A stretch of 32,000 nt of DNA. Source: Gallionellaceae bacterium. GTDB lineage: Bacteria > Pseudomonadota > Gammaproteobacteria > Burkholderiales > Gallionellaceae. The stretch lies in NCBI GenBank assembly GCA_009773615.1, contig WSYA01000013.1, positions 1 to 32,000 on the forward strand, given 5' to 3'. Of this stretch, positions 1 through 32,000 are shown one piece after another (the first letter of the stretch is position 1; every line of letters starts with the position of its first letter). The position numbers and the translations under genes are program-made. The notes beneath the pieces were generated by a model, which was not told the DNA's origin, searched no databases, and worked only from the letters and a program-made list of their open reading frames with translations.

Positions 1-31
1 GCAAGTGCCGGTACAACTCTTTGCTTTCCAT
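1..31 (-). CDS. Possible 5' end of an unidentified ORF running off the window (MESKELYRHL...)
   Basis: On the minus strand, AGGAGG (43..38) lies 6 nt upstream of ATG (31..29), 33 nt downstream of the fis stop. Only 10 codons are visible, so the product is unknown. Confidence 0.3.
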   Translation of the reverse strand, partial: MESKELYRHL

Positions 32-64
32 TGCTCGCCTCCTAACCAAGTTAGAGGCGATAGA

Positions 65-352
65 TTATCTTTTACCCACGCAATTGTCAGATGAACCAAT
101 TTTATGTGCCTGAATTTTTTTGCGCAGGGTGTTGCGGTTCAGCCCGAGCAGCTCAGCCGCCCGCGTCTGGTTGCCGCCCGCGTGGTGCAGCACCGACTCC
201 AACAGCGGCTTCTCCACGCAGTCCATCACCATGTCATACACTGCGCACAACGGCTCTTCGCCATCGAGGTCGACAAAATAATCATTTACCGCCTTGCGCA
301 CATACTGCGCCACTTCATTTTCATCCAACACGACATGCCCCCTTTTTTTCAT
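65..352 (-). CDS. fis: Fis family DNA-binding nucleoid protein / transcriptional regulator
   Basis: 95 aa. C-terminal HTH 'GNQTRAAELLGLNRNTLRKKI' is typical of Fis. The ATG overlaps the dusB stop (ATGA at 349..352), matching the conserved dusB-fis operon. Confidence 0.9.
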   Translation of the reverse strand: MKKRGHVVLDENEVAQYVRKAVNDYFVDLDGEEPLCAVYDMVMDCVEKPLLESVLHHAGGNQTRAAELLGLNRNTLRKKIQAHKIGSSDNCVGKR

Positions 353-1362
353 GCTGCCAATGGCTCGATATATTGCAAGTTCTCCCCAGCCTGCAATTGC
401 CCTTCAAAAAAATCACGCACTGCGGACAGCTGCTCCGCAATGCTTTCCAACTGATTCATGTGGTGGCGAAAATGCGCCGAACCGGCCAGTCCTTTGGTGT
501 ACCAAGAGATGTGTTTGCGCGCCACGCGCAGCCCGGTATGCTCGCCATAAAAATCATATAACTCGTGAACATGAGCGACCAGCACCTGCTGAATTTCTTC
601 AACTTGCGGTGCCGGCAAGTATGTTCCTGTATCCAGAAAATGTGTGATCTCGCGGAACAGCCAAGGGCGACCCTGCGCCGCACGTCCGATCATCACCGCA
701 TCCGCGCCGGTGTGCTGCAAAACGAAGCGCGCTTTTTCCGGTGTAGTGATGTCGCCGTTGGCGATGATGGGGATGTTTACAGATGCTTTCACAGCGCGGA
801 TAGTGTCGTATTCTGCATCGCCGGTGTAGGCGCAGGCGCGGGTGCGGCCATGAATAGCCAGCGCCAGAATGCCGCTGGCTTCGGCGATGCGCGCGATGTT
901 CACCGCGTTGCGATTGGTCTTGTCCCAGCCGGTGCGGATCTTCAACGTGACCGGCACGTCCACTTCGCCGACCACGGCTTCGAGTATCTCGGCCACCAAC
1001 TTTTCATTCTGCATGAGGGCGGAACCCGCCATCACGTTGCATATCTTTTTGGCCGGACAGCCCATGTTGATGTCGATGATCTGTGCGCCGTGATCCACGT
1101 TGTAGCGCGCGGCCTGCGCCAGCATCTTGGGGTCGGCACCGACGATCTGCACCGAGATGGGATCGGCTTCGCCTTCATGGTTGGCACGACGTTTGGTCTT
1201 CTCGGAACCGTACAACAGGGAATTGGACGCCACCATTTCGGACACGGCCATGCCTGCGCCCATGCGCTTGCACAGCATGCGGAACGGCCTGTCGGTCACA
1301 CCCGCCATGGGTGCGACGATGAGGTTATTCTTGAGTTGGTAAGGGCCGATTTGCATGGTCAT
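349..1362 (-). CDS. dusB: tRNA-dihydrouridine synthase B
   Basis: 337 aa. Dus family motifs 'APMAGVTDRPFR' and 'INMGCPAKK' are present, with a TIM-barrel flavoenzyme pattern. It lies directly upstream of fis. Confidence 0.92.
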   Translation of the reverse strand: MTMQIGPYQLKNNLIVAPMAGVTDRPFRMLCKRMGAGMAVSEMVASNSLLYGSEKTKRRANHEGEADPISVQIVGADPKMLAQAARYNVDHGAQIIDINMGCPAKKICNVMAGSALMQNEKLVAEILEAVVGEVDVPVTLKIRTGWDKTNRNAVNIARIAEASGILALAIHGRTRACAYTGDAEYDTIRAVKASVNIPIIANGDITTPEKARFVLQHTGADAVMIGRAAQGRPWLFREITHFLDTGTYLPAPQVEEIQQVLVAHVHELYDFYGEHTGLRVARKHISWYTKGLAGSAHFRHHMNQLESIAEQLSAVRDFFEGQLQAGENLQYIEPLAA

Positions 1363-1442
1363 TTCCGAAGGGGGCGGCGATTATAAATTAATCAACCGCC
1401 CCATGCTATGATGCCGCCAAATTTTTATCGGTACGAAATGCG

Positions 1443-2609
1443 ATGGAATTCGATGTGGTCATCATTGGAGGGGGCTTGGTTGGTGCAAGCCTTGCCGCAG
1501 CGCTCAAGTCCAGCGGGCTGCGCTTGGCATTGGTGGAAGGTCAGCCCTCACCAACTTTGCCGACTGATCCCGCCGAGTGGGATAGTCGGATATACGCGGT
1601 TACGCCCGGCAATGCCGAGTTTCTGCGCGACTGCGGCGCATGGCAAAAAATGGATATGAGCCGCGTACAGCAGGTCGAAGAAATGCGCGTGTTCGGCGAC
1701 AGCGGGGCGGAACTGGATTTCAGCGCGTATCAGATCGGCGCGGCGGAACTCACCTTCATTCTGGAAAGCCGTTTGCTGCAACAGGCGTTGTGGGACGGAC
1801 TGCAACAGCAGGATAATCTGACTTTGCTCAATCCCGCGCGCTGTGCCGAGCTGACCTGGCAGCCTGATGCCGCACATTTGAAATTGGCAGATGGCCGCGA
1901 GATACGCGCCAAACTCGTGGTCGGTGCGGATGGGCGCGAATCCTGGGTGCGCCATCAGGCGGGCATGGCAGAAGTACCGACGCCTTACCATCAGCATGGA
2001 GTGGTCGCCAACTTCAGCACTGAAAAAGCCCATCACGGCATCGCTTATCAGTGGTTTTCGCCGGACGGCATCCTCGCGTTGCTGCCCTTGCCGGACAAGC
2101 GCATCTCTATCGTGTGGTCAGTCAGCCCGGAAAGATCGGCCGAATTGCTGACGCTGTCGCCGGAAGAATTGTGCACGCAGGTCGCGGTCGCCTCGCAGCA
2201 CATGCTGGGCGACTTGAGCTTGATCACGCCTCCCTCGGCTTTTGCCTTGCGCGTGCTAAATCTGGCGCATATCACCAAGCCGCGTTTGGCCTTGGTCGGC
2301 GATGCCGCGCACAACGTGCATCCCTTGTCCGGGCAGGGCGTAAATCTGGGCTTCCGCGATGTGCGTCAATTGGCCGAGACGCTGCTGCAAGGCGGCGCAC
2401 AGGGCGACTGCGGCGAGCTTCATCTGTTGCGCCGCTACGAGAAAGCCCGCCGCGACGACATCCTTTCCATGCAGCTCACCACGGATGCGTTGAAGCATCT
2501 GTTCATCAACGACAACCCGCTGTTGCGTACGTTGCGCAACCTCGGCCTCTCCGCCACCAACCAATTCACGCCGCTGAAAAAGATGCTGGCAAAGCACGCA
2601 CTCATTTAA
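1443..2609 (+). CDS. FAD-dependent ubiquinone-biosynthesis hydroxylase, UbiH/UbiF/VisC/COQ6 family
   Basis: 388 aa. N-terminal 'DVVIIGGGLVGASLA' (GxGxxG) and the FAD-binding 'GDAAHNVHPLSGQGVNLG' motif are present. The exact paralog cannot be assigned by eye. Confidence 0.85.
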   Translation: MEFDVVIIGGGLVGASLAAALKSSGLRLALVEGQPSPTLPTDPAEWDSRIYAVTPGNAEFLRDCGAWQKMDMSRVQQVEEMRVFGDSGAELDFSAYQIGAAELTFILESRLLQQALWDGLQQQDNLTLLNPARCAELTWQPDAAHLKLADGREIRAKLVVGADGRESWVRHQAGMAEVPTPYHQHGVVANFSTEKAHHGIAYQWFSPDGILALLPLPDKRISIVWSVSPERSAELLTLSPEELCTQVAVASQHMLGDLSLITPPSAFALRVLNLAHITKPRLALVGDAAHNVHPLSGQGVNLGFRDVRQLAETLLQGGAQGDCGELHLLRRYEKARRDDILSMQLTTDALKHLFINDNPLLRTLRNLGLSATNQFTPLKKMLAKHALI

Positions 2610-2630
2610 TTCATTACTCAAGGATGCTCC

Positions 2631-3323
2631 ATGTTCAGAACATTACTGCTGGGATTACTCACGATCTCTTTGGCTCACGCTGCCGAAACCGACATCACCG
2701 CTAAGCTCAAAAGCACGTTGGGCAAGGAGTTGGGGGAGGTTACCCAGATCAACAAATCTCCGGTTGCGGGCCTGTACGAAGTGGTGACTTCGGACCGTGT
2801 TTTCTATGCGGATGAAAGCGGACAGTATTTGATCGACGGCAGTCTGTTCGACATAAAGAACCGCCGCAATTTAACGGATGCCCGCATGCGCCAGCTGTTT
2901 GCCGTCGACTTCAGCAAGCTGCCTTTCGAGCTTGCCATTAAGAAGGTCAAGGGCAACGGCAGTCGCAAACTTGCCTATTTCAGCGACCCGAATTGCGGCT
3001 ACTGCAAAAAATTGGAGCGCGAATTACAGAACGTAAGCGACGTGACGCTGTACCTGTTTCTGTATCCGATTTTTGACGGCTCCGCCGAAAAAGTGCACGG
3101 GGTCTGGTGCAGCAAGGACAAAGCCAAAGCGTGGGATAACCTGATGCTGAGCGGCATCCAGCCCGCAGTGGGCAAGTGCGACGCCCCGACCGCCAAGGTG
3201 ATGGAGCTGGGCAAGAAACTTAAAGTGAACGGTACCCCCGCTCTGATTTTCGCCAACGGCGTGGTAAACCCCGGCTACATGCCTGCCGCAGATTTGGAAA
3301 AGGCGCTGGATAACAACAAGTGA
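2631..3323 (+). CDS. dsbC: Periplasmic thiol:disulfide interchange protein DsbC
   Basis: 230 aa. Signal peptide 'MFRTLLLGLLTISLAHA', thioredoxin-fold active site 'CGYC', and 'GTPALIF' near the C-terminus. Confidence 0.85.
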   Translation: MFRTLLLGLLTISLAHAAETDITAKLKSTLGKELGEVTQINKSPVAGLYEVVTSDRVFYADESGQYLIDGSLFDIKNRRNLTDARMRQLFAVDFSKLPFELAIKKVKGNGSRKLAYFSDPNCGYCKKLERELQNVSDVTLYLFLYPIFDGSAEKVHGVWCSKDKAKAWDNLMLSGIQPAVGKCDAPTAKVMELGKKLKVNGTPALIFANGVVNPGYMPAADLEKALDNNK

Positions 3324-3790
3324 TGCTGCGCAATTTGCCCCGCCACCTCGCCGTTCTCAGCGCCGCACTTTGGGTTGGCGGCACATGGGCTATCGGCTAT
3401 CTTGCCGTGCCTGTCCTGTTTCAAACATTGCCCGACCGGCAATTGGCGGGCATGTTGGCAGGCAAAATGTTTACCGTGATGGCGTTTGTCGGTATCGGAT
3501 GTGCGCTGTATTTGCTGGCGTACCAGTTGCACCAGTTCGGACGTTCCGTGTGGAAACAAAGATTGTTTCTTGTGACCGCAGCCATGTTGATATTGGCAAT
3601 TGTCGTCCAGTTCGGCATCCAGCCGATCATGGCAGATTTGAAATCCCAAGCCTTGCCGCTGGATGTGATGCATAGCGCACTGGCGCAGCAGTTCAAAACA
3701 TTGCATGGGTTGTCCAGCATTCTTTATCTGCTACAGAGCTTGCTGGGCATCGCGCTGCTTGTGCGTTCGTTTGACCTGAAAAATAGCTAG
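3320..3790 (+). CDS. DUF4149-like integral membrane protein
   Basis: 156 aa with about four hydrophobic helices. The N-terminal pattern 'LWVGGTWAIGYLAVPVLFQTLPDRQLAG' resembles the DUF4149/TMEM205-like family. The start is GTG 3320 or ATG 3323, overlapping or abutting the dsbC stop. Confidence 0.7.
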   Translation: MMLRNLPRHLAVLSAALWVGGTWAIGYLAVPVLFQTLPDRQLAGMLAGKMFTVMAFVGIGCALYLLAYQLHQFGRSVWKQRLFLVTAAMLILAIVVQFGIQPIMADLKSQALPLDVMHSALAQQFKTLHGLSSILYLLQSLLGIALLVRSFDLKNS

Positions 3791-3866
3791 GCATTTTTGC
3801 AGATTGCTTTTTCAGGAAATGCTGGCAAGCTGCGAGCTATAGCAATAGAGCAATCAGGGGAAAGCC

Positions 3867-5057
3867 ATGCTGAACAATCTCAATCGTGAAATTTACGGAA
3901 TAGGCGAGGTCATCTTCAATGAGGGAGATGCAGGGGATTGCGCCTATTTGATCGAAGAGGGCATCATCGAGATCATCGTGACTGTCAACGGTCAGGAGCA
4001 GCGCGTCAATCAAATCGGCAAAAGCGAACTATTCGGGGAGGTGGCGCTGATAGACCATCAGCCGCGGACAGCTTCAGCCAGAGCGCTTGAAAAGACCGTG
4101 CTCATCACCATCCAGCGCAGCCTGGTGAATGAACTGCTGGAAAAGACCGACCCCATCGTGTGCCACCTGTTGATGGTTATTCTGGATCGCTATCGCAACA
4201 AGCGCGGCACGTCGCAGCCGCAATCTGCCGCACAAAAACTTGATCAGGCCGAAGTCACCAGCAAGCGCGACTCCATTCGCGGCGAAGCCACGCAAAAATT
4301 GACCATGGCGAACGACATCGGGCGCGCCTTGCGCCAAGATGAGTTCGAGATGTACTACCAGCCCATCTGTGCGCTCTCCTCGGGACAGGTGGCAGGCTAT
4401 GAAGCGCTGATCCGCTGGCGTCACCCGCGAGATGGCTTGATCTCCCCGCTCGATTTTTTGTGGCTGGCGGAGCAGACCGGGCAGATTCGCGAAATAGGCT
4501 TGTGGACTTTGGAGCGCTCTTGTCGCGACTGGCCGGTTTTGCGCAAATCGACGAATTTTGCGTTGCCCTTCGTCAGCGTCAATATGTCGCCTTCGCAGCT
4601 CACCGGAGATAGCTTCATTGAAGATGTAAAAGCGATTGTGACGCGTTACCGGATGCCGCCGACAGAGTTGAAACTGGAACTCACCGAAACCGTCATCATC
4701 AACAAACCGGATGTCGCACTGCATCTGTTGAAGCAGTTGACCGAACTAGGCAGTACGTTGGCCATCGACGATTTTGGCACCGGGCATTCGTCGCTGGAAA
4801 CGCTGAACCGTTATCCTATCGGCACGATGAAAGTCGACCGTTCATTTACCGGCACAATGCTGACTTCGGCGCAGAGCTGGGAGATCGTGAATTCCTCGAT
4901 CAAACTTGCGCACTCTCTGGGGATGGATGTGGTGGCAGAAGGCATAGAGACCGAGGAGGTGCGTAAAAAACTTATCGAACTCGGGTGCAACTTCGGTCAG
5001 GGTTGGCTGTTCGGCAGGCCGTCCGAGTTGAAAAATATCACCACGCACCAACCTTAA
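3867..5057 (+). CDS. Cyclic-nucleotide-binding domain / EAL domain protein (predicted c-di-GMP phosphodiesterase)
   Basis: 396 aa. The N-terminal CAP-type cNMP-binding cassette is 'FGEVALIDHQPRTASARA'. The C-terminal EAL domain carries 'YEALIRW', 'VNMS', 'ELTE', 'DDFGTGHSSL', 'KVDRSF', 'AEGIETEE' and 'GQGWLFGRP'. Confidence 0.87.
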   Translation: MLNNLNREIYGIGEVIFNEGDAGDCAYLIEEGIIEIIVTVNGQEQRVNQIGKSELFGEVALIDHQPRTASARALEKTVLITIQRSLVNELLEKTDPIVCHLLMVILDRYRNKRGTSQPQSAAQKLDQAEVTSKRDSIRGEATQKLTMANDIGRALRQDEFEMYYQPICALSSGQVAGYEALIRWRHPRDGLISPLDFLWLAEQTGQIREIGLWTLERSCRDWPVLRKSTNFALPFVSVNMSPSQLTGDSFIEDVKAIVTRYRMPPTELKLELTETVIINKPDVALHLLKQLTELGSTLAIDDFGTGHSSLETLNRYPIGTMKVDRSFTGTMLTSAQSWEIVNSSIKLAHSLGMDVVAEGIETEEVRKKLIELGCNFGQGWLFGRPSELKNITTHQP

Positions 5058-5448
5058 AGCGCTCTATCTCGCGCCGGTCGCGTTTGGTCGGGCGACCTTT
5101 AAGCTCGGAGGGTTGCGGCTGTGCTTTGATCTCCGCCGTAAGAGTTTCACGTTTCAGTCGTCCCGCCTCCGTTTCTCGATAGAGCTTTTGCGCTTGGGGT
5201 GCCGGGCCGCGTTTGTCCGACAAGCCGAGGACTTCCACTTCGAACAGATACGGTCCGAGGCGTATGCTCAGCGTGTCGCCGACCGCGATTGTTTTTGCGG
5301 GTTTGACGCGCGTTTCGTTCACCAGCACTTTGCCGCATTCGATCGCATCCACAGCGAGCGCGCGCGTCTTAAAAAATCGCGCCGCCCACAGCCATTTGTC
5401 GATACGAAGTTTGCTGCTGTCCATCGTGTTGTCTGTTTTGTTCGCCAT
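5038..5448 (-). CDS. hslR: Ribosome-associated heat shock protein Hsp15 (S4 RNA-binding domain)
   Basis: The S4 motif 'RIDKWLWAARFFKTRALA' is present. I prefer the internal ATG at 5448 (MANKT...) over the track start at 5508, which would overlap mltA. The 3' end overlaps the convergent EAL gene by 20 nt. Confidence 0.8.
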   Translation of the reverse strand: MANKTDNTMDSSKLRIDKWLWAARFFKTRALAVDAIECGKVLVNETRVKPAKTIAVGDTLSIRLGPYLFEVEVLGLSDKRGPAPQAQKLYRETEAGRLKRETLTAEIKAQPQPSELKGRPTKRDRREIERFKVGAW

Positions 5449-5465
5449 CAACAATTTCCGCAAAT

Positions 5466-6635
5466 TTAATTCAGCGTCGGCTCTGTGCCGCGTGGAAACA
5501 GCACCCACATGCGCCCCGCCTGTCTCATGCGCCCCGCCTGGATGCCTGCCAGCTCGCCGAACCCCCAGAAAAAATCGGCGCGTACTGCTCCTTTGATCGC
5601 GCCGCCCGTGTCCTGCGCGTACATCAAACGGTTGAGTGGCTCAGCGCTGTCCGGCAGGGTGGTGGAAAGGAATACCGGCACGCCCAGCGGCACGGTGCGC
5701 GGATCGACGGCGATGCTGTATTCGTTGGTAAGCGGCACGCCCAGCGCGCCCAGAGGGGCTGACAGCGTATCCGGCAATTCGCGAAAAAATACATAGCTGG
5801 GGTTTTGTCCCAGCAGTGCGGGCAGGCGTTCGGGATTATGTTCCGCCCAGTTCTTGATGCCCTGCATAGAGGCCTCTTCCGGTTTGAGTTCGCCCATTTC
5901 GATCAATTTTTTTCCGATGGAGATATAAGGGTGGCCGTTCTGTTCGGCATAACCGATCTTCACGCGCCGGCCATCTTCCAATTCGATGCGACCCGAACCC
6001 TGAATCTGCAAAAAGAACAGCTCGACCGCATTTTCGACCCAGAACAGTTCGCGTCCTTTCAGCATCGATACGCCGGCGTCGATCTCGGCGCGGTTGTAGT
6101 AGGGAATGATTTTTTTGCCGTGCAACCGGCCGCGCAGACGCATGCCTTTGAACTGGGGATAGACATCGCCGAGGTCGACTTCGAGCAGATCTTCCGGCGC
6201 GCCGTAGAGCGGGAAGCGAAAGCGTTCGCTCATGCTGCGGCTGCCTTTGAGCAACGGCTCGTAGTAGCCGGTGATCAGGCCTTGCTCGCTGCCGTCAGGG
6301 TTGAACACCTGATAAGGGGTGAACCAGGTTTCGTAGAACGCGCGCTGCGCGGCGGCATCGGCGCTGTCCACTTTTTCAGCGGCGGCGCAGAGCGGTTGCC
6401 ACTTGGGTTTGAATCTGAGGGCGCGGCAGCTTTGCTGCAATGCGGGCCACGAGGGTGTGAGGTTGAGTGTCGACCAGTCCGGTAGCATCTCCCATTTGCT
6501 GACCATGAAAGTCGGCGCAGCGGCGGGCGGTTTTTCCGCCAGAATCGGGGAGGGTGCGATTTTCGGGGGGGCTTGGCAGGCCGACAGCAGGGTGCCGCAA
6601 ACCAACATCAACCCGCAATATTTAATAAAGTTCAT
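5466..6635 (-). CDS. mltA: Membrane-bound lytic murein transglycosylase A (lipoprotein)
   Basis: MltA and 3D-domain motifs 'GYYEP' and 'AQDTGGAIKG' are present. I take the start at 'MNFIKYCGLMLVCGTLLSAC' (lipobox LSAC), giving an ATGA overlap with the upstream methyltransferase stop. The 83-aa N-terminal extension in the track ORF looks spurious. Confidence 0.85.
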   Translation of the reverse strand: MNFIKYCGLMLVCGTLLSACQAPPKIAPSPILAEKPPAAAPTFMVSKWEMLPDWSTLNLTPSWPALQQSCRALRFKPKWQPLCAAAEKVDSADAAAQRAFYETWFTPYQVFNPDGSEQGLITGYYEPLLKGSRSMSERFRFPLYGAPEDLLEVDLGDVYPQFKGMRLRGRLHGKKIIPYYNRAEIDAGVSMLKGRELFWVENAVELFFLQIQGSGRIELEDGRRVKIGYAEQNGHPYISIGKKLIEMGELKPEEASMQGIKNWAEHNPERLPALLGQNPSYVFFRELPDTLSAPLGALGVPLTNEYSIAVDPRTVPLGVPVFLSTTLPDSAEPLNRLMYAQDTGGAIKGAVRADFFWGFGELAGIQAGRMRQAGRMWVLFPRGTEPTLN

Positions 6636-7234
6636 GCCATATCCTTTTGTATCTCGATCAGACGAAACCAGCCGTTCGCCAACGCGGGTTCGTCGCTCAC
6701 CACGCGCAGACCGGGTGCCGTTTCCAGCACTTCCTCGAAGACCACATCGAGTCGCGTGGCGAAGTGTTTGATGAAAAAGTTGAGACCGCGCCGCATCCAA
6801 GCCTGCTGGCCGCGTCGCAAAAATTTGTCGAACAGCAGAATGCGTCCGCCCGGTTTGAGAACTCGTGCCGCTTCCGCCAGACACAACTCGGGCCTCGGTA
6901 CCACGGCAAGGATAAGATGCAATACCGCCACATCAAAACTCTCGTCGGCAAAGGGTAACCTCATACCGTCACCCTGCACGCGGGTCATCTTTAAATCGCC
7001 CCCCCGATCCAGCGACCTCGCCAACATCGCGCCGGTCAGATCGAGCGCGGTGTACTCGTGGCACGGAGGCAAAAAGGGAAAATCCAGACCGGTGCCCGCC
7101 CCGTTGAGCAGCACCTGCAAACATCCTTGCTGCGGCAGGCGCGCCAAGCTGTGTCTGCGCGCCTGACTTGTGGAGCGCTCAAGAAACACATCGTAAACCG
7201 GAGCGATAAAGTGATAGCTGGTTTTTAAGGACAT
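6632..7234 (-). CDS. Class I SAM-dependent methyltransferase
   Basis: 200 aa. Motif I-like 'VLLNGAGTGLD' and 'LKPGGRILLFD' fit the methyltransferase type 11 pattern. The substrate is unknown. Confidence 0.78.
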   Translation of the reverse strand: MSLKTSYHFIAPVYDVFLERSTSQARRHSLARLPQQGCLQVLLNGAGTGLDFPFLPPCHEYTALDLTGAMLARSLDRGGDLKMTRVQGDGMRLPFADESFDVAVLHLILAVVPRPELCLAEAARVLKPGGRILLFDKFLRRGQQAWMRRGLNFFIKHFATRLDVVFEEVLETAPGLRVVSDEPALANGWFRLIEIQKDMA

Positions 7235-7249
7235 CGCAATGGCATGCGG

Positions 7250-7633
7250 TCAATGCAGAACGCGCGGCACGCTCAATACGAACTGCGGGATGGGCACGGG
7301 AAATTCCGCACCGTCTTCCAGTGCCATCTGATAGCTGCCGGACATGGTGCCGACCTGCGAGGCCAGCACGGTGCCGCTGGTGTATTCGAAGCTTTGACCC
7401 GGGTTGATGGTCGGTTGCTCGCCCACCACGCCTTTGCCTTTAACTTCCTGCACGTGGTTGTTGGCATCGGTGATGATCCAGTGACGCCGGAGCAATTTCA
7501 CCGCCTGTTCGCCTTCGTTGCTGAGCGTGATGGTATATGCGAAAACGAAACGGTTGTCGGCCTCTTCGGATTGCTCCGGTATATACCTGACCCGGACGCT
7601 AACTTGAATGCGGTAGTGCTTGTGATTATCCAT
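7250..7633 (-). CDS. apaG: ApaG (DUF525) protein
   Basis: 127 aa. Characteristic 'FAYTITLSNEG', 'RHWIITDANN' and 'GVVGEQPTINPGQSFEYTSG'. Confidence 0.9.
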   Translation of the reverse strand: MDNHKHYRIQVSVRVRYIPEQSEEADNRFVFAYTITLSNEGEQAVKLLRRHWIITDANNHVQEVKGKGVVGEQPTINPGQSFEYTSGTVLASQVGTMSGSYQMALEDGAEFPVPIPQFVLSVPRVLH

Positions 7634-7738
7634 CGTCGTATTTCACCGCATTTTACGCGGTAAGACAAGCACGCTGTCGCGTTTGCGGGTGTTTCGGTTA
7701 GAATGTGCGTCCAAAATTTAAACCCTAAGGATCAAATC

Positions 7739-8428
7739 ATGGACTACCAGATCGCCCCCTCGATTCTCTCTGCCAACTTTGCCAAGCTGGGTGAAGAGGT
7801 CGACAACGTGCTCGCCTCCGGCGCGGACATCGTGCACTTCGACGTGATGGACAACCATTACGTGCCTAATCTGACCATTGGCCCTCTGGTGTGCGAGGCC
7901 TTGCGCAAGCACGGCGTGACTGCCGCCATCGACGTGCATCTGATGGTGAAGCCTGTGGATCGCATCATTCCCGATTTCGCCAAAGCGGGTGCGACTTATA
8001 TTACCTTTCACCCCGAAGCTTCCGAGCACATCGACCGCACCATCGGCCTGATCAAAGAAAGCGGCTGCAAAGCGGGTCTGGTATTCAATCCCGCAACACC
8101 GCTGGACATTCTGGAATACACCTTGCCCAAGCTGGACATGGTGTTGCTGATGTCGGTCAACCCCGGTTTTGGCGGACAGAAATTCATTCCGCATGTGCTG
8201 GATAAGGCACGCCAAGTACGCAAAATGATCGACGCTTTGGGTCTGAACATTCGCTTGGAAATCGACGGCGGCGTGGGTCCGGCGAATATCAAGGAGGTCG
8301 CCGAAGCGGGTGTGGACACCTTCGTGGCCGGTTCTGCGGTGTTCGGCAAATACAACGCCAGCGACAAGAACCACTACAACACCATCATCGGCGAACTGCG
8401 TGCCGAGTTGGCGAAAGTTAAGAAGTAA
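7739..8428 (+). CDS. rpe: Ribulose-phosphate 3-epimerase
   Basis: Motifs 'APSILSANF', '[14 protein letters not shown]', '[12 protein letters not shown]' and 'EIDGGV' are present. I take the start at ATG 7739, preceded by AAGGA at 7727..7731, rather than the track start at 7703. Confidence 0.93.
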
Positions 8429-9114
8429 TGAGTATTAATAAATTCCCTTTGCCTGTCTCCGTCATTGTCATCGACCTCGACGGTACGTTGCTGCATACCG
8501 CGCCGGAGTTGGCGGAGTCTGCTAACCGCATGTTGCGCGACATGGATCGTCCCGCCGTGTCGCAAGACCTGCTGATGAGCTATATCGGCAATGGCATTCA
8601 CTGGTTGGTGAAGCGTGCGCTCACGGGCGACATGCATGCCGAGCCGGATGCGGTTTTGTTCGATAAAGCCTTGCCCGTTTTTGAAAAGCATTACACCGAG
8701 TTGTTGCTCGACAGCAAACCATTCCCCAATGTGATAAAGGGCTTGGATGCGATGAAAGCGGCGGGGTTTCGTTTGGGCTGCATCACCAACAAAGTGGGGC
8801 GCTATACCGAGCCGCTGCTCAAAGGCATCGGCCTCGCGCATTATTTCGACATCGTGCTGGCTGGCGATTCCTTGCCCGAGAAGAAACCGCACCCGATGCC
8901 GCTGTTGCACTCGGCTAAGTTCTTCGGTGTGCCGATCGAACAATTGCTGTTGGTTGGCGATTCGCTCAGTGATGCGCAGGCTGCTCGCGCTGCGGGCTGC
9001 CCCATCTTCTGCGTGCCCTACGGTTATAACCACGGCGAGCCGGTTGAGACGCTCAACGTGGATGCAGTGATTCCTGATCTTATGGGCGTATTGCCGCTCA
9101 TCAGGCGTGTTTGA
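8428..9114 (+). CDS. gph: Phosphoglycolate phosphatase (HAD superfamily)
   Basis: HAD motifs 'VIDLDGTL', 'CITNK' and 'VGDSLSDAQAARAAG' are present. It lies immediately after rpe, and its ATG overlaps the rpe stop. Confidence 0.88.
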   Translation: MSINKFPLPVSVIVIDLDGTLLHTAPELAESANRMLRDMDRPAVSQDLLMSYIGNGIHWLVKRALTGDMHAEPDAVLFDKALPVFEKHYTELLLDSKPFPNVIKGLDAMKAAGFRLGCITNKVGRYTEPLLKGIGLAHYFDIVLAGDSLPEKKPHPMPLLHSAKFFGVPIEQLLLVGDSLSDAQAARAAGCPIFCVPYGYNHGEPVETLNVDAVIPDLMGVLPLIRRV

Positions 9115-9115
9115 T

Positions 9116-9289
9116 ATGAATTTGAATAACCTCCTTAGTTGGCGATGGTGCTGATACGCAGGTCGGGTTTCAATCCGACATGAGAGATGTCGGGTTGCAC
9201 CCGCAAGGGGCAGGCCGTGGTTGTACAGGACTTAAGCCCTAACAACACACGCTCAAACCCGGCCTACAAAACACCAAGGAGGTTTTTTT
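9116..9289 (+). promoter_or_regulatory. Candidate trp leader region
   Basis: A 12-codon ORF, ATG AAT TTG AAT AAC CTC CTT AGT TGG CGA TGG TGC TGA (9116..9154), contains two Trp codons. Mutually exclusive short hairpins follow: gtcgg 9162-66 with ccgac 9175-79, ccgaca 9175-80 with tgtcgg 9188-93, and cgggt 9191-95 with acccg 9199-203. 'aacctcctt' (9128..9136) is the exact reverse complement of the trpE SD 'aaggaggtt' (9276..9284), which is followed by T7. Confidence 0.4.
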
Positions 9290-10777
9290 ATGTTGTCCCC
9301 CATCACCGAACAAGAATTTCAATCGCTGGCCAAGCAAGGCTATAACCGTATTCCGCTGGTCACGGAGACGTTCGCCGATCTCGATACACCGTTGTCGCTG
9401 TACCTCAAGCTTGCCAATAAACCGTTTTCCTATCTGCTGGAATCGGTGCAGGGCGGTGAGCGTTTCGGGCGCTATTCTTTCATTGGCCTGCCTGCTGACA
9501 CGCGCATCACGGTACGTGGCAGACAAGTCACGCTGACCACGCCCGCCGGTGAAGCCAGCGAGGAAGTCGCCAATCCGCTGGACTACATCGAGAGCTATCA
9601 GGCGCAATTCAACGTAGCGCCGCTGTCAGGCCTGCCGCGCTTCACCGGCGGGTTGGCGGGCTATTTCGGTTACGACACCGTGCGCTATATCGAGCCTCGT
9701 CTTGCAAAGACGCAAAAGAAAGACGTGATCGGCACGCCCGATATATTGCTCATGCTCACCGAGCAGCTCGCGGTGGTCGACAACCTTTCTGGCAAACTCA
9801 CCTTCATTGTGTATGCCGATCCCGCACAGGGCGACGCTTACAAACAGGCACGCCAGCGTCTCGATAGTTTGTTGCGCGCCTTGCGCCAGCCGGTCAAAAT
9901 CCCCGAAGCGCCGCAGTTGCGCGGCTTTGAAGCTAAATCAGAATTCGGCGAAGACGCGTTTAAACACGCGGTGGAAGCCGCCAAACAATACATTTTCGAC
10001 GGCGACATCATGCAGGTGGTGTTGGCGCAGCGCATGGTGCAACCGTTTGCGGCTTCTCCGTTGTCGCTGTATCGCGCACTGCGCAGCATCAACCCCTCGC
10101 CCTATATGTTTTATTACGACATGGGCGACCACCACGTCGTCGGTTCCTCGCCGGAAATATTGGCGCGGCTGGAAGGCGACACCGTTACTGTGCGACCCAT
10201 TGCCGGGACGCGTCCGCGCGGCAAGTCAGCGCAGCAGGATGCCGAGCTTGCGCAGGAATTGCTGGCCGATCCGAAAGAGCTGGCCGAACATCTGATGCTG
10301 ATCGACCTCGGGCGCAATGACATCGGCCGCGTCGCGCAAAACGGCACAGTGAAACTCACCGACAAAATGGTGATCGAACGCTACTCGCATGTGATGCACA
10401 TCGTCTCCAACGTCGAGGCGAAGTTGAAAGAAGGACTCAGTGCGATGGATGTGCTCAAGGCCACTTTCCCGGCGGGCACGGTGAGCGGCGCGGCCAAAGT
10501 GCGCGCGATGGAAATCATCGACGAACTGGAGCCCAGCAAGCGCGGCATCTACGCGGGTGCGGTGGGTTACCTCGCCTTCAACGGCGACATGGATGTTGCT
10601 ATCGCATTACGTACCGCTGTGGTGAAAAACGACACGCTGTACGTGCAGGCGGGCGCGGGCATCGTCGCCGACTCCGTGCCGGACAGCGAATGGATGGAAA
10701 CGCAGAATAAGGCGCGCGCGGTGCTGCGCGCTTCAGAGATGGTGCTCGACGGGTTGGATGCGAAGGTGCATCGATGA
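9290..10777 (+). CDS. trpE: Anthranilate synthase component I
   Basis: 495 aa. 'GYNRIPLV', 'LSLYLKL', 'LLESV', 'IAGTRPRG', 'GAVGYL' and 'GAGIVADS' are typical TrpE motifs. Confidence 0.95.
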
Positions 10778-11178
10778 ACCAAACCACTCACCACAGAGAC
10801 ACAGAGACACAGAGAGACCCTTTGACTGATGCCGTAATCGGCGCTGCAATTGAGGTTCATCGTGCGCTTGGTGCCGGGTTGTTGGAATCAGCTTACGAAG
10901 AATGTTTGTGTTATGAACTGGGATGCCAGAATCTGAGTTTTATTCGACAGGTCTCTCTTCCCGTTCGCTATAAGGCCATTACGCTCGACAGTGCATATCG
11001 CATGGACATCGTAGTAGAAAACCAACTTGTGCTTGAATTAAAGTCTGTGGATAAATTACTGCCTATTCACGAAGCTCAGTTATTAACCTACCTCAGACTT
11101 GGCAGTTTCAAAACGGGGTTGTTATTGAATTTCAATTCCTCCGTTCTCAAAGACGGTCTGAAAAGGATGAAGCTATGA
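10774..11178 (+). CDS. GxxExxY family protein (PD-(D/E)XK nuclease superfamily)
   Basis: 134 aa. The signature 'GLLESAY' (GxxExxY) is present, and 'MDIVV...LELKS' gives a D...ExK pattern. The ATG overlaps the trpE stop (ATGA). The N-terminus '[10 protein letters not shown]' is encoded by the left inverted repeat. Sampled 60-nt lines are markedly AT-richer (about 38-45% GC) than a neighbouring trpE line (about 65%). Confidence 0.85.
10789..10815 (+). repeat. Left 27-bp inverted repeat CACCACAGAGACACAGAGACACAGAGA (three CACAGAGA octamers at 10792..10815)
   Basis: Read directly from the sequence. It is the exact reverse complement of 11188..11214. Confidence 0.97.
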
Positions 11179-11187
11179 CTCCGTTTT

Positions 11188-11214
11188 TCTCTGTGTCTCT
11201 GTGTCTCTGTGGTG
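11188..11214 (+). repeat. Right 27-bp inverted repeat TCTCTGTGTCTCTGTGTCTCTGTGGTG
   Basis: Read directly from the sequence. It lies 9 nt (11179..11187) after the GxxExxY stop and 10 nt before the trpG ATG. It is identical to 19281..19307. Confidence 0.97.
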
Positions 11215-11224
11215 GAGGTTTTTC

Positions 11225-11794
11225 ATGCTGTTGATGATCGACAATTACGACTCCTTTACCTACAACCTCGTGCAGTATTTCGCCGAACTCGGTGCCGAGG
11301 TGGCGGTGTACCGCAACGATGAAATAACCGTGGAGCAGATCGAGAAACTGAACCCGCAGCACCTCGTGGTTTCGCCCGGCCCGTGTACGCCGAACGAGGC
11401 GGGAATATCCGTCGCCGCGATCAAACATTTCGCCGGAAAGATCCCTTTGCTCGGCGTGTGCCTCGGTCACCAGAGCATCGGCCAGGCCTTCGGCGGCAAG
11501 ATCATCCACGCCAAGACGCTGATGCATGGCAAGACCTCGCTCATCCATCACCACGGCAATAGTTTGTTTACCGGATTACCCGATCCGTTCACCGCGACGC
11601 GTTATCATTCGCTGGTGATCGAGCGCGAGTCGCTGCCGGATTGTCTGGAGATCACCGCATGGACAGACGATGGCGAGATCATGGGCGTGCGCCACAAGAC
11701 ACTGGCAGTGCATGGCGTGCAGTTCCATCCCGAGTCGATCTTGACCGAGCACGGGCATGACATGCTGCGCAACTTTTTGAACGGAGCGAAATGA
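11225..11794 (+). CDS. trpG: Anthranilate synthase component II (glutamine amidotransferase)
   Basis: '[18 protein letters not shown]', catalytic 'GVCLGHQ' and 'GVQFHPES' are present. I take the start at ATG 11225, preceded by GGAGG (11214..11218) that abuts the right repeat. The track start at 11201 lies inside the repeat. Confidence 0.93.
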
Positions 11795-12819
11795 TGAATT
11801 ACCCGCAGACGCTGACCCAACTATTGGAACGCCGCGACCTCACGCACACGGACATGCTAGGGCTGATGCAGGGCATCATGAGCGGACAGCTCACAGCCGC
11901 GCAGATCGCTGCCGTGCTGGTGGCGCTGCGCGTGAAGGGCGAGACCGTGATGGAGATCGCCGCCGCCGCGGAGGTGATGCGCGAACTTTCCACCAAAGTA
12001 AACGTGCAGGATGACGTGCATCTGATCGACACTTGCGGCACGGGCGGCGACGGGGTGCAGACTTTCAATATTTCCACCGCCTCTGCCATCGTCGCGGCGG
12101 CGGCGGGTGCCAAGGTCGCCAAGCATGGTGGACGCTCGGTTTCCAGCACCTGCGGCAGTGCGGATATTCTGGAAAAGCTCGGTGTGAATGTGAATCTCAC
12201 GCCGCAACAGGTGGCACATTGCGTCGGCAGCATTGGCGTCGGTTTCATGTTCGCGCCCAATCACCACAGCGCGATGAAATATGCCGCACCGGTGCGCCGC
12301 GAACTCGGCGTGCGCACCTTGTTCAACCTGCTCGGCCCGCTGACCAATCCGGCGGGTGCGCGAAATCAGGTGATGGGCGTGTTTCTGCGCGACCTCACCG
12401 GCAAACTCGCTCATGTGCTGCAACAACTCGGCAGCCGTCACGTGCTGGTGGTACATGGCTCCGACGGCATGGATGAGATATCCATCAGCGCGCCGACATT
12501 TATCGCCGAACTGAAAGACGGCAAGGTCAGCGAATACACCGTAACGCCCGAAGAGTTCGGCCTGAAGGCCGCGCCGCTGAACGATATCCGCGTTGCCAAT
12601 GCCGATGAAGCGAAGGCGATGCTGATGAGCGTGATGGATAATCAAGCCGGAGCCGCGCGCGATATCGTGCTGCTCAATGCGGGTGCGGCGATCTATGTGG
12701 CAGGATTGGCCGATACGCTGGCGCACGGCGTAAGGAAAGCCGCAGAGATTATCGCTAGCGGTGCCGCAAAAAATAAACTGACGCAACTGATACAGATTAG
12801 TAACACTCCCGACGTTTAA
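11791..12819 (+). CDS. trpD: Anthranilate phosphoribosyltransferase
   Basis: 342 aa. 'DTCGTGGDG', 'KHGGRSVSS' and '[10 protein letters not shown]' are present. There is an ATGA overlap with trpG. Confidence 0.95.
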
Positions 12820-12880
12820 TCGGGAACTTGCCCGCATAACCCATTAGAATAGCAACGTTCATCAAACTGGAGTTCACTTT

Positions 12881-14197
12881 ATGATTGCCCCTATTCCGCT
12901 AAGAAATCTTCCGCAGAGCAATATTTTCCGCAAAGGCGATGTCTTTGTTCTGTTCGGCGAATTGTTCGGGCGAGGTTATGCCAACGGTTTGATCAACGAA
13001 GCGCGTAAGGCGGGCATGACCATCATCGGCGTGACTGTCGGCCGTCGCGATGAGAACAACGCTTTGCGTGCGTTGACTGAAGATGAGTTGGCCATCGCCG
13101 AAGTCAATCTGGGCGGACGCATCATCAACGTGCCGCTGATGGCGGGGTTCGATCTCGATGCGCCCGCAGGCGAGCCGACTCCGACCGACCTGCTGGCTAA
13201 CATGACGCTCAAGAGCTGGCAGCAAGACAAGCTCGATTGGCCGCATATCGAAAAGTGCCGCACAGTCGGCGTAAAGCGCTTCAAAGATTCCGTGGCTCAA
13301 GTGATGGCGACGCTGGACGGCATGATCCCGGACGGCAGCAATGCTTTTTTCGCGCACACCATGGCGGGCGGCATCCCCAAGGTGAAGGTGTTTCTGGCCA
13401 TTGCGAACCGCGTCTACAAAGGCTGCGGCGAGCGCTTCCTATCTACGCGCGCGCTGCTCGACAGCGATCTTGGCAAACTCATTCTGATGAATTTCGACGA
13501 AGTCACCGCGAACACATTCCAACACCTTATCGAAGGCAGTGCAGCAATCCGCACACGTCTGGAGAAAACGGGCGGGCAGGTGCGCTATACGGCTTACGGC
13601 TATCACGGCACCGAGATACTCATTGACGAGCAGTACCAATGGCAGACCTACACCAGTTATACCCAGGGCAAAGCCAAGATGCGTCTCGAACATATAGCCG
13701 AAGCCGCTTGGGCAGACGGCATCAAGGCGACGGTTTACAACTGCCCCGAGATCCGCACCAACTCTTCCGACATCTTCGTCGGCGTGGAGCTTTCTCTGTT
13801 CCCGTTGCTGAACGCGCTGAAGAAAGAAAACGGCGGCGCTTGGGCAGAGGCGCAGTGGCAGGCTTGCCGCGAGCTATTTCAGGAAGGGCATTCGCTGGAA
13901 CAGCTGTTGAAAAAGATCGCCGACTACAATGCCAGCGACGTGATGAAAATGTTTCGAGATTTTGCGGCTTGGCCGATGGACAATTCTGCCGTGCTGGCCG
14001 ATCTAATGATCGGTACGTCCGATGAGATCACGCAGATGCATAAAGACCGGAAAGTGCTGGTGACTGATATTTTGAGCGCTTTGGTGCTGGAGGGAACCGG
14101 GCCATTGATGTTCCACGAAACATCCGCTCCGTCTGCTCCTGTGCTCTGGCTGAATCACGACATCATCGCCAAGCAACTCAATTTGATGCACGGCTGA
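12881..14197 (+). CDS. Conserved hypothetical protein with distant FabV / trans-2-enoyl-CoA reductase-like features
   Basis: 438 aa, with GGAG 7 nt upstream of the ATG. By eye it parallels FabV segments as I remember them. 'VFVLFGELFGRGYANGL..IIGV' resembles 'VLVIGASTGYGLA..TLGV'. 'TAYGYHGTE...Y-x8-K (YTSYTQGKAK)' resembles 'TAFTYLGEK...YWNGSIGAAK'. 'TNSSDIFVGVELSLFPLLNALKKENG' resembles '[25 protein letters not shown]'. The Gly-rich dinucleotide loop is not conserved. Confidence 0.4.
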   Translation: MIAPIPLRNLPQSNIFRKGDVFVLFGELFGRGYANGLINEARKAGMTIIGVTVGRRDENNALRALTEDELAIAEVNLGGRIINVPLMAGFDLDAPAGEPTPTDLLANMTLKSWQQDKLDWPHIEKCRTVGVKRFKDSVAQVMATLDGMIPDGSNAFFAHTMAGGIPKVKVFLAIANRVYKGCGERFLSTRALLDSDLGKLILMNFDEVTANTFQHLIEGSAAIRTRLEKTGGQVRYTAYGYHGTEILIDEQYQWQTYTSYTQGKAKMRLEHIAEAAWADGIKATVYNCPEIRTNSSDIFVGVELSLFPLLNALKKENGGAWAEAQWQACRELFQEGHSLEQLLKKIADYNASDVMKMFRDFAAWPMDNSAVLADLMIGTSDEITQMHKDRKVLVTDILSALVLEGTGPLMFHETSAPSAPVLWLNHDIIAKQLNLMHG

Positions 14198-14236
14198 GAC
14201 AGGCCCGGCCAGATGTGCAGAGCATGGAAGCTAAAT

Positions 14237-15109
14237 TCACAGATCAGATTTTTTGATTGTGGCCAACGCTTCCGCTACGGTCGGGTAACGCAGCTTCACT
14301 TTCAACTCCTGCTTCATTCTCGCGTTGTCCAGTCGCCGCGATTCATTCATGAACGACCATAACACCGGCGATACGGTACGCTCTGTTTCATCGCGCGGCA
14401 GGCGCGGCGGTCGGGGCAAGTAGCAGGCATCTGCCACCGCGTCGAAGTAGTCGCCCATTTTCAATTCGCTGTCATCACTGGCGTGGTACACGCGGTTCGG
14501 TTTGCCGCGATGCAATGCCGCCACGACGATGTTTGCTAGATCGTCGGCGTGGATGTGGTTGGTGTGGCTGTCTTGTTCCGCAACGATAGCGGGTGAGCCA
14601 GTTTGCAACCGTTCCAGCGGCAAACGCTCTGCGGCATAGATGCCGGGCACACGCAGAATGTTGGCACGGACGCGATTGCGTCTTGCCCAGTCGCGGATGC
14701 AGTGCTCGGCATCGGCACGCCGCATCGCGCGTGCCGATTGCGGGTTGAGCGGACGCGATTCGTCCACCTGCGCCCCGCCGCAATCGCCATACACGCCGCT
14801 GGTGCTGATGTAGACAAGCCGTTCGGGCAAAGTGCCGCGCGACAGTGCAGCCAGCAGGAGGCGGGTGCGGCTATCGCTTGTCCCCGTATTCGGCGGGGGG
14901 GCGAAATGCAAAATCATGTGCGCCAGTCCCGCGATACGGGCAAGATGCCGATGATCCAGATCGCCCGCTATTGGAATGATGCCCGCCGCGCGCAGCGTCG
15001 TAGAGTATTGTGCATTGCGCACTAATCCGAACAGGCGGTAACGCGTACACAGTATGGGTGCAATGCGCAGGGCGATGTCCCCGCAACCGACAATGAGAAT
15101 GCTTTTCAT
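14237..15109 (-). CDS. NAD(P)-dependent epimerase/dehydratase-type SDR family oxidoreductase
   Basis: I take the start at ATG 15109 ('MKSILIVGCGDIALRI', Rossmann GxGxxA). 'VYISTSGVYGD' is typical of extended SDRs. The 46-aa N-terminal extension in the track ORF looks spurious. Confidence 0.75.
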   Translation of the reverse strand: MKSILIVGCGDIALRIAPILCTRYRLFGLVRNAQYSTTLRAAGIIPIAGDLDHRHLARIAGLAHMILHFAPPPNTGTSDSRTRLLLAALSRGTLPERLVYISTSGVYGDCGGAQVDESRPLNPQSARAMRRADAEHCIRDWARRNRVRANILRVPGIYAAERLPLERLQTGSPAIVAEQDSHTNHIHADDLANIVVAALHRGKPNRVYHASDDSELKMGDYFDAVADACYLPRPPRLPRDETERTVSPVLWSFMNESRRLDNARMKQELKVKLRYPTVAEALATIKKSDL

Positions 15110-15160
15110 CTGCCGATTATGCGTTAAAATCGCGCCCCTCGTGAATCCAGCAGAATTAAC

Positions 15161-16162
15161 ATGACTTTTAAAGCCAGCATCCATCCCAGCAATCACTGTT
15201 TTGAAATCAAGCCTGAAGAGACCATCCTCGAAGCCGCACTGGAGCACGGCTATACCCTGCCTTATAGCTGCCGCAACGGCGCTTGCGGGGTGTGCAAAGG
15301 CAAGGTTTTACAAGGCTCGGTGGATTATGGGAACCATCAGGCCTATGCCTTGAGCGATGCCGAGAAGGCGGACGGGCTGGCTTTGTTCTGTTGTGCGAAA
15401 CCGAAGTCCGATGTTGTCATCGAGAGCCACGAAGTCACCACAGGGAGCGATATTCAGGTGAAGACGCTGCCGTGCCGTGTGCAAAAGGTGGAAAAGGTCG
15501 CCGACGATGTGATGGTGCTGTATTTGAAATTGCCAGCAAATGAGCGTCTGCAATTTTTGGCGGGACAGTATATCGATATTCTGCAAAAAGACGGCAAGCC
15601 GCGCAGTTTTTCATTGGCCAATGCGCCGCATGACGACGAATTTCTGCAATTGCATATCCGCAATATTGCGGGCGGTGCGTTTACCCAGCATGTGTTCAAC
15701 GAAATGAAAGAGCGCGACATCATGCGCATCAAGGGGCCACTAGGGACTTTCTTTTTGCGCGAAGATTCGGACAAGCCCATCATTTTCATTGCCAGTGGCA
15801 CCGGCTTTGCGCCGACCAAGGCCATCATCGAACACGCTATGCACATCGGCATTAAGCGATCCATGCATTTGTACTGGGGCGTGCGCAAGCAGGCCGACCT
15901 GTATATGCTGAAAAAGGCGCAGAAGTGGGAGCAGCACGGCATCAAGTTTACGCCTGTTGTTTCGGATGAAGCTTGGCCCGGGCGCACGGGATTCGTGCAT
16001 CAGGCGGTAGTAGAGGACTATCCCGATCTGTCCGGACATCAGGTCTATGCCTGCGGCGCGCCGGTGGTGATCGAGGCGGCGCATCGCGAACTCACCGAAA
16101 AATGCAGCTTGCCTAATGAGGAATTTTTCTCGGACGCTTTTACGTTTGTACCGAAGAGCTAA
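15161..16162 (+). CDS. 2Fe-2S ferredoxin / FAD / NAD(P)-binding oxidoreductase (CDP-6-deoxy-delta-3,4-glucoseen reductase-like, Fre/AscD family)
   Basis: 333 aa. The plant-type 2Fe-2S motif 'CRNGACGVCKGK...FCC', the FAD motif 'RSFSLAN' and the NAD(P) motif 'ASGTGFAP' are present. Confidence 0.82.
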   Translation: MTFKASIHPSNHCFEIKPEETILEAALEHGYTLPYSCRNGACGVCKGKVLQGSVDYGNHQAYALSDAEKADGLALFCCAKPKSDVVIESHEVTTGSDIQVKTLPCRVQKVEKVADDVMVLYLKLPANERLQFLAGQYIDILQKDGKPRSFSLANAPHDDEFLQLHIRNIAGGAFTQHVFNEMKERDIMRIKGPLGTFFLREDSDKPIIFIASGTGFAPTKAIIEHAMHIGIKRSMHLYWGVRKQADLYMLKKAQKWEQHGIKFTPVVSDEAWPGRTGFVHQAVVEDYPDLSGHQVYACGAPVVIEAAHRELTEKCSLPNEEFFSDAFTFVPKS

Positions 16163-17341
16163 TTATTTGCTGTCTTCAAGTTCCATCGCAAGATGGTAGT
16201 AATTGAAAGCGTTTTCCTTCTTCTCCAACTTCTCGGCCAGCTGCCCCAGCGAGGTATACGCCTCGCGGCTGGGGCGCAGGCTGATGCTGGCGTCCAGATA
16301 GTTTTGCGCTTTGCCCCACAGGCCCTGATGCAGGCATAGCTTACCCAGTGCCAGCAACAAGCCTGCATCGTCGGCGTGTATCTTCAGCCAGCGCTCGGCC
16401 TGATCGATCTGCGCCACGACATCATCGCTATGGCAGTCGCCGTACAGGGTGACGAGATCGCTATCCCATTGCGCATTCAGGCTCTCTACCAGTAATTTGC
16501 CTGCACTGACGGCATCATGCAATTTCAAGAACGCGTGTGCGGCGGCGGCGGCGATCTTGGAACGGCGTTTGAATTCGCCTGGGATGGCTTTCCATAAGCT
16601 GCGCAGGGAAGCAATATCGTACGTTTGCATGCGTAGCTTTTCCAGCCAGGCTTGCTGGCGCATCTGTATCGACAGGGTCGCGTCGATGGCATGGCGTTTT
16701 TCCAATTGTGTCGCGAGGTCGAGCACGGCATCCCAATTGCGCGCCTGCTGTTGCGCTTTGAGTTCCAGAGTCAATGCGCCGACGTGTTTACTCGCACCGG
16801 ATTCGCTCAGTTCTTTTAATGAGCTTAATGCCGACTGGGGTTGCTTTTGGTCGAGCTGGAATTCGGTCTTGGCCATCAGGCGCATGGTCGCTTCACCGAT
16901 GGTCTTGTTTTCGGCATCGGCGAGATAGGCATCGCGTTTGTCGAACTCGCGCAACTCATGGGCTGCACGTGCCGCGACGATGGGATTTAAACCAGATTTC
17001 TCGCCCATATCCATGGAATGCACGGCGGCTTTTTCTGCGGCCGCGTAGCGCCCCTCAAAAAAAGCGGTCAGCGCTTCCATCATGGCTGCGCGACCTTTGC
17101 TTTGCGCCCGCTCTTCGCGGAAAGCGCGTACATAAGCGGGCAGACGCAACGCCGCAAGCAGCAGGCGCACGACCATATAGCCCAGCACGAACAGCCCCAG
17201 CAAAGACAGCACGAACAGGGTGAGCGATAGCTCGACGCGATAGGGCGGGTAAACCAGTTGCACATAGCCGGGATTGTGCGCGGCGAGCGTCAGTGCCACA
17301 GCGGCGGCGAACAGTGCCAGCAGCCAGACGAGGGCTTTCAT
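16163..17341 (-). CDS. hemY: HemY-type heme biosynthesis-associated TPR membrane protein
   Basis: 392 aa. It has two N-terminal transmembrane helices and C-terminal TPR-like repeats. It is the last gene of a hemC-D-X-Y array, with an ATGA overlap with hemX. Confidence 0.82.
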   Translation of the reverse strand: MKALVWLLALFAAAVALTLAAHNPGYVQLVYPPYRVELSLTLFVLSLLGLFVLGYMVVRLLLAALRLPAYVRAFREERAQSKGRAAMMEALTAFFEGRYAAAEKAAVHSMDMGEKSGLNPIVAARAAHELREFDKRDAYLADAENKTIGEATMRLMAKTEFQLDQKQPQSALSSLKELSESGASKHVGALTLELKAQQQARNWDAVLDLATQLEKRHAIDATLSIQMRQQAWLEKLRMQTYDIASLRSLWKAIPGEFKRRSKIAAAAAHAFLKLHDAVSAGKLLVESLNAQWDSDLVTLYGDCHSDDVVAQIDQAERWLKIHADDAGLLLALGKLCLHQGLWGKAQNYLDASISLRPSREAYTSLGQLAEKLEKKENAFNYYHLAMELEDSK

Positions 17342-18438
17342 CGCGCGGCCTTTTCGTGCGAGATGCGGTAGTTGCGCACGGCTTCAAGGCTGCCGCTGAT
17401 GTCGGGAAGCTCGATGTTGATGTTGGATGCGGCGAGTTTCTGCAATGTCGCCTGCGCCTGCGCGCCTTCTTTGGCGCGCGTGTCGAAATAGATTCCTGTC
17501 CACTCTTGCGCGGTTTTCAGGTCGCGTTTGTAGCTCACTTCGTCGTGCGACAACAGGGCCAGTCTGGCGGAGAGCAGGCGTATCTTCAGGTTCTCTCTGA
17601 GGAAGAAAGTCTGCGTCGGCGACAGCAAAGGTAACTCGCGTTTTTGCGTGTTTTCGATGCGCACCAACTGTTTCACCTCAAACCATAATTCGCGCCAGAA
17701 CTTGTTCCATGCGTTTTCCGCGATGACGGGTGTGGGCAGCGGCTTAACCTCTTGTGTCCGTATGTCTTGCGATAGAGGTAGGGTATCGACGGCTGCGACC
17801 AGACTGTCGATACGCATATTGATGCCTGCCGCGTCGATATTGGGCAGCGCGCGCAATTTGTCGATGTCCTGATTGATAGATTTGCGTAGGCCACCCAATG
17901 TCGGGCGATCCAGACGCTGCAAACGGCTGTCGGCGTGCTGCATGGCAATCAGTGCGGCTTTTACGTTGGCGGAGAGTTGCAACTGCTGTCCTGCAATCAT
18001 CAGCATTTGTTCGACTTCGGCGAGCGCGGTCTGGTCGCGGCTGCTCGACATTTCCTGATACAGCGTATCCAGCGCGGCGCGCTGATTTTGCGCCTCGGCA
18101 TATTTGCTTTCCAGCAGACTGAGCTTGCCGCCGAGTTCGCGCACCACTTCCTGATTTTGGGTGACCAAGGTTTGATTGGCTTTGTTTGTGCCATCCATTT
18201 CCGTCAGCCGTTTGGCCAGTTCCTGCTGCACTTGATTGATCTGGTAATGCGCATCGAACCACTGCCACACAAAGATCACCACCAATACGGCGAGCGTCAT
18301 CTGCGTGAGGTTCAGATGCGAGATCAGATTCACCAAAGGGTTGTGGCCGGGAGTGCGCAGCATGGCGCGAAACGTGCCCGAATTCGTTCCGGTTTTGTTC
18401 CCGGCGGGTTGCTGATGAGACTGTGGTTGCTCGCTCAT
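17338..18438 (-). CDS. hemX: HemX-like membrane protein (annotated in databases as putative uroporphyrinogen-III C-methyltransferase)
   Basis: An N-terminal transmembrane helix 'MTLAVLVVIFVWQWF' is followed by a long Q/L-rich coiled coil. It sits between hemD and hemY. I prefer ATG 18438 (MSEQPQ...), which gives an ATGA overlap with the hemD stop. Confidence 0.78.
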   Translation of the reverse strand: MSEQPQSHQQPAGNKTGTNSGTFRAMLRTPGHNPLVNLISHLNLTQMTLAVLVVIFVWQWFDAHYQINQVQQELAKRLTEMDGTNKANQTLVTQNQEVVRELGGKLSLLESKYAEAQNQRAALDTLYQEMSSSRDQTALAEVEQMLMIAGQQLQLSANVKAALIAMQHADSRLQRLDRPTLGGLRKSINQDIDKLRALPNIDAAGINMRIDSLVAAVDTLPLSQDIRTQEVKPLPTPVIAENAWNKFWRELWFEVKQLVRIENTQKRELPLLSPTQTFFLRENLKIRLLSARLALLSHDEVSYKRDLKTAQEWTGIYFDTRAKEGAQAQATLQKLAASNINIELPDISGSLEAVRNYRISHEKAAR

Positions 18439-19217
18439 AAATGTTTTCCGATACAAGATTTAGCTTTTGACCATGCTACCAAACCGGACACGACTCCGTC
18501 ATCCCCGCTCGTCGTCTGTACAACTTTTCGCCAGCCTTGTTGTTCGGCTGCCGCCGCGATGCGGGCGTGCGGCACAAATAGTGTTACGTCCGCTATCTGC
18601 TTTTTCCCGGCCTCGTCGAACATCTCCCACAGATGAGCCAGCGCTTCGCTGCTGCTCAATGTGATGGCGTCTGCGCGGCTATTCAACAGCACGCCGATGT
18701 TCTGCGGTGTTCTGCTGCGCTGATAACAGGCGACATATTCCACGTTAGCGCCGCGCGCTTTGAGCGTGTCGCCCAATAGCTCGCGCCCCCCGTCGCCGCG
18801 AAAAATTGCGACTTTCCATCCGCGCACGTTTTGCAATTGCGGCAACACCAGCAAGGCTTCGCTGTCTGAGCGGCCTTGCGGTGCAATGACATCTTGTATG
18901 CCCGCATCGCGCAATGCTTTGGCGCTGCCTTGTCCCACGGTGGCGATGCGCAGCCCAGAGGGGACGCCGCCTGCCGCTGCAATTTCAGCCATGCCGTAAC
19001 GCACCGCATTGGGGCTGATGAAAATGGCGAGGTCGAATCCGGGCAGGCGGGCGATCAGGTTGCGCAAAGCGTGTGTGTCGGCCGGCGGACTGATATCGAG
19101 CAGCGGAAACAATACCGCGTTGCCGCCCAGCTGTTCTATGAGCTGCTGTAACTGGCCCGCCTGCTCGCGCGGGCGGGTGACCACGATGCTGAGTCCGGCA
19201 AGCGGCAACGATTCCAT
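18435..19217 (-). CDS. hemD: Uroporphyrinogen-III synthase
   Basis: 260 aa. The HemD-like pattern 'GLSIVVTRP..Q...L' appears with its repeat in the second half. It sits between hemC and hemX. Confidence 0.82.
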   Translation of the reverse strand: MESLPLAGLSIVVTRPREQAGQLQQLIEQLGGNAVLFPLLDISPPADTHALRNLIARLPGFDLAIFISPNAVRYGMAEIAAAGGVPSGLRIATVGQGSAKALRDAGIQDVIAPQGRSDSEALLVLPQLQNVRGWKVAIFRGDGGRELLGDTLKARGANVEYVACYQRSRTPQNIGVLLNSRADAITLSSSEALAHLWEMFDEAGKKQIADVTLFVPHARIAAAAEQQGWRKVVQTTSGDDGVVSGLVAWSKAKSCIGKHL

Positions 19218-19231
19218 TCAAGGCAAAACCT

Positions 19232-19307
19232 ACCACAGAGACACAGAGACACAGAGGAAAAACAAAACCTCAAAAGGTTTTCTCTGTGTCTCTGTGTCTC
19301 TGTGGTG
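19232..19307. repeat. 76-nt palindromic element: the same CACAGAGA-octamer inverted repeats as the trp cassette, but with only a 24-nt spacer
   Basis: The left arm 19232..19256 matches 25 of the 27 nt of the trp left arm. The right arm 19281..19307 is identical to 11188..11214. The spacer contains its own small hairpin (aaaacc/ggtttt). It lies in the hemC-hemD intercistronic gap. Confidence 0.95.
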
Positions 19308-19324
19308 AAAGATTTTTACTAAAA

Positions 19325-20275
19325 TCATAAAGACAGTGCGGCAAGGATATCGGCTGCGCCTTGCTTGAGCAAAGCCTCGGCCACGGCGTCGCCGAGCGCT
19401 TCCGGCGCGGCGATACTGCCGACCTGCTCGGCGCGCAGCATTTTGCTGCCATCGGGGCTGGCGACAAAACCGCGCATGCGCAGTTTGTCGCCCTGTACTT
19501 CCGCGAAGCCGCCCAGCGGTACCTGGCAGCTGCCCGCCAATGCGCGGCTCATGGCGCGTTCGGCGAACACGCAGGCGGCGGTTTCCGCATCGTGCAGCGG
19601 GCGCAGCAAAATTTCCAGATCGGGCCGGTCAGCGCGTGTTTCGATGCCCAGAGCGCCTTGTCCCACGGCGGGCAGGCTGTCTTCGCTGGAGATGAACGCG
19701 CGGATGCGCTCGCCCAGGCCGAGGCGCTTCAAGCCTGCGGCGGCCAGAATGATCGCGGCATATTGGCCTTCATCCAGCTTGCGCAAGCGCGTTTGCACGT
19801 TGCCGCGCAACGGCTCGATTTTCAAATGCGGGAAGCGCGCGCGCAACTGGCTTTCGCGGCGCAGGCTGGAAGTGCCGACCACGCTGCCCGCAGGCAAGGC
19901 TTCCAGATGGGCATGATGGTTGGAAACGAAGGCGTCGCGCGGATCTTCGCGTTTGCCGATGCAGGCCAGCACAAAGCCTTCGGGCAAATGCATCGGCACG
20001 TCTTTCAGGGAATGCACGGCGATATCGGCGCTGCCGTTCTCCAGTGCGGTTTCTAACTCCTTGACGAACAAACCTTTGCCGCCGATCTTGGAAAGCGTCA
20101 CGTCGAGTATTTGGTCGCCCTGTGTCGTCATGCCCAATATACTCACCTCGGTTTGTGGATATAATGCGCGCAGTCGATCCCTGATGTGTTCAGCCTGCCA
20201 CATTGCCAATGCGCTTTCGCGCGATGCGATGACCAGTTTTTTGGGTGCGGGTGTCGTCTGGGATGCCTGATTCAT
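19325..20275 (-). CDS. hemC: Hydroxymethylbilane synthase (porphobilinogen deaminase)
   Basis: 316 aa. '[15 protein letters not shown]', 'TTQGDQILD', '[11 protein letters not shown]' and the cofactor Cys in '[11 protein letters not shown]' are present. Confidence 0.94.
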
Positions 20276-20309
20276 TAGCTTTTCCTGAGTGATTATTTGT
20301 TGATATTTT

Positions 20310-23138
20310 ATGGCTCATTCTAACATGAGCCTGAATGTGTGCGCTGACCCTATGCTGAAGAAGAACGTCATGAACCTGCTTGCTGCTCCTGCCGACATAT
20401 CCAGTAAAGATGTGCCGTTACGCGATGACATCCGTTTGCTAGGCCGTATTCTCGGGGACACCCTGCGCGAACAAGAAGGCGAAGAGACTTTTGCGCTGAT
20501 CGAAAATGTGCGCCGCACTGCGGTGCGCTTTCGCAAAACGCAGGATGACCGCGATCGAGACCAGCTTGAAGGCGTATTGGATGCGCTTTCCCCCGACGAG
20601 ACATTGGCGGTAGTGCGCGCATTCAGTTATTTCTCGCAGCTTTCCAATATCGCCGAGGATCTGCACCACAATCGCCGCCGCCGCGCCCATTTGAAAGCGG
20701 GTTCCCCGCCGCAAGAAGGCAGCATGCAATTGGCGCTGGATCGGGCTAAAGAAAAAAATGTCGATGCCGCAGGATTGCAAGAATTCTTCAACAAGGCGTT
20801 GATATCGCCGGTGCTTACCGCGCATCCGACGGAGGTGCAACGCAAAAGCATTTTAAATTGTCAGCTGGTCATCTCCAGTTTGCTGGCGGATAGAGACCGT
20901 CTCGATATGACGCCGGAAGAATTGGCCGACAACGAAGACGCGCTACACCGTTTCGTGCTGATTTTGTGGCATACGCGCATGTTGCGGACTTCCAAATTGA
21001 CGGTGCAGGACGAAGTGAAGAACGGCTTGACGTTCTACGATTACACCTTCCTCAAAGAGATACCCAAGCTGTACGGCGGACTTGAAAAGCAGATCGAGGC
21101 CCGCTTCGGCCAGCGCCTGAACCTGCCGCCTTTTCTGCGCGTGGGGAGCTGGATAGGCGGCGACCGCGACGGCAACCCGTTTGTCACGCATAAAGTGATG
21201 CTGGATGCGGCAGAGCGCCATTCCGCGACCGCACTGGAATATTATTTGGCCGAGACCGAGTTGTTGAGTTCGCGTTTGAGCCTGTCCGTCCGGCTGGTGG
21301 AGGTGAGCGCCGAGCTGGAAGCGTTCGCCGCCAATTCGCCCGACAAAGCGGTGAGCCGCGAAGACGAGCCTTATCGCCGCGCGTTGATCGCGATTTATGC
21401 GCGTTTGGTGGCCACTACCGAAAAACTCGGCCACCGCGTCAGCCATTTGCATCCGGTAACGAAGGCCGTGCAGCCGTATGCGGTGGTCGATGAATTTATC
21501 GCCGACCTCGATATCGTTATAAATTCGCTGGAACACCACCACGCGACCTATCTGGCGCGCGGACGCATTGCCGATCTGCGCCGCGCCGCGCAAGTGTTCG
21601 GCTTTCATCTGGCACCGATCGACATGCGCCAGCACAGCGCTATTCACGAGCAGGTGGTGAGCGAGATGCTCGCTGCGCAGGGTGTCGCTTACGCCACGCT
21701 GGATGAGACTGCACGCCGCAAAACATTGCTGGCAGCGCTGCAAGCCAGCAAGCCGCTCGCAACCGAGGTGGATGCATTCACCGAGACCGTGCGAGGCGAG
21801 TTGCATTTGATGCAGGCGGCCGCCGAGATACATCAGCGTTTCGGCCGCGCGGCGCTGCCCAACTACATCATCTCCAAGGCCGATGCCGTCAGCGATCTGT
21901 TGGAGGTGGCGCTGATCGTGCAACAGACCGGCCTGCTGGAAGTTGGCAAAACACCGGTACTGCACCTCAATATCATCCCGCTGTTCGAGACCATCGCCGA
22001 CTTGCAGGGGTGCGGCACTATCATGGACGAATTGTTCGCCATCCCGTTCTACCGCGAACTGCTGCAAAGCCGGGGCAACACGCAAGAAGTGATGCTGGGT
22101 TATTCCGACAGCAACAAGGACGGCGGCTACCTCACCGCCAACTGGGAGCTGTACAAGGCCGAAGTCGAGCTGGTGAAAGTGTTTGAAAAGCACGGCATCG
22201 AACTGCGTCTGTTTCACGGTCGCGGCGGCACCGTCGGTCGCGGCGGCGGCCCCAGCTATCAGGCGATCTTGGCGCAACCGCCGGGCAGTGTGAACGCGCA
22301 GATACGCATCACCGAACAGGGCGAAGTCATCTCCAGCAAATATTCCGACCCTGAGATCGGGCGGCGCAATCTGGAAATTCTTATCGCGGCGACGTTGGAA
22401 GCCACATTGGTGCACCATCACGGCGACGATTCCACCATGCCGGAATTCCACCGCATCATGGAAGACCTCAGCGGCAATGCGTTTTCCGCATATCGCAAAC
22501 TGGTATACGAAACACCGGGATTCACCGAGTATTTCTTTGCCGCCACGCCGATCCGCGAGATCGCCGAACTCAACATCGGCAGCCGCCCTTCATCGCGCAA
22601 GGCAACGGACAACATCGAAGATTTGCGCGCGATCCCCTGGGTGTTCAGCTGGAGCCTGAATCGCGCCATCTTGCCGGGCTGGTATGGTTTCGGCAGCGCG
22701 GCGCAACAGTTTATCGAGCGCGAAGGCGAAGCCGGACTCAAGCAACTGCAAGCGATGAACCAGAACTGGGCGTTCTTCAGAGGCCTGCTCTCCAATATGG
22801 ACATGGTGCTGTCCAAGACCGACATGGGTATCGCGTCGCGTTACGCCGAGTTGGTGCAGGACGAAACTTTGCGCGCCAAGATATTCGGCGAGATCGAAGC
22901 GGAATGGCAGCGCACCGTCGATATGCTATTCGCCATCACTGGCGCCTCGACGCTGCTGGAAGACAACCCGACGCTCGCGCGCAGCCTGACTACGCGCACG
23001 CCTTACATCGATCCGCTCAACCACTTGCAAGTGGCGCTGCTGCACCGCCACCGCGCCGGGGATGACAACGAAAAAGTGAAGCGCGCGATCCATCTGACCA
23101 TCAACGGCATTGCGGCGGGGTTGAGGAATAGCGGCTGA
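20310..23138 (+). CDS. ppc: Phosphoenolpyruvate carboxylase
   Basis: Motifs '[12 protein letters not shown]', '[12 protein letters not shown]', '[14 protein letters not shown]' and the C-terminus '[10 protein letters not shown]' are present. The true start is uncertain: in-frame ATGs occur at 20310, 20325, 20352 and 20370, and none has a strong SD. Confidence 0.93.
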
Positions 23139-23222
23139 GAAACGCAAGCTCGCGTGCAATCTGGTTGTGAGTTACAGCTTGAATCGTCCTGTAGTGCCTT
23201 CAATCTCAAGCAAACAGCATTG

Positions 23223-23260
23223 CCATTCGTCCGCCTGAAATCATAGCGCCACCGCTTGTC
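23223..23260 (+). promoter_or_regulatory. Two AlgR-box-like 9-mers upstream of the minor pilin operon
   Basis: CCATTCGTC (23223..23231) and CCGCTTGTC (23252..23260) each match 8 of 9 positions of the P. aeruginosa AlgR core sites CCGTTCGTC / CCGTTTGTC, as I recall them. They lie 85-122 nt upstream of the pilE ATG. Confidence 0.3.
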
Positions 23261-23344
23261 TTGTTTCGTAAGCCACCTGTCAGATGGCTGTGGCAATGTA
23301 GAATTCAAAAATCTAGTATCCGCACACCCAAAAGGAGTATTACG

Positions 23345-23770
23345 ATGAAGCGCAATAAAGGATTTACCCTGATTGAGTTGATGATCGTTGTGGCCATCAT
23401 AGGCATATTGGCTGCGATTGCAGTGCCTGCTTATCAGCAACATGTGATCAAGTCTAACCGCGCGGCAGCAGAGAGCTTCATGCTGCAAGCGGCCAACAGG
23501 GAAGAGCAGATCATGCTGGACATGCGCAGTTATGTCGCCGTGACAGCCAAGGCTAACTTCCCGAATGCGCCTAACGCGGCATCTCCCGGGCTTAACATGA
23601 CGGTGCCCGACAACGTTTCCAAGTTTTATAACCTCGCCATCACTTCATCCGCTACAGGTTATGTGATTACTGCCACGCCCATCAACTCCCAGTTGACTGG
23701 CGATACCCAGTGCGCGAGCCTGACGCTGGATCAGACCGGCGCCAAGACACCGGCAACAGGTTGCTGGTAA
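23345..23770 (+). CDS. pilE: Type IV pilin-like protein, PilE-type minor pilin
   Basis: The prepilin N-terminus is 'MKRNKG|[36 protein letters not shown]', and two C-terminal Cys are present. The start ATG 23345 is preceded by AAAGGAG. The track start at 23261 is rejected. Confidence 0.82.
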
Positions 23771-23788
23771 CGCTAGAAAGAGCCGATC

Positions 23789-24295
23789 ATGTCCAAATCG
23801 AATGCCGGATCGATGCAATATCTCAGGGGTAAGGGTTTTACCTTGGCCGAGCTATTGGTCGTTATCGCGATTGTCGGCATTCTCACCGCTGTTGCGCTCC
23901 CGTTTTTCGGTTCGTTCGTGGCGGGACAGCGCATCAAAAGTGCCTCGTTCGATATGATGGCCACATTAACGCTGGCGCGCAGCGAAGCGACCAAGCGCAA
24001 CACCAATATAACCATCACGCCAACGGGCGGCATCTGGCAAAACGGTTGGACAGTGGCTGCCAGCGCCACCACCTTGAGCGCGCAGAATGCGCTAAACGGA
24101 TTGACTATCGACTGCTGGTCAGGCACCGTTGCTACCGCTTGCCCGGCAAGCATTACTTATACGAACAACGGCAGGCTGTTGGCGGCATCGCCTTCTTTTA
24201 GAATTTTCAACGCCACTGCCACCACCACTGCCAGCACGCGCTGTATCAGCGTCGACCTGAGCGGGCGTCCCGGCAGCAAAAGGGGAGATTGCTGA
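23789..24295 (+). CDS. GspH/FimT/FimU family type IV minor pilin
   Basis: 'G|FTLAELLVVIAIVGILTAVALP' is followed by 'RIKSASFDMMATLTLARSEA', which resembles the GspH/FimT domain. The alternative start at ATG 23813 would give a shorter leader. Confidence 0.75.
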   Translation: MSKSNAGSMQYLRGKGFTLAELLVVIAIVGILTAVALPFFGSFVAGQRIKSASFDMMATLTLARSEATKRNTNITITPTGGIWQNGWTVAASATTLSAQNALNGLTIDCWSGTVATACPASITYTNNGRLLAASPSFRIFNATATTTASTRCISVDLSGRPGSKRGDC

Positions 24296-24984
24296 TGAAC
24301 GCCTCCCGGAATAGCTTGTTGCGCCAGTTTGGTTCCAGCATGGTCGAAGTGCTGGTGACGCTCATTATCCTGCTGGTGGGGCTGTTGGGTTTGGCCGGCG
24401 TGATGGTGCAAGGTCAGCGTTCGGAAGTGGAATCTTACCAGCGCGTACAGGCACTGATTCTGCTGCAAGACATAGCTGGGCGCATCAACGCCAACCGCCA
24501 AGCGGCCACCTGCTATGCATATACCACCAACACCGTGAACGGCACGCCCTATCTGGGTGCCAGCGGTGTAGGAGGCAAGGTGACGCCCGTGCCCGCGACA
24601 GCATGCACCGTTGCCATGATCCAAGCTATTTATCCTTCCATGCCTGCCGCCACCGCCACCCTGCAGGCCACCACCGCTGTGTCCGACATGAACGCTTGGC
24701 ACAATGCATTGTTGGGTGCTGCCGAAGTGTCCGGAGGCAATGTCGGCGCCATGGTGGGTGCACGCGGCTGCATCAGTTACGGCGGCGGAACCGAGCTGCT
24801 CAACCCAGCCAACGGCGCGCAGATTGTCGGCACGGGTGTATATACCCTCGCGGTCGCATGGCAGGGGTTGAGCCCCACGGCCATCGCCACGCCCAATTGC
24901 GGACAAGGGCTATATGGCGCGAACGATGCCCAGCGTCGCGTCGTCAGCTTGACCTTGAGAACCGCTTCGCTGACCACACAATGA
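24295..24984 (+). CDS. pilV: Type IV pilus modification protein PilV
   Basis: 'MVEVLVTLIILLVGLLGLAGVMVQGQR' is typical of PilV. ATG 24295 is preceded by AGGGGAG, and its first base is the last base of the fimT-like stop (TGA 24293..24295), a 1-nt overlap. Confidence 0.75.
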   Translation: MNASRNSLLRQFGSSMVEVLVTLIILLVGLLGLAGVMVQGQRSEVESYQRVQALILLQDIAGRINANRQAATCYAYTTNTVNGTPYLGASGVGGKVTPVPATACTVAMIQAIYPSMPAATATLQATTAVSDMNAWHNALLGAAEVSGGNVGAMVGARGCISYGGGTELLNPANGAQIVGTGVYTLAVAWQGLSPTAIATPNCGQGLYGANDAQRRVVSLTLRTASLTTQ

Positions 24985-26033
24985 ATACCATCGCCCCACA
25001 AAAACGCATAAATCTTTCAACTCGCCGCCAGGCCGGGCTGTCGCTGGTCGAGTTGATGATCTCGCTCACCATCAGCTTGGTTCTGCTGGCGGGGCTCACC
25101 ACGCTCATCGTGCAACAGAGCGGTAGCCGCGACGAACTGGAAAAGGCCAGCCGGGCGATCGAGAACGGTCGCTATGCCATGCAGTTGCTGCACGACGATA
25201 TTCAGATGGCAGGATTCTATGGCGGATATTCCCCCGCTTCCGGTGTTGCCCACACGGTGCCTGCCGACCCCTGCAATGTTGCTGCCGGCAGCGCTAACTC
25301 GGGCTGGGATGCCACGCCGAAGGTGGCGGTGCCTATTTTTGGCTATGCCGGTGCCCTCACCAATCCGACAACCGCGACGACCTGCGGCTTGGTCAACTAC
25401 CAACCCAACACGGCGATTCTGGTGATTCGGCGCACCGCCACCGACACGGTCGCCGCTGCCGTGGCGGGCACCACTTATCTTCAGGTCAACAGGTGCAGCA
25501 ATGTCACCACCCCTTTTGTGATGGGGACGGGCGGCTTCACGCTGCAACAGAAAGACTGTAGCACCGTAGCCCCGCTCAGCAAATATATCGTGCGCGTCTA
25601 CTACATCAGCTCTTGCAATGTTTGCGCACCGTCGGACGGCATTCCCACTCTGAAAATGGTGGATATTGAGGACGGCGCCCAAAACAATATTCCCTTGGTG
25701 GAGGGGATCGAAAACATGCAGTTCGATTACGGGATTGACAACTCGAGCGACGGCTCCCCCGATACCTACAGCACTGCTCCGGCAACGGCAGATTGGGCAA
25801 ACGTCATGGCGGTGCGTGTCAACCTGCTGGCGCGCAACATCGACACCACAAGCGGCTACAGTGACACTAAGACTTATTGTTTGAGCGGCTCCCCTCCGTT
25901 CAATGCCAACGGTACATCGACTTCCTGCAATACCGGCGGAGCCATGCTTTTTGGCCCCTTTAACAATGCCTACAAGCGTCACGCGTACACCGAGTTGGTG
26001 CGCGCCATCAACCCCAGCGGGCGGAGAGAATGA
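24981..26033 (+). CDS. pilW: Type IV pilus assembly protein PilW
   Basis: The start at ATG 24981 gives an ATGA overlap with pilV. 'QAG|LSLVELMISLTISLVLLAGL' and 'AIENGRYAMQLLHDDIQMAGF' are present. The 126-aa N-terminal extension in track ORF 24603 is out of frame with pilV and is rejected. Confidence 0.8.
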   Translation: MNTIAPQKRINLSTRRQAGLSLVELMISLTISLVLLAGLTTLIVQQSGSRDELEKASRAIENGRYAMQLLHDDIQMAGFYGGYSPASGVAHTVPADPCNVAAGSANSGWDATPKVAVPIFGYAGALTNPTTATTCGLVNYQPNTAILVIRRTATDTVAAAVAGTTYLQVNRCSNVTTPFVMGTGGFTLQQKDCSTVAPLSKYIVRVYYISSCNVCAPSDGIPTLKMVDIEDGAQNNIPLVEGIENMQFDYGIDNSSDGSPDTYSTAPATADWANVMAVRVNLLARNIDTTSGYSDTKTYCLSGSPPFNANGTSTSCNTGGAMLFGPFNNAYKRHAYTELVRAINPSGRRE

Positions 26034-26566
26034 CCATGATGAGCCTCCTAAAACACAAACAGCGCGGAGCCACCCTCATCGTCGCTCTGGTCATGCTGGT
26101 GGTGCTGACCCTGTTGGTCATTTCGGCCATCCGCTCCAGCAATACCAATCTGCGCATCGCCGGCAACATGCAGATGGAGGGGGAAGCCAGCTCTGCCGCT
26201 CAGCAGGCGATCGAACAGGTCATCAGCGGCAACTTCACGGTATCGCCAGCGGCTTCCGCCGTCTCGGTGAACATCGGGGGAGCCACGTACACCGCAAATG
26301 TAGCGGTACCAAGCTGCACGGGCTCGGTGGCGCTCGCTAACGCCAGTCTCAACATGAGCGATCCTAATGACATTCCCTGCTTCAGCAGCAGTACGGCCAG
26401 TAATCCCGGAATCATATTTGCCTCCGCCACGTCAGCGGCAACCAGCCAGTCGTGGTGTTTCCAGCAGCAATGGGATGTAGGGTCAACGGCGACCGGCTCC
26501 ACCGGGGTGAACGTGGAAACGCATCAGGGGGTATCCCTGCGCGTTCCGGCGGGAACGACTTGTTGA
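26030..26566 (+). CDS. pilX: Type IV pilus minor pilin PilX
   Basis: The PilX N-terminal domain pattern 'QRGATLIVALVMLVVLTLLVISAIRSS' is present. There is an ATGA overlap with pilW. Confidence 0.75.
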   Translation: MTMMSLLKHKQRGATLIVALVMLVVLTLLVISAIRSSNTNLRIAGNMQMEGEASSAAQQAIEQVISGNFTVSPAASAVSVNIGGATYTANVAVPSCTGSVALANASLNMSDPNDIPCFSSSTASNPGIIFASATSAATSQSWCFQQQWDVGSTATGSTGVNVETHQGVSLRVPAGTTC

Positions 26567-26616
26567 GTTGATTTGGATGTAACGGTTACAGGTAGCACTA
26601 TTCGGAGGACAGCACT

Positions 26617-29600
26617 ATGAATACGATACGAATTTTAATGACTTGCGCGTTCGTTGCCATGTTGGGCAATTCCATTCGGGGACAGGCGGAAGACATCGAC
26701 TTGTACAGCTCCGCAGCCAGCGTGACGGGGACGGATCTGCCCAATGTGCTGTTCATCATGGATAACGCGGCCAACTTCAACGCCAGCGCTGCTGCATGCA
26801 CTTATGCCGATACTGGCCTCGCACCTAGCTTGGGCAACACCACCGGCGGCATAGAGCAATGCGCGCTGGTCAACGCGATCAATTCTTTGCCGCTCGACAC
26901 CGTCAACATCGGCATCATGGCCTACAACAAAACCGGGATGGACACTTTATACGGCTGCCAAGCAGGCGGTACCGGCGGTTGTCTGGTGAAGGCTCTTACC
27001 CGGATGAATGCCGCAGGCAAGGCCGCCATCATCGCCAACATCAAGGCATGGACCTCAGGCACCATACAGTCCAATAACGAAGCGACCGCGCAGGCCATGC
27101 AGGAAGCATGGGCCTACTATGCCGGCAAACAAGGCATGTCAGGCAGAACCTATACTTCTACCGCGCTGAGCGGTTGCCAGAAAAACTATGTTATTTATAT
27201 TGGCAACGCCTTTAACAACTCCGGTTCTCCCGGCGATGCCAGCGCTAGTCCGGGCGCTCGGTTGGCGACAACGATCACCAACAATACTGCCCTGAGCACC
27301 GCGCAGAGGACGTTGCTTGGGGCGGCTATTCAGATACCCTCCGGTGCCTACGGCACCAGTGCGTTCACCTGCTCGCCCAATCCTTATACCTTGAATTTGT
27401 CCAATGGCCACGGCGAAACCACCGGTCTGTATGCGGACGAATGGGCGCGCTACATGCACGCCACTGATCTCAGCACTGGCGCTATGCCCGCCACCAAAAA
27501 AATCTTCACCTACACGATCGGCGTGTTGGATACCGCTTGCAAGGCAGATTATCCCGCCCTGCTCACCAGCATGGCGCTCAACGGCGGCGGAAAATATTTC
27601 CCCACCGGCAACGCGGCCGACATACAGCAAGCCATACTGCGCGTGCTCAATGAGGTGCAGGCGGTCAACAGCGTGTTCTCTTCCGCCAGCTTGCCGGTCA
27701 GCGTGAACACTCAGGGTACTTACCTCAACCAGATTTTCATGGGCATGTTCCGTCCGGATTCCGGCGGCGTCCCCAGATGGAAGGGCAACCTCAAGCAGTA
27801 TCAGTTCGTTTACGATCCGACCGCAAAGCAGCTGAGCTTGGCCGACGCGACGGGAGCGGCGGCCATCAGCGCGGCGGGGACTGGTTTTCTCTCCCCGAAT
27901 GCGGCCAGTTTCTGGACCTGCACGAATGCCGCAAATACGCAAAACCGAGTTACCCCCTACAATGTGGCGCCCTACAGCAATACCTCCATTTGCAGCAACT
28001 CGACGCCTTACACGGACCCGGCTGTCGGCTTCTGGGCGAACGATAAGAACGGCCAAGGGCTTGCCTGGGACTTGCCCGACGGCGAAGTGGTGGAAAAAGG
28101 TGGGGCGGCACAAATACTGCGTCTGGCTAACCTCAACAATACTTACACCGCAGTGCCCGGTACGTCCACCAACCCGCGCAATCTCTACACTTATTTGGGC
28201 GCGAATGCCGCCCTGTCGAATGCGGTTAATGTCTTCGATACCTCGAACGCGACCATCACCGATGCGATGCTGGGGACGGGGCCGTTAACCATCAGCTCCA
28301 TCAACAGCGCCTCCACGGTGCAGGCGAACAGCTTTACTCCCAGTGCCGCCGGAACAGCTGCAACGATTACGATCACTAACTTCGCAAAAGGATCAGGTAG
28401 TACAGTAACAGCAACCGTGGCATCGACAGCGGCCTTGGTGGCGGGCACCACGCAATTTACGGTAGCTACCGGAAGCACAAAATACGATTGCACTGCCTGT
28501 ACGGTAGCGACCATCGTCGATGCCACCCAATTCACCTATATTGCTTCACCTGGAACTCAAACTGCGCCAGCCACGCCTTATGTGGCAGCAATTTTGTCCA
28601 ACTTCGTGACGGTAAGCAGCACTGCCCACGGTTTGGCGGTTGGACAGACCATGACGGTCTCTGCCTGCGCTACGCACACGACGTTAAATGCCACTGACGC
28701 TACGGTCAGTTCGGTGACCAACACCAATACCTTTGTGATTTCTACAGCAGTGACTCTCGGTTCAACGGCGGTGGATGCCTCATGCAGATATTCTCTTAAG
28801 ACCGCTACCGTCACCACTGCGGCGGCTCACGGCTTGCCTACGGGGGCGCTCGTCGCCATCGCCGGGGCGGCTCCTGCGGGCTATAACGGCTCATGGGTCA
28901 TCAAGGCCGTTGGCACCACTACGTTTACTTACCAATATACGGCCGCTGCGCCGCTGGCCAATTTCGCCGGCGCAGGTGCGACCGCTACCAGCAGCATCAC
29001 CACCCGCGATATGCTCACCCGTTGGGTGCGCGGCGAAGATAACCTCGGCGACGAGGCGAGCTTGTGCCCGCCGGGTAGCACTGCGGGGGTCGGCAATTGC
29101 CCGAATCCAGCGGTGAATATCCGTCCTTCGGTGCATGGCGATGTGCTGCACTCGCGCCCGGTGGTGCTTAACTACGGCGGGGGAGCGATAGCCATCACCG
29201 CAATCGCCGATTCTGGCACCACCCGCACCGCGACGGCCTCGGCGGCGGATGTGGCGAAGATCGGAGCGACGAACGCTCAAGCCAATGTCACGTTCGACAA
29301 CGGCCTTTCCTGCAAGGTGACAGTCGCCTCTACAACCACGTTTACTTACCCCACCACGGGCTGCGGGACAGCTACTGCCCCGCAATCCGCAGCGACTTCT
29401 GCCCCCAACGTGATTGTGTTCTATGGCGGCAACGATGGCGTATTCCGTTCCGTCAACGGCAATCAGGTAAACCCGATATCAAGCCCGTTCACTTTGCCCA
29501 CGCCGGGCGGCGAATTATGGGGATTTATCCCGGACGAGTTTTTCGGCCAGCTCAAGCGGCAGCACGACAACAGTCCGGCGCTGTTGATGCCGTCCACGCC

Positions 29601-31128
29601 GGCCGGCATTATTCCCACGCCGCAGAAAAAGGACTATTTTGTCGACGGGTCGACCGGGGTATACCAAGTGATAGACGGGACGGGCAAAACCACGAAGGCT
29701 TACCTTTACCTCGCTATGCGCCGTGGCGGTCGTCTCATTTATGCGCTGGATGTGACCGATCCGACCAACCCGAAATTTTTGTGGAAGCACAGCAATGCGG
29801 ATGCGGGTTTTAGCGAGCTGGGGCAAACTTGGTCACAGCCCAAAGTCGCCACAGTTGCCGGTTACGCCAACCCGGTGCTGATCTTCGGCGCGGGCTATGA
29901 CGCGGCTGCCGAAGATGTGGAGCCGCCTACAGCCGATACTATGGGACGCGGTATTTTTATTCTGGACGCGGTCACCGGTAGTGTCGTGTGGAAGGCTACT
30001 TATGGCGCTGCTTTATCGTGCCCGTCCGCTTCAGCAGCCTGTACGTTGCCGGAGATGAAATACAGTGTCCCTTCCGATATCACCCTGCTGGACAGGAACA
30101 ACGATGGAAAGATCGACCGGTTATATGTGGGCGATGTAGGGGGCAACATGTGGCGCGTGGATCTCGAACCTACCGGTGCTCACAAAACTCCCGTATTCTG
30201 GCAGGTGGAGAAACTGGCTGCACTGGGTTGCACTACCGGCGTGTGCGCCGCCGGAGTTGCGCCGCGCAAAATCTTCTATCCGCCGGAGGTGATCATTACG
30301 TCGGGCTATGATGCGGTATTCACCGCTACCGGCGACCGCGAGCATCCTCTCTATAGCACGACCGGGATAACCATCACCGCCACTGTTAACTCCGGCTCCA
30401 CCCGTACCGCGACGGCTTCGGCCGCCGATGTAGCGAAAATCGGGGCGGTAGGTGCCACGAAAGCGACCACATTCGACAATAAGCAAACTTGCACGGTGAC
30501 GGTCGCTTCGGCAACCACCTTTACTTACCCCGCTTCAGGCTGCGGGGATGCCGGGGCACAAAGCGCAAAGGTCGTCATCACGCAATCGGCCTGCACCGTC
30601 ACGAACCGCGCCTACCTGCTAAAAGATACGGCTACCGGCACGGATGGCAGCGGTCTCACCACCCTTACCGAATCCAACTTGTTCAACGCCACGGCTACCC
30701 TTTGGGATGGTACGCTCAGCGGCTATTACGTCACGTTTAATTTCTGTGAGAAATCCGTCAACGCGCCGCTCGTGGTGGCGGGATATATCTATTTCGGTAC
30801 GAATCAGGCGAAAGCTCAGGAAAAAGATGTCTGCGAGGAGTCGCTGGGCGAAGCGGTCGGTTACAAGCTGGCACCCTTTACCGGGAAGTATGCTGAAGGG
30901 GAATTTGAAGGCGGAGGCTTGCCGCCTTCTCCGGTAGCCGGTGTTGTGAACATCGTAGACGCGGCAGGAAAAACCATCCAAGTCGCCTTCTGCATCGGCT
31001 GCGGCGGCGAGGACGATAATGGCGGCAATACCGGTTGCGGCAGCGAATCGGCGCTGGCGGGCTGCAAGCCGCCAATTGAGGTTACATCAAGCCGCAGTAG
31101 AACCTACTGGTACATCAAGGGTAAATGA
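26617..31128 (+). CDS. pilY1: PilY1-type type IV pilus tip adhesin / biogenesis factor (1503 aa, expanded)
   Basis: A signal peptide is followed by an N-terminal vWA-like region. The C-terminal beta-propeller region carries the PilY1 EF-hand-like Ca site 'DRNNDGKIDRLYVGDVGGNMWRVDL' (30091..30165). It is the last gene of the minor pilin operon, with GGAGGA 8 nt upstream of the ATG. Confidence 0.9.
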   Translation: MNTIRILMTCAFVAMLGNSIRGQAEDIDLYSSAASVTGTDLPNVLFIMDNAANFNASAAACTYADTGLAPSLGNTTGGIEQCALVNAINSLPLDTVNIGIMAYNKTGMDTLYGCQAGGTGGCLVKALTRMNAAGKAAIIANIKAWTSGTIQSNNEATAQAMQEAWAYYAGKQGMSGRTYTSTALSGCQKNYVIYIGNAFNNSGSPGDASASPGARLATTITNNTALSTAQRTLLGAAIQIPSGAYGTSAFTCSPNPYTLNLSNGHGETTGLYADEWARYMHATDLSTGAMPATKKIFTYTIGVLDTACKADYPALLTSMALNGGGKYFPTGNAADIQQAILRVLNEVQAVNSVFSSASLPVSVNTQGTYLNQIFMGMFRPDSGGVPRWKGNLKQYQFVYDPTAKQLSLADATGAAAISAAGTGFLSPNAASFWTCTNAANTQNRVTPYNVAPYSNTSICSNSTPYTDPAVGFWANDKNGQGLAWDLPDGEVVEKGGAAQILRLANLNNTYTAVPGTSTNPRNLYTYLGANAALSNAVNVFDTSNATITDAMLGTGPLTISSINSASTVQANSFTPSAAGTAATITITNFAKGSGSTVTATVASTAALVAGTTQFTVATGSTKYDCTACTVATIVDATQFTYIASPGTQTAPATPYVAAILSNFVTVSSTAHGLAVGQTMTVSACATHTTLNATDATVSSVTNTNTFVISTAVTLGSTAVDASCRYSLKTATVTTAAAHGLPTGALVAIAGAAPAGYNGSWVIKAVGTTTFTYQYTAAAPLANFAGAGATATSSITTRDMLTRWVRGEDNLGDEASLCPPGSTAGVGNCPNPAVNIRPSVHGDVLHSRPVVLNYGGGAIAITAIADSGTTRTATASAADVAKIGATNAQANVTFDNGLSCKVTVASTTTFTYPTTGCGTATAPQSAATSAPNVIVFYGGNDGVFRSVNGNQVNPISSPFTLPTPGGELWGFIPDEFFGQLKRQHDNSPALLMPSTPAGIIPTPQKKDYFVDGSTGVYQVIDGTGKTTKAYLYLAMRRGGRLIYALDVTDPTNPKFLWKHSNADAGFSELGQTWSQPKVATVAGYANPVLIFGAGYDAAAEDVEPPTADTMGRGIFILDAVTGSVVWKATYGAALSCPSASAACTLPEMKYSVPSDITLLDRNNDGKIDRLYVGDVGGNMWRVDLEPTGAHKTPVFWQVEKLAALGCTTGVCAAGVAPRKIFYPPEVIITSGYDAVFTATGDREHPLYSTTGITITATVNSGSTRTATASAADVAKIGAVGATKATTFDNKQTCTVTVASATTFTYPASGCGDAGAQSAKVVITQSACTVTNRAYLLKDTATGTDGSGLTTLTESNLFNATATLWDGTLSGYYVTFNFCEKSVNAPLVVAGYIYFGTNQAKAQEKDVCEESLGEAVGYKLAPFTGKYAEGEFEGGGLPPSPVAGVVNIVDAAGKTIQVAFCIGCGGEDDNGGNTGCGSESALAGCKPPIEVTSSRSRTYWYIKGK

Positions 31129-31144
31129 GGCGTAGCGGCTGTCT

Positions 31145-31909
31145 CTAGCTAAATTCTTTCACAATGTACTGCTGCCTGCGGCTGATGGGCAGCAGTTCTT
31201 CTAAGCCCTTCAGTTTGACCGTCCAATGTGCTTCGCTGTCGTCCGTTTCGGCGACTTTCTCGAAGCCTTCGATTTCTTCTTTGGCTACGAGGCAGTTGCG
31301 GTGGATGCGCACAAAGCGTGCGGTGAATTCCTTTTCCAGCGCGATGAGCGACTCTTCGATGATGTATTCGTGTTCTGCGGTGCGCACGGTGATGTATTTC
31401 AACTCGGCGCGCAGGTAGAGCACTTGTTCGATCGGTACTAGCACGATCTTGCCGCGTTCGTGGATGGAGAGATTTTTGCGCGGTTCCGGGGTGAGTTCTT
31501 GCAGCACTTCACTGCGTACGGGTACGGCGTTGCGGGCGCGGGTGAGCGCTTCGAACAGGCGCCCCAAGCGTATCGGCTTGAGCAAATAATCGATGGCGCG
31601 TGCTTCAAAGGCGTGGACGGCATAGCTGTCGTAGACGGTGGTGAAGACGATGACGGGCGGTTTGTGCAGTTTGTTTAAGTGCCGCGCCAGTTCGATGCCA
31701 TCCATTTGCGGCATACGAATATCCATCAATACGACATCGGCATGGACTTCGGACAGCTTGTCCAGCGCTTCGACGCCGTTGCCGGCCTCTCCCACCAGAG
31801 TCAAAGGCAGTTGTTCGGCGCAGTCGGTGAGCAAGTCTTTGAGCCGATTGCGTGCGGGAGGCTCGTCGTCGACGATGAATACGGCCAAGGGTAATTCAAC
31901 AACGTTCAT
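31145..31909 (-). CDS. algR: LytTR-family two-component response regulator, AlgR-like
   Basis: 254 aa. The receiver domain shows 'VFIVDDEPPARNRL' and 'VLMDIRMPQMDG'. The LytTR domain shows 'KYITVRT' and 'FVRIHRNCLVAKEEI', close to P. aeruginosa AlgR 'KYVTLRH' and 'FVRIHRNALVARERI' as I remember them. Confidence 0.85.
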   Translation of the reverse strand: MNVVELPLAVFIVDDEPPARNRLKDLLTDCAEQLPLTLVGEAGNGVEALDKLSEVHADVVLMDIRMPQMDGIELARHLNKLHKPPVIVFTTVYDSYAVHAFEARAIDYLLKPIRLGRLFEALTRARNAVPVRSEVLQELTPEPRKNLSIHERGKIVLVPIEQVLYLRAELKYITVRTAEHEYIIEESLIALEKEFTARFVRIHRNCLVAKEEIEGFEKVAETDDSEAHWTVKLKGLEELLPISRRQQYIVKEFS

Positions 31910-32000
31910 GGGGACTCCTCTTTGATATAGGGGATTTGAATGTGTACTCGATAATAATCTTTTCCGGCATCGACGCTATAGCTCGCTTCAAGGTCGAACT
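31906..32000 (-). CDS. 3' end of a sensor histidine kinase (FimS/AlgZ-like partner), partial
   Basis: The minus-strand frame reads '...FDLEASYSVDAGKDYYRVHIQIPYIKEESP*', with its TGA overlapping the algR-like ATG (ATGA). This is the typical kinase-regulator arrangement. Only about 30 codons are visible. Confidence 0.55.
   Translation of the reverse strand, partial: FDLEASYSVDAGKDYYRVHIQIPYIKEESP

Follow-up and report, generated by a model that had tools for sequence, protein, structure and literature searches.

An inverted-repeat cassette carrying a GxxExxY nuclease gene in a Gallionellaceae trp operon, and a candidate family of operon-compatible selfish elements

The window, that is the whole stretch of 32,000 nt of Gallionellaceae DNA that was analysed (contig WSYA01000013.1), holds two copies of one inverted-repeat structure. 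One of them, between trpE and trpG, encloses a small nuclease gene; the other, between hemC and hemD, encloses no gene. The features of both loci are as follows, with the strand given where one applies.

9290-10777, plus strand: trpE (anthranilate synthase component I), the upstream host gene; PF00425/PF04715, TIGR00564 E 3.4e-168
10774-11178, plus strand: GxxExxY / PDDEXK_3 gene, 134 aa; PF13366 E 1.1e-41, TIGR04256 E 1.1e-42
10781-10788: outer extension of the left arm, AAACCACT; consensus AAAACCnnTCAC, lineage-specific, paired in the RNA fold
10789-10815: left arm, CAC followed by three tandem CACAGAGA octamers (octamers at 10792-10815), located by repeat search and TRF
11188-11214: right arm, three tandem TCTCTGTG octamers followed by GTG, the exact reverse complement of the left arm
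11214-11223, plus strand: outer extension of the right arm, GGAGG (11214-11218) and T5 (11219-11223), doubling as the trpG Shine-Dalgarno region
11225-11794, plus strand: trpG (anthranilate synthase component II), the downstream host gene; PF00117 E 1.2e-65, TIGR00566
18435-19217, minus strand: hemD (uroporphyrinogen-III synthase, HEM4)
19232-19260: left arm of the empty hairpin, ACCACAGAGACACAGAGACACAGAGGAAA, the same arm as in the trp cassette
19278-19306: right arm of the empty hairpin, with a 17-nt loop between the arms
19325-20275, minus strand: hemC (hydroxymethylbilane synthase), with 18 nt between its stop and the empty hairpin

The first-pass annotation, made from the letters alone, had read the insert between trpE and trpG as a GxxExxY gene of the PD-(D/E)XK type with an intact D...ExK pattern, and both family models and invariant residues agree. 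The window protein scores 142.2 bits with PF13366 (cut-off 22) and 145.1 bits with TIGR04256 (cut-off 35), the PF13366 domain covering residues 17-132 (about 10822-11169). Its GxxExxY motif reads GLLESAY, and the PD-(D/E)XK catalytic set (E ... D ... ExK) is complete. Two alignments, one of 9 and one of 46 sequences, show no variation at E38 within GLLESAY, D78, E88 or K90; retention of the D/ExK residues across homologues had been named beforehand as a test of nuclease activity. The AF2 model (pLDDT 87.6) shows an alpha-beta-beta-beta-alpha-beta core. Residues 1-12 are disordered in it (pLDDT <50) and the ORF starts 20-250 nt inward of the arm in other lineages, so that the repeat-encoded N-terminus noticed earlier is incidental and no functional part of the protein. 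The overlap of the cassette ATG with the TGA stop of trpE (ATGA, 10774-10777) was seen as described. As to base composition, the ORF body is AT-rich as earlier reported (GC 0.405-0.49), but the figure of about 65% given for trpE was somewhat too high, the flanks being at 0.56-0.615.

Comparison with characterized proteins placed the window protein only in a broad fold class. A sequence search of solved structures in the PDB returned nothing meaningful (top match RelE, E 0.52), and the PDB fold search returned generic PD-(D/E)XK nucleases only, led by Cas4 SSO0001 (4ic1, E 4.9e-4) and then lambda exonuclease, with 6m9k and 3syy as the entries after 4ic1; these matches are far under family level (TM 0.4-0.5). 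The likeness to Cas4 and lambda exonuclease, the best fold matches, is that of the PD-(D/E)XK core, whereas the window protein is half the size and lacks the Fe-S cluster cysteines, the extra domains and the CRISPR context. PADLOC models gave weak Cas4 matches alone (E 0.004-0.01), none of them significant. No match was found for the protein in PHROGs or in a tblastn search of 50,697 phage records. The Pfam scan gave PF13366 alone and no Y1 transposase family. Clustered at 50% identity, PF13366 / TIGR04256 yields 20,291 clusters; a fold classification (PMC3424549) lists it as a family of unknown function.

The two arms of the trp cassette are 27 nt each, 100% complementary and 372 nt apart, and TRF resolves them into 3.0 copies of a period of 8, just as the perfect inverted arms of three octamers had been described. 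A 24-mer of the arm occurs 4 times in the window, vs. 0.00 in window shuffles. Weaker similarity had also been noticed outward of the arms. It can be traced to AAACC (10781-10785), which pairs with GGTTT (11217-11221), and the outer extensions fit a betaproteobacterial consensus, AAAACCnnTCAC ... GTGAnnGGTTTT, of which GTGAnnGGTTTT also closes copies elsewhere in betaproteobacteria on the right. The trpG ATG lies 10 nt beyond the end of the right arm with GGAGG abutting the arm, in agreement with the earlier coordinates. The suggestion that the cassette preserves operon function is supported by its co-directional orientation, by the coupling of its start to the trpE stop and by the outer repeat, which gives trpG its Shine-Dalgarno sequence. 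The T5 run, by comparison, had been proposed to modulate trpG; it belongs to the outer inverted repeat, and the scan calls no terminator tail there. No intrinsic terminator consensus was found at either the trp or the hemC/hemD hairpin, the T-run pairing with an upstream A-run, and the promoter scan found no promoter-like site in the cassette. A reading of the hairpins as terminators or promoters is given no support by consensus scans.

The gene-less copy at 19232-19306 folds as DNA at -37.8 kcal/mol (z -12.4). In relatives that are 98%, 93% and 89% identical, hemC and hemD overlap by 8 nt or lie 12 nt apart, and the hairpin is absent. Derivation of this copy by deletion from a filled one was considered and rejected, its loop being unlike the cassette interior except for the T-run. 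At another locus, L190, the loop of the empty copy equals the inner ends of a filled copy. The empty hairpin between hemC and hemD is itself a recent insertion, which indicates that hairpins move without the gene.

Close relatives with TrpG 90-94% identical have a trpE-trpG gap of 9-12 nt and no hairpin, so that the interpretation of the insert as a foreign cassette is upheld. Compared with close relatives, each of the two window copies is an insertion. The trpE-trpG junction is filled in the window and at L121, L228-L233, L070 and L027, and empty at L202-L213; L228 matches the window cassette exactly in its arms and in the 372-nt spacing. Only two states were seen at trpE-trpG, either a bare junction or arms with the gene, and never an empty hairpin. 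No target-site duplication or excision footprint was readable at trpE-trpG or at hemC-hemD, and the latter junction has been remodelled. The arrival is not a recent one, since the same junction holds orthologues 65-87% identical in several betaproteobacterial lineages. Among these trp-operon orthologues arm identity is 91-100% vs. 60-77% for the interior, and divergence of the cargo and of TrpE is roughly parallel (66% vs. 67%). The cassette protein is under strong purifying selection, with dN/dS of 0.05-0.07 against trp-operon orthologues at saturated synonymous sites. The trpE-trpG copy thus appears to have resided in the trp operon of several betaproteobacterial lineages for a long time, passed on mostly by vertical descent. 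Its apparently vertical inheritance over such times, which active mobility would not need, counts against a mobile element.

A count of the arm repeat elsewhere, with and without GxxExxY cargo, had been proposed as a test, and the repeat was found both at 19232-19306 and in other genomes. A scan of 596 billion bases for the arm 23-mer, in which locus counts are lower bounds, gave at least 120 loci in many phyla, and 77 of the at least 120 arm loci listed are in hairpin orientation. The units have the general form C-R-C-N-G-A-G-N, and an arm consists of (TT)CAC and three tandem octamers, the arms starting with (TT)CAC-CACAGAG and finishing with CTCTGTG-GTG(AA). Near-identical arms across phyla point to horizontal spread. 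Loop sizes are bimodal, with 96 pairs at no more than 150 nt and 54 pairs at 351-450 nt (the long ones about 370-450 nt). A GxxExxY ORF is present in at least 57 of the 73 long loops, no second protein family recurs as cargo in long loops, and a few (L022, L039, L083, L103) hold nested palindromes alone. Among the matches listed, 10 of 120 arm-seeded loci are filled. The hairpins follow stop codons at a median of about 14 nt; 30% of the empty ones lie between convergent genes, and 1% of hairpins are in divergent promoter regions. In betaproteobacterial copies an A-tract and a T-tract border the stem. With Rfam, no family reached the gathering score anywhere in the window, and eight hairpin loci gave nothing beyond sub-threshold noise from miRNA-precursor models; the arm hairpin is no known RNA family.

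The converse association was examined with GxxExxY genes from metagenomes, 62 of them testable for arms and 44 for gene context. Canonical arms stand on both sides of 53 of the 62 protein-seeded genes and on one side of 7 more, and 36/44 genes have one gene ending before them and another starting after them, both on their own strand. Annotated plasmid records agree (6/6 co-directional, for instance fabD-GxxExxY-fabG). Distant homologues in Bacteroides, Bernardetia and Treponema have inverted arms of tandem units with other unit sequences, and homologues on viral contigs have inverted repeats of 47-80 nt made of AT-rich tandem units. Among the exceptions are direct repeats around the L224 and L225 homologues and a degenerate arm in L223. 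Whole hairpins occur on both sides of the gene in L193, L222, L153 and L189, and hairpins cluster beside it in L162, L190 and L193. In Gemmatirosa the gene-flanking arm recurs 8 kb away, and five hairpins lie within 40 kb. Further hairpins are present in the trp regions of cassette-bearing genomes, and 0 arms were found in 57 kb of the corresponding regions of cassette-free genomes. Several arm types can coexist in one genome. The association of gene and arms is nearly exclusive, and it fits this association that the protein itself may supply mobility. Protein identity is much the same between elements of one unit type (0.588) and between those of different types (0.575), so that a simple co-evolving specificity of protein and site is not seen. 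Flank GC does not explain unit type either, and register-specific covariation was absent, all six units of an element being equally alike.

We lean towards the explanation that the window carries a member of a widespread, promoter-less and operon-compatible selfish cassette together with its empty-hairpin derivatives, the nuclease probably being the cognate enzyme of the arms. The cassette is a unit of about 440 bp in which two inverted arms enclose one GxxExxY nuclease gene of roughly 125 aa, and the same arms around a short loop make the gene-less copies, such as that between hemC and hemD. Both kinds of copy lie a few nucleotides past a stop codon, and the gene-bearing kind is co-directional between host genes and therefore transcribed with the operon. 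Its start abuts the upstream stop, and its outer repeat provides the Shine-Dalgarno sequence of the downstream gene. The nuclease most likely recognizes the repeated units, or the DNA hairpin or cruciform they may form, and cuts there. Cutting would spread or maintain the full copies, and also the empty ones through the enzyme acting in trans. The link between nuclease and arms is suggested by their association in sequence. The proposed logic would be that of REP/RAYT (REPIN) systems or of an autonomous element and its MITEs, with a PD-(D/E)XK protein replacing the tyrosine HUH transposase.

The resemblance to REP/RAYT covers several traits. A small nuclease gene lies between inverted copies of a short repeat (here in 53/62 homologues), and the repeat also appears to be dispersed as gene-less hairpin doublets at gene 3' ends and within operons. 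Same-genome gene-less copies comprise one in the 32-kb window and extras near orthologues; hairpins lie near the gene, which in some genomes (L193, Gemmatirosa) stands between whole hairpins. Long, mostly vertical inheritance at a fixed locus with sporadic absence is also shared. The differences concern the enzyme, which here is a PD-(D/E)XK protein of roughly 125 aa and there a Y1 HUH transposase (TnpA_REP), and the repeat, which in REP is one imperfect palindrome headed by GTAG and here three tandem octamers. The GT[AG]G head is absent from the arms, which begin with (TT)CAC-CACAGAG. In addition, the gene here is mostly inside the hairpin loop, near-identical arms occur in many phyla, and one genome may have several arm types.

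Like MITEs, for example the Correia/NEMIS elements of Neisseria, the hairpins are short inverted-repeat-bounded elements next to genes and co-transcribed with them. Long RNA stems are predicted, empty copies outnumber full ones, and the empty loop at L190 has the inner ends of a full copy. Unlike MITEs, they come with no known transposase family and show no clear target-site duplication; a single tiny nuclease gene makes up the cargo, the arms are made of tandem units, and placement is after stop codons and co-oriented with neighbours. Terminal inverted repeats as in classical IS and MITEs are thus present, but a DDE, HUH, serine or tyrosine recombinase is absent, the PF13366 gene being the sole ORF. 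Very small enzymes (about 130-150 aa), structured DNA ends and the lack of a readable target-site duplication recall IS200/IS605. Fold and chemistry differ, however, and IS200/IS605 ends are two different hairpins, whereas here one long inverted repeat spans the element.

More tentatively, and somewhat short of what we would call probable, GxxExxY (PF13366) proteins could form a new class of repeat-associated nucleases that copy or move their own cassette and gene-less hairpins past stop codons, each the cognate enzyme of a hairpin with arms of three tandem short units. They would be a second and independently evolved REPIN/RAYT-like replicator in many bacterial phyla and possibly archaea, based on PD-(D/E)XK chemistry and fit to reside in operons while leaving them intact. 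The hairpin element family has apparently no earlier description. Literature on GxxExxY, PDDEXK_3, PF13366 and TIGR04256 was limited to the fold classification and incidental mentions, the arm strings were not found in any paper, and no PD-(D/E)XK counterpart was found in the REPIN/RAYT and MITE literature.

With the flanking arms, PF13366 / TIGR04256 as a large family of unknown function gains a concrete candidate substrate. If the nuclease mobilizes hairpins, this would be a second system of REP/RAYT logic with unrelated chemistry and a far wider spread than RAYTs. It would also explain conserved gene-junction repeats, CACAGAG, CACGGAG and CGCAGAG among them, of Acidobacteriota, Planctomycetota, Gemmatimonadota, Proteobacteria and Bacteroidota, which are translated as spurious ORF ends. 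The cassette may represent a minimal-harm parasitism, having no promoter, riding on operon transcripts, coupling to the upstream stop and bringing its own Shine-Dalgarno sequence for the next gene. In essential operons (trp, hem, car, fab) the processing of the mRNA may be influenced by the hairpins, and a compact, operon-safe insertion tool is a possible use.

Four other explanations were weighed against the selfish cassette, and the one that survives best, though we hold it unlikely, is an element that works at the RNA level. In this case an mRNA stem of 27 bp or longer would loop out the ORF and be cut by RNase III or the GxxExxY protein itself; cutting would uncouple stability or translation of the flanking cistrons and control expression of the cassette. 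The hairpin would then act mainly after transcription, and spread as DNA would have another cause. Cleavage of long perfect dsRNA stems by RNase III is established, and Correia repeats undergo such processing. A long-range stem is predicted in both the RNA MFE and the centroid structure (z -4.1), and it takes in the start codon of the cassette as well as the Shine-Dalgarno sequence and ATG of trpG. The gene runs in the direction of its neighbours nearly always and lacks a promoter-like site, and the position of hairpins directly past stop codons also suits such a role. Intervening sequences of 23S rRNA are comparable in that flanking repeats form a long stem and so loop out a small ORF within a host transcript, as predicted here, but the cassette is not in rRNA and its ORF family differs. 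The ORFs of 23S rRNA intervening sequences encode four-helix-bundle proteins (PF05635). Two results from the arms count against this reading: G.U mismatches on the sense strand are not in excess of A.C mismatches (52 vs. 44), and the six units of an element are equally alike, with no covariation specific to register. Nor does an RNA-level role sit well with the empty hairpins between convergent genes, and it leaves the constant nuclease cargo and the spread of copies unexplained. The two readings are compatible and do not exclude each other.

Distinctly less probable is a free-standing homing-type endonuclease, which would cut gene-less alleles or hairpins and enter them through break repair, with homology provided by the arms or else by the conserved genes on either side. 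The empty hairpins would be its targets or remnants and not elements that it mobilizes. PD-(D/E)XK homing endonucleases exist, such as I-Ssp6803I, and share with the cassette a small nuclease gene found sporadically at one conserved junction. Occupation of trpE-trpG in distant betaproteobacteria but not in close relatives is the typical pattern of a homing gene, selection has kept the catalytic residues intact, and the catalytic domain of I-Bth0305I is a weak fold match to the window protein. Homing genes, however, have neither hairpin arms nor gene-less copies, and no sequence relationship is detectable. The two states seen at trpE-trpG indicate that the gene did not enter a pre-existing hairpin there, and the movement of gene-less hairpins, as between hemC and hemD, is likewise at odds with homing. 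The parallel divergence of cargo and TrpE is as expected under vertical descent.

A domesticated host system, which we regard as quite improbable, would combine REP-like operon punctuation with a vertically inherited single-copy nuclease as a RAYT-like caretaker. The hairpins would then be stabilizers of mRNA 3' ends, attenuators or bidirectional terminators, and the cassette a host regulatory module. Long retention at one locus with dN/dS of about 0.05 is in line with this, as are the hairpins at gene 3' ends with so few in divergent promoter regions, the betaproteobacterial A-tract and T-tract beside the stem, and the whole hairpins that flank the gene in some genomes. Many close relatives, on the other hand, have neither gene nor hairpins, and the scan found no canonical terminator at either site in the window, where termination within trpE-trpG or hemC-hemD would be harmful. 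The near-identity of arms across phyla, which suggests horizontal spread, is a further point against a host module.

Chance association of the gene with slippage-prone octamer microsatellites or generic palindromes, which tandem short units and a few loci with runs of up to 64 nt might suggest, is ruled out for practical purposes, given that runs are almost always of exactly three units, that inverted pairing, bimodal loops and a single cargo family are incompatible with accident, that by our own calculation the 23-mer would be expected about 0.02 times in the 596 billion bases, and that the arm regex gave 547 matches in 1.15 Mb vs. 2 in shuffles.

The anatomy of the cassette, a GxxExxY gene enclosed by inverted arms that each comprise CAC and three tandem octamers, is as follows.

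9290-10777: trpE, the upstream neighbour (TIGR00564, E 3.4e-168)
10774-11178, plus strand: GxxExxY ORF of 134 aa (Pfam PF13366 PDDEXK_3, E 1.1e-41; NCBIfam TIGR04256 'GxxExxY protein', E 1.1e-42)
10789-10815 and 11188-11214: inverted arms of 27 nt with 100% complementarity and a spacing of 372 nt (repeat search)
11225: ATG of trpG, the downstream neighbour

The first-pass annotation, made from the sequence alone, had placed such an ORF between trpE and trpG and described perfect 27-nt arms of three octamers, and both descriptions hold: tandem-repeat analysis gave exactly 3.0 copies of the 8-nt unit per arm, and four 24-mer matches were observed in the window versus none in window shuffles. The junctions also read as it had stated, the cassette ATG overlapping the trpE stop (ATGA) and the right arm ending 10 nt before the trpG ATG, with GGAGG (11214-11218) and then T5 in between. 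Its catalytic pattern is intact, E38, D78, E88 and K90 being invariant in alignments of homologues. The ORF body is AT-richer as claimed (GC 0.405-0.49), but the figure of about 65% on the trpE side was not matched, the flanks standing at 0.56-0.615. The host is a Gallionellaceae bacterium, and the entry 'MAG hypothetical protein FD173_755' has the identical protein sequence.

The same arms recur in the window without a gene, as an empty hairpin at the hemC-hemD junction (19232-19306), which bears on the proposed search of the genome for the 27-mer.

18435-19217, minus strand: hemD
19232-19260 and 19278-19306: empty hairpin, 29-nt arms with a 17-nt gap
19325-20275, minus strand: hemC

As single-stranded DNA this hairpin is predicted to fold at -37.8 kcal/mol (z -12.4). 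In relatives with HemC 98%, 93% and 89% identical, hemC and hemD overlap by 8 nt or stand 12 nt apart, without the hairpin; its absence next to a HemC up to 98% identical makes it a recent insertion between genes that normally overlap by 8 nt. Likewise, trpE stop and trpG ATG are separated by 9-12 nt with no hairpin (for instance CATCGCTAGGAGGAACGAACATG) in relatives whose TrpG is 90-94% identical, Sideroxydans sp. CL21 among them, as expected of the empty site that had been proposed. Insertion polymorphism is thus observed at these junctions, and both window copies are insertions relative to these genomes. No target-site duplication was clearly readable when filled and empty sites were compared at either junction, and consensus scans found neither a sigma-70-like promoter nor a canonical terminator at either window hairpin.

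Beyond this genome, scanning one genome per species for CACAGAGACACAGAGACACAGAG revealed at least 120 stretches, again in line with a dispersed repeat. These are distributed across phyla, the carriers including Acidobacteriota, Planctomycetota, Gemmatimonadota, Verrucomicrobiota, Alpha- and Betaproteobacteria, Chlamydiae, Cloacimonadota, Spirochaetota, Bacteroidota and one cyanobacterium. Among them the run length is nearly always 23-24 nt, equal to three units, and 77 arms are paired in a hairpin-type arrangement. Run over 1.15 Mb of retrieved loci, a regular expression describing this architecture (three C-R-[CGT]-N-[GA]-A-[GA] units spaced by 1-3 nt) matched 547 arms, compared with 2 after shuffling. 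CACAGAG arms of bacterial type were also found on long contigs of two MAGs labelled as archaeal (Methanocellaceae and Methanotrichaceae; loci L044 and L051), which may reflect either inter-domain spread or misbinned contigs. At L039, L041, L074, L022 and L103, further short-unit inverted repeats (CACGGAT, CACGAAG) and nested palindromes lie in or beside CACAGAG hairpins, suggesting that other small elements in turn insert into the loops.

The association between gene and arms is mutual. Loop sizes of 169 adjacent arm pairs fall mostly at 150 nt or less (96 pairs) and at 351-450 nt (54), with 10 at 451-650 nt. By HMM, 57 of the 73 long loops hold a GxxExxY ORF, those of L009, L027 and L067 being missed by this count only because their longest frame is antisense, and no recurrent second protein family was found in the 73. 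The loci collected by arm sequence, a sample without cargo bias, yielded 79 short hairpins and 12 gene-size loops, with about one in eight filled. For the converse, a profile built from nine GxxExxY proteins was run against metagenomes, and the best 80 of at least 594 relatives were kept. Among these 80, 62 genes lie at sufficient distance from contig ends to be assessed; canonical arms stand on both sides of 53, on one side of seven and on neither side of two. A chance association of gene and arms is therefore excluded.

More distant homologues (35-56% identical) retain the inverted layout, with TTCACCACAGAGGACGCAGAGGACACGGAG and its complement in Bacteroides and a single CACGGAT-type pair in Treponema; in viral contigs from IMG/VR (L215, L217-L219; 35-41% identical) the inverted repeats span 47-80 nt of tandem AT-rich 12-13-nt units (TTTTACTTAAAA). 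The left arm of L217 is tandemly duplicated. Direct repeats of about 26-70 nt, not inverted arms, accompany the homologues of a Fusobacteria plasmid (L224) and Prevotella nigrescens (L225), both 38-39% identical, suggesting that the cassette is organised differently there.

Placement of both forms follows gene ends. A gene end lies within 45 nt of 77% of 69 short-loop hairpins, compared with about 20% of random positions; the median distance past the stop codon is about 14 nt, and 30% lie between convergent, 39% between co-directional and only 1% between divergent genes. Filled copies are co-oriented with their neighbours: among the best 80 of at least 594 relatives, 36 of 44 GxxExxY genes have a same-strand gene end just upstream and a same-strand gene start just downstream, and only one of the 44 faces a convergent gene end. 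The same holds for six plasmid or chromid records, such as radA-GxxExxY-FAD protein in Bacteroides finegoldii and fabD-GxxExxY-fabG in Sphingomonas. In Reyranellaceae and alphaproteobacterial MAGs (L067, L080) the cassette sits between carA-like (..HYLFDRFVDMIAK) and carB-like (MPKRTDI) genes, named from their termini, which, like trpE-trpG, is a junction between two subunits of a glutamine-amidotransferase enzyme.

The best-supported reading is a selfish, operon-fitting cassette with gene-less derivatives, whose nuclease would be the cognate enzyme of the arms. The protein may bind or cut the arms, and this activity could spread or maintain the copies. RNA-level processing, of the RNase III or intervening-sequence type, is the leading rival and is compatible with the cassette reading. 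In its favour, folding 10760-11240 as RNA gives a predicted long-range stem that is present in the MFE and centroid structures alike (z -4.1) and covers the start codon of the cassette as well as the SD and ATG of trpG. Against a purely sense-RNA stem, mismatches in 69 ORF-oriented elements, only seven of them perfect, comprise 52 G.U versus 44 A.C, with no sense-strand bias. Within an element, the six units resemble one another to the same degree (paired 0.90-0.955, unpaired 0.91-0.94, same arm 0.93-0.94), and the 1-2-nt spacers agree across arms in only 38-50%, so that the conserved feature is the unit motif, triple and inverted, and not register-specific base pairs. Recognition of the single units, or concerted copying, would account for this more readily than an RNA stem of purely structural role, and RNA effects may also occur. 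The unit itself varies among elements (CACAGAG, CACGGAG, CGCAGAG, CGCCGAG, CGCGGAG, CACGAAG, CGCAAAG, CAGTGAG); its type does not track protein identity (0.588 versus 0.575), nor does flank GC explain it, and Gemmatirosa (74% GC) has both CACAGAG/CACGGAG and CGCAGAG hairpins.

A second rival is homing-type copying; in a third, the system would have been domesticated for a REP-like role in the host. Hairpin arrays lie beside the gene at L162, L190 and L193, like REP clusters around RAYT genes, and REP/RAYT is the closest known logic; however, its defining Y1 HUH transposase is absent here. At L190 the empty-hairpin loop consists of the left-inner and right-inner ends of the adjacent full copy, as expected for a MITE beside its parent element. 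The gene is flanked by complete hairpins at L193, L222/L241, L153 and L189, and in Gemmatirosa a hairpin at 8 kb distance has the very arm found at the gene. Rfam holds no family for the hairpin, and in the openly searchable literature repeats around GxxExxY genes are not described and the arm strings are absent. PF13366 is listed as of unknown function with 'multiple transfers' (PMC3424549).

The trp copy itself appears to be old. Proteins 65-87% identical occupy trpE-trpG in L121, L228, L229, L230, L233, L070 and L027, from Gallionellaceae, Rhodocyclaceae and other betaproteobacterial MAGs, and in L070 cargo and TrpE have diverged roughly in parallel (66% versus 67%). Selection acts on both protein and arms: synonymous sites are saturated (pS 0.65-0.98) with dN/dS of 0.05-0.07 where computable, and arms are 91-100% identical versus 60-77% for interior DNA. 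L228 keeps the 27-nt arms and 372-nt spacing of the window, and L233 has one compensatory change (CACCGAG / CTCGGTG). No arms occur in 57 kb of matching trp regions from genomes without the cassette.

Neighbouring junctions are also occupied. An empty CACAGAG hairpin lies at trpG-trpD of L228, and the betaproteobacterial trp operon of L233 carries three elements, namely the CACAGAG cassette at trpE-trpG, an empty CGCGGAG/CGCCGAG hairpin at trpG-trpD (3512-3668) and another GxxExxY cassette, whose CACGGAG arms have a 9-nt period, at trpD-trpC (4749-5212). In L121, the closest metagenomic orthologue among the matches listed (TrpE 88%, TrpG 93%), an insertion of about 56 nt at about 2440-2500 splits the right arm (CTCTGTGTCTCTG / ATGAAACAACTAGCC...GCTTAT / GTGTCTCTGTGG). 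At L201, from a close relative (TrpG 94% identical), an opposite-strand CBS-domain gene and not trpE precedes trpG (2300-2510), indicating a rearranged trp cluster in that lineage. L230 encodes a trpG-trpD fusion of 537 aa at the orthologous locus (2941-5393), with YoeB-toxin and MNT/HepT-like toxin-antitoxin genes downstream of the operon.

A confident AlphaFold2 model of the cassette protein (pLDDT 87.6) has a PD-(D/E)XK core, with the arm-encoded residues 1-12 disordered. Foldseek returned generic relatives only, Cas4 SSO0001 (E 4.9e-4) and then lambda exonuclease; PDB sequence search, PADLOC and PHROGs gave nothing useful, and none of 50,697 cultured phage records showed a homologue. The family comprises 20,291 clusters (50% identity) at E 0.001 or better. 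Some of them (P0121-P0132 and others) are tandem two-domain GxxExxY fusions of 266-295 aa, which hints that the single-domain protein may act as a dimer.

What the first reader, a model, noticed from the sequence alone, without database searches (positions are those of the whole stretch)
19232..19307. Cargo-less palindromic copy of the same octamer repeat in the hemC-hemD intercistronic gap
Seen in the sequence:
- ACCACAGAGACACAGAGACACAGAG (19232..19256) and TCTCTGTGTCTCTGTGTCTCTGTGGTG (19281..19307, identical to 11188..11214) are separated by 24 nt.
- The spacer contains a nested mini-hairpin (aaaacc tcaa aaggtttt).
- The geometry mirrors the trp copy. In trp the spacings are 11 nt from the upstream gene's stop to the first arm and 10 nt from the last arm to the next gene's start. 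In hem they are 17 nt and 14 nt.
- In both loci the arm nearest the downstream gene supplies a GTGG(T)(A/G)GG purine-rich stretch where the SD should be.
- Both are followed by a short T run (GGTTTTTC, and GGTTTTGC on the hemD side).

Inference:
- The same element exists as an empty hairpin and as a gene-carrying form.
- It sits preferentially at intercistronic junctions of essential operons.
- It could be a MITE-like derivative, an mRNA stabiliser or processing site, or a partial terminator that tunes the hemC:hemD ratio.
Basis: seen in the sequence. Interest (0 to 1): 0.65.

Follow-up and report, generated by a model that had tools for sequence, protein, structure and literature searches.

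The report
Gene-less copy of a nuclease-linked palindrome
The hairpin between hemC and hemD is real: it is an inserted, gene-less copy of a very widespread palindromic DNA element whose gene-carrying form encodes an uncharacterised small nuclease, and this element family does not appear in the papers I could search.

Summary
Two identical 25-27 nt arms made of CACAGAGA octamers flank a 24-nt loop at 19232-19307. The same arms flank a 134-aa GxxExxY (PD-(D/E)XK nuclease) ORF between trpE and trpG. The hem genes lie on the minus strand.

The hairpin is an insertion. Relatives lack it, and there the hemC stop overlaps the hemD start (ATGACTGA).

The exact 23-mer arm occurs in more than 120 loci across many bacterial phyla and in two archaeal MAGs. 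There were 79 gene-less hairpins. About 11 arm pairs enclose a cargo-sized gap, and all nine with a recognisable ORF encode GxxExxY. Bases outside the arms covary to keep pairing. Copies sit mostly in very tight junctions between same-direction genes.

The trp copy is inherited vertically, with invariant arms, in several betaproteobacteria. A sister hairpin is transcribed through without loss of RNA depth.

I found no target-site duplication, no sense-strand G·U bias, no Rfam match and no terminator.

Best reading: a REPIN/RAYT-like selfish palindrome that uses a different enzyme and is tolerated in operon junctions. Trans-mobilisation by the nuclease and ribosome bridging by a mini-ORF are inferred, not shown. 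A regulatory role is untested.

The parts
19225..19316 (-). Complete gene-less palindromic element. It is a predicted 92-nt hairpin made of an outer stem, the octamer arms, an inner A/T extension and a loop. It is transcribed as part of the hemC-hemD mRNA (minus strand).
   Evidence: The centroid RNA fold pairs 19316-19310 with 19231-19225 and 19306-19275 with 19256-19225. The DNA fold gives -39.3 kcal/mol.
19281..19307 (-). Arm that comes first in the mRNA. It reads CACCACAGAGACACAGAGACACAGAGA on the minus strand: three CACAGAGN octamers with no T.
   Evidence: I3, D10. It is identical to 11188-11214.
19232..19256 (-). Arm that comes second in the mRNA. It reads CTCTGTGTCTCTGTGTCTCTGTGGT on the minus strand and has no A.
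   Evidence: D6. It is identical to 10790-10814.
19257..19280 (-). Loop of 24 nt with a nested mini-hairpin (aaaacc/ggtttt).
19230..19328 (-). Mini-ORF of 32 codons, [32 protein letters not shown]. Its ATG overlaps the hemC stop (ATGA). It reads through the whole hairpin and ends at a TAG 12 nt before the hemD ATG. I propose it as a translational bridge; this is inferred, not shown.
   Evidence: Translation. An analogous 52-aa bridging ORF spans L130:3521-3679. In tight junctions, 10 of 28 have such an ORF in sense and 0 of 28 in antisense.
19325..20275 (-). hemC (hydroxymethylbilane synthase), the upstream gene. Its last two codons and stop differ from those of the hairpin-free relative.
   Evidence: TIGR00212, E = 1.6e-106. 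Alignment A2.
18435..19217 (-). hemD (uroporphyrinogen-III synthase), the downstream gene.
   Evidence: PF02602.
10778..11224 (+). Gene-carrying copy of the same element between trpE and trpG. It consists of outer stem, arm 10789-10815, GxxExxY ORF, arm 11188-11214 and outer stem. The GGAGG at its 3' end serves as the trpG SD.
   Evidence: (I4: 27 nt, 100% complementary). The empty trpE-trpG junction in a relative joins 10773 to 11224 through TTAAGGAGAAACGAA.
10774..11178 (+). GxxExxY / PDDEXK_3 nuclease ORF of 134 aa. Its ATG overlaps the trpE stop (ATGA). Residues 7-14 (HRDTETQR) are encoded by the arm and are predicted to be disordered.
   Evidence: TIGR04256, E = 1e-42. PF13366, E = 1e-41. 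AF2 pLDDT 89 with residues 1-12 below 50. D78, E88 and K90 are invariant.
11791..11794 (+). Empty trpG/trpD junction, where the two genes overlap by ATGA. In relative L130 the same junction carries a gene-less hairpin.

Best explanation
The hemC-hemD palindrome is a gene-less, non-autonomous copy of a widespread palindromic element. The gene-carrying form of that element encodes a GxxExxY PD-(D/E)XK nuclease.

Shown:
- It was inserted into a hemC/hemD junction that in relatives is an 8-nt stop/start overlap.
- Its arms are identical to those around the GxxExxY gene in the trp operon of the same genome.
- Arms of this kind are kept nearly invariant across phyla, while the sequence around them covaries to keep a long stem.
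- Copies accumulate in very tight junctions between same-direction genes.
- The nuclease gene is always oriented with its host operon and has no room for its own promoter.
- A sister hairpin is transcribed through.

Inferred:
- The element behaves like a REPIN/RAYT system that uses a different enzyme. A vertically kept nuclease gene, bracketed by the repeats, recognises the CACAGAG-repeat stem as a DNA hairpin or cruciform. It drives, or at least maintains, the gene-less copies in trans.
- The hairpin itself is close to neutral for the hem operon rather than a host regulator.
- It is tolerated because its arms contain no T on one side and no A on the other. They therefore carry no stop codon in any frame.
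- In about a third of tight junctions, this one included, an ATG-led mini-ORF starts at the upstream stop, runs through the hairpin and ends just before the next start. That would let ribosomes melt the stem and keep hemC-hemD translation coupled.
For: Identity with the trp copy:
-.

Insertion:
- A contig about 94% identical in runs X7 and X8 joins 19205 to 19338 through 17 nt.
- L126 (hemD 86% aa identity) has ...TTGAATGACTGA... at the junction.
- An empty trpE-trpG junction and an empty trpG/trpD junction in the window against a filled one in L130.

Family:
- More than 120 loci carry the exact 23-mer.
- 99 arm pairs, 79 of them with loops of 160 nt or less.
- About 11 arm pairs have a 367-608 nt gap. 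All nine with a recognisable ORF encode GxxExxY; L083 gave no ORF call and L022 none with homology.
- Isolates show fabD-[GxxExxY]-fabG and similar arrangements, with TTCAC-(CRCRRAG)n arms.

Structure under selection:
- Outer-stem positions 1-5 and 7 pair more often than in any of 500 shuffles, using 3-4 pair types.
- In the trp orthologues the arms are 100% conserved while the ORF is only about 65-70% identical.

Vertical inheritance of the nuclease gene:
- The four closest homologues (77-86%) all sit as trpE-ORF-trpG.

Placement:
- 46 same-direction, 13 convergent, 5 divergent, 5 inside a called ORF, 10 at locus edges.
- Median 20 nt after the stop and 33 nt before the start, against 6.5-9.4% of intergenic bases in spacers of 100 nt or less.
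- The cargo ORF runs in the same direction as tight neighbours in at least 8 of 10 loci, plus 3 of 3 isolates.

Read-through:
- An RNA contig spans the L095 hairpin, and depth is the same or higher downstream in 4 runs.

Nuclease:
- Intact D...ExK motif and a confident model.

DNA-level symmetry:
- G·U against A·C mismatches in sense stems are 24 against 24.

Mini-ORF:
- (10/28 against 0/28, p = 0.001).
Against: - No experiment or read-level data show nuclease activity, binding to the arms, or mobilisation.
- A hydrolytic PD-(D/E)XK nuclease cannot rejoin DNA on its own, so the transposition chemistry is unexplained.
- No target-site duplication or target motif was found. In both filled/empty pairs the whole native spacer is replaced rather than simply interrupted.
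- I could not test whether every genome with hairpins also has a cognate GxxExxY gene.
- The mini-ORF is absent from about two thirds of tight junctions.
- ATG near the upstream stop is not enriched over background: 15/51 against 87/394.
- Gene calls in the census are heuristic.
- The RNA evidence comes from assembled contigs of a different locus, not from reads of this one.
Confidence: 0.6

Rival explanations
1. The hairpin is a host-serving RNA element. It would be an RNase III or other processing site, an mRNA stabiliser or an attenuator in the hem transcript that sets the hemC:hemD ratio. Its spread would reflect recruitment for this function, in the way REP and Correia elements act.
For: The RNA hairpin is very stable (-59.8 kcal/mol, z = -9.2) and has more than 25 bp of perfect duplex, which is long enough for RNase III. 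It lies exactly between two cistrons. A sister copy is transcribed. One RNA contig ends with a sequencing adaptor inside the arm of that sister copy, at L095:2647, which hints at a discrete RNA end.
Against: Close relatives run the hem operon with overlapping genes and no hairpin. The same sequence sits in hundreds of unrelated junctions in many phyla. There is no excess of G·U over A·C in the sense strand, 24 against 24. RNA depth does not fall across the sister copy. There is no terminator tail and no Rfam family match.
Confidence: 0.15
2. The hairpin is not a separately mobilised miniature copy. It is the in-place remnant of a full-length GxxExxY element that once sat between hemC and hemD and then lost its ORF by internal deletion.
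For: In the mRNA sense the loop ends resemble the interior ends of the trp element: AAAACCTTTTGA against AGACCCTTTGA, and GTTTTTC against GTTTTTC. The hairpin keeps a sense polarity, with an ATG at the upstream stop. Decaying cargo exists elsewhere: the ORF in L058 is frameshifted. Full-length copies occupy the same kind of tight, same-direction junctions.
Against: Most gene-less loops do not look like ORF remnants. They begin with an A-rich run complementary to the T-run before the other arm. Two hairpins 3.3 kb apart in one genome (L111) share a homologous loop in opposite orientation. L015 and L043 hold near-identical gene-less copies. These patterns point to copying of the gene-less form. 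Among the sampled arm pairs, gene-less copies outnumber gene-carrying ones by about 7 to 1.
Confidence: 0.2
3. The repeat is a chance microsatellite-like palindrome or an assembly artefact.
For: The arms are simple octamer repeats. De Bruijn contigs do break inside the hairpin: L122-L125 all start 44 nt upstream of hemD.
Against: Shuffles give 0 matches against 8 observed. The same structure is present in independent assemblies and in isolates or complete genomes: Sulfuricella sp. T08, Undibacterium spp., Ca. Desulfobacillus denitrificans and a complete Pyrinomonadaceae chromosome. The outer stems covary.
Confidence: 0.01

Closest known systems
REPIN / RAYT systems (REP doublets plus REP-associated tyrosine transposase; PMC3116915, PMC3337134, bioRxiv 10.1101/2021.07.10.451892)
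   Same: Short hairpin-forming palindromes are dispersed in extragenic DNA. A single small enzyme gene is itself bracketed by the repeats in inverted orientation. The gene is inherited vertically at a fixed locus. The gene-less copies are far more numerous. There is no target-site duplication.
   Different: The enzyme is a PD-(D/E)XK nuclease (PF13366), not an IS200/IS605-type HUH tyrosine transposase. The arms are tandem hepta- or octamer repeats with a strict no-T / no-A composition. The same arm sequence is shared across phyla and apparently across domains, whereas REPIN sequences are lineage-specific. Copies sit in very tight operon junctions, and the enzyme gene is wired into a host operon.
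Correia repeat-enclosed elements (CREE/NEMIS) of Neisseria and other bacterial MITEs (PMC2649163, PMC2229807, PMC10969869)
   Same: Both are small non-autonomous inverted-repeat insertions co-transcribed with neighbouring genes. They form long RNA hairpins that can be RNase III substrates.
   Different: Correia elements have a TA target duplication, an IHF site and promoter-forming ends, are confined to Neisseria, and have no known partner gene. Here no duplication was found, a partner nuclease gene exists, and the distribution is cross-phylum.
23S rRNA intervening sequences (IVS), some carrying a small ORF (S23p / four-helix-bundle protein; PMC4990558, PMC2672173)
   Same: A long stem encloses either nothing or a small ORF of unknown function. 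It is inserted where cutting the transcript would be harmless, and it is regarded as selfish.
   Different: An IVS lies inside 23S rRNA helices and is removed by RNase III. This element lies between protein genes, its ORF belongs to a different family, and RNA excision was not shown.
Rickettsia palindromic elements (RPE) (from my own knowledge; not checked here)
   Same: Palindromic insertions that stay open to translation and so can be tolerated in translated regions.
   Different: RPEs insert inside coding sequences and become part of the protein. These elements sit between genes, and any translation would be of a separate mini-ORF.

Membership tests
REPIN/RAYT | Dispersed short palindromes that occur as inverted doublets forming a hairpin | tested here: met
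   79 gene-less hairpins in 120 loci, and the hairpin at 19225-19316.
REPIN/RAYT | The associated enzyme gene is flanked by the repeats and inherited vertically | tested here: met
   Arms at 10789-10815 and 11188-11214 surround the ORF. The trpE-ORF-trpG arrangement holds in 4 of the 4 closest homologues and in L070 and L027.
REPIN/RAYT | The enzyme is an IS200/IS605-like HUH tyrosine transposase (RAYT) | tested here: not met
   The only Pfam and NCBIfam hits are PF13366 PDDEXK_3 and TIGR04256 GxxExxY. Fold matches are Cas4, lambda exonuclease and splicing endonuclease.
MITE (classical, derived from a DDE transposon) | Terminal inverted repeats and small size | tested here: met
MITE (classical, derived from a DDE transposon) | Target-site duplication flanking the insertion | tested here: not met
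   The distribution of flank direct-repeat lengths equals the shuffled control. In filled/empty pairs the native spacer is replaced.
MITE (classical, derived from a DDE transposon) | A parent autonomous element encoding a transposase with the same ends | tested here: not met
   The gene-carrying form encodes only a 134-aa PD-(D/E)XK nuclease.
Intrinsic (Rho-independent) terminator | GC-rich stem followed directly by a U-run, with a drop in transcript level | tested here: not met
   No terminator-like site in 18900-19700. The Ts after the arm are paired in the outer stem. A sister copy is read through. The hem locus itself has no RNA data.
23S rRNA intervening sequence | Located in a 23S rRNA helix and excised by RNase III | tested here: not met
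   The element lies between hemC and hemD. No rRNA or other Rfam hit was found in the window or in 17 loci. RNase III cleavage is not testable here.
Any curated RNA family (Rfam 15) | Score at or above the family's gathering threshold | tested here: not met
   No hits at gathering threshold. The only sub-threshold matches are to generic miRNA-precursor hairpins.
GxxExxY / PDDEXK_3 protein family (for the trp cargo ORF) | Match to TIGR04256 / PF13366 above the cut-off with intact D...ExK catalytic residues | tested here: met
   145 bits against a cut-off of 35, and 142 bits against 22. D78, E88 and K90 are invariant in 48 sequences.

The most novel reading that the evidence does not exclude
A previously undescribed, cross-domain class of 'operon-junction' palindromic elements. 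A PD-(D/E)XK nuclease gene is carried inside host operons and maintains a population of gene-less hairpins. Their arms are built so that ribosomes can read them in any frame (no T on one side, no A on the other). Bridging mini-ORFs preserve translational coupling between the separated genes. This would be a REPIN/RAYT-like replicator with different chemistry and its own way of being harmless.
Probability: 0.3. Interest if true: 0.85.

Novelty: new variant of a known kind. Interest (0 to 1): 0.72.

Why it matters
GxxExxY proteins form a very large family: 20,291 clusters at 50% identity. RefSeq routinely names them, yet they have no known function. In the library I could search, no paper links them to a repeat element.

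Showing that they are the gene-carrying form of a hairpin element gives the family a testable role. That element sits in tight operon junctions (trp, hem, fab), has a 23-nt arm conserved from Betaproteobacteria to Acidobacteriota, Planctomycetota and archaeal MAGs, and is present in cultured strains.

It would add a second, chemically different example to the REPIN/RAYT model of long-lived intragenomic replicators.

There are practical consequences too. These hairpins break short-read assemblies, create spurious small ORFs such as ...HRDTETQR... and ...LCVSVSLW, and alter the ends of neighbouring genes.

Tried and rejected
- **Target-site duplication.** The longest direct repeat in the 15 nt outside each palindrome matched the shuffled control.
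- **Conserved target such as ATGA.** An ATG within -3..+10 of the upstream stop occurs in 15/51 cases against 87/394 in background, which is not significant.
- **The arm supplies the SD as a family rule.** 8/28 in sense against 5/28 in antisense, not significant.
- **RNA-level selection on the stem.** G·U against A·C counts in the sense strand are 24 against 24.
- **Open-frame asymmetry.** The number of stop-free frames is the same in sense and antisense.
- **Terminator.** None found by pattern scan.
- **Rfam.** Nothing at gathering score. At a permissive threshold only generic miRNA-hairpin matches appear, which I reject as chance.
- **Solved structures.** None by sequence. By fold there are only weak, generic PD-(D/E)XK hits with TM about 0.4.
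- **Defence-system and phage libraries.** Only marginal Cas4 similarity in PADLOC (E = 0.004) and nothing in PHROGs. No copy in 50,697 phage records and 8 in plasmids, mostly megaplasmids. A phage or plasmid vehicle is therefore not supported.
- **RNA data for this locus.** None. The only runs that hold it are groundwater DNA metagenomes.
- **Extending the census along the 82-kb source contig.** This failed.
- **Metagenome scan for hemD relatives.** It returned only 3 loci.
- **Literature.** Searches for GxxExxY, PDDEXK_3, the arm sequence itself, and IVS or four-helix-bundle proteins found no description of this element.

Full report

Yes. The two arms are at 19232-19256 and 19281-19307 exactly as described. 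The repeat finder extends them to 29 nt at 97% complementarity (I3). The same sequence forms 27-nt, 100% complementary arms at 10789-10815 and 11188-11214 (I4). The 15-mer core occurs 8 times in the window against 0.00 expected from shuffles. Allowing three mismatches finds no further copies.

The 121 nt around the hairpin fold to -59.8 kcal/mol as RNA on the transcribed strand (z = -9.2). They fold to -39.3 kcal/mol as single-stranded DNA (z = -11.9). The nested mini-hairpin in the loop is part of the predicted structure.

One point was not stated. hemC (19325-20275), hemD (18435-19217) and hemX are on the minus strand. The mRNA therefore reads right to left through the element.

**2. The hairpin is an insertion.**

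Contigs of public groundwater metagenomes that hold this genome were laid on the locus. A contig from a relative about 94% identical joins 19205 directly to 19338 through 17 nt (GGTGTCAGTCATTCAAA), skipping the hairpin.

A metagenome contig whose hemD is 86% identical (L126) shows the same junction...GCC GCT TTG AAT GAC TGA, with the hemD ATG inside it. That is an 8-nt stop/start overlap. A more distant relative (L127) has a 14-nt spacer.

The window therefore carries about 115 extra nucleotides that split a translationally coupled gene pair. The last two hemC codons, the hemC stop, and hemD codons 2-4 differ from the empty allele.

Two further filled/empty pairs were found.
- A relative's trpE-trpG junction is only TAA-GGAGAAACGAAC-ATG.
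- The window's own trpG/trpD junction is an ATGA overlap, whereas L130 has a gene-less hairpin there.

In the hem and trp cases the native spacer is replaced rather than simply interrupted. Across 76 copies no target-site duplication stands out from a shuffled control.

**3. The gene-carrying twin.**

Between trpE and trpG the same arms enclose a 134-aa ORF. It matches TIGR04256 'GxxExxY protein' (E = 1e-42) and PF13366 PDDEXK_3. Its ATG overlaps the trpE stop, and the arm encodes residues HRDTETQR.

An AlphaFold model is confident (pLDDT 89) except for that arm-encoded N-terminus. The closest solved folds are generic PD-(D/E)XK nucleases: Cas4 SSO0001, lambda exonuclease and archaeal splicing endonuclease. 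Their scores are weak. D78, E88 and K90 are invariant in 48 homologues.

The four closest homologues with long contigs (77-86% identity) all sit as trpE-ORF-trpG. So do L070 and L027 at about 65-70% nucleotide identity, and in those two the arms remain 100% identical.

This copy is therefore old and vertically inherited in a betaproteobacterial clade. Its arms are under much stronger constraint than its coding sequence.

**4. The family.**

They come from Acidobacteriota, Planctomycetota, Gemmatimonadota, Alpha- and Betaproteobacteria, Verrucomicrobiota, Chlamydiota, Cloacimonadota, Bacteroidota and Cyanobacteria. Two archaeal MAGs are included, on contigs of 335 and 628 kb. I did not verify that those contigs are archaeal. 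The set includes isolates and complete genomes.

I found 99 'arm then inverted arm' pairs.
- 79 have loops of 10-150 nt.
- About 11 have gaps of 367-608 nt. Every recognisable ORF among these, nine in total, is a GxxExxY homologue, one of them frameshifted.

Other GxxExxY genes carry different but similarly built arms: ACGCCAAG repeats in L008, CGCGAAGG in Sphingomonas, and CACAGAGGA or CGCAGAGGA in Bacteroides finegoldii and Gemmatirosa. The outer stem is often the same TTCAC...GTGAA.

In every case printed except Bernardetia, whose arm has a few Ts, one arm lacks T and the other lacks A. Such arms carry no stop codon in any frame.

Outside the arms the sequence differs between lineages but stays complementary, for example gagctaac/gttagctc, aacagc/gctgtt and gggctca/tgagccc. 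Outer positions 1-5 and 7 pair more often than in any of 500 partner shuffles, using three or four pair types.

The protein family has 20,291 clusters at 50% identity with E of 1e-3 or better. It is absent from 50,697 phage records and rare on plasmids. In the source community the arm k-mers reach a depth of 3,000-46,000 against a background of 10-100.

**5. Where copies sit.**

The gene calls here are heuristic: a longest-ORF method with a GC3 filter. Of the 79 gene-less hairpins:
- 46 lie between same-direction genes.
- 13 lie between convergent genes.
- 5 lie between divergent genes.
- 5 lie inside a called ORF.
- 10 lie at locus edges.

The orientation mix is close to background (67% same-direction), apart from a shortage in divergent regions. 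The distances are what stand out. The median is 20 nt from the upstream stop to the arm and 33 nt from the arm to the next start. Roughly 27 of the 64 copies with a called gene on both sides leave 100 nt or less of non-element spacer. Only 6.5-9.4% of intergenic bases in the same loci lie in spacers that short.

Gene-carrying copies are wedged in the same way and point the same way as their neighbours in at least 8 of 10 loci. RefSeq-annotated isolates show fabD-[GxxExxY]-fabG, radA-[GxxExxY]-FAD protein and ade-[GxxExxY]-guanylyltransferase.

'Essential operons' remains anecdotal.

**6. Behaviour in RNA.**

No RNA run holds this genome. For a sister hairpin in Ca. Desulfobacillus denitrificans (L095:2637-2703), four metatranscriptomes from three studies hold the locus. 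One RNA contig runs from 2570 to beyond 3300, across the hairpin. Assembled depth downstream is equal to upstream or higher in three of the four runs (65 then 79, 102 then 126, 8 then 14) and somewhat lower in one (19 then 12). Contig depth is a poor measure of expression, and DNA carry-over cannot be excluded.

This argues against an efficient terminator, as does the lack of a terminator-like tail at the hem copy. One contig ends with an adaptor at L095:2647, inside the arm. That could mark a discrete RNA end or be an assembly effect.

No Rfam family matches.

**7. Tests bearing on mechanism.**

- Mismatches in the stems of same-direction-context hairpins are G·U in the sense strand 24 times and A·C 24 times. 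There is thus no sign of selection on the sense RNA specifically. The constraint looks strand-symmetric, as expected for a DNA hairpin or cruciform, or for no selection on mismatches.
- An SD-like motif after the arm is not enriched in sense (8/28 against 5/28).
- An ATG near the upstream stop is not enriched over background.
- In tight junctions, 10 of 28 hairpins have an ATG-led ORF that starts within 45 nt upstream, reads through the whole hairpin and stops within 45 nt after it. None of 28 does so in antisense (p = 0.001).
- The hem copy has such a mini-ORF. It has 32 codons, its ATG overlaps the hemC stop, and its TAG lies 12 nt before the hemD ATG.
- L130's trpG-trpD hairpin has one that starts at TGATG and ends at the trpD ATGA.
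- The antisense control is imperfect, so I treat ribosome bridging as a lead, not a result.

**8. What it most likely is.**

The shown facts fit a selfish palindromic element with two forms, closest in logic to REPIN/RAYT. A small enzyme gene is bracketed by the repeats and kept vertically at one locus, and there are many gene-less hairpins with the same arms.

The differences are substantial.
- The enzyme is a PD-(D/E)XK nuclease, not a HUH transposase.
- The arms are tandem heptamer-core repeats with a strict base composition.
- The arm sequence is shared across phyla.
- The element lives inside operons at stop/start junctions.

I could not show any of the following:
- that the nuclease acts on the arms;
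- how copies are made (a hydrolytic nuclease needs host repair or replication to finish the job);
- that each genome has a cognate gene.

There are two main rivals. The first is a host regulatory RNA role. It is not excluded for this locus, but it is disfavoured by dispensability in relatives, by the unrelated contexts, and by the symmetric G·U/A·C counts. The second is in-place decay of a full-length copy. It is possible here, because the loop ends resemble the interior ends of the trp element. As a general origin it is disfavoured, because loops are mostly A/T stem extensions and gene-less copies with homologous loops occur at several sites in one genome (L111, L015, L043).

**9. Novelty and limits.**

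In the searchable library only three papers mention GxxExxY at all, none in this context. No paper contains the arm sequence. The MITE and REPIN literature I retrieved does not cover it, judging from titles and abstracts only. I may be missing curator notes or subscription papers.

I rate it a new variant of a known kind (palindromic repeat plus partner enzyme).

The main weaknesses are the heuristic gene calls, a census truncated at 120 loci that were selected by one exact arm, contig-level rather than read-level RNA evidence taken from another locus, and the absence of any functional data.

Noticed in passing
L130:3546-3662 (compare window 11791-11794): A relative with the same trp GxxExxY element also has a gene-less hairpin between trpG and trpD. 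It is spanned by a 52-aa ORF that starts at the trpG stop (TGATG) and ends on the trpD start (ATGA). In the window this junction is an empty ATGA overlap.
   Followed up: yes
L074:54-226: A CACAGAG-arm hairpin carries in its loop a second hairpin with CACGAAG-repeat arms. This is a nested insertion of a sister element type.
   Followed up: partly
L043:4582-4860 and L015:134-6844: A Pirellula MAG contig ends in at least three tandem hairpins with a 128-nt period. A Gemmatimonadetes MAG has nine arms within 8 kb, including two nearly identical hairpins with shared left flanks.
   Followed up: no
L044:5350-5650 and L051:6314-6399: Two archaeal MAG contigs carry the same arms: Methanocellaceae (335 kb) and Methanotrichaceae (628 kb). 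L044 has a composite palindrome of about 300 nt with several CACAGAG motifs. I did not verify that the contigs are archaeal.
   Followed up: partly
L115:6122-6146: Calothrix sp. NIES-4105 has a solitary arm (CTCTGTGTCTCTGTGTCTCTGTGG) 14 nt after a stop codon, with no visible partner arm.
   Followed up: no
L095:2647: In one metatranscriptome (X28) a contig ends with Illumina adaptor sequence exactly inside the first arm of the hairpin, and another contig ends at 2649. This may mark a discrete RNA end, or it may be an assembly artefact at a repeat.
   Followed up: no
L122-L125 (window about 19261): Four independent Logan contigs all begin 44 nt upstream of hemD, inside the hairpin. Many GxxExxY homologues sit on contigs of about 1 kb. 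The palindrome breaks short-read assemblies.
   Followed up: partly
P0121-P0132: Proteins of 266-295 aa with two GxxExxY domains in tandem exist. They may be true fusions or read-through of adjacent elements.
   Followed up: no
L129:2857-2950 and L132:2560-3058: In two relatives the trp element has acquired a further small palindrome (ggctggcaaaagcgccagcc) between the ORF and the second arm. In L132 the first arm is degenerate.
   Followed up: no
L058:5780-6331: A GxxExxY ORF between intact CACAGAG arms is split by a frameshift into 82-aa and 66-aa pieces. This is a decaying gene-carrying copy.
   Followed up: no
L138 (Gemmatirosa kalamazoonensis plasmid 1), about 50 nt after the GxxExxY match: A gene-less hairpin with CGCAGAGGA (9-nt period) arms lies immediately downstream of a GxxExxY gene, which itself showed no flanking arms in my scan.
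   Followed up: no
window 29187-30546: Two pairs of 76-79% identical direct repeats spaced 1179 nt apart lie inside the 1503-aa ORF 26617-31128. This looks like a duplicated domain in a very large protein.
   Followed up: no
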